From: Candidatus Latescibacterota bacterium
Lineage (GTDB): Bacteria > Krumholzibacteriota > Krumholzibacteriia > WVZY01 > JAKEHA01
Reading direction: 5' to 3'
Length of the DNA: 64,000 nucleotides
NCBI GenBank assembly: GCA_963707635.1
Contig: OY970173.1
Location: 2,560,001-2,624,000, forward strand
The stretch's first letter is position 1, and every line of letters begins with the position of its first letter. Below, piece by piece: positions 1-64,000 of the stretch. Position numbers and translations under genes: made by a program. The notes beneath the pieces are model-generated. The model was not told the origin of the DNA. It was given only the letters and a program-made list of their open reading frames with translations, and did no database searches.

Positions 1-1124
1 GACGCCACCACGTCTTCGTCGGGCCTCTCCGCCACCGTGACGTCGAGCTTGCGCTCCACACCCTCCCGGACGACCGTCACCGGCACGGTCTTGCCCACGG
101 GGGTACCGGCGACCATTAGACGGAACTTGCTGTCGTCCATTACCTGCTCGCCGTTGAAGCGCACAATTACGTCGCCGCGCTGAAAACCGGCCTTGGCCGC
201 CGGCGTCTCGGGCTGCACCTGCTGGACCAGGATCCCGTGCTCGACGCTGAGCCCCATGCCCTGGGCCAGCGTCTTGTCCAGTTCCTGGAGCTGGATCCCG
301 AGGTACCCGTAGCGCACCCGGCCGCGCGCGATCAGCTCGCCCATGATGGATTTCGCCATGTTGATCGGAATCGCAAAGCCGATCCCCTGGCCCGACGGAT
401 TGATCGCGGTGTTGATCCCAATCGCTTCGCCCTTCATGTTGACCAGCGGGCCGCCGCTGTTACCGAAGTTGATGGACGCGTCGGTCTGAAGGTAGTTCTG
501 GTACGTCGCATCGCCGCCGATGATGTTGAGGTCGTTGCGCCCCTTCGCGCTCACGATGCCGACGGTGACCGTGCCCTGCAGCTGCCCGAACGGCGTTCCG
601 ATCGCCATCACCCAGTCGCCGACCCGCATCGCGTCCGAGTCGCCCAGCGCCACCTTCGGCAACCCTCGCTTGGCGTCGATCTGAATCACGGCGATGTCGG
701 TGTGTCGGTCGAATCCGACCACCCGCGCGTCGAATTCCTCTTCGCTGTCGTCGCGCTCCATGACCACCGTGATCTTCTCCGCGTCGCGGATGACGTGGTA
801 GTTGGTGAGCACGCGCCCTTCGTCGTCGAAAATGAAGCCCGAGCCGCCGCCGGGCATGCGCCGGCTGTGCTGGCGCTGCGGGTCGTCGGGGAAAAACTCC
901 TTGAAGAACTCGAACGGCGTCTGGCCTTCCTGGTCTCGATCGGTGTCCACCGTGCGCTCCGTGCGGATGAAGACCACCGCCGGACCGACCTTCTCCGCCA
1001 CGTCGGCGAACACGGAGCTACCGTCGGCCCGAATGGGCGCTCCCCGGGCAGCCTCCGGCGGCGCCGCGGCAGCCGATGCCACCATGCAACCGAGCAACAC
1101 ACCAGCAGCAATGAACCTGGCCAT
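1..1124 (-). CDS. degP: DegP/HtrA (Do-family) periplasmic serine protease with PDZ domain; 3' end runs off the window
   Basis: Not in the ORF track because it is open at the edge. Manual minus-strand translation gives a signal peptide (MARFIAAGVLLGCMVASAAA), VLTNYHV (catalytic His) and QTDASINFGNSGGPLVN (catalytic Ser, ~440-490). The start could be an in-frame GTG slightly upstream. Confidence 0.9.
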   Translation of the reverse strand, partial: MARFIAAGVLLGCMVASAAAAPPEAARGAPIRADGSSVFADVAEKVGPAVVFIRTERTVDTDRDQEGQTPFEFFKEFFPDDPQRQHSRRMPGGGSGFIFDDEGRVLTNYHVIRDAEKITVVMERDDSEEEFDARVVGFDRHTDIAVIQIDAKRGLPKVALGDSDAMRVGDWVMAIGTPFGQLQGTVTVGIVSAKGRNDLNIIGGDATYQNYLQTDASINFGNSGGPLVNMKGEAIGINTAINPSGQGIGFAIPINMAKSIMGELIARGRVRYGYLGIQLQELDKTLAQGMGLSVEHGILVQQVQPETPAAKAGFQRGDVIVRFNGEQVMDDSKFRLMVAGTPVGKTVPVTVVREGVERKLDVTVAERPDEDVVA

Positions 1125-1504
1125 TTTCAGGGACGATGTCACCCTTATCACCCTCACGACGACGGCTGAGACCCGCTTCGGCGAGTCGCCGTCAAATTGA
1201 CGCATAATGAGTTCCAACTATCGGCCGGCGCCTTGCGCCGACCGCTGGAAGGGGAGCAGGGGGGCAGTGGAGTTGAGTGCACTCTCGACCAGTGCACCAC
1301 AGAGTGTAGCCCGGAATACCCGGACCGTCAATGCGCCATTCGCCCCCGGCGCGCCCGGCTTGCCAGATACAGGTGGTTGTACGCGGCGGCGAGCTCCGGG
1401 TTCCTCCCCGTAAAGTGCCGGAACCAAATAGCTTGTGCACATTGGTGTTTCCGGGGATACTTGCCCGGACCCGGTCGACCGGCTTTCCGAGGAAGGAGCA
1501 GCTC

Positions 1505-2263
1505 GTGCCCGCCCACACCGCGCCCCTCGTCGTCTCCGCAGGAGACATCCGATTCGTGGCCGACACCCACTTCCGGGATCGCCGAATTCCGGGCGAGGCC
1601 GTGCGGCGAGATCGCTTCATACGATTCCTGGACGCCACCCCGGCGTCCACCGTTCTGTTTCTGCTTGGCGACATCTTCGACTTCTATTTCGAGTACCGCT
1701 CGGTGGTCTCCCGCCGCTATCTGGACGTGTTCGCCGCGCTGGCGCGGTGCCGCGACCGCGGCGTGGAAATCCATTTCCTCGGCGGCAACCACGACCACTG
1801 GGTAGGCAACTTCTTCTCGCGCGACCTGGGGATCGTGGTTCACCGGGAGGAGATCTTCATCCAGGCGCAGGGACGTCGCGTCGTGCTCGCCCACGGCGAC
1901 CTGGTCATGCCGGGCGACTACGGATACAAAGTCCTGAAGAGTGTTATTCGAAATCCGGCCGTGGTCGCCGTGTCGCGCTGGATCCACCCGGATCTGCTCG
2001 ACGCCATCGCGGGTGCGGTAGCGCACGGCAGCCGCGAATACTTCACCGTCCCGCAGGAGCGCCGCGCCCGCGCCGTGCTGGAGCACGCGTGGGGCCACTT
2101 CTACCGCCGCGGCAACGACGCCTTCGTGATGGGGCACGTGCACTATCCGATGCACGAAGCCCGCGAGGGGCGCGAGTTCATGATCGTCGGAGACTGGTTC
2201 GAGTCTTCCACCTTCGGAAGGCTCTCGGGGGGGCGGCTGGGGCTGGAGACGGTCAGAAGCTGA
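1505..2263 (+). CDS. lpxH: UDP-2,3-diacylglucosamine diphosphatase (LpxH-like metallophosphoesterase)
   Basis: Motifs ADTH, LLGDIFDF, GGNHDHW, AHGD, MGHVH. GTG at 1505 follows an AGGAAGGAG RBS (ORF track starts at 1331). Confidence 0.85.
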   Translation: MPAHTAPLVVSAGDIRFVADTHFRDRRIPGEAVRRDRFIRFLDATPASTVLFLLGDIFDFYFEYRSVVSRRYLDVFAALARCRDRGVEIHFLGGNHDHWVGNFFSRDLGIVVHREEIFIQAQGRRVVLAHGDLVMPGDYGYKVLKSVIRNPAVVAVSRWIHPDLLDAIAGAVAHGSREYFTVPQERRARAVLEHAWGHFYRRGNDAFVMGHVHYPMHEAREGREFMIVGDWFESSTFGRLSGGRLGLETVRS

Positions 2264-3164
2264 AGCCGAGACCAAAGCGGTGGCTGTCGCCGAGGTCGTT
2301 GGAAACGGGAAGGAACGCGTAGTCGAACTGGACACCGCTGTAGGTCACGCCGAAGCCGAAGGTGGCGCCCTGCGAATCAAAGCCCGCCTTGTACCCGGCC
2401 CGCAGCGCCAGCATGCGCCGATACGAGTACTCCGCGCCGATCTGCTCGCGAACGTCGTCGTCATTGGGAAACACACCGTCGAGGGCGAACAGGAGCCGGC
2501 CGTCGAGAGCGACGACTTCGCGCTCGTAGCTCGCCCCGACCTTGAGGTAGCGCGGGAGGGCGTACTCCTCGCTGTCGAATTTCATCGGCGTGCCCAGGTT
2601 GCCCGCCACGGCCGCCAGCTTCACCCCGCGGATCTTCGAGACGTGGTAGAGGCCCACGTCCACCGCGATTCCACTGGCGGTGAGCTCGTCGATGCGCTGG
2701 TAGACCGGCTTGACCGCCAGTCCCACCGCGAGGTTGGGCACCAGGTAGCGGGCGTAGGCGATCGACACCGCCACGTCGTAGGTACCGAACTCGCCGAGCG
2801 GCTGCACCGACCCAAACTCGTCGCGCCGCTCCATGTCGTCCATGTAGAGGCCGGTGAACGAGAACCCGAACGTCCCCCAGTCGGTCTCGTGCGTCACCGC
2901 CGCCTGCTCGACCCGCATCGATAGAAAGTACTCGGTGTGTGCCAGCGTCAGATCGGTCCCCAGCACGGCCGCCATCGCGGCCGGATTCCAGTACACCGTC
3001 GACGCGTCTTCGGCGACGGCCACGTAGGCCTCCCCCATCGCGGACGCGCGCGCCCCCATGCCGATGCGCAGGAAGAGCGCCCCGGCCGAACCGGGATCGC
3101 CCGCGTGGGCGACGGCAGGCGCCAGCAGGGCCAGTACACCGATGATCACTCGCTGCCAGCGCAT
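2253..3164 (-). CDS. PorV/PorQ-family (FadL-like) outer-membrane beta-barrel
   Basis: FLRIGMGARASAMGEAYVAVAEDASTVYWNPAA N-terminal signature, signal peptide, C-terminal HRFGLGFSF. AGGAG RBS before ATG 3164. Confidence 0.85.
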   Translation of the reverse strand: MRWQRVIIGVLALLAPAVAHAGDPGSAGALFLRIGMGARASAMGEAYVAVAEDASTVYWNPAAMAAVLGTDLTLAHTEYFLSMRVEQAAVTHETDWGTFGFSFTGLYMDDMERRDEFGSVQPLGEFGTYDVAVSIAYARYLVPNLAVGLAVKPVYQRIDELTASGIAVDVGLYHVSKIRGVKLAAVAGNLGTPMKFDSEEYALPRYLKVGASYEREVVALDGRLLFALDGVFPNDDDVREQIGAEYSYRRMLALRAGYKAGFDSQGATFGFGVTYSGVQFDYAFLPVSNDLGDSHRFGLGFSF

Positions 3165-3189
3165 GGTGGAAACTCCTTGTCGCACGGTG

Positions 3190-6100
3190 CTACCGCCTGA
3201 TCGCGAACGGCTTGACGACCGAGCCGCTCCCGCTGTCCGATTCGATGCGAATCCGCAGAATATACACGCCGCTCTTGAGCGTGTGGACGTCGATGGCTTC
3301 GTCCAGCGGCATGTTCACGACGCCGTTCGGGTTGACGTCGAACGACTCCGACACCGCCTCCTGCCCCTCGATCGTGTACACGGAGACGACCGCGGTCGCC
3401 CTGGCGTTGGTCGTGATCCGCGCGTGGACGACGTCGCCGGTGACGGGGTTCGGATATATGATAAACGATTCCGGGTCGAACGTGCTCGACGCGGGTGCAA
3501 CCGCGGACGCGAGTGTCACGCGCCCGCTCCGCGTGAGATCCGCGCGCGCCATGGTCCAGTACTCCACCTGCGGAGCGCCGGCAACCGACTGGATCGACAG
3601 CGCGGTCTCCGGGCTCACGTCGAGCGTGTCCGTCACCACGTCGATGCCGCGCAGGCGGCCGGGGGACCCGAGCACGACCAGGCGCCGCGCTCCGGCGGAC
3701 GTCTCCGCCAGCGTGGGAGCGCCGCCCGCTTCCGCAGGACCCACGCGGGGGAATCCGGCGATGGCGCCGCCGGCGGCGCCGAACGCCGCCAGAGTTCCAT
3801 CGTCGAGCGGAAACAGAACGTCCGCCACCCCGTCTCCGTCGATGTCCGTCACCAGCGGGCTCTCGTTCGAACGCGCCGACGCGAGCGGGGGTTGGTCGCC
3901 CGCCGATTCCGGCCGGATGACCCGCGGCCACTCGATCACGGGCCGCACGTTCGCCTTGAGAAGATACAGGTACTGGTCGTCCCAGATGGCGATCTCCAGC
4001 GTGCCGTCACCGTCGACGTCGCCGAGCGCGGGAGCCGACGGGTGCGGCGCGCGCAGGCGCCCGTCCGCGCGCGTGACGGGTCCCGAGAACGCGGAGGAAA
4101 ACTCGAACGCGAGCACGCCGCCGTCGGGCAGCGCGACGACGATCTCGTCGTCATCGTCGCCGTCCATGTCGCCGACCGCCGGCGCCGTCGGCACGAAGCT
4201 CGCCGGGTCGTAGCCGGCGGGAACGACGATGTCCTCTTCCCACGCGCGCGGTGCCCCCGGCGCGGCGCCGGAGACCGAGAACGGAACCCACGCCACGCGA
4301 ACCCGGGCGGCCAGGGTGTCGACGCACGCGAGCACGACCCCGCGCGTATGCGCCGCACCGTCGCTCACCTCGGCGATCGCCAGCGGAGCCGCGATCGCGC
4401 CCGCCGTCGAATACGGCCACATGCCCGCGACCGACGGCGTCGCCGGATTCACCACGGCGCCGCTCGCGTCCACGAAGCGCACCCGGAGGTTCGTCCCGTC
4501 GTGCTCCACGATCGCCACTTCGGGGGCACCCCCGTTTACATCGACCAGAATCGGCGGCGCCGCCATCGGCAATCCATGGAACAGAATGCCGGTGGTCGCC
4601 GGGTTCGCGTCGCCGTCGACGAGCTCGCTGCCGTTCGACTTCCACGCAAAGACGTCGCCGCCGGATCCCGACGCCACCAATTCGACGCCCGCGGCTCCGT
4701 CCAGGTCGGCGAAGGCGGGGGCACCCGCCCACGAAACGCCCGGCACCGCGATGAACGGCGCGATCGTGGCGGGGTTGCTGTCGGGGTCGTTCCACTCCAC
4801 ACCGCCGGGCGTGAACACATAGACACCCGCGTCGTCGGAGAGGGCGACGATCTCGGCGGTGCCGGATGCGTCGAGGTCCACCACCGTGGGCGGCTGCGCG
4901 GGCGACGACGCGCCCCAGCGCGCGCGCGCCTCCTGGTAGGCCACGTCGCGCCGGACCACGACGGTCATCGCCGGCCCCGGTGCGGAGAGGGTTTCGATCA
5001 CGATGCCCGTCGCCGCGCCCGAATTCGACCGCGAGGACGGTTTCGTGTCGGGGCCGAAGAGCGTGCGAGCATCATTCGCGGCGCGATACGAATCGAAGAA
5101 ACTGCCCAGCGCGAACAACGCGGGCCCGCCCCGGTCGAGATCCTGCACGCCGTCCGCTTCCTCCAGGTCGACTCCTTTGCGGGCGACGTAGTCGTCCGGG
5201 AGATACCCCTGACCGACGGCGTCGCGAACGACCGCCTCGTCGATGTGCCAGATGTAAATGCCGCTTCCCGTCTGGCGACGGGTCACCTTGAATCCGTAGT
5301 CCGGATCGTACCGTTCCGATGCGGGGTTGGTGAGATCGGTGAGAAAGAAATCGAACTCAGCGCCTTCCAGCGACTCGTCGTTGGCCGGAATGAGGTTGCT
5401 GTCCGCGTCGCCGAACGTGAACAGGCTGTCGAAATTCGCGTCGTGGACGCGATTGGCCACGAGGTAATACTCGTTCTCCGTGATCGGCACGCGGAGACAG
5501 ACGGTGTCCGCGGGACCGCCGGTATTGATGTCGGCGAGCGAGATCGTCGCGGGAGCGGCGCTCGCATCGACGAGGACGGGATCGATCCACCCCGCGATGA
5601 GCCGGTTGAACTCGCACGGGAACGCGGGCACGAACCCGTTGACGTTGAACAGCCCGTACGCCATCAGGCAGAAGCTCCCGACTCCCTGGGAATCCGCCGC
5701 GCCGGCGGGAGTGGAATCGAACATCGGGAGCAGGCCGATCCGATTCCCCAGCTCGAACGCCCACACGCCGAGGGTGCCGACGGTGTAGTAGTCCTGGGAT
5801 GCATCCGAGGGCACGACGGAGAAATTGTCGACGAAGAAGGGGGATCCGCCGGCCACGTCGTTAGTCGCGAGCCCGGGGTCGCCCGGGTCGTCCAGCGCCG
5901 ACTGGATGTCCGACTGATCGTAGAAACTCGACCAGATCTGATTGGGCGAGTCGCCGGCGATGTCGGTCTCCTGCCCGGCGCCGGCGTGGATGATGAAGAC
6001 GTGATCGTACGCGGCGAAGTCGACGGAGTCATCCGCGAGGTCGATGACCTCCTGCGCAAGCTCGACGACGCGATCATCTTCGGTTGCGTCCGCACCGTAG

Positions 6101-6549
6101 TAGGACATGCGATGCGGCAACGAATAGAGCGTGTCGGGGAGCGTCCAGCGAACGGTCAGGCGACCGCGCGACGCGCCCCGGTAGTACTGCTCGAGGTGCT
6201 GCAACTCGTTTCCGAACCACGTGGAGTCGCGGGGTGTCCGCGTGCTGCCCGGCTGCCCACCCATCAACGTGTCGACAAACTGCACCTGAAAGGCGATCAG
6301 GCGTACCGTGTCGAGCGAGGCGACCGCACCGGCGCTGAAGCGGCTCACCCGGTCGCGCTGGTAGCGGTTGAGGCCGCTGGACGCCGGCGGGGACAGGGCC
6401 GAAACCGAAGCCTGACCCTTGTCCCCCGGGACCCGGTACGCCGGGGCCCGCCTGCCTGCCTGCGCGCTCGAGGCGCACACGAGCCACGCGAGAGCGAGGA
6501 GCGTCGGGAACGCGAACCCGCGAGACGAACGACGGATGCTTAGCTTCAA
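3190..6549 (-). CDS. Secreted M6 (immune inhibitor A)-like domain + FG-GAP beta-propeller + T9SS-type CTD; zinc-binding motif degenerate
   Basis: IIHAGAGQE, FCLMAYG, EYYLVANR and SGIYIWHIDE are M6-family motifs; DxDGDG repeats; IYPNPV...SGVYILRI CTD. FELGN stands where HExxH is expected. Confidence 0.8.
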   Translation of the reverse strand: MKLSIRRSSRGFAFPTLLALAWLVCASSAQAGRRAPAYRVPGDKGQASVSALSPPASSGLNRYQRDRVSRFSAGAVASLDTVRLIAFQVQFVDTLMGGQPGSTRTPRDSTWFGNELQHLEQYYRGASRGRLTVRWTLPDTLYSLPHRMSYYGADATEDDRVVELAQEVIDLADDSVDFAAYDHVFIIHAGAGQETDIAGDSPNQIWSSFYDQSDIQSALDDPGDPGLATNDVAGGSPFFVDNFSVVPSDASQDYYTVGTLGVWAFELGNRIGLLPMFDSTPAGAADSQGVGSFCLMAYGLFNVNGFVPAFPCEFNRLIAGWIDPVLVDASAAPATISLADINTGGPADTVCLRVPITENEYYLVANRVHDANFDSLFTFGDADSNLIPANDESLEGAEFDFFLTDLTNPASERYDPDYGFKVTRRQTGSGIYIWHIDEAVVRDAVGQGYLPDDYVARKGVDLEEADGVQDLDRGGPALFALGSFFDSYRAANDARTLFGPDTKPSSRSNSGAATGIVIETLSAPGPAMTVVVRRDVAYQEARARWGASSPAQPPTVVDLDASGTAEIVALSDDAGVYVFTPGGVEWNDPDSNPATIAPFIAVPGVSWAGAPAFADLDGAAGVELVASGSGGDVFAWKSNGSELVDGDANPATTGILFHGLPMAAPPILVDVNGGAPEVAIVEHDGTNLRVRFVDASGAVVNPATPSVAGMWPYSTAGAIAAPLAIAEVSDGAAHTRGVVLACVDTLAARVRVAWVPFSVSGAAPGAPRAWEEDIVVPAGYDPASFVPTAPAVGDMDGDDDDEIVVALPDGGVLAFEFSSAFSGPVTRADGRLRAPHPSAPALGDVDGDGTLEIAIWDDQYLYLLKANVRPVIEWPRVIRPESAGDQPPLASARSNESPLVTDIDGDGVADVLFPLDDGTLAAFGAAGGAIAGFPRVGPAEAGGAPTLAETSAGARRLVVLGSPGRLRGIDVVTDTLDVSPETALSIQSVAGAPQVEYWTMARADLTRSGRVTLASAVAPASSTFDPESFIIYPNPVTGDVVHARITTNARATAVVSVYTIEGQEAVSESFDVNPNGVVNMPLDEAIDVHTLKSGVYILRIRIESDSGSGSVVKPFAIRR

Positions 6550-6629
6550 CGTGGTAGACTTCTGTGGAGAGGTATCGCAGTCGGGAATTCGAAAAACACG
6601 TCCGCGGCCCTGGAGCTGGGCCGGGAAAC

Positions 6630-6779
6630 GGCTCTGAATCTAGCGGACGTGGGTCTGGTTTTCAACGGTAAAGGGGGAGTTGTCGCCCGTAATTCGCCGC
6701 CCCTGATCGACGCTTACTCCGGCGCAACTCCCCCTTACCTGGTCGGCTTGCCTAACCAGCCTACTCGACGCTACCAGCC
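6630..6779. ncRNA. Long rod-like intergenic RNA structure (candidate ncRNA or leader)
   Basis: Nested complementary arms: 6667-6687/6721-6739, 6649-6660/6754-6764, 6641-6645/6769-6773, 6630-6633/6776-6779. Confidence 0.45.
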
Positions 6780-6797
6780 AACCAACAAAACGGTTGC

Positions 6798-7883
6798 CTA
6801 CTGGGCCTGACGGACTTTCTTCCTGGCTCCCTTCTCATTCGAGCCTTTTTCAAGCGAGCCTTTTTCAAGCGAGCCCTTCTCGGGCGAGCCTGACTTCTCT
6901 CCACCGGCCTGTGCGATCTTCTCGCTCCGTAGCGGCGACACCGCGTGCGATCGCGAATGTTCGATGGGAGCGCGCGACATAGCACCCGTCGCGCGTGTGT
7001 CCTTCGCGCGCAGGCCGCTCTCCGACGCTCGCGTGCGACTGGTCGAAACGACGCGCACGGGAGTGACGGTGTGTGATTCTCTCGATTCCTTGAACGTCGT
7101 CCGCCTGGCGACCATCGGCTCGGCGGCGCGCCCGGGCTGGACGCGGCCCGTCAGATGCGCACCCGCCGCGTACTCGCGCTTGAACTTCGCCGGCCGAATC
7201 GCCTCGTACGGAGCAGCAGCGTGCGCGCGATACGACGCGTACACGTCGTCGCACAGCCGGCAGCCTCCGCCGACGCGCACGTGGAAGCCGGGGCCTCCGA
7301 CGCACAGGTACGAGGGGTAGCGGACCCACTCGCGAACATAGAACCTCGCGTAGCCCACGCCCACGCAGTCCCACCGGCACGAAGCGGGCAGCAACGAGAC
7401 GTAGAAGTCGCGGCACGCGACGAACGGGTCCCCGGTGATTCGATATCCGAATCCGCCCAGGAAGACGCTCTCGCCGTAGGGTGAGTAGTCGAACGGCACC
7501 GGGCTTCCGACGCCGAACACGTAGGCGATCCCGCAGCCGTCGAGACGATCGAGACCGAGGTCGCAGGCGCGGTAGCAATAGGTGGCGCCGCCCCGCACCC
7601 AGCCGTCGTCGCAGGCAGCGCTCGGATTGAGCACGTGGATGAATCCGGCGGTGTCGACGAGCCACAGCGACGTGTAGCAGTCGCGTTCCGCGCGCAGCCA
7701 CACCGTGACATCGCCGTAATCGTTGAACACGTCGCCGCCCTCGACCCACACGTTCACACCCGCGTAGCCGGACACCGTGAACGGGGTTCCGTGCCTGGCC
7801 TCTCCGGCCGGCGCGAACCAAAGGACCACCGCCACCGTGAGCGCGGCGCATGCCAGTGTCTTATGCAGAGTCGTGTGTTTCAC
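6798..7883 (-). CDS. Secreted Cys-rich protein (DUF4384-like N-terminal domain) with basic low-complexity tail
   Basis: Signal peptide; V.VW.EGGDVF...V.VWLRAERDCY...VDTAGFIHVL pattern; GTG start overlaps the upstream TGA; AGGAGG RBS. Confidence 0.7.
   Translation of the reverse strand: MKHTTLHKTLACAALTVAVVLWFAPAGEARHGTPFTVSGYAGVNVWVEGGDVFNDYGDVTVWLRAERDCYTSLWLVDTAGFIHVLNPSAACDDGWVRGGATYCYRACDLGLDRLDGCGIAYVFGVGSPVPFDYSPYGESVFLGGFGYRITGDPFVACRDFYVSLLPASCRWDCVGVGYARFYVREWVRYPSYLCVGGPGFHVRVGGGCRLCDDVYASYRAHAAAPYEAIRPAKFKREYAAGAHLTGRVQPGRAAEPMVARRTTFKESRESHTVTPVRVVSTSRTRASESGLRAKDTRATGAMSRAPIEHSRSHAVSPLRSEKIAQAGGEKSGSPEKGSLEKGSLEKGSNEKGARKKVRQAQ
6841..6900 (-). repeat. 15-bp coding tandem repeat (EKGSL units)
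   Basis: gagcctttttcaagc twice exactly (6841-6870), then two degenerate copies. Confidence 0.8.
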
Positions 7884-8725
7884 TGCAGAGTACCTCCTAC
7901 CGGGAGCAGCTCGGGGTTGTTCGGCACCGCCTGGTACGCCCAGTCGAGCGTGACCGTGTTGGCGCCAAAGTTCCGCACAAAGAATTTCGCCCAGTTGGAT
8001 TCACCCTGGCCGTTGACAATACGAACGATGTAGCTGTGATCGACGATGGCCTCCACCGATCCCGAAGGCGCCCAGCCCGTGTCCGGCGCCCAGTCCACGC
8101 TCACGAGGTCGATCACGCCGTAATCCTGGATATCTACTCCGGCCCGCGCGCGGCGTATGTAATTCACTCCGCCCGTGGACTCGAAGTAGATATCCGTGGT
8201 GCTTACATTCCACGCCTGTGATTGGCCCGACAGACTCGAGAAGTCGTAGCCGGCGTGTAACGCGTCTTGCCCCAGTCCGAACAGCACCAAATTGAAACCT
8301 TCCGGCCGCGGAGTGTCGAATACCAGCTCCGGGCTCAGTTCGCTCTCGTTGCCCGCCCGATCGTAGGCGGTAACGGCGTAGAACCATGTCTCGCCGTTGA
8401 CGACGTCCGTGTCGTCGAATGAAGTCTGATTGGAGGGAACGTCTTCGAGGAGGAAGTACGGACCCGGCTCGGTGGTCGAGCGGTACACGCCGTACCCCGC
8501 CAGGTCCGTCTCCAGATTCGCGTTCCAGAAAATACTGACGACGCCGTCACCGGTGACGCTGAAGACCCCGTCGGGTGGAAATGGAGGAGTGTCCACCACC
8601 GCGACGGGGCCTTCATCTTCACATCCAGCAACGAAGGGAAGAGTCAGCGCAGCGACCGCGGCGACGGCACCCGACAGCCTGGCGACGCGATCGATTGGGT
8701 TTCTTGTGCGCAGGTGAAGCGTCAT
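7880..8725 (-). CDS. Lipoprotein with fibronectin type III domain
   Basis: Lipobox VAGC; W.AN.E.DLAGY.VYRS...FYAVTAYDRAGNES FN3 motif. Confidence 0.85.
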   Translation of the reverse strand: MTLHLRTRNPIDRVARLSGAVAAVAALTLPFVAGCEDEGPVAVVDTPPFPPDGVFSVTGDGVVSIFWNANLETDLAGYGVYRSTTEPGPYFLLEDVPSNQTSFDDTDVVNGETWFYAVTAYDRAGNESELSPELVFDTPRPEGFNLVLFGLGQDALHAGYDFSSLSGQSQAWNVSTTDIYFESTGGVNYIRRARAGVDIQDYGVIDLVSVDWAPDTGWAPSGSVEAIVDHSYIVRIVNGQGESNWAKFFVRNFGANTVTLDWAYQAVPNNPELLPVGGTLQ

Positions 8726-8742
8726 GTCGAGGATTCCCTAGC

Positions 8743-8757
8743 GCAAGCCACGTGCCA
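8743..8757 (-). promoter_or_regulatory. Sigma-54 (-24/-12) promoter of the lipoprotein/DUF4384-like operon
   Basis: Minus strand reads TGGCAC-GTGGC-TTGC, an exact TGGCAC-N5-TTGC match; predicted TSS ~8731. Confidence 0.8.
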
Positions 8758-9000
8758 CGACGCCGCTCACGCCCGCAGCTGGCCGGGAGCCCCTCCATAA
8801 CCGCCAACCATTGAATCGGTTGTGTCACACAAACGGACGTGCCCCAGCGCCGGACGGGGCGGTTTTCACGCCCCGGGGGCCGAAGAATCCGTTGTGCCTG
8901 GATTACACCAGTGACGCCAAAAAAGGACACTCACACGCGGGGGAATCGGGTCGGGGGGAGGTGGGTTGGGTGGCGGCGGACGTCCGGCCGGGGTGACTCA

Positions 9001-9271
9001 CAAAAACACCGACGCCCCGATCCGTTCCTGTTGTTAACGTCGAGACCCCACCTCTCGAAATCAACTTACAACGCAAAGCCAGCAGCTTGCTCGGAACGTA
9101 TTCAGGGCGTCGGTTAGAGTTCGTCGCCGTGAGGCTTCGAATCTGCTTCGGTCGAGAGAGACTCCTTCGGTTTCTGTACCCTCTAGTTCAGGATTCTTGG
9201 GGAACTTGCGTTCCCCAAGAATCCATCCCCACCAGATTGGAAGTTCATTTACGCACGGGATGACTTCCGGG
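9001..9271 (-). ncRNA. Candidate sigma-54-dependent structured small RNA (~270 nt)
   Basis: Starts ~12 nt after a consensus -24/-12 promoter; contiguous hairpins including a perfect 15-bp stem with GCAA tetraloop; ends in a 13-bp long-range stem followed by GUUUUUG. Confidence 0.75.
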
Positions 9272-9282
9272 GATGTACCAAG

Positions 9283-9298
9283 GCAACGGCTGTGCCAA
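9283..9298 (-). promoter_or_regulatory. Sigma-54 (-24/-12) promoter of the candidate sRNA
   Basis: Minus strand reads TTGGCAC-AGCCG-TTGC, exact consensus, directly downstream of a sigma-54 activator gene. Confidence 0.85.
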
Positions 9299-9468
9299 GG
9301 CCAACTCCGCCCGGCAAGCCCCGGCATCACGGGGGGCATCTCGTTCAAGAGCATGCAATTGCGAAACGATATCCACACTCGAACGCGTGGGCGCATACGA
9401 TACGCGGGCGGGCTAGTATTAAAAGGCGTGTAGACCCTAGCGGGAGTAGTGGCGTAACTGATAGGCAC

Positions 9469-9488
9469 GGAATCGGTTAACCGACTCC
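9469..9488. promoter_or_regulatory. Near-perfect 20-bp palindrome, candidate enhancer (UAS)
   Basis: GGAATCGGTTAACCGACTCC (one mismatched pair), ~200 bp upstream of the sRNA TSS. Confidence 0.45.
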
Positions 9489-9555
9489 AGCCGGCTATTA
9501 AAAAGTTTTATAGTAGAGAGGGGTGACCCGTCGCATGGGGTGCGACGGGAGCCGG

Positions 9556-12612
<3,057 letters not shown>

Positions 12613-12672
12613 CGATTCCCTCGAGCTAGTGGACTATCGTGTTTCAGCAACGGATCGCCGGGCAGAGGCCGC

Positions 12673-12948
12673 CTAGCGCATCCAGATCATGTACTTCCAC
12701 CACATCCCCACGAGGATCATCACGCGGTCGACACGCTGACCCGGTGCCAGACGTTCTTCGACCGTCACCTTGCCACTGCCGCCGCTGCCCATTCCGGACA
12801 ACCCGTCCGCGTCCCCTTGGTTGGAGCCGCCACCGCGGCCGGTGCCAACGGGCGTGGGAGCTGCATAACAGGAAGAGACATCCGGAAAGAGGGCGGAAGG
12901 CGACACGAGTGCCGCGATCATGAGGAGGACTATCGCCGCCCGTTTCAT
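12673..12948 (-). CDS. Small secreted protein / candidate signalling propeptide (91 aa)
   Basis: Strong RBS (GAGGAAGGAGAAGG); signal peptide MKRAAIVLLMIAALVSPSA; Gly-rich core with NQGDADG; Trp-rich hydrophobic C-terminus. Confidence 0.75.
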   Translation of the reverse strand: MKRAAIVLLMIAALVSPSALFPDVSSCYAAPTPVGTGRGGGSNQGDADGLSGMGSGGSGKVTVEERLAPGQRVDRVMILVGMWWKYMIWMR

Positions 12949-13044
12949 ACGTGACCTTCTCCTTCCTCTACAAGAGGATACGCGCGTTCTGGCGCCCGGC
13001 TTTAATTCTTACTAAATATATTCTTGCAGGTCATCCGCCGTCAA

Positions 13045-14430
<1,386 letters not shown>

Positions 14431-14563
14431 GCGGTCGTTCTTAATCGACGTCCAGACAAGAACATTGGGGGTTTTCTCTGTCTCTATGGATAGCACATTA
14501 CCTATAATTGAACCACACCGAATTCGGGTCCCGACCCGGGCCCGACCCGGCAAAGTACGCACC

Positions 14564-15631
14564 ATGGACCGTACCCACCTTCGAAACCTCCCTCTGGACG
14601 GGCTGCGCGAGCTCATGTCGACCCACGGCGAGCCCGAGTTCCGCTTTCGCCAGCTCGCGACCTGGGTCTACGCCCGGCTCGAAAGCCGCTTCGAGCACAT
14701 GAGCGACCTGCCGCTGGCGCTTCGCTCCGCGCTCGAGCAGTCGCACGAGGTCGCTTCGCTGCGCGTGGCCGCGGTCCAGGAATCCGCCGTCGACGGGACA
14801 CGGAAGTTTCTCTTCGAGCTGCGCGACGGCGGACGCATCGAGTCGGTGTTGATGCGCTATGACAAGCGGACGACGCTGTGCGTTTCGTCGCAGGTCGGCT
14901 GCCCGCTCGACTGCGTCTTCTGCGAGACCGCGAAGGGGAACTTCCTGCGCAACCTCACCGCCGGCGAGATCCTCGACCAGGTCTGCGCGCTCAAGCTGGA
15001 AGCGGGAGATCCGGGGCGCAAGGTCAACGTCGTGTTCATGGGAATGGGAGAGCCGCTGCTCAACCTGGAAGCGCTGGTTGCCGCGATTCGCGTGATGAAC
15101 GACCCGCTCGGGCTCAACCTGGGGGCGAGGCGGATCACGGTGTCGACGTCCAGCTTCCCCGACCGGATTCGCGAGCTCGCGGACAGCGACGCGGCCTGCT
15201 CGCTCGCGTTGTCGCTCAACGCGCCCAACGACGAAACCCGTCGCCGCCTCATGCCGAAGGCGGCGCGCTTCTCCATCGCGGAGCTGCTCGACGCGGCGCG
15301 TTATTTCGCGAGCGCGGGGCGCCGGCGCGTCACACTCGAATACGTCCTCATCCCGGGAATGAACATGAGCGACACCGACGCCGACCAGCTGGGGACGCTC
15401 GCGCACGGGCAGCCGTTCAAGCTCAACCTCATTCCCTACAATCCGGCGCGTCGGGATCCGTTCCCGCGCCCGGCCGAGACGGAGATCGACCGCTTCACCA
15501 CCCGCCTGTTGCCGGTGGCGCCGGCCGTGACCGTGCGCCGCAGCCGCGGCGTCGACATCGACGCCGCGTGCGGGCAACTCTGGAATGCATCACTCGTGGA
15601 AAGAAGAAAGCCTGTGAAAGGGGCAGCCTAG
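14564..15631 (+). CDS. rlmN: 23S rRNA/tRNA adenine C2-methyltransferase RlmN (radical SAM)
   Basis: SSQVGCPLDCVFC, MGMGEPLLN, DIDAACGQL. Confidence 0.95.
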   Translation: MDRTHLRNLPLDGLRELMSTHGEPEFRFRQLATWVYARLESRFEHMSDLPLALRSALEQSHEVASLRVAAVQESAVDGTRKFLFELRDGGRIESVLMRYDKRTTLCVSSQVGCPLDCVFCETAKGNFLRNLTAGEILDQVCALKLEAGDPGRKVNVVFMGMGEPLLNLEALVAAIRVMNDPLGLNLGARRITVSTSSFPDRIRELADSDAACSLALSLNAPNDETRRRLMPKAARFSIAELLDAARYFASAGRRRVTLEYVLIPGMNMSDTDADQLGTLAHGQPFKLNLIPYNPARRDPFPRPAETEIDRFTTRLLPVAPAVTVRRSRGVDIDAACGQLWNASLVERRKPVKGAA

Positions 15632-15707
15632 CGCGGTTGGGGAGGAAATGGTGCCACCCCCTTCACAGGTCGTCGCCCGGGGAGGAGAAGGGGCGACGTC
15701 GATTCGT

Positions 15708-16766
15708 TTACTTCAGGAGCACCAGCTTCAGCGTCTCCCGTTCGTCGCCCACCTGGATCGACGCGTAATAGGTGTTGCTCGCCACCCGATTCCCGGACTC
15801 GTCGCGGCCGTCCCAGCGCACCACGAAATCACCGGACGCGGAGCCGGAATGGAGGTCGCGCACCAAAGCGCCCGTCACCGCGTACACGCGGATCGAGACC
15901 GGAGCGCCGCGCTCCTGGAACTCGGCCGGCATGGCGATGCGAATCTCGGTTTCCGGATTGAACGGGTTGGGATAGCTGCTCGCGATGACGGCGTGCCTGG
16001 CGACGCCGTCCGGGCGCGCGACGCGCACGTAGAACTCTTCCAGGCCGCCGACGGAATTCGGATTGACCAGCTCGGTGTTCTCCTGCTGGCCGTCGAACGC
16101 GGCGAGCGAGCCGCCAAAGAGCACACGAAAGTCCTCGGCGAAGATCTCCTTGGGGCGGTACGCGTGGGGCGACGACTCGCTGAAGCGGGTCGCGTCGGCG
16201 ATGTTGCGCAGCTGGCGGTACTCGGTCCAAGCCGCGGAACCGTCGGGCATGAAGCGATTGTGGAACGCGTGCCCGAGCTCGTGCGCGACGATGTACTCGC
16301 CGACGGCCGGATCGATCGCGAGCACGTGCGGGGAGAGGAAGATCTCGTTGCCGCTGGTCGAACTGACCAGCAGGTTGCGCCGCGGGTACGGCAGCAGGTA
16401 GACGCGCACGCTCAACCGCATCCACGGGTGCTGAACCGCCCGCAGCGCCTCTTCGACCTGCCCGTCCGTGAAGGGGTGAAACGTCCCGTCGCCTTTGTTG
16501 TAGATCGACGGATCGTTGATGTTGGTGGTGACCGGGACGAGGCGGCCGTCGTCGAGCTGGATGGCGGAGCCCTCGCTCGTGGTCGTGATCCGATCGCTCA
16601 GGTAGTCCGACGGTACGATCGTCGCCGAGAGGCCATTGGGGAGGACGAGGGTTCGGGGCGCCGACGAGGCGAAGCCGGCGGAAGCCTGGACCAACAGAAG
16701 GACCCCGGCAACCGATCCTGCACGGACTGATTGCGATATCCCGGTGATCGTACGGTAAGTACCCAT
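15708..16766 (-). CDS. Secreted zincin-like metallopeptidase with FlgD-Ig CTD
   Basis: VAHELGHAFH, downstream EIFAEDF; YPNPFNP...WDGRD CTD; GGGAGG RBS. Confidence 0.8.
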   Translation of the reverse strand: MGTYRTITGISQSVRAGSVAGVLLLVQASAGFASSAPRTLVLPNGLSATIVPSDYLSDRITTTSEGSAIQLDDGRLVPVTTNINDPSIYNKGDGTFHPFTDGQVEEALRAVQHPWMRLSVRVYLLPYPRRNLLVSSTSGNEIFLSPHVLAIDPAVGEYIVAHELGHAFHNRFMPDGSAAWTEYRQLRNIADATRFSESSPHAYRPKEIFAEDFRVLFGGSLAAFDGQQENTELVNPNSVGGLEEFYVRVARPDGVARHAVIASSYPNPFNPETEIRIAMPAEFQERGAPVSIRVYAVTGALVRDLHSGSASGDFVVRWDGRDESGNRVASNTYYASIQVGDERETLKLVLLK

Positions 16767-16787
16767 TTGCCTCCCAACTGGTGAGAC

Positions 16788-16803
16788 TGCAACGGGTATT
16801 CCC
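16788..16803 (-). promoter_or_regulatory. Possible sigma-54 promoter of the zincin gene
   Basis: GGGAAT-ACCCG-TTGCA keeps GG-N10-GC spacing; implied TSS ~16777 lies just before the RBS; AT-rich tract at 16861-16890. Confidence 0.45.
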
Positions 16804-17031
16804 CGGGAGCCTGGGCTGGCCGGTGACCAGACGGTTAGCCGCCGGGTGCCCGGGAAGCACTCTTATAACGCCATATATTAAAATAGGTTACTTAGCGTGT
16901 ACGCGACGAGACAGCTTTATTGGATTGGGCCGAATTGCGCGCGCCGATGCGTCACGAACCCGGTGGGAGCACCTGGATGTGGGGGTTTCAAGCAGGCGCG
17001 CGCCCGGCCCCGGGGGTTCACACCCAGCGGG

Positions 17032-18357
17032 CTAGAAGTTGAGGCCGGTCGAGAAGTACGGGCGGATCGTGCCCTCGCGGGTGAAGCCGACGTCCACGCG
17101 GACGACGTCCTGGATGGGCGAAAAGAGGCGGACACCCACGCCGAACCCGCTGTGGAAGTTGTCGAGGGCGAACTCCGGCGGGGTCGTCCACCCAAGGCCC
17201 GTGTCGATGAACGTCACCAGCCCGAACTGGAAGTCGGTGGTTCCGAGAAAGGGCAGCCGGTAGAGCTGTTTCGGCCAGGGCATGATCCGAAGTTCCAGCG
17301 ACTGGATCCAGCGGTGCGCGGAACGGAAGTCGCTGCGTTCGTAGCCGCGGATCGTGGACGGACCGCCGATGCCGAAGCGAAAGTAGTCCGGGTATTCCCC
17401 CATCTGTACGGTCAGGACCGAATGCGCGGCCAGCACCGTATAGGCGTCGAGCGCGTGAAACAACCGGAGGTCGTTGTCGAGGCGGTAGTAGTTCGTCCCC
17501 TGGGTGTCGAAGGCGCGGTTGCCCAGAATATTGACATAGAAATACACGCCCTGCCGGGGCTTCACGGTCCCGTCGCGGTCGTCGAAGCGAAACCCGATCG
17601 AGGGCGAGAGCAGGTTCTCCTCGACGGCGTCAGTGGTGTTCAGGCCGATATGGTTGTTCGCGATCGCCAGCCCGAAAATCAGCTGCGAGAACTTGATTCG
17701 ACTGCGGGTGAGGGGGACGGAGGTGGACAGCTGGGCGCGCGTCTGCTCCATGATGGTGGGCGTCGACGTGGGCTCGTGCCGGTTGAAATAGGAGATCCGT
17801 GAACCGAAGCCGACGTGCTTCCACCCCAGCCAGCTGGTCGACCAACCGGCGGATGCGTTGACATTCTCGCGGTTGTCGCGCACCACATCGACGGAGAGGT
17901 CCTCGAGTCGGCGTCGGAAGTTGCGGTCGTGCCACTTGAGCCCGTAGACCAGGCGCTCGGTGTTGATGTCGTAGTCGAGTACCGGATAGATGAGGTTCAG
18001 GAGCAGCGTCGGGCGTTCGGTCACGACCACGTGCAGCACGCAGCGGTCCTCGCCGACCGGCTCGACGTGGATCGCGACGGTTGCAAACGGGCTCAGGTCG
18101 CCCACGTAGCGCTGGTCGCGGTCGAGCGCGTGCGCGTCGAGCCGTCCGCCGGTCCGCGACTCCATTTCGCGCAGCACGGCGATGGTCTTCACCCGCGAAT
18201 TGCCGTGGACGTAGACGGTGTCGATGCTCCGTCCCTCGGCCCATCGGTACGCGTCGACGTCGAAGCGCTGGGTATCAGCCCGGGACTGCGGGGGGGAAAG
18301 GCCGACCGCGAGGAGCGAAAGCAACAACGTCACGCCACCGGGCACGGGCGACCGCAT
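17032..18357 (-). CDS. Omp85 (BamA/TamA-family) outer-membrane protein with one POTRA domain
   Basis: GNSRVK...REM POTRA; GGPSTIRGY loop-6 motif; C-terminal F. Confidence 0.85.
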   Translation of the reverse strand: MRSPVPGGVTLLLSLLAVGLSPPQSRADTQRFDVDAYRWAEGRSIDTVYVHGNSRVKTIAVLREMESRTGGRLDAHALDRDQRYVGDLSPFATVAIHVEPVGEDRCVLHVVVTERPTLLLNLIYPVLDYDINTERLVYGLKWHDRNFRRRLEDLSVDVVRDNRENVNASAGWSTSWLGWKHVGFGSRISYFNRHEPTSTPTIMEQTRAQLSTSVPLTRSRIKFSQLIFGLAIANNHIGLNTTDAVEENLLSPSIGFRFDDRDGTVKPRQGVYFYVNILGNRAFDTQGTNYYRLDNDLRLFHALDAYTVLAAHSVLTVQMGEYPDYFRFGIGGPSTIRGYERSDFRSAHRWIQSLELRIMPWPKQLYRLPFLGTTDFQFGLVTFIDTGLGWTTPPEFALDNFHSGFGVGVRLFSPIQDVVRVDVGFTREGTIRPYFSTGLNF

Positions 18358-18420
18358 ACGCTACAAGCATACGTCGCGGGCGGCGGGAGCGCGAAAGGAA
18401 TAAATTGCGGATGGGGCCGT

Positions 18421-19581
18421 CTAAGCGGCGGGAGCGCCGGCCGGTTCCGCCGCGACGTACGCGGTTGGGGGCACGGTTCCGACGGGTCGCGAGCCGAACC
18501 GGCTGACGACGATGGCGCCCAGGCCGACGATGTAGGCGAAGAGCCACACCAGCCCGCTCAGCACCTTCATCGTCACCCACAACGGCATCGTGCCTCTGCC
18601 GATCGCGTCGAGCACGAAGGCGATCAATTCTGGGATGCAGAGGATCGCAAGCCCGAGAATCAGCCGGGTGAACACGCCGGCGCCGAGACCCGCGCGATCC
18701 GCGAACACGCGCCCCGTGCTGTAGACGAACGTCGCGCAGGCGATGACGTAGACCCCGACGCAGCTGATCGCCAGGATCGCCGCCAGCGGAATCCCGATGA
18801 CGAAGATGATCAGCGGGATCATCACCATCAGCAGCGCGAACAGCCCGCCGATGGAGGTGAGCACTCCCACCCCGAAGCACCGGAGCAGCCCGGCCGTGAT
18901 GTGGTCGCTCGCCCGCTCCACGCGCGTGCGCAGAAAGAGAATCGTGATGAAGAACAGGACCAGCGCCACGAAGATGGTGATACCGCTCAGGACCGTGCGC
19001 ACCCCCCGGGTGCTCATGTTCAGGTAGTCGCCGATGGTCCCCGCGACCCCGCCGATCAGAATCTTCTCCCCGCGGATGACGACTTCCTCGTCCTCCTCGA
19101 TGGAACCGCCGATTGCGACGATGTCGCCGCGAATCTCGGCGCCGCGTCGCGCCCGGATCTCGCCACCCAGGACGACCACGGAGCCCGCCACCGTTCCCTC
19201 GATGATGGCATTGCCGCCGAAGACGACGATGTCGCCCGCGACCACTTCGTCGCTGGCCACGAAAACGCTCTCGCCTACTTTGACGATGTCCTCGCCGTAG
19301 TCGCCCCGGTCGTCGTTGAAGTCGAAGTCGAAGGTGACGCCCTCGGAGTCGGAATCGGACTCGACCGAGATGCCCTCGTCGTCGATGCGCACGCCGCTTC
19401 CGCCGATGACGATTTTCTTGCGCACCGGCGGTTCCGGCGGCGTGGGCGGCGTGGGGACGCTCACGGATGCGGAATCGGGCGGAGGCGTCGACGCGACGCG
19501 CGTCTTGCGAGCCGACACCGGCGGTGCCGCCAGCGCGATGCACACCAGCGCGAACAGGATGCTAGAAGCTAAACGTCGCAT
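18421..19581 (-). CDS. Bactofilin-like beta-repeat membrane protein
   Basis: Signal peptide; GDIVVFGG/GSVVVLGG/GDIVAIGG repeats; several C-terminal TM helices. Confidence 0.75.
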   Translation of the reverse strand: MRRLASSILFALVCIALAAPPVSARKTRVASTPPPDSASVSVPTPPTPPEPPVRKKIVIGGSGVRIDDEGISVESDSDSEGVTFDFDFNDDRGDYGEDIVKVGESVFVASDEVVAGDIVVFGGNAIIEGTVAGSVVVLGGEIRARRGAEIRGDIVAIGGSIEEDEEVVIRGEKILIGGVAGTIGDYLNMSTRGVRTVLSGITIFVALVLFFITILFLRTRVERASDHITAGLLRCFGVGVLTSIGGLFALLMVMIPLIIFVIGIPLAAILAISCVGVYVIACATFVYSTGRVFADRAGLGAGVFTRLILGLAILCIPELIAFVLDAIGRGTMPLWVTMKVLSGLVWLFAYIVGLGAIVVSRFGSRPVGTVPPTAYVAAEPAGAPAA

Positions 19582-20185
19582 GCCCCGAATGCCTCTTTCT
19601 GCGCATGACCACCGACATCGAGTACCCTACGACCCCCACCGCGAGCGCCGCAAGCAGGAACGTGCCGGGAGAAACCAGCGCGCTCGCCGCGTGCGCGACG
19701 GTCTTGGCCGTGCGCGCGTAGGGGTCGAAACTCACCGCCGCCGCCACGCCCCCGGCGGCACCCTGCAGCCACAGCACGCCGCGCGCGACCGCTTCGGTGA
19801 TGCCCGCCAGCGACCCGCGCGTTCCCGTCAGAATGAACCCCACCGGCACATACAACACGGCCACCGCGATCAGCGCCGCGGCCGGATAGCGCACGCGCGC
19901 CGGCAGGCCCAGGAACGCGTCCGTCGCGCGGCGCAGAACCGGGAACCTGGGCTCGTGGACGAGGCCCTCGGCGCGAAGGTGCGCCATCACCGCGACGTTC
20001 AGCCGGCTCGGCGCCTCGAAGCGCGGCATCGCGCGCAGCACGCCGAATACTTCCCGGTACTCGATCACGTCGGCCTCGCACGCGGCGCATTCGGTCACGT
20101 GATAGACGAACTCGTTGCGTTCGAGGTTCGCCAGGCGGCCTTCGAGATACGGCTGGATGAGATTCTTCGCGGTTTCGCAGTTCAT
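19562..20185 (-). CDS. zf-HC2 zinc-binding anti-sigma factor
   Basis: MNCE...YLEG.L...HVTECAAC (HxxxCxxC) plus TM helices. Confidence 0.85.
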   Translation of the reverse strand: MNCETAKNLIQPYLEGRLANLERNEFVYHVTECAACEADVIEYREVFGVLRAMPRFEAPSRLNVAVMAHLRAEGLVHEPRFPVLRRATDAFLGLPARVRYPAAALIAVAVLYVPVGFILTGTRGSLAGITEAVARGVLWLQGAAGGVAAAVSFDPYARTAKTVAHAASALVSPGTFLLAALAVGVVGYSMSVVMRRKRHSGHATFSF

Positions 20186-20192
20186 GGCTCGC

Positions 20193-21311
20193 TCACCGTT
20201 CGGTCTTGGTCGCCGCCTCGTTCTTTTCCGAGATGCCCACGTCGCCGCTCGCGGTTTCGATTGTGATCTGCGCGGTGGCGGTGCCGACGGTCCCCTGCAG
20301 GCGGCGACGGTCGACGCGGCTGACGCGGATCGGGAGGTCGCACTCGATCGAGCCGCTGCTGGTCTGGACGTCGAGGTCGAACCCGTAGTCCTTCACCGGC
20401 AGGTAGGAGAGGTCGATGTCGCCGCTGGAGGCGCTCAGGCGAAACACCCGGCTCCCGACCGGGATGATGAAGGCGCTGATGTCGCCGCTCGAGGTGCTGG
20501 CGTCGACGGCCCCGTCGATCTCCGTCAAGAGCGCGTCTCCGCTCGAGGCCCGGAACCACACGTCGCCGCTGCATCCCTCGAGAATGAAATCGCCGCTCAC
20601 GAGCTCGACCCTGGCGCCGCGCCCGATGCGCGCGGCGCGAAAGTCGCCGCTGGTCCCGTCGACGTCGAGCCGGCCCTTCACGTTGTCGATTACCACATTG
20701 CCGCTGGTCGCCGTCACGGACAAGTCGCCGCCGACGTCGACTATTTCGAGATCCCCGCTGGTGAGGCGGGCAACCACGTTGCCGGCCACACCGTGAATGT
20801 TGACGTCGCCGCTGGTCGCGTCGACTTCCGACTTGCCGCCGATGTTCGACAACCGGATCTCTCCGCTGGTGGTCGAAACGGCCACGTTGAACGCGTAGGG
20901 CACTTCAATTGTATAGTCGATCCACGCCATCCGCCGCGATCCCTTTACGGCCTGGAAAATGGTCCAGCGCCCGTCGTCGGTCCGGTTGCCGTCGCGCGTC
21001 TCGATCACGACTTCGTTGCCGTGCTCGGAGACTTCGCACGAGATCTTGTCGAGCATGGCCTGGGCGTCGGCGTCGTCACGGCCCACGACGACCCGCGTCG
21101 CCAGGATCGAAACCGTGGTCGCGTCGGAGCGCCCGACCACGACCGTGCGTCCGCGCGGGTTCTTCACGGTGAGCTCGGTCTTGCCCGTCCCGGACGCGGT
21201 GAACTTCTCTTCGCGTTCGACCTTGTTGCCGGGATCCGCCTTCAGCGGCGCTACGGCGAGGATACAGCCGAGCGCGGCCAGCGCGGCGATGCGGTGAATC
21301 TTGATGTTCAT
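20193..21311 (-). CDS. DUF4097-type beta-strand repeat (adhesin-like) protein
   Basis: Many (T/S)SG(D/E/N) repeats; signal peptide. Confidence 0.85.
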   Translation of the reverse strand: MNIKIHRIAALAALGCILAVAPLKADPGNKVEREEKFTASGTGKTELTVKNPRGRTVVVGRSDATTVSILATRVVVGRDDADAQAMLDKISCEVSEHGNEVVIETRDGNRTDDGRWTIFQAVKGSRRMAWIDYTIEVPYAFNVAVSTTSGEIRLSNIGGKSEVDATSGDVNIHGVAGNVVARLTSGDLEIVDVGGDLSVTATSGNVVIDNVKGRLDVDGTSGDFRAARIGRGARVELVSGDFILEGCSGDVWFRASSGDALLTEIDGAVDASTSSGDISAFIIPVGSRVFRLSASSGDIDLSYLPVKDYGFDLDVQTSSGSIECDLPIRVSRVDRRRLQGTVGTATAQITIETASGDVGISEKNEAATKTER

Positions 21312-21372
21312 TTGAGTGCCTCCCTGTTCCCCAGACGACCAGGGACCATTCCTTGCCTATCGCACGGGAATC

Positions 21373-21397
21373 TACGGCCAAACGGTGGCAAAAGTTC
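21373..21397 (-). promoter_or_regulatory. Candidate ECF sigma promoter
   Basis: GAAC-N17-CGTA on the minus strand, between the ECF sigma gene and the DUF4097/anti-sigma genes. Confidence 0.55.
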
Positions 21398-21486
21398 GCC
21401 CCGGCCAAAACTTTCTTCCCACCCCCACGGGACCCGCCCCGAAGCCGGCACACAAGTCATTATTTTGCATCATACTACGCCCATGG

Positions 21487-22089
21487 TCATTGAAAGAAAT
21501 CCGTTTCGCCCAGTATTCCCTTCAGCATCTCCCGCGCCCGGTGGATCCGGGCCTTGACGGTCCCCAGCGGGATCGAGAGCGACTCGGCGATCTCTTCGTA
21601 CGAGAGGTCCTCCTGGTGGCGCAGGATCAGCATGATCCGGTAGTGCTCCGGCAGCGCGCCGATCGCCGTCTCCAGCCGCTCCATCTTCTCGTTGCGAACC
21701 AGCTCCTCTTCCGGCGTCATGTCGGGCGAGACGTACTGGCGCTGGATCTCGCCCTGTTCGCCGTCGACCGGCGCGTCCATCGCCAGGGTGTGAATCCTGC
21801 GCTTGCGCAGGTGGTCGATGCAGAGGTTCGAGGTGATCTTGAAGAGCCAGCTGGAGAACGCGTACGCCGAGTTGTAGCGATCCAGCGAGGCGAATACCTT
21901 GATGAAGGACTCCTGGGCCAGGTCGGCCGCCTCGTCGCGGTTGCGCACCATGCGCAGGCAGATGGTGAATACTGGGCGTTCGTAGCGTTCGAGGAGCACG
22001 CGGTAGGCGCGCTCCTCGCCCGACCGAGCCCGGGCGACGAGCTGGACGTCCTCTTCTCTGACGGCACGTTTCGCGTCCACAGACGACAT
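21487..22089 (-). CDS. ECF RNA polymerase sigma factor (SigW/RpoE-like)
   Basis: DLAQESFIK, FSSWLFKI..NLCIDHLRK, LSYEEIAE.L.IPLGTVKARIHRAR. The start at ATG 22089 is estimated. Confidence 0.92.
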   Translation of the reverse strand: MSSVDAKRAVREEDVQLVARARSGEERAYRVLLERYERPVFTICLRMVRNRDEAADLAQESFIKVFASLDRYNSAYAFSSWLFKITSNLCIDHLRKRRIHTLAMDAPVDGEQGEIQRQYVSPDMTPEEELVRNEKMERLETAIGALPEHYRIMLILRHQEDLSYEEIAESLSIPLGTVKARIHRAREMLKGILGETDFFQ

Positions 22090-22291
22090 CAGGTAGCCAT
22101 GCCGCGCCCGCCACGGGAAGCGGACAGACATACACATGGCGCGATCGCCGATCTGGCGAAGGCGCCGTTCTGACGTTGAGAGGGCGGGTAACGCGCTGCG
22201 GCAGGAGCGCGGCGAGCCGCCGTGACATGCGAGGCCGTTCGGATGATAGTGCGCTCGAAGCAAATGCTACAAGCACTTAGGCTGATTTATG

Positions 22292-22321
22292 TTGACACAT
22301 TTTGGGGTACATTTCTAGAGT
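22292..22321 (+). promoter_or_regulatory. Sigma-70-type promoter upstream of eno
   Basis: TTGACA-N18-TAGAGT. Confidence 0.5.
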
Positions 22322-22405
22322 CTGTTCGCTCTTCAATCAACAATTCAGACGACTGCGGTCCCGAAGAGGCGCCCGAGGCGGACGCCCGCATCGCGCCCGG
22401 GGTGA

Positions 22406-23692
<1,287 letters not shown>

Positions 23693-23713
23693 AGACACCG
23701 AGGAGGCTTGAAC

Positions 23714-24169
23714 ATGCGGTACTGGGAAGCCGACCGGGAGAATACCATCGAGTCTCGCGAGGAGACGTTTCGCGATTTTCGGCCGCGCCCTCGCGCGAGT
23801 ACGTCGGGTTCGGTGGTGATGAGCGGCGGCAGCGTGGGCCCGTTTCTCCGGCGCTTCTACCGCCACCAGGTGGTCGTGAGCGGGCCGGTGCAGCGCTTCT
23901 TTCTGTTCCTCCTGCTCGCCGGCTTGATCTACGCCTTCGTCCTGGGAGACGGCGGCGCGATCCGGATCACGATGTTGCGACACGAGCGTTCGAGCCTCGA
24001 CCGGCACCTGGCCGAGCTGGCACACAACGCGGCGCTCCTCGAGACCGAAGTCGCACGCATGGACAACGATCCCTTCTATATCGAGAAGACCGGCCGGGAG
24101 CGCTACGGCTACATCCGCCCCGGCGACAAGGTCGTCAAGATCGTCACGCCGGAACAGGCCTCGGACTGA
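23714..24169 (+). CDS. ftsB: FtsB/DivIC septum formation initiator
   Basis: TM helix, coiled coil, IEK.GRERYGYIRPGD; typical eno-ftsB synteny; AGGAGG RBS. Confidence 0.85.
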   Translation: MRYWEADRENTIESREETFRDFRPRPRASTSGSVVMSGGSVGPFLRRFYRHQVVVSGPVQRFFLFLLLAGLIYAFVLGDGGAIRITMLRHERSSLDRHLAELAHNAALLETEVARMDNDPFYIEKTGRERYGYIRPGDKVVKIVTPEQASD

Positions 24170-24175
24170 TCCGCG

Positions 24176-24430
24176 CTACAAATCCTCACCCCACGACGCC
24201 AGGATGCGGCGCTTCTTGGCTTCGTCGAAATCCTGGCCGTAGAACCGGAGAAACACGTACTTGCGCATGTGCGCCTCTGCCCCCGCGCCATGCTCGGCGG
24301 CAATTCCCGCGCGTGCCAGGGCCTTTGCGGCATCGAACATTCCACCCGCCATCGCGAAGCGCTCCTCGGGTGAGCGTGCCGCCATCAACGCGCGCATTCG
24401 TGCATCGGCTTGCGCGCCGGTGTCCTTCAT
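24176..24430 (-). CDS. Small helical protein coupled to the nucleotidyltransferase (putative antitoxin/partner)
   Basis: ATGA overlap with the upstream gene; 84 aa; SPEERF.M...M pattern. Confidence 0.7.
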   Translation of the reverse strand: MKDTGAQADARMRALMAARSPEERFAMAGGMFDAAKALARAGIAAEHGAGAEAHMRKYVFLRFYGQDFDEAKKRRILASWGEDL

Positions 24431-24972
24431 CTCCGCACCTCTTCAAGCAGAGTCGATACGTCGAGCGCGGCAGCCCAGCGGACCAAGTACGGCCAGTCCA
24501 GGTCGAACACGGTCGTCACGAGCGACCGGACATCGCGAAGCTGGAGCTCAGAGCCCGATGCCTTGCACCATGACAGCTTGGAGAGGACGAGGTCTTCCGG
24601 CGAGACGACAGATATCGAGGAGCCCGCGATGTCCACTGTTCTTCGACGACTGAACTCGAGCCGGCGATACTCATCGTCTTTGCGGACGATGAAATCGGCT
24701 TTGACGATCCACTCGTTGTGGACAATGTTGAATATCGACTGGTGAATCACCGCGTCCCGTATCTCATCTTCATCCACGTAGCAATCGCCTTCGAACAGCT
24801 TGACGATCCGCGCGGCGTCTTCCGGCCCGCATTCGACGACCAGATCGATGTCACGTGTCATTCTGGGCATCGCGTAGACCGCCAGCGCCATGGAACCGGT
24901 CATCATGTAGGAGATGCCGGCGGACTGTAGTCTCGACCCGATCAACTTCGCAAAGCGAATCTGATCATCCAT
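24427..24972 (-). CDS. Pol-beta-superfamily nucleotidyltransferase (AbiEii/DUF6036-like)
   Basis: TGS.A...Y..PRMTRDIDLVV (GS...DxD) and SPEDLVLSKL motifs. Confidence 0.8.
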   Translation of the reverse strand: MDDQIRFAKLIGSRLQSAGISYMMTGSMALAVYAMPRMTRDIDLVVECGPEDAARIVKLFEGDCYVDEDEIRDAVIHQSIFNIVHNEWIVKADFIVRKDDEYRRLEFSRRRTVDIAGSSISVVSPEDLVLSKLSWCKASGSELQLRDVRSLVTTVFDLDWPYLVRWAAALDVSTLLEEVRR

Positions 24973-25082
24973 CCGGACATACTATCACGATGATGGCCGA
25001 TCGGTCCGCGGGGTCGAACTTCACTGGGAACACGCTCTGGGCGCTCGCGTTCGGGGCGCCCCTTTCCTATCGTCTTTCGAGC

Positions 25083-25110
25083 TTGACTTCGTTTCAAGAT
25101 ACGATATTAT
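25083..25110 (+). promoter_or_regulatory. Sigma-70 promoter of tRNA-fMet
   Basis: TTGACT-N16-TATTAT, 16 nt before the tRNA. Confidence 0.6.
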
Positions 25111-25126
25111 CCGGACTCAGCATTGT

Positions 25127-25203
<77 letters not shown>

Positions 25204-25207
25204 ACCT

Positions 25208-25250
25208 AAAAGATTCCCGGTGCCGAGGCAGCTCGGCGCCGGGAATTTTC
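25208..25250 (+). terminator. Intrinsic terminator after the tRNA
   Basis: ATTCCCGGTGCCGAG-GCAG-CTCGGCGCCGGGAAT followed by T residues. Confidence 0.75.
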
Positions 25251-25289
25251 GTATGTGGCAGCGTGACGATTGCCCGTCTGCGATCCGCA

Positions 25290-25411
25290 ATCATGAGGTC
25301 GACTGGGATGGGACGAATGATCGCGGGGAACGAGTGCCGTCGGGGATTTACTTCTGCAAGGTCGCGACGGCGGCGGGCGTTGTTGTCGGACGACTGGTGT
25401 TGATACGGTAG
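25290..25411 (+). pseudogene. Remnant 3' half of a FlgD-Ig CTD
   Basis: EVDWDGTNDRGERVPSGIYFCKV...RLVLIR* with no PNPFN half, signal peptide or credible start. Confidence 0.7.
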
Positions 25412-25489
25412 GGCCGGGAGCAAGATGCTGACAGCCCACAAGAGATGTCATTGTAGATCGTGCCTGGCTTGATCACACCGGGCCAGCGT

Positions 25490-27208
25490 CTACTTTAGCA
25501 GCACCATCTTTTTCGTCTGCACGAACGCGCCTGCCTTCATACGGTAGAAGTAAACGCCGCTCGCCACGGGACGTCCGGATTGATCCCTTCCGTCCCAAGT
25601 GGCCTCGAATGACCCTTCCGGCTCCGTGCCGCTCGTGAGCACGCGAACCAGTCTTCCGTCGACGCCGAACACGGCGAGCTGGACATCGGACCGTTCCATC
25701 AACGTGTAGCGAATCGTCGTCGTCGGGTTGAAGGGGTTCGGATAGTTTTGTTCGAGGCCAAAGCTTCGCGGCGCCGAGTCACCCACGCCGGTCGGCGACA
25801 TCCGCGTGATCACGAACGCCAGGTCAATGCTTTGTCCTCCGTTCGGGAGACCAATCGGCCACGTCAGCTCCTGCCACGGCAGGGGCGGTGGTACGAGCCT
25901 GCTGGGGGCCCAAACCGCATCGTCCTGGAAATGGATCCCCGTGTAGGGTGCTGGATACGCGCTCAGGTCTGCCGTCTTCCAGCCGACAAGCCCGTCCGCC
26001 GCCATCGACACATCGAGCCAATAGATGTGGCCCTCCTCCTGGATGAACGGTTGCGCGATCGAATCGATATCACACCGAAACATCGCAATGTGGTTTGCCG
26101 GCACGTATCCCTGACTCGGATCGTACCAAGACTGACCACCCGTGTCGTACCCCACGAATTTCACTTTGGGGTCAAGCGCCGGAATGTCCCGCTCCCACAG
26201 CAGAGCGCCCGGATGACTGTACGGATTGGTGGCGTCGGCCGGAACGTCGTCGTGGATGCTCAAGTGCACGTTGTGGATCTGTTGCTTAAGCGGTTGGCCT
26301 GGAAAGGTCCAGTCACCGAACGGGGAAAACCAGAAGTGAATGCCATCGACGGGGCCTGACTCCGAGCACCTCCAATCGTCCGCCGCCACGCGTGGTTCCG
26401 AGAAGTTGACGTCCGCACCGGTCGGATCCGGGCTCTGCTGAAAGTGCATCTTGTGATCGAATACCGTCACGGCCCCATTGATGACAAAAGCCATGTCCAT
26501 TCCCTGCCCCTCGTTGGGGCCGAGGGGATAGTTGAGGGGACAAGCAACCCCCGAGCAATAGGACACCGCGCGATCCTGATAGTAGTGACCGGTGGACGGG
26601 CTGGGGTACTGACTGCGTTCGGACGAAACCCAACCAACCTGCCCTGCGGTGAATATCCAGATCGCCAACCAGTAGACCGTGTCTTTCTTTTGATAGAAGG
26701 GATCAGGAATCCCGGTGACGTTGCACTCGAAGATCTTCTGGCTGTCGTTGGGGACCACATTCGTAGGATCCGTGGAATACCAGGTCTGATTTCCAGTGGC
26801 GTACTGGCGGATCTGAACGTGCGTGGGATCGACGAAGTACCCCCTCCACAGCGGTTGGCCTGGTCGGCTGAACGGGATCCCCCCCGAACCCGCCGGAAGA
26901 TCGGCATTGATTTGCAACACGACAGAATAGAATTGACCCGGGAATATCGGTTGACCCAGGTCGAACCAGTCGCCACGTGCCGAAAACAAGAAATGGATGT
27001 CATTGACCGGGCAGGTTTCGCTCGCACGCCAATCGTCTGCCTTCGAGTACGGGTAGGTGATTTCCACGCTGAAACCATTCGACTCCGGCAGCTGGGGGAA
27101 ATGCATCTTGTGGGCGCCGCCCGGGCTCCAGTCGGCGTTTGCCATGCTGGCGTTGAGAATGAGCAATTCCAGGACGGCACTGAATGTGGTCGCAATGCGA
27201 TGATTCAT
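25490..27208 (-). CDS. Secreted protein with two tandem HKMHF..ADDW domains + FlgD-Ig CTD
   Basis: Internal duplication HKMHFPQLP...ADDWR...IHFLFS and HKMHFQQSP...ADDWR...IHFWFS; QNYPNPFNP CTD. Confidence 0.8.
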   Translation of the reverse strand: MNHRIATTFSAVLELLILNASMANADWSPGGAHKMHFPQLPESNGFSVEITYPYSKADDWRASETCPVNDIHFLFSARGDWFDLGQPIFPGQFYSVVLQINADLPAGSGGIPFSRPGQPLWRGYFVDPTHVQIRQYATGNQTWYSTDPTNVVPNDSQKIFECNVTGIPDPFYQKKDTVYWLAIWIFTAGQVGWVSSERSQYPSPSTGHYYQDRAVSYCSGVACPLNYPLGPNEGQGMDMAFVINGAVTVFDHKMHFQQSPDPTGADVNFSEPRVAADDWRCSESGPVDGIHFWFSPFGDWTFPGQPLKQQIHNVHLSIHDDVPADATNPYSHPGALLWERDIPALDPKVKFVGYDTGGQSWYDPSQGYVPANHIAMFRCDIDSIAQPFIQEEGHIYWLDVSMAADGLVGWKTADLSAYPAPYTGIHFQDDAVWAPSRLVPPPLPWQELTWPIGLPNGGQSIDLAFVITRMSPTGVGDSAPRSFGLEQNYPNPFNPTTTIRYTLMERSDVQLAVFGVDGRLVRVLTSGTEPEGSFEATWDGRDQSGRPVASGVYFYRMKAGAFVQTKKMVLLK

Positions 27209-27381
27209 GATGGCTCCTTGCGGCGGCGGACACCCGGCGCCTCTCTATCCCTTCTCTACTTCAAATGCCGGAGGGCGCAGAGGCGAACGGGTTTTTCCGA
27301 AGAAAGTTGGACGGCTACTTTGGTAGAGCTGTAGCCGGGCAGGCTGGACTGAACCTTACGGCCGGGCCGGTCAAGATGAGA

Positions 27382-27804
27382 TCAAGCTTGGTCGAGGGCG
27401 TTGACTATCGAACCTTCATCAAAGGTGAATGCCCACGCGGTGGTGACGAGTTCTTCGGGGGATTCGTATGACGGATCGATCTTGACGGCAGCAACCTTGT
27501 TGCAACAGGCCCTGCTCTTGGCAATCTCGAAGTTGATCCAGTTGCGGTGCCCAATGAGCGCGCGCTTCGGGTGGGGAGTGTCGGCGTACTTTCCGACAAT
27601 CACCAGCGTGTGGGTGGCCTCGTTGATTCTCGCCGTCAGCTGCGCCTTGGTCCGCTCGATGTTCTGCGTGTCAGTCTCTCTGGACGCCTGATCCGCGAAA
27701 ACAAACTCGTACTTGGGGTTGGCAACCCACGCCTCCAGCAGAGACTTGTATTCGCGGTCGTTCTCGTAATCAAAGATAACGAAGACCTTGCGCCTGTCGA
27801 TCAT
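27382..27804 (-). CDS. TIR-like protein (MTH538/Thoeris ThsB-like)
   Basis: KVFVIFDYEND, TLVIVGK, WINFEI with the putative catalytic Glu. Confidence 0.8.
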   Translation of the reverse strand: MIDRRKVFVIFDYENDREYKSLLEAWVANPKYEFVFADQASRETDTQNIERTKAQLTARINEATHTLVIVGKYADTPHPKRALIGHRNWINFEIAKSRACCNKVAAVKIDPSYESPEELVTTAWAFTFDEGSIVNALDQA

Positions 27805-27906
27805 GATTGCCTCTCGCGGTTTTCGGTTCCAGGAGGCGCAAGTCTAGCCGTGCAGACGAGCGCGGTCCCGCAAAACGTCCCGTTTTTGCCCATCGGATCC
27901 GCGCCG

Positions 27907-28185
27907 CTACGGCTTGTGTTGACGAAGGATCTCTTCGATTTCCTGCACCGAGAAAGCGCAGAGCTCAACTACCTTGGCCTGGGACCGGAATACCGGTGGC
28001 ACAATGGCACGGGCTTCTTGCTTGCTGTCGACGTCCACGACCATCCAGGCCTTATGTTCCCCGTCCTTGCATCCCCAGTCTGCGTTGGTAAGGAAATGGG
28101 AGCCGGACTTGAGAAAGACGTCGACGGCCCGAGCACACGGCACCGTTGCCGCTTCGTGTGGGACCTCAATTAGGAACCTTGCCAT
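27907..28185 (-). CDS. Small uncharacterised protein, probably ferredoxin-like fold, with PH..C / WGCxDGxH motif
   Basis: AGGAGA RBS before ATG 28185; 92 aa with alternating alpha/beta pattern. Confidence 0.7.
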   Translation of the reverse strand: MARFLIEVPHEAATVPCARAVDVFLKSGSHFLTNADWGCKDGEHKAWMVVDVDSKQEARAIVPPVFRSQAKVVELCAFSVQEIEEILRQHKP

Positions 28186-28230
28186 CTTCTTGTATCTCCT
28201 TCTGAACAAAAGGCGCCGCGAGACCAGCAG

Positions 28231-28259
28231 ATTCTACGGTTCCAATTTGGGAATGTAAA
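28231..28259 (-). promoter_or_regulatory. Sigma-70 promoter of the small-protein/TIR pair
   Basis: TTTACA-N17-TAGAAT on the minus strand. Confidence 0.65.
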
Positions 28260-28295
28260 GACTCCCGGAAAGCGGAAGCGGCATCAGCGCGGCCG

Positions 28296-30245
28296 TTAGT
28301 TCTTCTTCCTCAAGAGCGACCGCAGTACGCCGCCGCGTCCGCCCTTGCCTGTCTGCTCCACGACGAAATCCCTGAACGAGGTCGAGCACAAGGCCGCGCC
28401 CTTGTCCGACTCGACGACATAGCCCCGGCGGACCAGATCCTCTTTGATGTACGCGAACTTCGCACTGATCGCCTTGCCGCCGGCCAGGCCGCCGAGGCTC
28501 TCCCGGGCGGGTTCGTCGAAGTGGTCCCAGATGGACCGGTAGTGCGGTCTCGCCTCCTCCATGAACACGTCGCGCACGTGCCGCCAGTCCAGCTCCCCGG
28601 CGGGATTGGTCATGAGTGCTTCGAAGGCCGCGGAGCACGCGATCTGCAAGAACATCGGGAAATACCCGGCGATCTCGATGATCCCCTCGGCGTGGCGCTC
28701 GAGGGGCACGCCCTCCTGCGCCGACGGCGTCACGATCAGCTCGAGCGCTTCCTCTCTGGAGAAGGGCCGGAGGATGAGATTGGAGAAAATGTTGAAAAAC
28801 GGCGAGTCGGAAATGTCCTTGTTGTGACACATCTTCTGCAGGTCTTCGTGCGAAGACGTCACATAGGCAACGCGATACGAGTTCGCCAACGCCCTCAAGA
28901 GCGAAAAGAACTGCCCTTCGAACCGCGGGTTCCGGGTGATCACCTCGAACTCGTCCATCAGGATGACGATCCGCTTCCCCTCGTCGTGGAGCTGCTGGAT
29001 GACGTTCTTGAGCTCGTCGAGCGTCCTCTCTCTCTTGGTATAGTCCCGCTCGGATTTGCTTTCGTAGCTGAACATGTTGAACACGAAATCGATGAATCGC
29101 GGCACGTCGAACTCGAGATCCTGCTGGAAGTCCAGGTACACGAAGATGGCCTCTTCGTGGTTAGTCATGTACTGCTTCCGGTTTCTCACCCGGTAGATGT
29201 GGTAGAGCAGGGATGACTTGCCGATTCGGCGGTCGCCGACGATCGAGATAGACTGCGGACGCGGCGCATCCAGACGCGAGTAGATGCGCCGGACCTCGCG
29301 TTCCCGGCCGAAGAACTCGTTCGGGTTTGCGATCATGACGCGGTTCAGATACGGATTGCGCTTGCTGCTTCGATCCGCGTACGCGCTGAGGCCGGAGAAC
29401 TTGGCCGAGGTCTCGCTGGTCTTGCCCTTGCTGGCTTCCGCCAGCACCTTGATGTCCGCCATCAGCTCGCCGAAGTCCCGGTAGCGATTGCGCGGGTCCT
29501 TCTCCAGGCATCGCAGACCCACGTTCTTGAACTGCTCCGGAACCCCTTCGGCAAACGCGATCTCTTTCTCGTTCAGGATGAGATAGATGAGCGCGGCGGG
29601 AAACTCGGCCTCGAACGGAAAGAAGCCATTCACCATGCGGTGAAAACAAACCCCGAATGCGAAGATGTCGACCCGGCCGTCGGTGTGCTCGTTCCGGATC
29701 TGCTCGGGCGCCATATAATGAGGCGTGCCGGCCGCGGTCATGCCCGTCGTCGTCTGGTCCTCGGCGCGAATCATCTTGGCCATGCCGAAGTCCAGCACCT
29801 TCACCTGCTGTTCACCCTCCGCTTCGTTGATCATGATGTTCCGAAGCGTCAGATCGCGATGGATCACCCCATGGTCGTGCGCGTACTTGAGCGCGCTGCA
29901 CGTCTGCATGGCGATCGTGCACACCTGAGGCAGCGTCAGGGGCGACGCCTTGACCAGTTCCAGGAGGGTGGGGCCGTTGACGAGCTCCATCACCATGTAG
30001 GGCTTCCCGTCGTCCTCGGCCGAATCGAAGACGGTGGCGATGTTGGCGTGGCTGAGTTTGGCCATTGCCTTCGCTTCGCGCAGGAACCGCACCTTGATCT
30101 CCGGTATCCCGCCGTCGTCCTCCAGGACCTTGATCGCGACGGGTCTCTCCAGGCTCACGTCGAACCCGTTGTAGACGATGGCGAATCCGCCCTTGCCGAT
30201 CCGCTTCCGGACGTCGTACTTGCCCTGGAGGAGCTTGCCGATCAT
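28296..30245 (-). CDS. Hanks-type protein kinase fused to a STAND-like P-loop ATPase
   Basis: GKGGFAIV, VAIK, HRDLTLRN, DFG, GTPHYMAPE; then NPY...FFGRE, GDRRIGKSS, ILMDEFE. Confidence 0.9.
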   Translation of the reverse strand: MIGKLLQGKYDVRKRIGKGGFAIVYNGFDVSLERPVAIKVLEDDGGIPEIKVRFLREAKAMAKLSHANIATVFDSAEDDGKPYMVMELVNGPTLLELVKASPLTLPQVCTIAMQTCSALKYAHDHGVIHRDLTLRNIMINEAEGEQQVKVLDFGMAKMIRAEDQTTTGMTAAGTPHYMAPEQIRNEHTDGRVDIFAFGVCFHRMVNGFFPFEAEFPAALIYLILNEKEIAFAEGVPEQFKNVGLRCLEKDPRNRYRDFGELMADIKVLAEASKGKTSETSAKFSGLSAYADRSSKRNPYLNRVMIANPNEFFGREREVRRIYSRLDAPRPQSISIVGDRRIGKSSLLYHIYRVRNRKQYMTNHEEAIFVYLDFQQDLEFDVPRFIDFVFNMFSYESKSERDYTKRERTLDELKNVIQQLHDEGKRIVILMDEFEVITRNPRFEGQFFSLLRALANSYRVAYVTSSHEDLQKMCHNKDISDSPFFNIFSNLILRPFSREEALELIVTPSAQEGVPLERHAEGIIEIAGYFPMFLQIACSAAFEALMTNPAGELDWRHVRDVFMEEARPHYRSIWDHFDEPARESLGGLAGGKAISAKFAYIKEDLVRRGYVVESDKGAALCSTSFRDFVVEQTGKGGRGGVLRSLLRKKN

Positions 30246-32455
30246 TGCGACTGTTTCACCGCCCTCATATCGATCGTCTTTTCGGTGGTCTCGTTCGAGA
30301 TGATATCAATTACCGCGGTGTAGGTGTCAAAGTTAGGATTGCGCAACTCGATCTGGTACCGGCCGGGATCCAGACTGGTCTGGTATCGCGACTGTTCGCG
30401 CGATTGCAGCTCGCCGTTGATGTGGACGTCGGCGTAGGGCAGGATCTTGAGAATCAGCGTCCCCGGCGGCAGCTTGGTGAGCGTCTCGTGGACGGTATGG
30501 TTCGCGCTCTCGAGGGTGAGGGTGTTCTCGACCGGGTGATATCCCGCCAGCTTGAGCGCGATCGCGTGTTGCCCGTAGCTGAGAAACACCACCGCCGGCG
30601 TCTTTCCCTCCACGGTTCCGTCGACCAGGATCTGCGCGCCGTTGGGCTCGGTCTCGAACGTCACCTGGCAGTTCAGCTTCGAAAACGCGTGCGTGAATGC
30701 GAGCGTGGTGTCCTCCTGCACGCGAACCGCCGGCCACTCGTAGGCGGCATATTCGGGCAGCCGGAGGCCGACCCGGTGGAAGCCACCGGCGGGAAGCGCC
30801 TTCAGCGTGTCGGGGGTCTGCCGCCCGGTCTTCTGTCCATCCAGATAGATGTCGGCGCCGCCCGGCGACGAACCCACGACGAGGTTTCCGATCCGCTGCA
30901 CCAGAGCAAACGACACCTCCAGGGGTTCGTCCTTCTTGAGATTCAACGTGTCGGTGTGCTCCTTGTATCCATCGCGTTCGAGCCGCAGCACGGTCGGCCC
31001 CACCGCCGCCATCACGTTCTCCACCGGCGAGCGGTCGATGCGCCTCTCGTTCAGGAAGACCCACGCGCCCGGCGGCTCGGTTCGAATCGTCACGCGGGTG
31101 GAATCCACCTGGACCGCGAACGCGGCGCGCTCATTCTTGTCGATGTTCCGGGAGATCAGCACAAACGCCGCGGCAAGCACGACCACGACCGCGGGGACGA
31201 TGACCCCCAGCCTCGCCAGGCGCGGGCGGGACTTGGTCAGGCCTTCGCCGAGCCCCCCCTCGCTGGCCGCGACTTCGTCGACGACCTGCCAGATCGAGTG
31301 CATGCGCCCGATCCACTGGCGCCACAGGTCCATCTTGAACGTGTACGCGGACCCGGAATCGTCCTTGTCCAGGAGGTCGTGGTGGAACAGCTTCTCCAGG
31401 ACCTCCTGCAGCTTGTTGAGATCGACGTCGAACCCGATCTTCTCGCGGCTCGCGAACGCGACCACGTCCTTGGCCGACACCGCCTTGATTTCCTGCCGGC
31501 TGATCTCGCCGATGATCGACAACGCGATCTTTTCCATGTTCGGCATCGAGTTCCAGCTGAAGATCATCTGCGGCAGCGGATTCTCGACGATCTCATCCGT
31601 GACCTGTTGCAGGTCCTGCGCGGTCACGTCGTATTCGCGCCGCTCGTTGAGGTGATCCACGAGGACCTGGCAGTAGACCTGGGTGTAGAACGCCTGGCCG
31701 GCGGTGAGCGTGTAGATCTGCTCGGGCACACCTTCCTCGTAGCGAACGACGTTCTCGACCGGCTCCCGTATCAATCGCAGCGTGTCTCGCTTGCTGAGAT
31801 AGCTCACCCCGCGATAAAGAGCCTTGGTGAGAAAGCCCGACCAGTAGGGCGCGGTGCGTTCGTCCAGCCGGTCGGAGCCGGTGAAGATGACGAACGCCCC
31901 CTCCTGGTATTCGATCCAGTTGGCGAGCAGGTTGAGGACCGCCGTGCTGATCAGTTTCTTTTCGATGTGCGACTCGAAGATTTCGTACTCATCGAAGAGC
32001 AGAACCAGTTTCTTGCCCTTGAGTCGCTCGTTGATGCGGACGATGAACATCGCGAACTTGGCGAAGGAGCTTTCCGCCGGCTGCGCCAGGAAATGCTTCT
32101 CCAGCGAGATCTCCGGGTCGCCGATGGCGTCGACGATGCCCTGGCCGACCTTGATCAGGAAATCGAGGTCGTTCTCCACGGCCATGGCCTGCATGTCGAT
32201 CAGGACGGGGAAAAAGTCGGGGCCGAGACGGCCCTGCAGCACCTGGAAGAGGATCGACGTCTTGCCGCTGCGGCGGCTCCCGCACAGCACCAGCAGGCCG
32301 CCCTTTTCCGCTCCTCCGACCTTCTTCTGGATGTAGGCAAAATCATCCTCGCGACCGAAGAACATCTTCCGGTCCTTGATCGGGTTGCCCACGATGTAGG
32401 GATTGTGAATCGGCTGGAACACGGCCTGATCGGAACTACCCATGGTGTCTTTCAT
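30242..32455 (-). CDS. STAND-like ATPase + TM helix + PEGA repeats
   Basis: NPYIVGNPI...FFGRE, GSRRSGKTS, LLFDEYE; TM VIVPAVVVVLAAAFVLI; PEGA repeats (TEPPGA, SSPGGA, TEPNGA). Confidence 0.88.
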   Translation of the reverse strand: MKDTMGSSDQAVFQPIHNPYIVGNPIKDRKMFFGREDDFAYIQKKVGGAEKGGLLVLCGSRRSGKTSILFQVLQGRLGPDFFPVLIDMQAMAVENDLDFLIKVGQGIVDAIGDPEISLEKHFLAQPAESSFAKFAMFIVRINERLKGKKLVLLFDEYEIFESHIEKKLISTAVLNLLANWIEYQEGAFVIFTGSDRLDERTAPYWSGFLTKALYRGVSYLSKRDTLRLIREPVENVVRYEEGVPEQIYTLTAGQAFYTQVYCQVLVDHLNERREYDVTAQDLQQVTDEIVENPLPQMIFSWNSMPNMEKIALSIIGEISRQEIKAVSAKDVVAFASREKIGFDVDLNKLQEVLEKLFHHDLLDKDDSGSAYTFKMDLWRQWIGRMHSIWQVVDEVAASEGGLGEGLTKSRPRLARLGVIVPAVVVVLAAAFVLISRNIDKNERAAFAVQVDSTRVTIRTEPPGAWVFLNERRIDRSPVENVMAAVGPTVLRLERDGYKEHTDTLNLKKDEPLEVSFALVQRIGNLVVGSSPGGADIYLDGQKTGRQTPDTLKALPAGGFHRVGLRLPEYAAYEWPAVRVQEDTTLAFTHAFSKLNCQVTFETEPNGAQILVDGTVEGKTPAVVFLSYGQHAIALKLAGYHPVENTLTLESANHTVHETLTKLPPGTLILKILPYADVHINGELQSREQSRYQTSLDPGRYQIELRNPNFDTYTAVIDIISNETTEKTIDMRAVKQSQ

Positions 32456-32500
32456 CGCTCAACCGGAGTACTACCGCGCCGGCGGAGGCGACGCAAGCGG

Positions 32501-33253
32501 TCAATTGGACGGCGGGGGGGGAGGCGCGGCCAGGGGTTGCGGCTCGGGCGGGGTTCCCTCGTCGCCCCCGCTGACTCCGACGGCCACCGCCACCGCCGTG
32601 ACCGCCGCACCACCGATCCAGGCGGGCCACCACCACCACGCCCGGTCCCGGTCCAGCGAGAGGCCGCTCAAGTCCCGCGTGAGTTCCGGCTGGATCTCGA
32701 TTCGCGAGACGTAGTCCTTGTACCCGGATTTCGTAACCGTGAGGTCATACTCGCCCACTCGAACCAGGCTGAGAATGAGCGGCGTGTCGCCCACATGCGT
32801 GCCATTCAAGTAAACCTTGCACTCCTTCGGCTGGCTGATGACGAACGAGCCGAACATCTCCTTGCGCAATTGATTGTAGACGTCGTTCACCCTGCCGGGG
32901 AATTCCAGCTCGTCCGCCGTCAAGTCGGGGAACTTTTCCAGCGCGGCGCGCCCCGCCTCCCGCGCACCCTCCTCGTCGTCGTTCTGAACGTAGACGGTGA
33001 GGAGGTGGTTGTAGGCCCGGCGAAGGACCTCATCGGAGTTTACGTAGCTCGCGATGACTTCACTCAACATCGCGACCGCCTGATCGTACTTTCCGTCCAG
33101 ACGCAGCGCGACGATCTGCTCGAATGTGGACTGCACCGCTGCAGCCGATTTCGGTGCAGCCGTTTCCTGACCGGCCGCCGGCGCAGGGAGAGCCTGTGCG
33201 CCCACTACGGCAACGCACAGGCACCCCATGCACCGGAACCAGCCAATTCGCAT
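32501..33253 (-). CDS. Exported TPR-like + PEGA protein with C-terminal hydrophobic segment and Pro-rich tail
   Basis: Signal peptide, helical region, SQPKECKVYLNG..VGDTP PEGA, WWWWPAWIGGAAV. Confidence 0.8.
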   Translation of the reverse strand: MRIGWFRCMGCLCVAVVGAQALPAPAAGQETAAPKSAAAVQSTFEQIVALRLDGKYDQAVAMLSEVIASYVNSDEVLRRAYNHLLTVYVQNDDEEGAREAGRAALEKFPDLTADELEFPGRVNDVYNQLRKEMFGSFVISQPKECKVYLNGTHVGDTPLILSLVRVGEYDLTVTKSGYKDYVSRIEIQPELTRDLSGLSLDRDRAWWWWPAWIGGAAVTAVAVAVGVSGGDEGTPPEPQPLAAPPPPPSN

Positions 33254-33277
33254 ACTAAATGAGGACCTCCTCACGCG

Positions 33278-36235
33278 CTATTTGAGCAGCACCATCTTGT
33301 GCGTCTGTCTCGTCTGGCCAGCCTCGAAGTGGAGGAAATACACGCCGCTGGCCGCGGGGTTGCCCCCCTGGTCCCGGCCATCCCATTCGATCCGGTGCTG
33401 CCCCTGCGCCATCGGGCGGTCCACCAGCGTTCGCGCCAGTCTCCCGTTCACGTCGTAGATCTTGAGCGAGACGTACAACCCCGTCTCCAGCGTGAACTCG
33501 ACCGACGTGACCGGGTTGAACGGATTCGGCGAGGGCGCCTGCATCGACGTATGGAGTGTCCGCACTGGCTCATCGAAGATGGCGGTCGGCGAGCAGTTCC
33601 CCACCGGAAACGCGCCGATCTGGTTGGGCCCGCAGGGATGGTTGGCCGGGGCCGCCGGCGAATTGGGCGCCAGGAAGAAGTCCCCTTCGATGGTGGCGTC
33701 CGCCTGGCAGTTGTTCGAATAGTACGAGCTCGGATAGTCGCAGAAGTCGGGGATGCCCGTCGTGGTCTGTGTCGCGTGAATCACGCCGGTCCCCGCGATT
33801 TCATTGACGTCCGAGTGCGAACAACCGATCTCGAACTGGTTGTTCGCCAGTACGAATGCCTCCCCCTGCGGGCTGACGGTCGAGCAGTTGCCCCAGAGAA
33901 TCGTCCGGCTGAAATCCGCGCGGGCCAGTCGGCCGATGCCGACCTGCGTCACCCCCATGTAGACGCCGCCGCCGTCCTGCGCGCTGTTGGCCGCGATGGT
34001 GCAATTGTTGAAGACGGGCGTGATGTCGGCGTTGGTTGCGCGGCCGCAAATCGCGACCCCGCCGCCTTCGAAGGTGGCATGGTTGCCCGTAATCCTGCAG
34101 TTGGTGAACGTCACCGTGTACGGGCCCTCTGGTTCGTTGGTGCAGTCGAAGTAGAAGCCCGCGCCCCGGTCCGTCGAGTGGCCGGAGAACTCGCAGTTGA
34201 CGAACTGGTTGCTCGTGGGCACCGCCGTCGTCGACGCGGGCTCGCTGCCGGTTCCGGTGGCGAATGGGCTGGCGCCCAGGCCCGTCACGACCACACCTCC
34301 GGCGCCGTTCTCTCTGAATATGACCCCGTCGAACACGGCGGAGGCGGCGTTCACGACGACCCCTCGATCCGCGTTGCGCGAAATGTCGCTGTTCTCGATC
34401 ACGCTCCAGGCGCGCTCGTTCTCCGGAGGACTCGGATCGACCACCATCTGGACTCCCGCCAGCGACGCGGCCGGTTCCAGGTACACACCGCAACCGCCAT
34501 TGCCGGTGACTTGTGTGGTGGTGATCATCATCGGCGTGGCGACCCTCACCGCGTTGGGCGTTTCATTGTTCCGAACGATGCATTCCTCGAGTGTCGGGTT
34601 CCCTCCCACAAACTCCAGCACGCCGTTCATGGTGGTAACCGTATTTTCCTCGATCGTGCAGGACTTGAACACCGGGTCGCCGCTTTCGACGCGCACGGCG
34701 CTGGCCTCACCGTCGTTCTGCTTGATGATGCAATCGCGTATGACGGGCGAGCTTCCTCCGTTCACGAGCACGGCCGAGCCGGGCACTCCGGCGGCACCCC
34801 GGGTGAAGGTAAAGCCCTCGACCACGGCCTCGTCGCTTTCGCCATTCTGGAACACGATGCCCCGTACCGAATTGCCGCCGTCGATAATGGCCTGCTCCGC
34901 TCCACCATGCGACTTGAGCACAATGTTCTTGCCCCCGAAATCGAGCTCGGTGTTGCGCGGACCCGACCAGGTGTCGTCGGCCACCAGGACGGTGTCTCCC
35001 ACACCGCTCACCGCCCGGTCGATGGCATCCTGGATCTTAGCGAACTGTCCGCCGTCCCCGACACCGAGCGAGCGGCCCGTGCAGCCCTGCGGCTGCGAAC
35101 CGATCAGCTGCTCGCACGGACTATGTGCGGCCAGGGCCGGAGAATCATCGTCGAGGGTGTAGTCGCCGCCCGTGGTCGGAGCGCTCGTGCAGGCAAACTC
35201 ACCGCAGAAAAGCGGGTCGGCATGAATCGTGTTCCCGTCGTAAAGCGCGGTTCCACTGCCCTCCACACCCGAGTTGTCTACATCGCTGCAGGCAAACGAA
35301 ACGCTGGCCCAGAAAGCGACGTAGATCTGGTCGCCCGGCGCGTCCGCACAGTTGCTCCAGACGGTCGTCCGGGTGACGGGTGGCTGAACCGAGGCGGCCA
35401 CGTACATCCCGCCCCCTTTCGCGAGCGCATGATTGGCGGCAATTGTGCAACTGGTGATGTCGATGTCGCTGCTGAAGACGATCATCAGCCCTCCACCGAA
35501 CGTCGCCAGGTTTCCCGAGATCGTACTGTGGTCGATTATCGGGGAACCGTTGTAGTACACGAACAAGCCACCCCCCTGAAACGCCTGGTTTCCGCTGATG
35601 GTGCAGTTCGTGAACGTGGACACGCCGTCATTGTGTCCATAAACCAAACTCGGCTGGAGCTCCGCTTCCACATCGTATTGAAAGTCCTCGCCCACTCCGA
35701 TCCCCCCGCCAAGCAGCGCCTCGTTCTTTTCGATCGTGCAATCAATGAAGGTGGGGGAACTATCTTCACTCACAAAAACCCCACCGCCAGCCGCCCCGGC
35801 CGAGTTTTCGACGATTACGCAATTCTTGATGGTCGGCGAGTTATGACTCTGCACGCTGATGCCCGCGCCCAGGGAAGCGCTGCCATGCGTAATCGTGAAT
35901 CCATCGACGACTGCCGTGTGATTGACATTGCCGTGCAGCGCGATACCCCGGGCGACTCCCTGACAATCGATGGTCGTCAGGCTCGCGCCGCCGGCCGACA
36001 TCAGCACGATGTTCCGGTTGCCAAAATTGATGTCCCTGTTGCCCGGCCCGGTGTACGTGCCGCTCGCCACCAGGACCGTGTCACCGGTCGCCGCGGCATT
36101 GATCCCGGCCTGAATGGTCGGATAGTCGCCGGGGACGTGGATCACCGCCCCGGCCCAGGCGCTCGCGTCCGGCAGGGCCAGAACAAAAGTGCAAAGCAGG
36201 AAACAGCCGGCGGTTGCACGGCACCAGTTTCTCAT
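33278..36235 (-). CDS. Secreted right-handed beta-helix (pectin-lyase/Pmp-like) protein, two modules, + FlgD-Ig CTD
   Basis: VPGDYPTIQAGI...GDTVLV and KIQDAI...GDTVLV module starts; N.A..GGG repeats; PNPFNP CTD; AGGAGG RBS. Confidence 0.85.
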   Translation of the reverse strand: MRNWCRATAGCFLLCTFVLALPDASAWAGAVIHVPGDYPTIQAGINAAATGDTVLVASGTYTGPGNRDINFGNRNIVLMSAGGASLTTIDCQGVARGIALHGNVNHTAVVDGFTITHGSASLGAGISVQSHNSPTIKNCVIVENSAGAAGGGVFVSEDSSPTFIDCTIEKNEALLGGGIGVGEDFQYDVEAELQPSLVYGHNDGVSTFTNCTISGNQAFQGGGLFVYYNGSPIIDHSTISGNLATFGGGLMIVFSSDIDITSCTIAANHALAKGGGMYVAASVQPPVTRTTVWSNCADAPGDQIYVAFWASVSFACSDVDNSGVEGSGTALYDGNTIHADPLFCGEFACTSAPTTGGDYTLDDDSPALAAHSPCEQLIGSQPQGCTGRSLGVGDGGQFAKIQDAIDRAVSGVGDTVLVADDTWSGPRNTELDFGGKNIVLKSHGGAEQAIIDGGNSVRGIVFQNGESDEAVVEGFTFTRGAAGVPGSAVLVNGGSSPVIRDCIIKQNDGEASAVRVESGDPVFKSCTIEENTVTTMNGVLEFVGGNPTLEECIVRNNETPNAVRVATPMMITTTQVTGNGGCGVYLEPAASLAGVQMVVDPSPPENERAWSVIENSDISRNADRGVVVNAASAVFDGVIFRENGAGGVVVTGLGASPFATGTGSEPASTTAVPTSNQFVNCEFSGHSTDRGAGFYFDCTNEPEGPYTVTFTNCRITGNHATFEGGGVAICGRATNADITPVFNNCTIAANSAQDGGGVYMGVTQVGIGRLARADFSRTILWGNCSTVSPQGEAFVLANNQFEIGCSHSDVNEIAGTGVIHATQTTTGIPDFCDYPSSYYSNNCQADATIEGDFFLAPNSPAAPANHPCGPNQIGAFPVGNCSPTAIFDEPVRTLHTSMQAPSPNPFNPVTSVEFTLETGLYVSLKIYDVNGRLARTLVDRPMAQGQHRIEWDGRDQGGNPAASGVYFLHFEAGQTRQTHKMVLLK

Positions 36236-36285
36236 TGTAACCATCCTCCTGGGGGGCTCGACCGGTTGCCCGGTGGCCTGCTGCA

Positions 36286-39200
36286 CTACTTGATAAGCAA
36301 CATCTTCCTGGTTTCAGTCATTTGCCCGGCGGTCATGCGACAGAAGTAGATCCCCGACGCCACGGGATGCCCCGCGTCGTCCGTCGCATTCCAGGTTACT
36401 TCGTAAGCGCCCGGTTGCCGGTTGCCGACATACAAGTCGCGAACACGGGCGCCGCTCACATCGTAAACTCTGATCGCCACGGGTGCCGCTTCCGCGATCT
36501 CGTAGCGAATGATCGTCACCGGGTTGAACGGATTGGGACGGTTCCCGCGCAGGGAGGTCCTCGCCGGCGACCCCGGCAACTCATCCTTCCCTGGCATCCG
36601 CGAACGCCTCGCTACCCACCAGGAGTACAAAACGCGCCTGGCTTTCGTTGGTGACGAAATTTCGTTTTCCTTCATAGAATACGTACCGCCCCTGTTTGCG
36701 CAGATCGACCACCCGTTTCAGGTCGTAATCGATGAGCAGCACCCGGGCGTCCGGCGCCAGGTCGTCGATGCCGGAGAATGCCAGCGCGACCTCGTCCCCG
36801 GCCGACACGTCGGCGAAGCTCTTGGCGACGTCGAAGCGCCAGAGGTGACCCCACACGTCGGAGCCGAGCCCGAACTCTTGAACCGCGGCCTCGTCGAGGG
36901 CCTCGTAGCCGCCCCGCATGTCCACCGTGTAATTGCCGTTTCCACCGCGCCAGTCGCGGTGCGGAAAATATAGAGACACCGAGCGATCGGGGCTCATCGG
37001 CGCCTCGGAGCGGTCCGCCGCGTCCCACTGGTCGCGGGCGCCGCGTCTCATCCCCACGATGTTGTGCGAGTCGATCGCACCCCGCGACGCCGCCGTGATC
37101 GACACGCGCCACTCGCGTTCGGATGCGGTCTGGCTGCCCGCCGCGGCAACGGCGACGTGACCGGGCCCGTTCGCGGACGGTGTCGCTTCCCGCGGAGGGA
37201 TCTTCAACCGGAACGTCGACGCCGTCCGGTTCCTGACCCAGTATCCCTCCCACGGCTCGAGCCGGTCCACGTCGTATCCGTAGTGATCTCCGCGCCAGGC
37301 CACGGGAGGTTCAACCAGAGCCGAATCGACGCCGACCGACGCCCACGAAACCGGGAACGCGAATGGCTGACCGATCAGATTCCAGCCGGGCTCGAGTGCC
37401 AGCGCGAACGCGCTGTCCGTCGGCGCCGACTCTCCGAACACCGGAGCCGTATCGAGCCGGTACTGGGCGTTGGTGATCAGCCAGTACCCTTTTCCCTGCT
37501 CGAACGCCAGCACGCTGTCGTTGGGCACCTCCACGTAAACCGAGTCGGCCGCGTCGTAGCCGAACAACCGCCACCGGGTCGCATCCGGGAAGCCGACGTC
37601 GTCCTGGAGGACCCGGATGATCGACACGTTGCTCTCCAGTTCGAGTGGAACCGACATCAGGCGATACTGCAGACCCGGGTGGGTGACATTCTCCACCAGA
37701 TTGGTCGCCGTCACGCGGATGGCAATCGGCCGCTGGGACGGGTTCGTCCGCGGGTCGGTGAGGGTCTCGCTCGGAGTCTGCGCCTCCGCGTAGTACTCGA
37801 TCCCGCGCTCCCCGACCCAGTCGGATGGAATCGTGGCGAAGGGCAGGGGGTTGCCTTCTTCGAAGCCGGTCTGCTGGTAGACGCTCTCTCCGCCGCGACG
37901 ATAAAACAGCCGGGCCTGGTCGCGGGTGACGCCCGGTGGGAGGCGCAGCTCGACAACGATGTCGCGCGTCTCGAAGAACTCGGAGCCACTGCTGGGCCGG
38001 GCGGAGGTATCGACCAGTGGAATCTGACCGACTTCCACCAGGTAGGATGGGGTGCGACGTGTGACGCTTACCCGCTTCGGAATCTCGATGGTGGTGAGCC
38101 GAAGGACGATGTCTCGCGGGTCGGACGGGACGCGCGACGTGTCCCAATCGATCGAATCCGCCATCGCCGCCGGCGAGGTGGCGAACATGCCGACCCGGCC
38201 GACCCGGCCGTCCACATCGGCCCGGTACCACGTGGGGTCACCCTCGAACTGATACTCGGCGAGCATCCAGACGGGGTCGGACTCGACGTCCACGAGCGAG
38301 AAGGCGATCCGCTGCGTGTTCGGACCGATGTGCCTGACCTTGACCGACGAGAGAAAGGCAGTGTTGTTCGTCTGGTTGTGGGTCGGTGCCAGCGGATCAC
38401 GCCGATAGGGCGGATTCTTGTTCCCCGCGTAGAGCGCGTTGGGCGCGAGCTCATTTCCAAAAACGGCGTCGAGATCCCCGTCGCCGTCTACGTCACCGAG
38501 TGCCACGTCTTCGGTATCGCTCAGCGGCCCGGACAACCAGGTCGGGCTTCTCTCCAGCGTGCCCCCCTCGTTCATGTACGCGAGGTTGGGTTGCGCCAGC
38601 TCGTTGCCGCAAACCAGGTCGAGATCGCCGTCGCCGTCGAGATCGCCCAGCGCCACGCTCGTCGTCGGCCGCGAGGGCGGGCGGGATGACCAGCCGGCCG
38701 ACGGCGCGAAGGTGCCGCCCTCGTTGAAGTAGGCCGTGGTGGCCTGCGGATTGTTGGCACACACGAGGTCGAGATCACCGTCTCCGTCGAGGTCTCCCAG
38801 CGCCACGTCGGTGGTGAAGAGCTCTTGCGAGCTGGACCACGCGGGGGCCGAAGAGAACATCTCTCCGTCGTTCTTGTACATCGTGCTCGGATCGCCGTTG
38901 TTGCCGCAGACGAGGTCGAGATCGCCGTCGCGGTCGACGTCGCCCAGCGTCACGCCGCTGGTCCGCAGCGCTGCATTCGAATGCCACGCGGGACGCGTAT
39001 CGAAGGTCGTCCCCAGATTGAGATAGACGGTGCTCGAGTCCGCCCCGTTCCCGCAGACCAGGTCGACGAAGCCGTCGCCGTTCACGTCGCCGATCGCGAT
39101 GCTGGTCGTGACCTCCTGGGGCTCCGACACCCAGGTGGGAGCCGCCGTGAATACGGCGCCGATATTCTCGTACGCGGTGCTGGCCTCGCCGTTGATGCCC

Positions 39201-40600
39201 TGGTTGCCGCAGACCAGGTCGATGCGATCGTCGCCGTTCACTCTAGCCAGTGCAATGGACGCCGTATATCGCAATTCCCCCGACGACCAGGCCGGCGTCG
39301 TTTCCAGCCGGCCGCTGTCGTTTCGATACAACGCGCTGACCATGGCCTCCGCGCCGCCGTTGCCGCACACGAGGTCCAGGTCGCCGTCGTTGTCCACGTC
39401 GCCCAGGGCGACACTCTTGGTTCGATTGATTGCGGGCCCGGCGGATTCCCACGACGGCATCGTTTCGAGCGGGGGCGTCAGGTTGAGGTACGCCGTGCTG
39501 AGCTGGTCCGCGTTGCCGCAGATCAGATCCAGGTCACCGTCGCCATCGACGTCGGCCAACGCGATGGCGATCGTCCGGTCGCCGCGGCTGGTGGACCAAT
39601 CGGGTATCGAGTCGAGCGTGGTCGCACCCGGGTCGTTCAGATTGTTCAAGTAGAGGGTGCTCGGCTCCGCGAGGTTCGCAAAGACCAGATCGAGGTCGCC
39701 GTCGCTGTCCACGTCGGCCACGTCCACGTCCTCGCCCGCTTCCGTCGGTCCGGACTGCCACGACGGCGCCGTCGCGAAAAGCGAGTCGCTCTGGTCGTAA
39801 TAGATCGCGTGGGTCTGATTGAGGTTCGCACAGATGAGATCGAGCCGGCCGTTACCGTCAATGTCGGCCAGCGCGATCCCCAACGTCTGATGCCCCGGGT
39901 CGGAGGTCCAATCGGGTATCGAGTCGAGGGCGCCCTGCTGATTCAGGTAGACGTGGTTCTTCCCGGGACCATTCCTGTCCGCCACATTGCCTTCGACGAG
40001 ATCGAGATAGCCGTCCCCGTCCACGTCCCCCAGCGACACACACCGGGTCTCGTTGGGCCCGCCGATCTTCAGCGGGGTGTCGGGAAACTGGCCGTCGTCG
40101 TTCATGTAAATCGCATTGGGAAAAAGTGGAACTCCGAATACGACGTCGAGATCGCCGTCGTTGTCCAGATCGCCAAGCGCCACGCTCTCGCCGGTGTTGG
40201 CGGTCCACAGCGTGTCGGCGGGCACCCGGCTCAGCATGCCCCCCTCGTTGAGGTAGAGGGTATTCGCGCCCCCGAAATTTCCGCAGACGAGGTCCAGATC
40301 GCCGTCACCGTCGATATCGCCCAGCGCCATGCTCCGCGTCCGGTCGATGGAAACGGGAAGCCAGGCCGACACGATCCCGAACATCCCGCCCTCATTGAGA
40401 AAAAGCGTGTTGGCCTGCTGCGAATTACCGCAGACCAGGTCCACGTCACCATCGAGGTCGATGTCGCCCAGCGCCACACTACGGGTGGTGTTGGGCTCCG
40501 GCGATTCCCAGTGCGGCTCGGGGGTGAAGAACACGACTTGCGGCCACGCGACCGCGGGCGCCAACACGAGGGGCCCGCCGACGAGGAGCAGTCTGCTCAT
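36286..40600 (-). CDS. Large FG-GAP/VCBS repeat protein (14 repeats) whose FlgD-Ig CTD is separated by a frameshift at ~36590
   Basis: 14 copies of (S/D)VALGDxDGDGDLDLVCGN. The main frame stops at 36581; the CTD (LRGNRPNPFNP...KMLLIK) continues in another frame to 36286. Confidence 0.8.
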
Positions 40601-40876
40601 ATGCCTGGCACTCACGCCAAAGAACACCCGCCACCTCGAACCGTGTGAGGAGTCGTAGCCAAGATCGTTTGTCAGGCCACCGAATTGGGGCTCGCCGTTA
40701 CGAATCTTTGGGACAGGCAATTATACCTGAAATGGGCTTCAACCTTCCCCTCAAATTATTCTCCAGAGCAAGGTTGGCGCTTCGGGTGATTCGCCGGCCT
40801 GAAGGGGGCCGACCCGGTCGGCCGGCCCACCGGGGATGATCGCCGGAGGGTGGTTTGGATGGCAGGCCAGCCGCTG

Positions 40877-42532
40877 CTACTTGAGCAGTGTCATCTTGTA
40901 GCTGCGCGCACCGGCCGGCGACGTGATTCGCCCGAAATACACGCCCGAACTCACCGGGCGGCCTCGATCGTCGCGGCCGTTCCATCTGGTCGAGTAGGCG
41001 CCCGCGATCTTGTCCCCGTCCACGAGGGTGACAACGCGCGCGCCGCGGGGGTCGAACACTTCGATGGTGACACGTCCCCCCGCGGGCACCGTGTACCGGA
41101 TCGTTGTCGCGGGGTTGAACGGGTTCGGATACGCGGAGATCGAGGGCAAGTTGGTCACCGGCGTTGCGCGCGCGCCGGTCGGCGTGGTAGTGAACTTCGC
41201 TACGAACGCGTCGAAACCCCCGGAGGCGGTCAACGGCCCGCCCCCGAGGTCGACCACCCCCTGGAAGAACCCGGTCGCGACCATGTCGTCCGACGCGTCG
41301 GTCGCGATGCACGCGACCTCCTGGGTCGCTGAATCGCCGTAGCGCTGGCTCCACTGGTACACGCCCGACACGTCGAATTTCGCGAGGTAGAAGTCGGTGC
41401 CGCCGAGACTCGTCAGGTCGCCGCCCCCGAGATTCACGGTACCGTCGAAATCACCCGCCATATAGACGTCCCCCCACGAGTTCGTCGCCGCCGAGGCGCC
41501 GTACTGATCGGCGCCGTCTCCCCAGCGATGGCTCCACTGGTAGGCGCCCGCCGCGTCGACCTTGGCGAGAAACGCGTCCGAACCCCCGGCGCTCGTGAGC
41601 GGGCCGCCCCCGAAGTCCGTCGTGCCCAACATCCCGCCCGTCAGGTAGACGCAGCCCCAATGATCGGTCACCACCGCGCGAGGTTCCTGACTCTCGGAGT
41701 CACCGTAGCGCTTGCTCCACGCGTGCAGCCCGGCGTAGTCGAACTTCGCGAGAAAAATGTCGAAATCCCCTGCGCTCGTGAGACTGGAGCCACCCAGATT
41801 GATGGTGCCCTTGAACGGTCCGGCCACGTAGACGTCCCCGTAGGCGTCGGCCGTCATAGTGGTGCCGCGTTGATCGGCGGCATCTCCGAATTGCTTGCTC
41901 CATTGATGGACGCCGTCGGAATCGAAACCGGCGAGGAAGACCTGATAGCTCCCGGTACTGCCTAGATTCGCGCCCCCGAAGTTCACAGAGCCGAGAAAGT
42001 ACCCGGTCGCGTAGACGTCCCCGGCAGCGTCCACGCCGATCGACATGCACCGCTGCTCCGACGCATCGCCGAAGCGCTTGCTCCACTGATGCGTACCCGC
42101 AGAGTTGAACTTCGCGAGGAAAACGTCGCGGTCGCCGGCGCTGGTGAGCGGGCCGCCTCCGAAGTCGACCGTGCCCTGGAAGAACCCGCCTACGTAGACG
42201 TCTCCCGCCGCGTCCGTCCCCACCGCGTAACCGTTCTGCTCGGCGGCATCTCCGAAGTGCCGGCTCCATTGATACGCGCCGAGGGCGTCGAATTTCACGA
42301 GGAAGACGTCGGAGTTTCCCGCGCTGGTCAGATCGCCACCTCCGAAATCAAGCGAGCCGAGGAAGTATCCGGTCACGTAGATGTTCCCGAACGCGTCTGT
42401 GGCTATCGAACGCGCATTCTGACCGTCCGTGTCGCCGAAGTGCTGGCTCCAGAGCTGGCCCGGCGACGCCGCCGTCGCCGGCTGGTTCAGGCAGGTCATC
42501 AGAAGCATGGCTGCGAGGGTCGTTCGTCTCAT
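40877..42532 (-). CDS. SBBP-type seven-bladed beta-propeller + FlgD-Ig CTD
   Basis: Seven FL.KFD..G..QWS..FGD repeats; YPNPFNP CTD. Confidence 0.85.
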   Translation of the reverse strand: MRRTTLAAMLLMTCLNQPATAASPGQLWSQHFGDTDGQNARSIATDAFGNIYVTGYFLGSLDFGGGDLTSAGNSDVFLVKFDALGAYQWSRHFGDAAEQNGYAVGTDAAGDVYVGGFFQGTVDFGGGPLTSAGDRDVFLAKFNSAGTHQWSKRFGDASEQRCMSIGVDAAGDVYATGYFLGSVNFGGANLGSTGSYQVFLAGFDSDGVHQWSKQFGDAADQRGTTMTADAYGDVYVAGPFKGTINLGGSSLTSAGDFDIFLAKFDYAGLHAWSKRYGDSESQEPRAVVTDHWGCVYLTGGMLGTTDFGGGPLTSAGGSDAFLAKVDAAGAYQWSHRWGDGADQYGASAATNSWGDVYMAGDFDGTVNLGGGDLTSLGGTDFYLAKFDVSGVYQWSQRYGDSATQEVACIATDASDDMVATGFFQGVVDLGGGPLTASGGFDAFVAKFTTTPTGARATPVTNLPSISAYPNPFNPATTIRYTVPAGGRVTIEVFDPRGARVVTLVDGDKIAGAYSTRWNGRDDRGRPVSSGVYFGRITSPAGARSYKMTLLK

Positions 42533-42536
42533 CGTG

Positions 42537-44063
42537 TCACCTATTTTTCGGTGGTCGATACGGGTCGGGCGTGCCCGGAACGATCAGCGGGTATTTCGCG
42601 AGACTGGCTTCGAAATCCAGGACGATCTTGTGCATCGGGGCGTCCATCTCGGTGTGGGCCCAGTATACGCTCTGTTCCTCTCTGGGGTCGGTACGCACGT
42701 TGTAGAGGTTCTTCGCTTTCCTCACGTAGTGCATCTTCCAGTCGCCCCATTTTACGGCATAGAGATGGCCGTACGCGTAGACCGGGAAGCCGACCCGGTT
42801 CGACGTCTCTTGCTTGCCCGTGAAGAAATCCATCTGGTCGACGCCGTCGATCGCGCGGTCGGTCGGGACCTCGGCGCCCGCCGCCCTGGCCAGGGTCGTG
42901 AACAGGTCGGTGATGTGCACGATTTCGTTGCTCACCCGGCCGGCCGGGATGTGACCGGGCCACCGGATGATACACGGCGCGCGCAGAGCGCCTTCCAACG
43001 CTGAGTCGAGGTACCCTCTCCACGGACCCGAGCTTCCCTTCCACGGCTTCAAGTCGGGGCCGCCGTCGCTGGCGAAGACAAGAATGGTGTTATCTTCGAT
43101 GCCGGCCTGCTTGATCGCGTCGGCAATGAGGCCGACGTTGAAGTCCATTCCCATTACGGCATCACCGATCGGGCCGCCTCCGGACTTGCCGGTGAAATCG
43201 GGATGGGAATACACCGGCCGATGCACGGCCGTCATCGGCACGTAGAGAAGGAACGGTCGTCCTGCCTGGGCGTTGCGCTGGATCCACGCAACCGCTTTGT
43301 CGGTCAGCTCGCGGTCAATCAAGCGCCCCACCTCCGGGTCGAGGATCTTGACCTGGCGGGCTTTCTGACCCCTGGAGCACTCGAGGATGGGGGGCGGGCT
43401 GTCCGCGGGGATGTAGCCCTTCGCCGTGATCGTCCCCTCATCCCACGTGATCGGGACCCCGTACCACTCGTCGAAACCCTGGTCGGTTGGAAAGCGCCCG
43501 TCCTGGTCCCCCAGATGCCACTTGCCGTACTCGGCGGTGGCGTAACCGCGCGCGGACAGCAACTCGGCCAGCGTCACCTCCCACTCCACCATCCCCTTCG
43601 GACCGGACGTCGCCACCTGGTCCGTACCGGAACGAACGCCGTAGCGCCCCGTCATCAGCGCCGAACGCGACGGCGAACACCAGATCTCGACATTGAAGTT
43701 GGTCAGCCGAAGGCCTTCGGCGGCCAGAGCGTCGATGCGCGGCGTCGCCACCATGCGGGGGCCGCCGTAGCAGGCGATTTCACCGTAGCCGAGGTTATCC
43801 GCGAGGAGGATGACGATGTCGGGCTTGCCCCGGATGGCGCCGACGTTCGCTGGTCGCGGTACCGCTTCGCCATCGCCCGTCACCGACGCCGCGGGAACCG
43901 GGGTACGCGCAGACCGTACCCACATGGCGACGAAGAAAATGACGAGTGCCGCCAGCGCGGCTGGTAGCATCCAGCGGCGCCGGCCGCTTGCGCTCGCCGC
44001 GGGCGGCGACCGGCTAAGATCCTCGGGTGATTCGAGTGCGACGCGTGGGGGGCGGGAGGGCAT
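42537..44063 (-). CDS. Arylsulfatase (Cys-type), N-terminally membrane-anchored
   Basis: ADNLGYG, CSPSRSALMTG, GKWHLG. Confidence 0.92.
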   Translation of the reverse strand: MPSRPPRVALESPEDLSRSPPAASASGRRRWMLPAALAALVIFFVAMWVRSARTPVPAASVTGDGEAVPRPANVGAIRGKPDIVILLADNLGYGEIACYGGPRMVATPRIDALAAEGLRLTNFNVEIWCSPSRSALMTGRYGVRSGTDQVATSGPKGMVEWEVTLAELLSARGYATAEYGKWHLGDQDGRFPTDQGFDEWYGVPITWDEGTITAKGYIPADSPPPILECSRGQKARQVKILDPEVGRLIDRELTDKAVAWIQRNAQAGRPFLLYVPMTAVHRPVYSHPDFTGKSGGGPIGDAVMGMDFNVGLIADAIKQAGIEDNTILVFASDGGPDLKPWKGSSGPWRGYLDSALEGALRAPCIIRWPGHIPAGRVSNEIVHITDLFTTLARAAGAEVPTDRAIDGVDQMDFFTGKQETSNRVGFPVYAYGHLYAVKWGDWKMHYVRKAKNLYNVRTDPREEQSVYWAHTEMDAPMHKIVLDFEASLAKYPLIVPGTPDPYRPPKNR

Positions 44064-44355
44064 GAAAAGTGACTCCGGCCAGGACGGTTACGGACTGCTA
44101 TCCGCGCCGCCCATCGGCTGTTTCGCGCTCCTTCAGGTTGGGTGCGTGCAGGCCGGTCGTCGGGAACCAGTGGAAGAACAGCCGACGGTGCAGGCGTTCG
44201 ACCGGGGAAGCATAGCCGCGCGCGTGACGAATCGTCAACTGTCGGGTTACTTTGAGAATCTGTTCACATCACCATTGGCTCCTGCCAGCACGTCGTGAGA
44301 GCATGTGCGCGACTGGCGTGCACCAAACGGAACAATGGAAAGAGGAAGGGAACCC

Positions 44356-45355
44356 ATGTGGCCTGAAATGATCTGCCCCGAGGACGGTCAGCCGCTGACC
44401 CTTGCGCGCGAGGAATTGACATGCCCGCGGGGCCATGAATGGGGCGTGCACGCAGGAATCCCGCGGATGATTCCCCGGAAGGAGAACTACGCCGACGCGT
44501 TCGGTCTGCAGTGGAAGGTCTATCGCAAGGTGCAGTTGGATTCGTTCACGGGGACCACGCTGTCGCTGGATCGCGCGCGGCGCTGTCTGGGTGGCGCGGG
44601 TTGGGACCTGCTCCGCGCTGGCGCCCAGGTCCTCGAGGTCGGCTGCGGGGCCGGGCGGTTCACGGAGGTCCTCCTCGGAGCCGGTGCTTCGGTCACATCG
44701 GTCGACTTGAGTTCCGCGGTGGAGGCCAACCAGGACAATTTTCCGCAGGATCGACGCCACCGGATTCTTCAGGCCGACGTGCTTCGCCTTCCCTTCGCCC
44801 CGCAGCAGTACGACGTCGTGTTCTGCCTCGGCGTGATCCAGCATACGCCGGATCCTGAAAAGACGATCGAGAAACTATACCAACAGGTGAAACCCGGCGG
44901 CTGGGTCGTCAGTCGACCACTACACGTACCGGCTCTCGCATTTCACCAAGTCCGCGCCGCTGTTTCGACTGGTGCTTCGCCGCCTGCCGCCAGAGGAAGG
45001 GCTCAAGCACACGGAGCGTCTGGTGCGAACGTTCCTCCCTTGGCATCGCGCCGTGCGCAATAGCCGAAGCGCTCAGGCACTGGTGAGCCGGGTGTCGCCC
45101 GTGTTGTCCTACTACCATGCGCTTCCGCTCGACGACGAACTCCAGCGCCAGTGGGCGCTCCTCGACACACACGACTCGCTCACGGATTGGTACAAGCATT
45201 TCCGCACCCGGGGGCAGATCCGAACCACCCTCGAGAGGCTCGGCGCCAGAGAGATCTGGTGCGAATACGGTGGCAACGGCGTCGAAGCGCGCGGCCGCCG
45301 GCCAGGGGGTCATGACACCCACCGCATCTCACCCAATCTGTGCACTGCCGTTTAG
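44356..45355 (+). pseudogene. Class I SAM-dependent methyltransferase with Trm112-like N-terminus, frameshifted at ~44911
   Basis: CP.D...CPRGH, FGLQW, LEVGCGAGRFT, GVIQHTPDP, KPGGWVV; continues as DHYTY...LDTHDSLT in another frame. Confidence 0.75.
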
Positions 45356-45430
45356 AGTAGGAGAGCGGACGGATCGCCTGAGTCACCGGGGCCGGGCACT
45401 CGCAAATCGGGCCTCGGCCGCGTTCTGTGT

Positions 45431-45459
45431 TTGGCAGTCGTACATGAACGTGGTAAACT
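45431..45459 (+). promoter_or_regulatory. Sigma-70 promoter
   Basis: TTGGCA-N17-TAAACT with extended -10 TG. Confidence 0.55.
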
Positions 45460-45588
45460 ACCCCCAACTCGGACCACGTCGGCGGTGGAGACAGACTGGG
45501 ACCGGGAGTGGAACGAGGTGCTGTTAGACCTCTACGCGTTTATCGGAGCAGTTTAAGGGCATTGCCACGATTTGACCCGGAGGTCATC

Positions 45589-46506
45589 ATGAATTTTCGT
45601 TACCGTACGTTTGGAGCCATTGCACTGACTGTACTGATCGGGCTGTCGTCCCTCGTGCAGGCGGCCACCGACACACCGTCGCTTAGCCTGGGGATGAGCG
45701 GGCACGGCAAGCAAGCGCTTACCGTCACGGCCGGACCCAGCGGTCTGCCGGATGGCTTCACCCTGTGGTGGATGGACGCGGCGCAGTTCGCAGCGAGCGG
45801 GGGCGCGTGGCCCAGCGACGTCGTTCCGGAACAAGGCTTCGCAGCGTTTTCCGGCGCACCGACGCTGAATACGTTCGGTGGGACCCAGACCACGTTCAAG
45901 CTGGGGCCGAACCAGAGTATCGTGATTGAAGTGGGCGACCTCACCGACGAAACCGGCGTGGCGGGCGAGCTGGGTGAACTCGACTACGGAATGACGTATC
46001 ACTTCGTGGCCTTCGCTCGCGATGCAGACGGTAACGCGGCGAGCGGCTTGAGCGTGACCGTCACCGACGCGACGACCTCCAGCACCAATTGCACGTACAC
46101 GTGGGGATACTGGAGAAACCACGTGGAGATGTGGCCGGGTCTGCCGGGCGGGGTGCTCATGCTCGGGTCGGTGGCCTACACGCAGGCTCAGCTCCTGGCC
46201 ATCTTCGATGAGCCGGTAGCCGGCAACGGTCTCATCAGTCTCGCGCACCAGTTGATCGCAGCGAAGCTCAATATCCTCGCCGGTGCAAATCCGGCCGCGG
46301 CGGCGGCGACGATCGCGGCGGCGGACGCTCAGATCGGCTCGCTGGTCATCCCGCCGGTCGGCGCGGGATACATCCACCCGAGCCTCACGAGTTCCAAGAC
46401 GCAAAGCCTCGACGACTACAACAATGGTCTGACCGGACCCGGCCACTGCGCCACGATCCCGGTCAACCAGGCCACGTGGGGCACGGTCAAGGCCCTGTAT
46501 CGGTAG
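45589..46506 (+). CDS. Secreted protein ending in TWGTVKALYR
   Basis: GGAGG RBS; signal peptide; CTYTWGYWRNH and LAHQLIAAKLN motifs; terminal TWG..K..YR. Confidence 0.8.
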   Translation: MNFRYRTFGAIALTVLIGLSSLVQAATDTPSLSLGMSGHGKQALTVTAGPSGLPDGFTLWWMDAAQFAASGGAWPSDVVPEQGFAAFSGAPTLNTFGGTQTTFKLGPNQSIVIEVGDLTDETGVAGELGELDYGMTYHFVAFARDADGNAASGLSVTVTDATTSSTNCTYTWGYWRNHVEMWPGLPGGVLMLGSVAYTQAQLLAIFDEPVAGNGLISLAHQLIAAKLNILAGANPAAAAATIAAADAQIGSLVIPPVGAGYIHPSLTSSKTQSLDDYNNGLTGPGHCATIPVNQATWGTVKALYR

Positions 46507-46534
46507 GAATTGAGTCGCACGAGTCAGGTTGAAA

Positions 46535-46568
46535 GAGCCCGTCGCTGAAGCGGCGGGCTTTTTCTTTT
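46535..46568 (+). terminator. Intrinsic terminator
   Basis: AGCCCGTCGC-TGAA-GCGGCGGGCT followed by TTTTCTTTT. Confidence 0.85.
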
Positions 46569-46573
46569 CCACT

Positions 46574-47521
46574 ATGGCACCAGCTTCGCGCACAGACACA
46601 CGGCCGGACAGCCGGCGGCGATTGTCCCTGGGAATCTGGAAACTGATCGACCCCAAGATCTCCCTGGCATCCATTGCCTCGCTGGTGCTGGGAACGCTCG
46701 CCGCCGCTCGCGATGGGTCCCTCGCCTACGGCTGGCTCGCCGTCACGGTCGTTGCCATCCTCGCCATCGAAGCGGCGAAGAACGCATCGGGTGACATCAT
46801 CGATTTCGATTCCGGGGTCGACGTGGACGTCCGGCCGGAGGAGCGCAGCCCGTTCTCGGGCGGCAAGCGGGTGATCGTCGACGGGCTGCTGACCCGGCGC
46901 GACACAACGATCGTGGCGGCCGACTGCTATGCGGCCGGAATCGCCGGCGGCGTCGCCATCGCGCTCCTGCGCGAGCCGCGCGTGTGGCTCCCGGGGCTCA
47001 TCGGAGTCGCGTGCGCGTTCTTCTATCACGCTCCTCCGCTTCGGCTCTCGTACCGCGGCTTCGGTGAAGCGGCCGTGGCCGCGTGCTACGGGCCGCTGGT
47101 CGCGTGCGGCGCCTACCTCGTCCAGCGCGGGAGCGTGCACGGGCCGGTCGTTCCCCTGTCGATTCTCCTGGGCGTGTTGATCGCGGCGTTTCTGTGGGTG
47201 AACGAGTTCCCCGACCGGCGCGCGGACGCCGCGGCGGGAAAGCGGACCCTGGTGGTGCGGCTGGGGGCCCGCCGGGCGGCGGTGGTGTTCACGTGGCTGG
47301 AGGCGTTGCCGTTCGTGGTGCTGGCCGCGCTTCCGTTCTTCGGTGCTCCGCCGGGCGTGCTCGCGGGGCTGGCCGGCGCGTGGCCCGCTCGCCGCGCGTC
47401 GCGCGCGCTCTCCCGCGCAGGGGACGACGTCGCGCGGATCGTTCCCGCGCAGGTGGATGCACTTCGCGCCTTCGCTCTGTTCGCGCTCGGGGCAGGACTG
47501 GGACTCCTGCTCCTGCCGTAG
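46574..47521 (+). CDS. menA: 1,4-dihydroxy-2-naphthoate prenyltransferase (MenA/UbiA family)
   Basis: NASGDIIDFDSGVD, YHAPPLRLSYRGFGE, NEFPDRRADAAAGKRTLVVRLG. Confidence 0.8.
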   Translation: MAPASRTDTRPDSRRRLSLGIWKLIDPKISLASIASLVLGTLAAARDGSLAYGWLAVTVVAILAIEAAKNASGDIIDFDSGVDVDVRPEERSPFSGGKRVIVDGLLTRRDTTIVAADCYAAGIAGGVAIALLREPRVWLPGLIGVACAFFYHAPPLRLSYRGFGEAAVAACYGPLVACGAYLVQRGSVHGPVVPLSILLGVLIAAFLWVNEFPDRRADAAAGKRTLVVRLGARRAAVVFTWLEALPFVVLAALPFFGAPPGVLAGLAGAWPARRASRALSRAGDDVARIVPAQVDALRAFALFALGAGLGLLLLP

Positions 47522-47524
47522 CGC

Positions 47525-48646
47525 TCACTTCAGCACGACCATCTTCCGCGACAACGAACGTTCGCCGGCGGTGAGCACGCAGAAGTACGTGCCCGACGCG
47601 ACGCGTTCGCCGTTCTCCCCGGTGCCGTCCCAGGTCGCGAAGTGCCGCCCCTGCGAGAGATCGCCCTCGACCACCGTCGCCACGCGCGAGCCGCGCACGT
47701 CGTGGATGCGCACCACGACGCGCGCCGGCGCGGGGAGGGTGAACGGAATGGTCGTCGAGGGATTGAACGGGTTCGGCGAATTCTGCCCGAGCGATAACAC
47801 GGCCACGGGCGTGCTCACGGTGGCGGGCAACGAGGCTACCTCGTCGCCGCTCTCCTTGACCGCGGCGATCAGGTAGGTGTACCTCGTTCCCGCCCGGGTC
47901 GTGCGATCGACGTACGATGCCGCTTCCACCGGGAGCAAATCGACGAGTCGAATCGGCACCGCGTCGCCCTCGCCGCGGTAGACGCGCACCCCGCGCACGA
48001 TTTCGTCCGTCTCGATTCGCCACGACAGCTCCACGCCGTCGTCGCGGACGCGCGCGTCGAAGGAGCTGATCAGCACCGACACCACCACGATCAGAACCGA
48101 CCGTTCGCTCGAGTAGGCGCTCATCACGCCCAGGTGGTTGCGGGTGCGAACCGCGAAGTAGTATGTGCCGGCCGCGAGCTGGCAGACGTCGTGCGTGCTC
48201 GCCGCGCCGGCGTCGACGGTGTACTCGTACTGCGCGGCCTGCCCGCCCGCCACCGAGAACCTCCCGTAGCTCACCGAATAGCCGACCACGGAGGGGTCGC
48301 CGCTCGGGAGCCAGGTCGCGCGCGCGCAACCCGGGGCCGGGCTCGCGAGCGCCGAGAACAACGGTGGCGGGGGCGGCTGCAGATTCCCGGCCTCCGCAAT
48401 CACCAGCACGTCGCCGGTGGTGAGGTCCGCGTCGAATACCGCCGACGCCGCGGAGGACGAAGCGGCGCTGGCAACCAACGTCCCGTTTCGCTGCACGTCG
48501 TACTGTTTCGCGGGTGTCAGGTTGAACAGGCGTACGGTGGTCGGACGGGCCAGCGCGCGCGACGGGCCGATTGCGAGCAACGCGACGGTCAAAAGCGCCG
48601 CCGCGCGAGCGAATGACTTCGCTCCGTTGCCATCCAAACGATGCAT
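47525..48646 (-). CDS. Secreted FN3 protein + FlgD-Ig CTD
   Basis: GAAGGAG RBS before ATG 48646; FN3 (VVGYSVSYG...YYFAVRT); QNSPNPFNP CTD. Confidence 0.8.
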   Translation of the reverse strand: MHRLDGNGAKSFARAAALLTVALLAIGPSRALARPTTVRLFNLTPAKQYDVQRNGTLVASAASSSAASAVFDADLTTGDVLVIAEAGNLQPPPPPLFSALASPAPGCARATWLPSGDPSVVGYSVSYGRFSVAGGQAAQYEYTVDAGAASTHDVCQLAAGTYYFAVRTRNHLGVMSAYSSERSVLIVVVSVLISSFDARVRDDGVELSWRIETDEIVRGVRVYRGEGDAVPIRLVDLLPVEAASYVDRTTRAGTRYTYLIAAVKESGDEVASLPATVSTPVAVLSLGQNSPNPFNPSTTIPFTLPAPARVVVRIHDVRGSRVATVVEGDLSQGRHFATWDGTGENGERVASGTYFCVLTAGERSLSRKMVVLK

Positions 48647-48935
48647 GAGCGTACTCCTTCGGTCCCGGCGCGCGCGGTCGCCGATGGGCGCGGCCCCGCG
48701 CTCGCACCGGAGGACATGCGAGCCATGGCGATGCAGATCGGGTTTTGTGGCGTCCTTATCAGCAATTTTCGTGTCGCCGGCGCGGGTGGGTTCGCGAGAG
48801 TGGCGCAGCGTGGCACAGACGGGCCGTCGAGCGCGAACGGTGGCGCGGGGGGAGCACGGCGCGCGGCGAACGCATGAGAACGTGTGTGCCGCCGGGTTGC
48901 GCGCGGGACCAATTGCGGCTATCATTCACCGCGAC

Positions 48936-49880
48936 ATGCCGACATGGACACGAATGCGAACGCGATCGACGCTCGTCGGCACGACTCGCTCGGTCGCGGC
49001 GCTCGCGGGTATCGCGACCTGCGCGTTTGCGATCGCGCAAATGGCATCGTCCCCCCGGTCCGCGGTCGCGCAGGTCCCCGGTGTCGCGTCGGCGCCCGAG
49101 CCGGTTCGCGCCGAGCTGGTGGCCGACGCGGCGTCCATCCAGCCCGGGAAGCAGTTCCGCCTCGCCGTTCGCCTCGTTATGAGCGACGGGTGGCACGTGA
49201 ACTGGATCAATCCCGGCGACGCCGGGCTGGCGCCCTCGGTCGCGTGGCGGCTCCCGAAGGGTTTCCGGGTCGGGCTGATCGAGTGGCCGCTGCCTCGCCG
49301 GTTCGAGACCGGTTCGCTGGTGATCTTCGGGTACGGCGAGGACGTGCTGCTGTCGGTGGACGTCGACGCCCCCGCCACGCTCGAGACCGGTACGTCGGCC
49401 GAGCTGATCGCGGAGGTGTCGTGGCTCGCGTGCGCGGAGGCGTGTGTGCCCGGGACGGCAACGGTGTCGCTGCAGCTGCCGGTGGAAGCGGCGTCGCGCC
49501 CGAGCCCGGAATGGAAATCGCGGATCGACGAGTCCCGCGAGCGGTGTCCGGTCCAGCCGGCGGATTGGAGCGTGGATGCGCGCGTCCGCGACGACGCCAC
49601 GCTGCTCTTCGATCTGCAGACGGCGGCCGAGAAGACGCCCGCACTCGACGGCGTGTTCTTCTTTCCGTTCGATCAGGGTCTGATCGAGAACGCGTCGGCG
49701 CAGACTTTGGCCGCGATGCCGGGCCCCTACGGGCGCGTCGCGTACCAGCTGCGCATCGAGCGGGCGCGAATCGGCGTGGAACTTCCGAAGCGACTTACGG
49801 GTATTCTGGTGTGCGAAAGTGGCTGGACCGCCGGAGCCGGCCCGCAGGCCATCACGATCGATGTGCCCCTCGGTTATTGA
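48936..49880 (+). CDS. DsbD N-terminal (protein-disulfide reductase) domain protein
   Basis: GWHVNWINPGDAG, IEWP.P, WLACAEACVPG. Start approximate. Confidence 0.8.
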   Translation: MPTWTRMRTRSTLVGTTRSVAALAGIATCAFAIAQMASSPRSAVAQVPGVASAPEPVRAELVADAASIQPGKQFRLAVRLVMSDGWHVNWINPGDAGLAPSVAWRLPKGFRVGLIEWPLPRRFETGSLVIFGYGEDVLLSVDVDAPATLETGTSAELIAEVSWLACAEACVPGTATVSLQLPVEAASRPSPEWKSRIDESRERCPVQPADWSVDARVRDDATLLFDLQTAAEKTPALDGVFFFPFDQGLIENASAQTLAAMPGPYGRVAYQLRIERARIGVELPKRLTGILVCESGWTAGAGPQAITIDVPLGY

Positions 49881-49939
49881 CAGCGCCCCGAACGTTCGAT
49901 TCAGCAGACCATACCGAATTCAACCTGGGAGGATCCTCG

Positions 49940-50581
49940 ATGTTTCGTTCAATCACCCGCATTGCACTGCTCGTCGCCGTCGCGGCGCTGGCGGCGGCTG
50001 CCGCTGCGGACACGACTACTGACCCGAAAGCCGCCACCGCCGCTCTGGACCAGAAGGCGCCGGATTTTTCCCTCGCCGGCATCGACGGCAAGACCTATCG
50101 GCTTTCGGACTGCAAGGGAAAGTACGTGGTGCTCGAGTGGAACAACCTCGACTGTCCGTTCGTGAAGAAGTTCTACGGTGCCGGCGCGATGCAGGCGCTC
50201 CAGAAGCAGTACGTCGAGAAGGGCGTCGTGTGGCTTACGATCTGCTCGTCGGCGCCCGGCAAGCAGGGGTTCTATGAACCCGACCAGCTCAAGACGATGG
50301 CCGCGGAGAGGAAGCTGGCGTCGACCGCGTATCTACGCGACGTGGACGGCGCCGTGGGCCATGCGTACGGTGCCAAGACGACACCCCACATGTTCGTGAT
50401 CAGTCCCGAGGGCGTGCTCATCTACGCCGGAGCAATCGACGACAAGCCGTCGACGAACCCGGACGACCTCAAGGGTGCGACGAACTACGTCCAGGCCAGC
50501 CTGAACGAGGCCATCGCCGGCGAGAAGATCGCGGTGAAGTCGACCGCGTCCTACGGCTGCAGCGTCAAGTACGCCAACTGA
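49940..50581 (+). CDS. Exported redoxin (AhpC/TSA, thioredoxin fold)
   Basis: APDFSL, LEW.N.DCPFV, YGAKTTPHMF, YGCSVKY; GGAGG RBS. Confidence 0.88.
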   Translation: MFRSITRIALLVAVAALAAAAAADTTTDPKAATAALDQKAPDFSLAGIDGKTYRLSDCKGKYVVLEWNNLDCPFVKKFYGAGAMQALQKQYVEKGVVWLTICSSAPGKQGFYEPDQLKTMAAERKLASTAYLRDVDGAVGHAYGAKTTPHMFVISPEGVLIYAGAIDDKPSTNPDDLKGATNYVQASLNEAIAGEKIAVKSTASYGCSVKYAN

Positions 50582-50595
50582 ACCGAGTTACTCAG

Positions 50596-50619
50596 GGCGG
50601 GCGCCGAAGGGCGCCCGCC
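50596..50619 (+). terminator. GC-rich hairpin after the redoxin gene
   Basis: GGCGGGCGCC-GAAG-GGCGCCCGCC; no clear U-tract. Confidence 0.45.
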
Positions 50620-50654
50620 GCCCGCACCGATTTCCCCGGCCGCGGCCCAATGGG

Positions 50655-50684
50655 TTGACACAACCCTTTGTAATCCCGTACAGT
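50655..50684 (+). promoter_or_regulatory. Sigma-70 promoter of the C25 peptidase
   Basis: TTGACA-N18-TACAGT. Confidence 0.55.
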
Positions 50685-50722
50685 TACCGCTGCGGGCCGG
50701 CTCAGGAACCGGCCCCGATCCG

Positions 50723-53700
50723 ATGCGCAAGACCGTACTGACCCTGCTTCTCGTCTCGATCATCGCGGTGCCGCTCTGGATCTCGGGGCACACGGCATCG
50801 GTTCGTATCGAGGTCGATGTCCCGACGAGCCCGGGAGACTTTTCCGTCACGGCCGCCGGAAGGTATACCTCCGTCTCGCCCGTCCCATCCGCCTCCGGAT
50901 CATTTTTCACCGTTAACGACGTAGGCCGCCCCTCCATCCCGGCGCGCATCGTTTACGTCGCGTTACCCGACGGCAGGAGTTTCGCCAGCGTCATCGCATC
51001 GGCCGAGGGAACCAGCACGCTGGCTCGCGGCGTCGAACTCGCCGTGGCCGCGCCGCCGGCGCCGGCGCCCGACCTGCCCGCGCCCGGCGTCGCAGTCGCC
51101 CAGGATGCACTCGCGCCATACCTCGCGGGCGCGGAATTTCCGTCCGAGCTGGTTCGCTACCTGGGAAGCGGGACCTGGCACGGCTACACCGTCGCCAGCT
51201 TCGCGGTATTTCCGCTGCAAGTGGTGGAAGGCGATCTGGTGCTGCACGCCGACGTCCGGCTCTCGATCGACACGGAGCCCGCTGCCGGGCCCGGCGCCGA
51301 GCGGGCGCTGCGGATGAGCAGCGCGCGCGCGCGCGACATCGAAACGCGGCTGCGCGGTTTGATCGCCAACGACGAGGCGCTCGCCACGTATCCTCCCATC
51401 CCTCACGACGAACACCGCGGGCCATTCGGCGCGTCGGTTGCGCCCTCGCTCGAAGGCAGCCCGGTCGACTGCATCATCGTCGCCCCCGCCGCGCTGGCCG
51501 CCCCGTTCGACGCGCTGGCGGACTGGAAGACGGCCAAGGGCGTTCCCACCGTCGTCCGCACGGTCGAGTGGATCGAAGCCAACTACCCTCGCGGGATCGA
51601 TCGCGCGGAGACCATTCGCTTTTTTCTCCAGGACGCCTACACCAAGTGGGGTGTCCAGTGGGTGCTCCTGGTGGGTGACACACCCGAGATTCCCCCGCGC
51701 TACCTCTACACGGCCTATTACTACGGCGGCACGCTGGTCCCCGCGGACCTCTATTTTGCCTGCCTCGACGGTTCCTTCAACGCCGACGGTGACACGCGCT
51801 TCGGCGAGCAGCCGGCCGACCAGCCCGACCTGTACGCCGAATTGAGCGTGGGACGGCTGCCGGTGTCAACCCTGGCCGACGCGGCGAATGTGGTCTCGAA
51901 GATCATGAGCTACGAGACGCCGCTCGACACCGAGTACGTCGACAAGACGCTGTTCCTGGCGGAGGTGCTCTTCCCGGCGCCGTGGTCGCCGCCCGCGCCC
52001 ATCCAACTCAACGGCGGCGACATGGCGGAGTTCGTGCGCATCCGGCACGTGCAGAGCCCCTCGCGCCGCGTCACCCGGCTCTACGAGACCCCGGCCCTGT
52101 TCGCCGGCTCGCTGCCGGAATCGCGCTCCATCGCGATCGATTCGCTCAACGCGGGCTACGATTTCGTCTTTCACGTCGGCCACGGTTATCGCTTCAACAT
52201 GCACTGCGCGGATGAAAACATCGCCATTCCCGACGCGGACGCGCTCTACCACCCGAACCGCTTCTTCAACCTCTACATGTCGAATTGCACCGCGGCGGCG
52301 TTCAATTTCGACTGTCTCGCCGAGCGCATGCTGCGCAATCCCAACGGCGGCGCGGTGTCGGTAATCGGCGCCGTAAGCAGCTCGTTCGCCGAGATATCGA
52401 CCGACTACATGGAAGCCTACGCGGGCGCGGTGTTCGACGGCGCGGACCCGGTCCACATTGGGGACGCATTTGCCGCCTCGCGTGCGTCGCGCACCGCGCT
52501 CGCAATGCTCGACGACAATTCCGACCTCTGGACCCACTACGTGTACACGCTCCTGGGCGACCCCGAGATGACGCTGTGGACCGGCCCCGTGCGCACGCCG
52601 GTCGTGAGCCACCCGGCCAGCCTGGTGGCGGGAACCACCGTGGTCGCGGTGGGCGTGGACGTCGACGGGCTGCCGCAGGCGAACGCGACCGTCTGCCTCT
52701 CGAAAGACGGCGAAGACTATCAGGTCGGAACGACCAACGCGGCGGGACAGGCGTCGTTCGTGCTTTCGACCCGGACCACGGGACAGGTGCGCGTGGTGGT
52801 CACCGGTCGCAACCTCGCCCGCCACGAGAGCGCCATCGCGATCGAGTCGGCGGCAAGCGTGCTGCTCTCGATCGACGAGGTCCTGATCAACGACAATCGC
52901 TTCGAGTTTGGAACCTTCGTAATCGGGGACGGAGTCGTGGACGCGGGCGAGGCCGTCGAGTTGACGCCGACCGTGCGCAACACCGGCGGCGCGGCGTCCG
53001 CACCGGCGGTTGCCACCTTGACGACGACGGCCCCGTTCGTAACGATTGCAAACGCTACCGTCCCGGTGCGTGTGTTGGCCCCGGGCCAGAGCGTGCTCGC
53101 CGACGACTCGTGGCGCGTCCAATTCGCGGCCGACGCGCCCGATGGGGCCCTCGCCAGTTTTTCGGTCACGATCGCGGGGAATGCGACGTGGAGCGACACG
53201 TTCTCGGAGACCGTCCACGCCCCGGCGTTCGCGCTCACCTCCCTGCGCACGTCCGACGCGGCACCCGTCGGCAACGGCGACGGCGTCATTTCCAGCGGCG
53301 AGCAGTTCTTGCTGTTCGTGACGCTCAAGAACCATGGAACCGGAACGGCAGCCGGGCTGGTCGCGACACTTTCCGCGCTCGACGCCGGAGCCACGGTATT
53401 TTCCGGCCTGGCGCAGGTCGGCGACATCGCCGCGCTGGCCGAGCGCGAGTCGGAGTCGGCGTTCCGTCTCCTCGAGGCCGACGCGACGGTCCAAAACCAC
53501 CTGCGGCTGATCGTGACGGATACGTACGGGCACTCCCTCACGCACACGATCGAGCTGCGCAAACCTGTCGCCCCGGCCATCCAATCGTTCGACGCGAGCC
53601 TCGGGGTCGACAAGATGCTCATCCGATGGAATGCAAGTCCCTCGAGCGACGTCGTCGGTTACCGCGTGTACCGTTCGACGTCCGCGACCGGGCCGTTCAC

Positions 53701-55438
53701 GCGCGCGACTCCCGACGTCGTGACGCACACCATGTTCACCGACGCCGGGCTGGCGCCGAACACGCGCTACTACTTCGCCGTTACCGCCGTCGACGGGTCG
53801 TGGAACGAGAGCGCATTCTCCGCGGTCGGCTCCGCGTCGACCAACCCGCCCCAGCTCGCGGGCTGGCCGAATTCGCTCGCCGATCCCTCCTCGAATTCAC
53901 CCGCGATCGGGGACATCGACGGCGACGGCGACCTCGAGGTCGTGATCGGAAACAACCTTCTCTACGCCTTCGGACACGACGGCGGCGAAGTCCGCGACGG
54001 GGACGGCCAGGCGTTGACCTGGGGCGTGTTCTCCGGCCTGGGCAGGGACTTCATCGGTCCGGCCGCGCTCGCGAAACTGGACGCGCGCACGGGGCTCGAT
54101 ATCGTGGCCGCGGCCGCCACCTCGCGGGAGGTCTACTGTTTCAACGGTGACGGCAGCGTGCTGCCCGGGTGGCCGCGGCCGACCATCGACGCGGTGCGCG
54201 CGGGCGTGGCAGTCGGCGACCTCGACGGCGACGACAGGCCGGAGATCGTCGCGATCGACCAGGACGCGAATCTGTACGCGTGGCATGCCGACGGATCCGA
54301 AGTCCGCGACGGCGACTCGAATCCCGCCACCGACGGCGTTTTCCGCCGTCTGCCGGATACGTCGCAGATGCAGTACCAGATGCCCGCGCTCGCCGACATC
54401 GACCAGGACGGGAAGGACGAAGTGATCATCCCGACCCAGGACAAGAAGCTATACGTGCTGAACGAGTTCGCGGCGGACGAGCCGGGTTGGCCGCGCACGC
54501 TTCCCAACTACGCGGGCGGCGGAGTCGCGGTGGGCGACATCGACGCCAACGGCGATCTCGAGATCGTGGTCACGGTACGGGGTTCCGGAGAGACATACGC
54601 GCTGCACCACGACAACACCCAGATGTGGATTCGCTGGCTGCAGCACAACAACTTCTTCAATCCGTCCCCCGCGCTCGCCGACATCACCGGTGACGGCAAG
54701 CTCGAGGTGCTGATCCCGGGCTCCAACGGAAGGCTGTACGCGATCACGCCCACCGGAGCGGACGCGCCGGGATGGCCGGTGGTCTATTCGGCGACCACCT
54801 ACACCGAGTCGTCGCCCATCGTCGCGGACGTGAACGGCGACGGGTCGCCCGACATCCTGCTGGGCGACGAGGGGGCCTTCATCAACGGCTGGAGATCCAG
54901 CGGCGCGCCGCTCGACGGCTTCCCGCTGGTGATGAAGGACTCGGTGCGCGGGACGCCGGCGATCACCGACCTGGACGGGGACGGCAGCGTCGAGATCGTC
55001 GCGGTCGGGTACGACCGCTCGGTGTACGTGTGGGACATGCCGGGGGCATACAGCGAGGCGACGGCGCCGTGGCCGATGTTCCACGCGAACCTCCATCGCA
55101 ACGGGGTGTATGGCTTCGTCGTGCCGACGGGCGTCGGCGACTCGCCACGGGCGGCCGGGCTGACGCTCGAACCGAACTACCCGAATCCCTTCAACCCCAC
55201 GACGTCGATCGTGTTCGAGATTCCGGATGGTTCGGCGCAGAGAGTTTCGCTGGTCGTTTACGACGTGACCGGTGCGCGCGTGCGCACGCTGCACGAGGGA
55301 GTGGTGCAACCGGGCCGCCACGTCGTCGCGTGGGACGGGCGCGGCGAATCGGGGGCCGCGGTGGGTTCCGGCGTCTACTTCTACCGGCTCGCCACCCCGC
55401 AGCAAGCGCTCACCCGCAAGATGGTGCTCTTGAAGTAA
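50723..55438 (+). CDS. C25 (gingipain-like) cysteine peptidase + FN3 + FG-GAP propeller + FlgD-Ig CTD
   Basis: LADWKTAKG, VLLVGD, DLYFACLDG, VGRLP, HVGHG (His), SNCTAA (Cys), LLGDP; NYPNPFNP CTD. Confidence 0.9.
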   Translation: MRKTVLTLLLVSIIAVPLWISGHTASVRIEVDVPTSPGDFSVTAAGRYTSVSPVPSASGSFFTVNDVGRPSIPARIVYVALPDGRSFASVIASAEGTSTLARGVELAVAAPPAPAPDLPAPGVAVAQDALAPYLAGAEFPSELVRYLGSGTWHGYTVASFAVFPLQVVEGDLVLHADVRLSIDTEPAAGPGAERALRMSSARARDIETRLRGLIANDEALATYPPIPHDEHRGPFGASVAPSLEGSPVDCIIVAPAALAAPFDALADWKTAKGVPTVVRTVEWIEANYPRGIDRAETIRFFLQDAYTKWGVQWVLLVGDTPEIPPRYLYTAYYYGGTLVPADLYFACLDGSFNADGDTRFGEQPADQPDLYAELSVGRLPVSTLADAANVVSKIMSYETPLDTEYVDKTLFLAEVLFPAPWSPPAPIQLNGGDMAEFVRIRHVQSPSRRVTRLYETPALFAGSLPESRSIAIDSLNAGYDFVFHVGHGYRFNMHCADENIAIPDADALYHPNRFFNLYMSNCTAAAFNFDCLAERMLRNPNGGAVSVIGAVSSSFAEISTDYMEAYAGAVFDGADPVHIGDAFAASRASRTALAMLDDNSDLWTHYVYTLLGDPEMTLWTGPVRTPVVSHPASLVAGTTVVAVGVDVDGLPQANATVCLSKDGEDYQVGTTNAAGQASFVLSTRTTGQVRVVVTGRNLARHESAIAIESAASVLLSIDEVLINDNRFEFGTFVIGDGVVDAGEAVELTPTVRNTGGAASAPAVATLTTTAPFVTIANATVPVRVLAPGQSVLADDSWRVQFAADAPDGALASFSVTIAGNATWSDTFSETVHAPAFALTSLRTSDAAPVGNGDGVISSGEQFLLFVTLKNHGTGTAAGLVATLSALDAGATVFSGLAQVGDIAALAERESESAFRLLEADATVQNHLRLIVTDTYGHSLTHTIELRKPVAPAIQSFDASLGVDKMLIRWNASPSSDVVGYRVYRSTSATGPFTRATPDVVTHTMFTDAGLAPNTRYYFAVTAVDGSWNESAFSAVGSASTNPPQLAGWPNSLADPSSNSPAIGDIDGDGDLEVVIGNNLLYAFGHDGGEVRDGDGQALTWGVFSGLGRDFIGPAALAKLDARTGLDIVAAAATSREVYCFNGDGSVLPGWPRPTIDAVRAGVAVGDLDGDDRPEIVAIDQDANLYAWHADGSEVRDGDSNPATDGVFRRLPDTSQMQYQMPALADIDQDGKDEVIIPTQDKKLYVLNEFAADEPGWPRTLPNYAGGGVAVGDIDANGDLEIVVTVRGSGETYALHHDNTQMWIRWLQHNNFFNPSPALADITGDGKLEVLIPGSNGRLYAITPTGADAPGWPVVYSATTYTESSPIVADVNGDGSPDILLGDEGAFINGWRSSGAPLDGFPLVMKDSVRGTPAITDLDGDGSVEIVAVGYDRSVYVWDMPGAYSEATAPWPMFHANLHRNGVYGFVVPTGVGDSPRAAGLTLEPNYPNPFNPTTSIVFEIPDGSAQRVSLVVYDVTGARVRTLHEGVVQPGRHVVAWDGRGESGAAVGSGVYFYRLATPQQALTRKMVLLK

Positions 55439-55448
55439 CGCTTCCGCT

Positions 55449-56903
55449 CTAGACCGCGAGTTCCCGGACCGTCGCCTTGAGGTATTTCCAGAAGGTTTCC
55501 ACCGACGCGATGTTGATGCGCTCGTTGGGCGAGTGCGGCGCCTCGATCCACGGGCCGATCGAGATCATGTCGATCCCGGGCAGCTTCTCGCCGATCACGC
55601 CACATTCCAGTCCCGCGTGCACCGCCTTGAGCTCCGGCGCGCGACCCAGCTCGCGCTCGTGCACCCGGCGCGCGACATCCAGCACCTGCGAGTGCAGGTT
55701 CGGCTTCCACCCCGGGTAGGGGTCGTTGTCTTCGTACGACCCGCCCGCCGTCTCCGCGGCGATGTGCACCCGGTCCCGCAGCGCCAGGAGGGCCGACTTG
55801 AGCGAGCTGCGAACCGAGACCAGCACGCGCACGGCGTCCAGCTCCGTGCTGACCGCGGCGAGGTTGCTCGACGTCTCCACCAGCCCGGGCACGTCGAGGC
55901 TCATCGCATCGACGCCGTGCGGAATCGTGAGCAGAGCGCCGATGATGCGCCGCTGCGACGCGGCGTCGGCCACGGAACCGATGGCGTCGCTGGCCGGCTG
56001 CAGCGCGACCTTGCACCCCGGATCCGCGCCCCCCAGCTCGGCGGCGATGGCGCGTCCCTCCGCCTCCACCGCGCGCGCAAACGCGTCCGCGCCGGCCGCG
56101 GGCACGGCGCACAGCGCGAAGGCTTCGCGCGGAATCGCGTTGTGCGCGTTGCCGCCTTCGATGCGCGCGATGCGCGCGTCCACCGACGCCCCCGCGACCC
56201 GCAACACGCGCGCCAGCGCGCGTATCGCGTTGCCGCGCTGCAGGACGATGTCCATCCCCGAGTGCCCGCCCCGCAGCCCCGTCACCCGCACTTCCACGGC
56301 GCGCGCGCCCTTCGCCGCCGGCTCGCGCGAAAGCGGCAGCGTGAGGGTGGTGTTGCCGCCGCCGGAGCAGCCGATGTAGATGGCGCCGAGTTCCTCGGTG
56401 TCGAGATTGAGCAGCCGGCGCCCCTTGACCATCGACGCGTCCAGCTTGGCCGCCCCGGTGAGGCCGGTCTCCTCGTCGACGGTGACCAGGATCTCGAGCG
56501 GCCCGTGCACGACCTCGGGATCGTCGGCGAGGGCGAGCGCCGCGGCCAGGCCCACGCCGTTGTCGGCCCCCAGGGTGGTCCCGCGCGCCTTGAGCCAGTC
56601 GCCGTCGCGTTCGAGCTGGATCGGATCGCGTGAAAAATCGAACGTAACGTCCGCGTTCTTCTCGCACACCATGTCCATGTGCGCCTGCAGCACCAGCACA
56701 CCGGCGCGCTCGTGCCCGCGCGTCGCCGGAACCTCGACGACGAGGTTGCCCGCCCGGTCCACGCGCGTCTCGAACTTCCGTTCCCGCGCCCACGCCAGCA
56801 AGTGTTCGCGAATCCGCTCTTCGTGTTTCGACGGCCTCGGAATGGAGCGAATCCGGTCGAAATGGCCCCACACATGGCGCGGCTCTAGTTTGTCGATATT
56901 CAT
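55449..56903 (-). CDS. pepD: Aminoacyl-histidine dipeptidase (M20C)
   Basis: PRPSKHE, LQAHMDMV, TTLGADNG, DEETGL, HAGLECG, HSPNE. Confidence 0.93.
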   Translation of the reverse strand: MNIDKLEPRHVWGHFDRIRSIPRPSKHEERIREHLLAWARERKFETRVDRAGNLVVEVPATRGHERAGVLVLQAHMDMVCEKNADVTFDFSRDPIQLERDGDWLKARGTTLGADNGVGLAAALALADDPEVVHGPLEILVTVDEETGLTGAAKLDASMVKGRRLLNLDTEELGAIYIGCSGGGNTTLTLPLSREPAAKGARAVEVRVTGLRGGHSGMDIVLQRGNAIRALARVLRVAGASVDARIARIEGGNAHNAIPREAFALCAVPAAGADAFARAVEAEGRAIAAELGGADPGCKVALQPASDAIGSVADAASQRRIIGALLTIPHGVDAMSLDVPGLVETSSNLAAVSTELDAVRVLVSVRSSLKSALLALRDRVHIAAETAGGSYEDNDPYPGWKPNLHSQVLDVARRVHERELGRAPELKAVHAGLECGVIGEKLPGIDMISIGPWIEAPHSPNERINIASVETFWKYLKATVRELAV

Positions 56904-56922
56904 GGGAGATTCCTTCGGGTGA

Positions 56923-56955
56923 CGACGCGCCCGGTCACGTGGACCGGGCGCGTCG
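56923..56955. repeat. Perfect 14-bp intergenic inverted repeat
   Basis: CGACGCGCCCGGTC-ACGTG-GACCGGGCGCGTCG; no U-tract. Confidence 0.7.
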
Positions 56956-56964
56956 CGTGCCGTA

Positions 56965-57576
56965 TCAGAACGGGTCGGGAACTTCGACTGTCTGCGGGAT
57001 GATTATCTGGATGGCGAGCCACGCGCGCCAGTCGAACACCATCGGATCCCCCGGTGTCGGCGTGTTCGGCAGGATCGTCCCGTGCTGGACCTCGAAGGTC
57101 AGTACCGGGTTCTGGTTGTTGTTGATGAAGTCATTCAATGCGTCGTTGATCAGGTCCACGCCCAGCGGCTCGAGCGGGGCCGCTATCTTCTTGCCGAGAG
57201 CGGCCTGCACCGACTGACTCGTGTAATCCACGATCACCACCGCGGGGCCGCCGTCGCGCGCGACCCGGATCTGACCGGTGAGGACCCAGTCGTGGGTCTG
57301 CGAGGAAGGAATCGATGTGACCCCGTAACTCACCGACGTCACGAACGCCGAGTCGAGGTCACTGGTGGTGTAACCATTGTCCTCCAGGATGTCGCGGACC
57401 TCCTCGGCAACGTCGACCACCGCCGTTTCGGGGTTGTCGGCGCTGGTCTCGTTCTCATTGAAGTCGGCGTAGGTCTCGCCGGTCAGCACCAGCTGGAGCA
57501 CCTTCTCGTCGAGGCAACTACCCAGAAGCGCGACGAGACCAAGCGTCAGGACCAAAATAAGCAACGTACGTGTCAT
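56965..57576 (-). CDS. Hypothetical lipoprotein
   Basis: Lipobox LGSC; AGGAG RBS. Confidence 0.75.
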   Translation of the reverse strand: MTRTLLILVLTLGLVALLGSCLDEKVLQLVLTGETYADFNENETSADNPETAVVDVAEEVRDILEDNGYTTSDLDSAFVTSVSYGVTSIPSSQTHDWVLTGQIRVARDGGPAVVIVDYTSQSVQAALGKKIAAPLEPLGVDLINDALNDFINNNQNPVLTFEVQHGTILPNTPTPGDPMVFDWRAWLAIQIIIPQTVEVPDPF

Positions 57577-57593
57577 GTCTCTCACGCTCCTTT

Positions 57594-58526
57594 CTATGGC
57601 CGGCCGACGTTGCCGAGGGCGAGGCCGAATGAAAAACTGTTGACGCTGGCGAAACTGTAGTCCGCCCACACCTGCCCCGCCACGAAGTTGAGGCCCGCTC
57701 CCAGCGTGAAGCGGATGTCATTGGAGCCCTCGAGCGAGATGTTCTCGGGAACACCGTTGGGGCCGTCGTAGGAAACGTCCGCGTCGAGCTTCTCCCACCC
57801 GAACATGGTATAGGGCTCGAGGGTCATGAACCCGATCGGCATCCTCTTGCTCGCCTGGAGCTGAATGGCGAGCGCGTCGGTCGACACGAAATTGTCGCCC
57901 ACGTCGAAGGTCTGCCACAGCACGCCCACCGCGAGGTCGACCGGCGGCGTCTCGCCCATGTACTGCGAGAGGCTGTGGCGCCCGCCGATGCCGAAGAGGT
58001 CGATCTTGCCGACGTCGGCATCCCCGGACTCGAACGCGATCCAGCGTATGACCGCTTCCGTGCCCATGAGCGCCGAGATGCGAAACTGCGGCACCACCAG
58101 CCCGAAGGAGTTGAGGTCGAGGCCGCCCGGAAATGCGAAAGTCGCGCCGCCGGTCCCGCTGACGATGACCGCTTCGCCGGGACCAACCACCGTCGGCACC
58201 GCGGTGGTGGTCGTCGGCTGGAAGCCCGACTCGGTCGTGGCCTCGAAAGACCGGTCGGCGTCTTCGAAGAACACGCCCATCACCGGAGCTTCGAGTGAAA
58301 TATGGAAGCTGGACTTCGGAATGTAGGCGGTATAGCCGAATGAACTGTTGAGCGCGGCCGCGAACGCGTTGGCGAGCGGCTGCAAGTAGCCTACCGCGTT
58401 ATCGCCCGTGTATACAGAGATCTGGTTCTGGACCGCGCCGTCCTCGGCGACGGCCGCCGTTGCAAGCAGGACCGACAGCGCGGCTGCGGAAGTCAAAGCC
58501 CCACCGGCTCGGATACGTGGGCGCAT
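57594..58526 (-). CDS. Outer-membrane beta-barrel (DUF6588-like)
   Basis: GYLQPL..AF...LNS, PTVVG, FGIGGRHSLSQY; amphipathic strands. Confidence 0.7.
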   Translation of the reverse strand: MRPRIRAGGALTSAAALSVLLATAAVAEDGAVQNQISVYTGDNAVGYLQPLANAFAAALNSSFGYTAYIPKSSFHISLEAPVMGVFFEDADRSFEATTESGFQPTTTTAVPTVVGPGEAVIVSGTGGATFAFPGGLDLNSFGLVVPQFRISALMGTEAVIRWIAFESGDADVGKIDLFGIGGRHSLSQYMGETPPVDLAVGVLWQTFDVGDNFVSTDALAIQLQASKRMPIGFMTLEPYTMFGWEKLDADVSYDGPNGVPENISLEGSNDIRFTLGAGLNFVAGQVWADYSFASVNSFSFGLALGNVGRP

Positions 58527-58640
58527 TCGACTCCTCCTTTCGTTGGTTGGGGACGGGATACGAAAGAACGGCGGAAGCCTAGCACCTTCGCCCGGTCGAT
58601 TTCAACGCCTTCGCCGGGCCCGCCGCGACCGTGCCCGAGG

Positions 58641-59975
58641 CTACCCGCGCACGCGGCTGCGCATCACCATCGGCTGTCCGGTCGCCGCGACCACGCTCCG
58701 CCACAGGTAGCTCTCGGGATGGATGTGCTTGCGGCCGCGCACCGTCAGCGGGATCGGCACGTGGGTGTAGATGCCGTGCCAGAGCCCGATCACGACGTCG
58801 GTCTTTCCCGACATGCCCGCGTGGACCGCGTTGCGCGCGAGGTTGTCGCAGAAGATCGCGTCGCTGGCATTGGCCTTCACGCTTCTGATCATGTAGCTGG
58901 GATCGATGTACTTCATCGCGAACATGCGGCTATCCGCGCGCAGAAACTTCGCGATCTCCTCGCGCAGGAAGATCCCGATGTCGTGCGGCACCACGTTGCC
59001 GGAAGCGTCCTGTTCGCGCGGATAATTCCGGAAGAACTGCTGCCCCGCCCCTTCGGCGACGACGATGACCGCGTGCCCGTGGCGCTGCAGCCGCTGGTCG
59101 AGGCAGTCGAAGAAGCCCCCTTCGCCGTGGAGGTCGAAGGGCACTTCGGGCACGAGACAGAAATTGACCTGCATGCTGGCCAGGCTGCCGTACGCCGCGA
59201 TGAACCCGGAGTCGCGCCCCATCACGCGCACCAGCCCCACCCCGTTGATGGTGCCGATCGCTTCGACGTGCGCGCCGTCGATCGCCTGCCGCACCACCTC
59301 GACCGCGGTGTCGAATCCGAAGGTCTTGTAGACGAAGGGAATGTCGTTGTCGATGGTCTTCGGGATGCCGACGATCGCGATCGGCGCCCCACGGCGCTCG
59401 ACTTCCTGAAAGATGGCGTGCGCGCCGCGCAATGTCCCGTCGCCGCCGATGCAGAACAGGATGTTGACCCCCATCGCGACCAGCTGATCCACGATCACGC
59501 TGGCCTCCTCGGCGCCGCGCGAGGTTCCCAGCACGGAACCGCCCTCGTTGTGAATCGTCCGCACCAGTTCGTAGGTCAGCGGCACGGGCGCGTATCCGCG
59601 CGCGGGGTTGATGCCGCGAAAGCCGTAGCGAAAACCGACGATGTCCTCCACACCGTACTGGAAGCGCAGCTCGAGCACGAGCGAACGGATGACGTTGTTG
59701 ACGCCGGGAGACAGGCCGCCGCAGGTGACGACCGCCACCCGGGTGGTGGCGGGGTTGAAGTGAATCACCTCGCGCGGACCCGCGCGCTCCATGAACAGGT
59801 CCAAGTCGAAGTCTTCTTCGCGCTCGCCGGACGCCTTGTACAGCACGCGCGTGCCTTCGGGCACGTAGTGCGCGAGCCCGTCCCCCACGTGGGTGGAGAG
59901 CTTCAGCGGCGAAGGGACCCGGCTGGGCCCCAGCGTCTTGACGGCGAACTGCTCGGGTGTCAGACGATTCGACAT
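58641..59975 (-). CDS. pfkA: ATP-dependent 6-phosphofructokinase (long, group X type)
   Basis: TCGGLSPG, GGDGT, PKTIDND, MGRDSG. Confidence 0.92.
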   Translation of the reverse strand: MSNRLTPEQFAVKTLGPSRVPSPLKLSTHVGDGLAHYVPEGTRVLYKASGEREEDFDLDLFMERAGPREVIHFNPATTRVAVVTCGGLSPGVNNVIRSLVLELRFQYGVEDIVGFRYGFRGINPARGYAPVPLTYELVRTIHNEGGSVLGTSRGAEEASVIVDQLVAMGVNILFCIGGDGTLRGAHAIFQEVERRGAPIAIVGIPKTIDNDIPFVYKTFGFDTAVEVVRQAIDGAHVEAIGTINGVGLVRVMGRDSGFIAAYGSLASMQVNFCLVPEVPFDLHGEGGFFDCLDQRLQRHGHAVIVVAEGAGQQFFRNYPREQDASGNVVPHDIGIFLREEIAKFLRADSRMFAMKYIDPSYMIRSVKANASDAIFCDNLARNAVHAGMSGKTDVVIGLWHGIYTHVPIPLTVRGRKHIHPESYLWRSVVAATGQPMVMRSRVRG

Positions 59976-59998
59976 ACGCGCTCGCTACGACCTCGCGC

Positions 59999-61360
<1,362 letters not shown>

Positions 61361-61561
61361 CGGGGCTCCTTTCGGCCGCGCCCGACTCGGTGACGTTCGG
61401 GACGAAGGAATCCGCTGCTCCGCGTGCGCGACATTGCGGGCGCGAGCTCTGATCGAGGCGGGCGGGCGAGGCCTTATCATCCGCGCCCGCGCGCGGGGTG
61501 TCAACGGACTTTCGACGCTTCTTGCGCGGCGGGGCGAAGTGGCGTCAGCGGTCGCCGGAAT

Positions 61562-61990
61562 TCACGGTTTCCCGGCGCGCACGAGCAGGATGGGAACGGT
61601 GGCCTTGTGCCTGACCTCGTTGATCGTGCTGCCGTAGATCAGGTCGCCGAGCAGCCGGTGTCCGTGCGTGGTCATGGCGATCAGGTCGCACTCCTCCCGC
61701 TCGGCGGTCTGGAGGATGCCGGTGGGAGGATCGCCCAGCGCCAGGTGCGCGGACACCTGCAGCCCCTCGGCGCGCAGCCGCTCGGCCGTGCTCTCGAGAT
61801 ACGCCCGGTCCGCCTTCATCTCGTCCGATTCGGTCAGCGCCAGCCGGTCGAAATTGCGCGCCACCCAGCCGTCGGCCACGTGCACGAGCAGCAGGGTGGA
61901 GTGGAAGCGTTTGGCCAGTTCCGCCACGTGCGGCAGAAGGCTCTGGTCCGCGCGGCTGTTTTCGAGGGCGACGAGAATCTTGCGATACAT
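61562..61990 (-). CDS. Universal stress protein
   Basis: YRKILVAL, DLIAMTTHG...GST, PILLV. Confidence 0.9.
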   Translation of the reverse strand: MYRKILVALENSRADQSLLPHVAELAKRFHSTLLLVHVADGWVARNFDRLALTESDEMKADRAYLESTAERLRAEGLQVSAHLALGDPPTGILQTAEREECDLIAMTTHGHRLLGDLIYGSTINEVRHKATVPILLVRAGKP

Positions 61991-61996
61991 ACGAAC

Positions 61997-63367
61997 CTAC
62001 TGAAAGAGGCGCGTGATCCACGCGGTAACGCCCGCGAAATCCAGCAGAAATTTCAGATTGAGCGACACGATCAGCCCGGACGTGATCCAGGCGAGAATCT
62101 TAATCCAGAGCGGGTTGACGAACTCACCCATTTTTTCGCGGTCGCTGGTGAACATCACCAGGGGGATGACCGCGAACGAGAGCTGCATGCTGAGAATCAC
62201 CTGGCTGAACACCAGCAACTTGGCGGTTCCGCTCTCGCCGTAGAGCGCCGTGCAGATGACCGCCGGGACGATGGCGATCAGGCGCGTGATGAGCCGGCGC
62301 AGCCACGGCCGCAGCCGGATGTTCAGGAAGCCTTCCATGACGATCTGGCCCGCGAGCGTGCCGGTGAGCGTCGAATTCTGGCCCGACGCCAGCAAGGCAA
62401 TGGCGAAGATCGCGCTGGCCGCCGACACGCCGAGCAGCGGGCTCAACAACTGATACGCGTCCTGGATTTCCGCGACCCCGTGCTCGCCGCGGGTGTGAAA
62501 CGTCGCGGCGGACACGATCAGGATCGACGCGTTGATGAACAACGCGAACATCAGCGCCACGGTCGAGTCGATGGTGGCGAACTTGATCGCCTCCGCCTTG
62601 CCCGCGTGGTCCTGTTCGTACTTGCGCGTCTGTACGATGGACGAGTGCAGGTAGAGATTGTGCGGCATCACAGTCGCGCCGATGATGCCGATGGCCACGT
62701 AGAGCATCCCCGTGTTCTGGATGATTTCCAGCCGCGGGACGAAACCGCCCAGTACGCTGGCCACGTCGGGCCGGGAAAAGATGACTTCCAGCAGGAAGCA
62801 CCCGCCGATGGTCAGAATCAGCGTGATCACCAGCGCTTCGACGTAGCGAAATCCCTTGTTCTGGAGATACATCACCGCCAGAACGTCGAGTGCGGTGATA
62901 CACACGCCCCAGACCAGGGGAAGCTTGAAGAGCAGATTGAGGGCGATGGCCGAGCCGATGACCTCCGCGAGGTCGCACGCGCAGATGGCCACTTCGCACA
63001 GGAGCCAGAGCCCGACGGCCACCGGCGGCGAGTAGTGGTCGCGGCACGCCTGCGCCAGATCCCGTCCCGTCACGATCCCGAGCTTCGCGCACAGGGACTG
63101 GAGCAGAATCGCCATCAGGTTGGAGAGGAGAATGACGAACAGGAGCGTGTAGCCGAATGCGGAGCCGCCGGCGAGGTCGGTGGCCCAGTTGCCGGGATCC
63201 ATGTAACCGACCGCCACCAGATACCCGGGGCCGGAAAACGCGAGCATCTTCTTCCAGAAGCTCAACCCTTTCGGCACCGGGATCGTCCGATAGACCTCGG
63301 AGAGGCTGGGCGTCACGCCGGAAAGACGCCACGCCTTGCCCATTTTCTCTGGCGGGTTCGTATTCAT
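61997..63367 (-). CDS. mntH: Nramp-family Mn2+/H+ symporter
   Basis: [35 protein letters not shown]. Confidence 0.96.
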
Positions 63368-64000
63368 CAGCGCGTCACCTGGACGCTGGCCGCGGCGTCG
63401 CGCCCCAGCGCGAGTTCGCGGCCGTCCACCCGTGCGGTAATGGAACCTCCGAACGGCTCGACGACGACGACTTCCAGACGGGTGCCGGGATAGAGGCCGC
63501 GTTCTCCCAGGTAGCGCAACAGGGCGGGATCGCGGTCGTCCACTTCGACCACCTCGACCCGTTCGCCCGCCGAGACGTCCGTGAGCGGACGGCCGGACAC
63601 CCGCTTTACGGTGCCGTCGCGGCTCGGGATGGGGGCGCCGTGGGGATCCACGGTTGGAAACCCAAGCGCACCGTCGATCCGGTCTTCGAGATCTTCCGAG
63701 ATGACGTGCTCCAGCTTCTCCGCCTCCTCATGCACCCGGTCCCACGGCACGCCTAGCGCCTCGGCGAGGTATTTCTCGATCAGCCGGTGGTGCCGAACGA
63801 TCTCCACCGCGGCCATCTCCCCCACCGCGGTCAGGCGGACCCCCTGATAGGGCGCGTGGGTCACCAGCCGTAACTCCGCCAGCTTCTTCACCATCGCCGT
63901 TACGGACGGCGGCGCAATCCCCATGCGCTCGGCGATCGAGGAGGTAGATGCGCGCTCCTCCCACTCGAGGATCTCGAAGATCGCCTTCAGGTAGTTCTCC
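63367..64000 (-). CDS. mntR: DtxR/MntR-family metal-dependent regulator with FeoA domain; 5' end outside the window
   Basis: The frame is open to the edge ([10 protein letters not shown]...); [32 protein letters not shown]. Confidence 0.92.

Follow-up and report, generated by a model that had tools for sequence, protein, structure and literature searches.

We describe a new family of sigma-54-type small RNAs, encoded behind the gene of a TPR-containing sigma-54 activator in Candidatus Krumholzibacteriota, and on comparative grounds we consider it probable that this RNA pairs both with codons 3-6 of the activator mRNA, as a negative feedback, and with the leader of degP. In the proposed circuit the activator would switch on the RNA via the sigma-54 promoter of the latter; the exposed loop near the RNA 5' end (9260-9251) would pair with the activator mRNA and block its translation, closing a negative feedback loop; and a second segment would pair with the degP leader at its 5' end and tune the output of DegP, an envelope-repair protease, with a sign that could go either way. 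Loops that are already folded would initiate the pairing, without help from Hfq. Coordinates refer to the window, i.e. the whole stretch of 64,000 nucleotides analysed, taken from a single-contig genome that is 96% complete (hereafter, the source genome); the nine sampled families of this uncultured phylum are denoted f1 to f9.

The RNA, its promoter and its spread

The locus comprises the following elements:
9002..9271, minus strand: structured sRNA of about 270 nt, its start predicted from promoter spacing
9283..9298, minus strand: sigma-54 -24/-12 promoter, conserved in homologues (rpoN is present in the genome)
9239..9268, minus strand: 5' hairpin P1, with seed 1 (9260-9251) in its loop, from the homologue alignment and the predicted fold
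9226..9237, minus strand: G-rich linker with a second GGUGGGG, conserved in f1 and f2
9191..9224, minus strand: 15-bp hairpin P2, with compensatory changes at several pairs
9150..9158, minus strand: seed 2, whose complement stands at the 5' end of the degP leader
9008..9114, minus strand: 3' multibranch domain (module A) with a covarying closing helix
9090-9073, minus strand: hairpin X of module A
9052-9046, minus strand: loop GGUGGGG of hairpin Y of module A (loop Y)
9006-9002, minus strand: U tract after module A

Most of the anatomy that a sequence-only reading had assigned to this RNA was recovered. The promoter TTGGCAC-AGCCG-TTGC lies at 9298-9283, and its consensus is retained in 30 of 30 full-length homologues; the first hairpin (9268-9239), the 13-bp helix 9114-9102/9020-9008 with the CGUUCC/GGAACG and UCGAGA/UCUCGA helices, and the GUUUUUG ending at 9001 are all present on the minus strand. 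The perfect 15-bp stem at 9224-9191 is there as well, but the GCAA loop that was thought to cap it varies among relatives, and a domain described as closed by UAGAG/CUCUA is missing from the minimum free energy (MFE) structure and is not conserved among relatives. The stretch of about 271 nt has an MFE of -115.8 kcal/mol (z = -5.5), and none of 200 shuffles was equally stable. No short terminator hairpin was called at the U tract, which is instead preceded by a long-range helix. The P1 loop, UCCCGUGC, is invariant in all 30 full-length homologues, and RNAalifold suggests a pseudoknot between it and the linker, involving columns that barely vary. The linker itself is a possible extra seed for C-rich leader stretches, although the signal for such pairing is weak. 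Just 3' of the U tract, a C-rich stretch (8980-8935, minus strand), the conservation of which is not obvious among the relatives viewed, holds an exact complement of loop Y, with which a transcript that continues this far could mask its own seed.

A genome search returned a single copy of the RNA in the source genome, and no paralogues were found there. BLAST detected it in 31 of 40 relatives, all from the same order (families f1 and f2), and in none of five genomes from other orders, with the edges of the matches coinciding with the promoter at one end and the U tract at the other. The sequence of the 5-nt promoter spacer varies across the 30 homologues, all of which keep the sigma-54 consensus, and the distance from the promoter to a conserved GGAAG is 13-14 nt in 29 of them and 17 nt in one. 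In the closing helix of the 3' domain, 8 of 12 pairs change on both sides and 97.7% of cells are paired; the observed covariation was reached by none of 500 shuffles, a test that rests on 23 aligned sequences of the 30 and treats non-independent kin. Since the consensus is kept around a varying spacer, the BLAST matches end where the unit is predicted to end, and the helix covaries, we regard both promoter and fold as more than a chance pattern. Conservation of promoter and structure among relatives, which the sequence-only reading had named as a check on its proposal, is thus found in the 30 promoters and in the covarying 3' helix.

The comparison with Rfam yielded no match (best E 1, to FsrA, at 19.7 versus 80 bits) and nothing relevant in 12 homologous loci. 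tmRNA, SRP and RNase P, hallmarks of which had been reported absent from this stretch, are each encoded elsewhere in the source genome, as is 6S RNA. Metatranscriptome contigs cover the sRNA in five of eight runs of relatives (in runs X5, X6 and X8 it is not covered by contigs). The lack of an Rfam match, the presence of the housekeeping RNAs elsewhere, the conservation of promoter and structure, and the RNA contigs together support the earlier proposal of a new sRNA family. In four studies the contigs end at 9241-9259, and no contig extends into the promoter. Because contigs reveal neither the strand nor the amount of a transcript, these ends point only weakly to its 5' terminus. The contig of one relative extends about 60 nt beyond the U tract. 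In the literature searched (supplementary tables of RNA-motif surveys were outside its scope) we found no published account of this RNA, nor any description of riboregulation in the phylum.

Syntenic versions of the sRNA occur in all nine sampled families of Ca. Krumholzibacteriota. A walk along the gene order showed the end of the activator gene in 53 of 66 distant stretches; all 53 carry a sigma-54-like site (relaxed pattern), and in 45 the loop is exactly GGUGGGGU, with a stem that changes from lineage to lineage. The model of the 3' domain gives weak full-length matches in f5, f8 and f9 (best E 0.00065), and the 5' portions of the RNA are wholly different between families. In a set from f4 and f6 fetched later, 19 of 20 loci were analysable and all 19 have the promoter and a GUGGGG RNA. 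A second module, with a GGCGAGA loop, is found in f3, f4 and f7, apparently within the same unit as the sigma-54 RNA, and in f5, f8 and f9, behind a separate sigma-70-like promoter; it was not found in the source genome. Two f2 loci (L029, L030) and the f5, f8 and f9 loci carry a second structured RNA 50-350 nt 3' of the sigma-54 RNA, mostly with a sigma-70-like promoter to itself and with GGCGAGA and AUCCCCUCC loops; its C-rich loop could, judging from complementarity, pair with Shine-Dalgarno (SD) sequences or with loop Y. Exact 19-mer matches under other GTDB labels (L039, L050, L060) and two 17-mer matches in viral contigs, which lack the rest of the RNA, are chance. L052, a further exact 19-mer match, is a genuine complete locus with a frameshifted activator on an Actinomycetota-labelled contig, which is probably misbinned.

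Complementarity to the activator mRNA and to the degP leader

The elements concerned in the activator gene are:
9556..12612, minus strand: activator of 1018 aa with TPR, sigma-54 AAA+ and Fis-type HTH regions (Pfam)
12596..12605, minus strand: target site 1, activator codons 3-6, exact complement of seed 1
12619..12633, minus strand: second candidate site, over the ribosome-binding region, with a complement in loop Y and the 5' strand of its stem

The activator gene has one full-length copy in the source genome and is present in 30 of 30 genomes queried. Target site 1 occurs in 21/21 activators of f1 and f2 and in 0/40 others, and the seed occurs in the same 21 RNAs (start codons were hand-picked in six loci, namely five of f3 and L010, the last placed via the site itself). 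All 21 activators have GCA as codon 4 and CGG as codon 5, even though the usage of these codons in the genome is 5% and 25%; among 59 conserved 4/6-fold columns, only these two show no synonymous variation (20 sequences, L010 being left out for its frameshift). Freezing at rare synonyms implies that the constraint acts on the RNA sequence and not on the protein. Seed 1 is predicted to be readily available, with 9 of 10 positions unpaired at probabilities of 0.72-0.99 and an opening cost of 0.3 kcal/mol; opening site 1 in the mRNA would cost 5.9 kcal/mol. The complement of the seed-1 9-mer occurs in one of the 2691 called initiation regions of the source genome, and in the ranking by energy the activator is 21st of 2691 for seed 1 and 295th for loop Y, with the reservation that these gene calls are crude and the degP start is among those miscalled. 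The motif at 12619..12633 is present in 9/13 f1, 17/18 f3 and 0/8 f2 loci; its stricter form occurs in 6 of the 2691 genes of the source genome, where the pairing energy is weak.

In other families the seeds and sites are different. In f5 and f8 the 5' part of the RNA has GGUAUCGG facing CCGAUGCC, which spans the start codon (16/16 loci, 0/45 others); in f9, 10 bp cover the activator SD (one locus); in f3, f7 and f4 the loop GGCGAG faces CUCGCC before the SD (22/23, and 0/38 others). The later f4 and f6 set has a complement directly before the SD in 18 of 19 analysable loci (backgrounds 18 and 62 of 2691), three of these pairings, from f6 genus g21, having been recognised after the fact; the remaining locus, from f4, lacks it. 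The 5' ends of the f3, f4 and f7 RNAs paired with their own activators no better than with other activators. In a family-level permutation of the first 50 nt only, 21 of 40320 arrangements were as good as the observed one; this and the other permutation counts given here overstate significance, because kin are not independent. All activator sites fall within the ribosome footprint or the "five codon window", and base pairing in that zone blocks initiation, as described in excerpts of PMC9486967, so repression of the activator is likely. From conservation, complementarity, co-variation and codon fixation, all of them observed, we infer binding and repression. The swaps of seed and site between coding region, start codon, SD and the region upstream of the SD would then be a rare record of the rewiring of an sRNA and its target in which the circuit persists.

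Pairing with the start regions of the upstream small ORF or of the downstream lipoprotein gene (see below) is unsupported, with ranks from 128 to 2083 of 2691, and the rho leader was discarded as a candidate for loop Y, since only 4 of 28 genomes, all f1, have the complement there. Within the small ORF of four relatives, 11 nt are complementary to the 3' strand of P1; the source genome lacks this match.

The second predicted target lies at the edge of the window:
1..1205, minus strand: degP/htrA gene, which runs off the window; the start codon at 1205 is uncertain
1282..1290, minus strand: target site 2, loop of the first degP-leader hairpin, complementary to seed 2
1331-1303, minus strand: sigma-70-like promoter of degP, just before target site 2
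1270-1244, minus strand: C-rich stretch in the degP leader

DegP was identified by TIGR02037 above the cut-off at C1:2559706-2561010 of the source genome, 8 kb downstream of the sRNA. In genus g1, seed 2 matches the degP leader at +4 to +16 over 9-11 bp in 5/5 pairs; other genera of f1 and f2 have a different middle segment of the RNA with matching changes in the leader (up to 14 bp), and in f3 and f7 the leader complements are 5' motifs of the RNA. For 23 cognate pairs of RNA and degP leader from f1, f2, f3 and f7, the longest perfect complement averaged 10.35 nt, compared to 8.03 nt in permuted pairs (0/20000 permutations); for f1 and f2 the count was 2/20000, and 411/20000 without genus g1. 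Three cognate pairs reach just 7-8 nt, and the 9-bp match of the source genome, taken alone, is equalled by 287 of 2691 upstream windows. Loop Y gives a weak signal, with CCCAC in 12 of the 23 leaders versus a background of 10.6% and a median quantile of 0.21. Three f2 loci (L295, L299, L304) have GCACGG(G)A in the degP leader, 16-66 nt ahead of the start; as this sequence is complementary to seed 1, the latter may also act on degP in that family.

As target site 2 is distant from the degP start codon, the effect on degP, which we infer from the matches, could be of either sign; one form that it could take is protection. RoxS of Bacillus subtilis pairs near the extreme 5' end of the yflS mRNA and blocks RNase J1 (abstract of PMC5419742), and the match to the degP leader would likewise lie near the extreme 5' end of the mRNA. 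Unlike in that system, no RNase J was found above the cut-off in the source genome, which has RNase E/G instead. This is consistent with 5'-end protection, and by analogy we lean slightly towards a role of the sRNA in shielding the degP mRNA from RNase E/G.

The activator that fires the promoter, and other explanations

The neighbourhood includes:
9495..9513, no strand assigned: candidate upstream activating sequence, the recurrent palindrome TRTAAA-N5-TTTAYA
12673..12948, minus strand: small ORF of 91 aa with a hydrophobic N-terminus, an invariant GD and a near-invariant GDxD core
13015..13044, minus strand: sigma-70-like promoter before the small ORF and the activator, by consensus match only
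13045..14430, minus strand: NtrC-type response regulator, the rival activator
7880..8757, minus strand: gene of a putative lipoprotein, fibronectin-III-like, with a separate sigma-54 promoter (8757-8743)

The palindrome, 214 nt before the sRNA promoter, recurs in 58 of 61 loci, compared to 5-14 in 20 shuffles; it is found near 3 of 76 promoter-like sites of the source genome, and with 1 mismatch only at the sRNA promoter. Because of this recurrence and near-uniqueness it is likely to be the enhancer. A weaker copy accompanies another sigma-54-like promoter at C1:538507 (plus strand) of the source genome, a possible second regulon member. A second palindrome before the lipoprotein promoter (52/60 loci versus 34-43 shuffled) was found by a test that is too loose.

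That the sRNA is the output of the TPR/sigma-54 activator is likely, and only likely because the NtrC-type regulator next door is equally conserved. If the NtrC-type protein fired the promoter, the sRNA would be a cross-talk repressor of the TPR activator, with no feedback loop. This we consider improbable, though it is the strongest of the alternatives: the NtrC-type gene is adjacent in 59 of 61 loci, its orthologues stand near the activator in most f4 and f6 genomes queried (a presence/absence comparison shows that both activators are kept in these two families), and, as there are two sigma-54 promoters downstream, either assignment is possible. The lipoprotein gene has a sigma-54 promoter in most families, and in f6 it lies elsewhere and has none (7/7 checked), but the RNA remains directly behind the TPR gene (10/10 analysable), an arrangement that speaks for the TPR protein. 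The NtrC gene of f4 stands at a greater distance, and the precedent of LuxO and Qrr (excerpts of PMC3262071) points the same way, although none of these arguments is decisive. Four f6 loci (L323, L324, L326, L329) have a shorter activator frame (869 or 534 aa), which suggests a split gene.

A second alternative, less probable still, is that the sRNA works mainly as a protein-binding sponge or scaffold via repeated GGYGRG loops, e.g. for an RRM protein, with pairing secondary. Loop Y does occur on many different stems across the phylum, the related GGCGAGA loop recurs, four RRM proteins are encoded in the source genome, and loop Y is invariant in f2, f5 and f7, whose activator leaders lack its complement and thus offer it no clear partner. 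However, both loops have position-fixed complements in the activator leaders of several families, and a sponge would leave the synonymous codons of the activator unfixed; protein binding may coexist with pairing. The known sponges are also poor models. CrcZ, near CbrB, and GlmY, near QseF, sigma-54 RNAs that titrate proteins, had been invoked as parallels by the sequence-only reading, and the resemblance holds for the position of a sigma-54 RNA near its activator. It fails for the mode of action, since the present RNA has no Rfam match and no Hfq was found, and the conserved mRNA complements point to pairing in place of protein titration; of the suggested analogies only Qrr/LuxO, with pairing to the activator's own mRNA, fits. 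Neither the predicted mRNA targets nor the exported-looking small protein encoded before the activator figured in that reading. A CsrB/RsmYZ-type sponge is likewise not indicated, as the loops are GGUGGGG, UCCCGUGC and UGCUG in place of repeated GGA, and neither CsrA nor ProQ was found in the source genome. Hfq was found in none of 26 genomes (the source and 25 others), by a search whose control was positive in 5 of 14. Judged by its complements, the RNA behaves like one that acts by base pairing.

It is very unlikely that the pairing unfolds a leader hairpin in which the SD is buried and so activates the TPR activator in a positive feedback. The predicted fold of the f3 leader pairs CCCRCC with the GGGG SD in many loci and places the RNA target bases in or beside the hairpin loop, as such a mechanism would have it; but in the source lineage the main site is within the coding region (codons 3-6), and in f5, f8 and f9 it covers the start codon or the SD, where pairing blocks initiation.

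Hardly credible is the notion that the stretch is a cis element or a small-peptide gene of the lipoprotein operon and that the complementarities are chance: a 21-codon ORF starts inside P1 in 16/16 genus-g1 copies and one RNA contig reads beyond the U tract, but 7 of the 16 have a frameshift or read-through in the ORF and the other 14 homologues lack it (we therefore rejected it as a conserved peptide), the lipoprotein gene is served by a separate sigma-54 promoter and lies apart from the RNA in f6, and the lineage-specific swaps of seed and site argue against chance.

Relation to known regulatory systems

The closest parallel to the negative feedback that we favour is Qrr. The qrr promoters are sigma-54-dependent. 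According to excerpts of PMC3262071, Qrr RNAs are activated by LuxO and repress LuxO production, which constitutes negative feedback, and use distinct pairing regions for distinct targets. The present RNA resembles them in the position of its sigma-54 promoter beside the gene of an enhancer-binding protein, in its conserved complementarity to the translation-initiation region of the activator, and in the predicted use of separate segments for separate targets. It differs in having no sequence or Rfam similarity to Qrr, in being about 270 nt long, multibranched and single-copy, in lacking a detectable Hfq, and in that its seeds differ between families; the activator has TPR repeats and no receiver domain, unlike LuxO. 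The LuxO-Qrr design would have been reached independently without Hfq, via pre-folded loops, by a new sRNA family whose two predicted targets are supported by comparative genomics and natural compensatory changes.

In its architecture the RNA is reminiscent of RNAIII, the effector of the peptide-sensing agr system of Staphylococcus aureus, which excerpts of PMC4152353 describe as a long multi-hairpin RNA, Hfq-independent, that initiates by loop-loop contacts and uses two sites on one mRNA. Here, too, we find a long multi-hairpin RNA with predicted loop pairing and two candidate sites on one mRNA. There is no Rfam match or conserved encoded ORF that would place it in the RNAIII family; its loops are G-rich and its sites C-rich, whereas the loops of the RNAIII type are C-rich; and the host is a diderm with sigma-54 and a TPR activator in place of AgrC/AgrA, in which peptide sensing is hypothetical. 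The same source argues that in RNAIII a pre-folded scaffold stands in for the chaperone, and by analogy the large scaffold described here may do so as well.

In 59 of 61 loci a motif script placed the small GDxD ORF immediately before the activator gene; the ORF has no Pfam or NCBIfam match. With a hydrophobic N-terminus, which we judged by eye to be signal-peptide-like, its product is a candidate for an exported pro-peptide. RRNPP systems, as outlined in excerpts of PMC10075063, combine a small pro-peptide gene with an adjacent gene for a TPR-containing cytoplasmic receptor of about 250-500 aa, and the adjacency of a small exported-looking protein gene and a TPR regulator gene is shared. The receptor here, at 1018 aa, is twice the RRNPP size and has a sigma-54 AAA+ output, and the host is a double-membrane non-Firmicute. 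It is tempting to speculate, though we hold this wider scheme to be distinctly doubtful, that the GDxD pro-peptide is exported, processed (possibly by DegP), re-enters and binds the TPR-sigma-54 activator, which would drive an RNAIII-like, multi-loop RNA that acts without Hfq, silencing the activator and adjusting degP across the phylum, with seeds replaced by lineage on a fixed scaffold. Were the small protein indeed the precursor of a pheromone, the circuit would represent a diderm system in which intracellular peptide sensing is coupled to sigma-54. A structure prediction that combined the TPR region and the 37 central residues of the small protein (score 0.01, mark 0.32) has no bearing either way. 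The protein carries a tryptophan-rich hydrophobic C-terminal helix in f1, f2, f3 and f7; the helix is missing in f5, f8 and f9.

As to the genes downstream, the lipoprotein is present in 192 of 208 genomes of the phylum and has look-alikes in Poribacteria, WOR-3 and Ignavibacteriota. Its gene (7880-8725) is followed by one for a 361-aa protein without a family match (6798-7883, minus strand). Between the sRNA and degP, 3190-6549 (minus strand) encodes an M6-like metalloprotease that has FG-GAP repeats and, at the C-terminus, a T9SS-type sorting domain; this enzyme is a candidate for the processing of the small GDxD protein.
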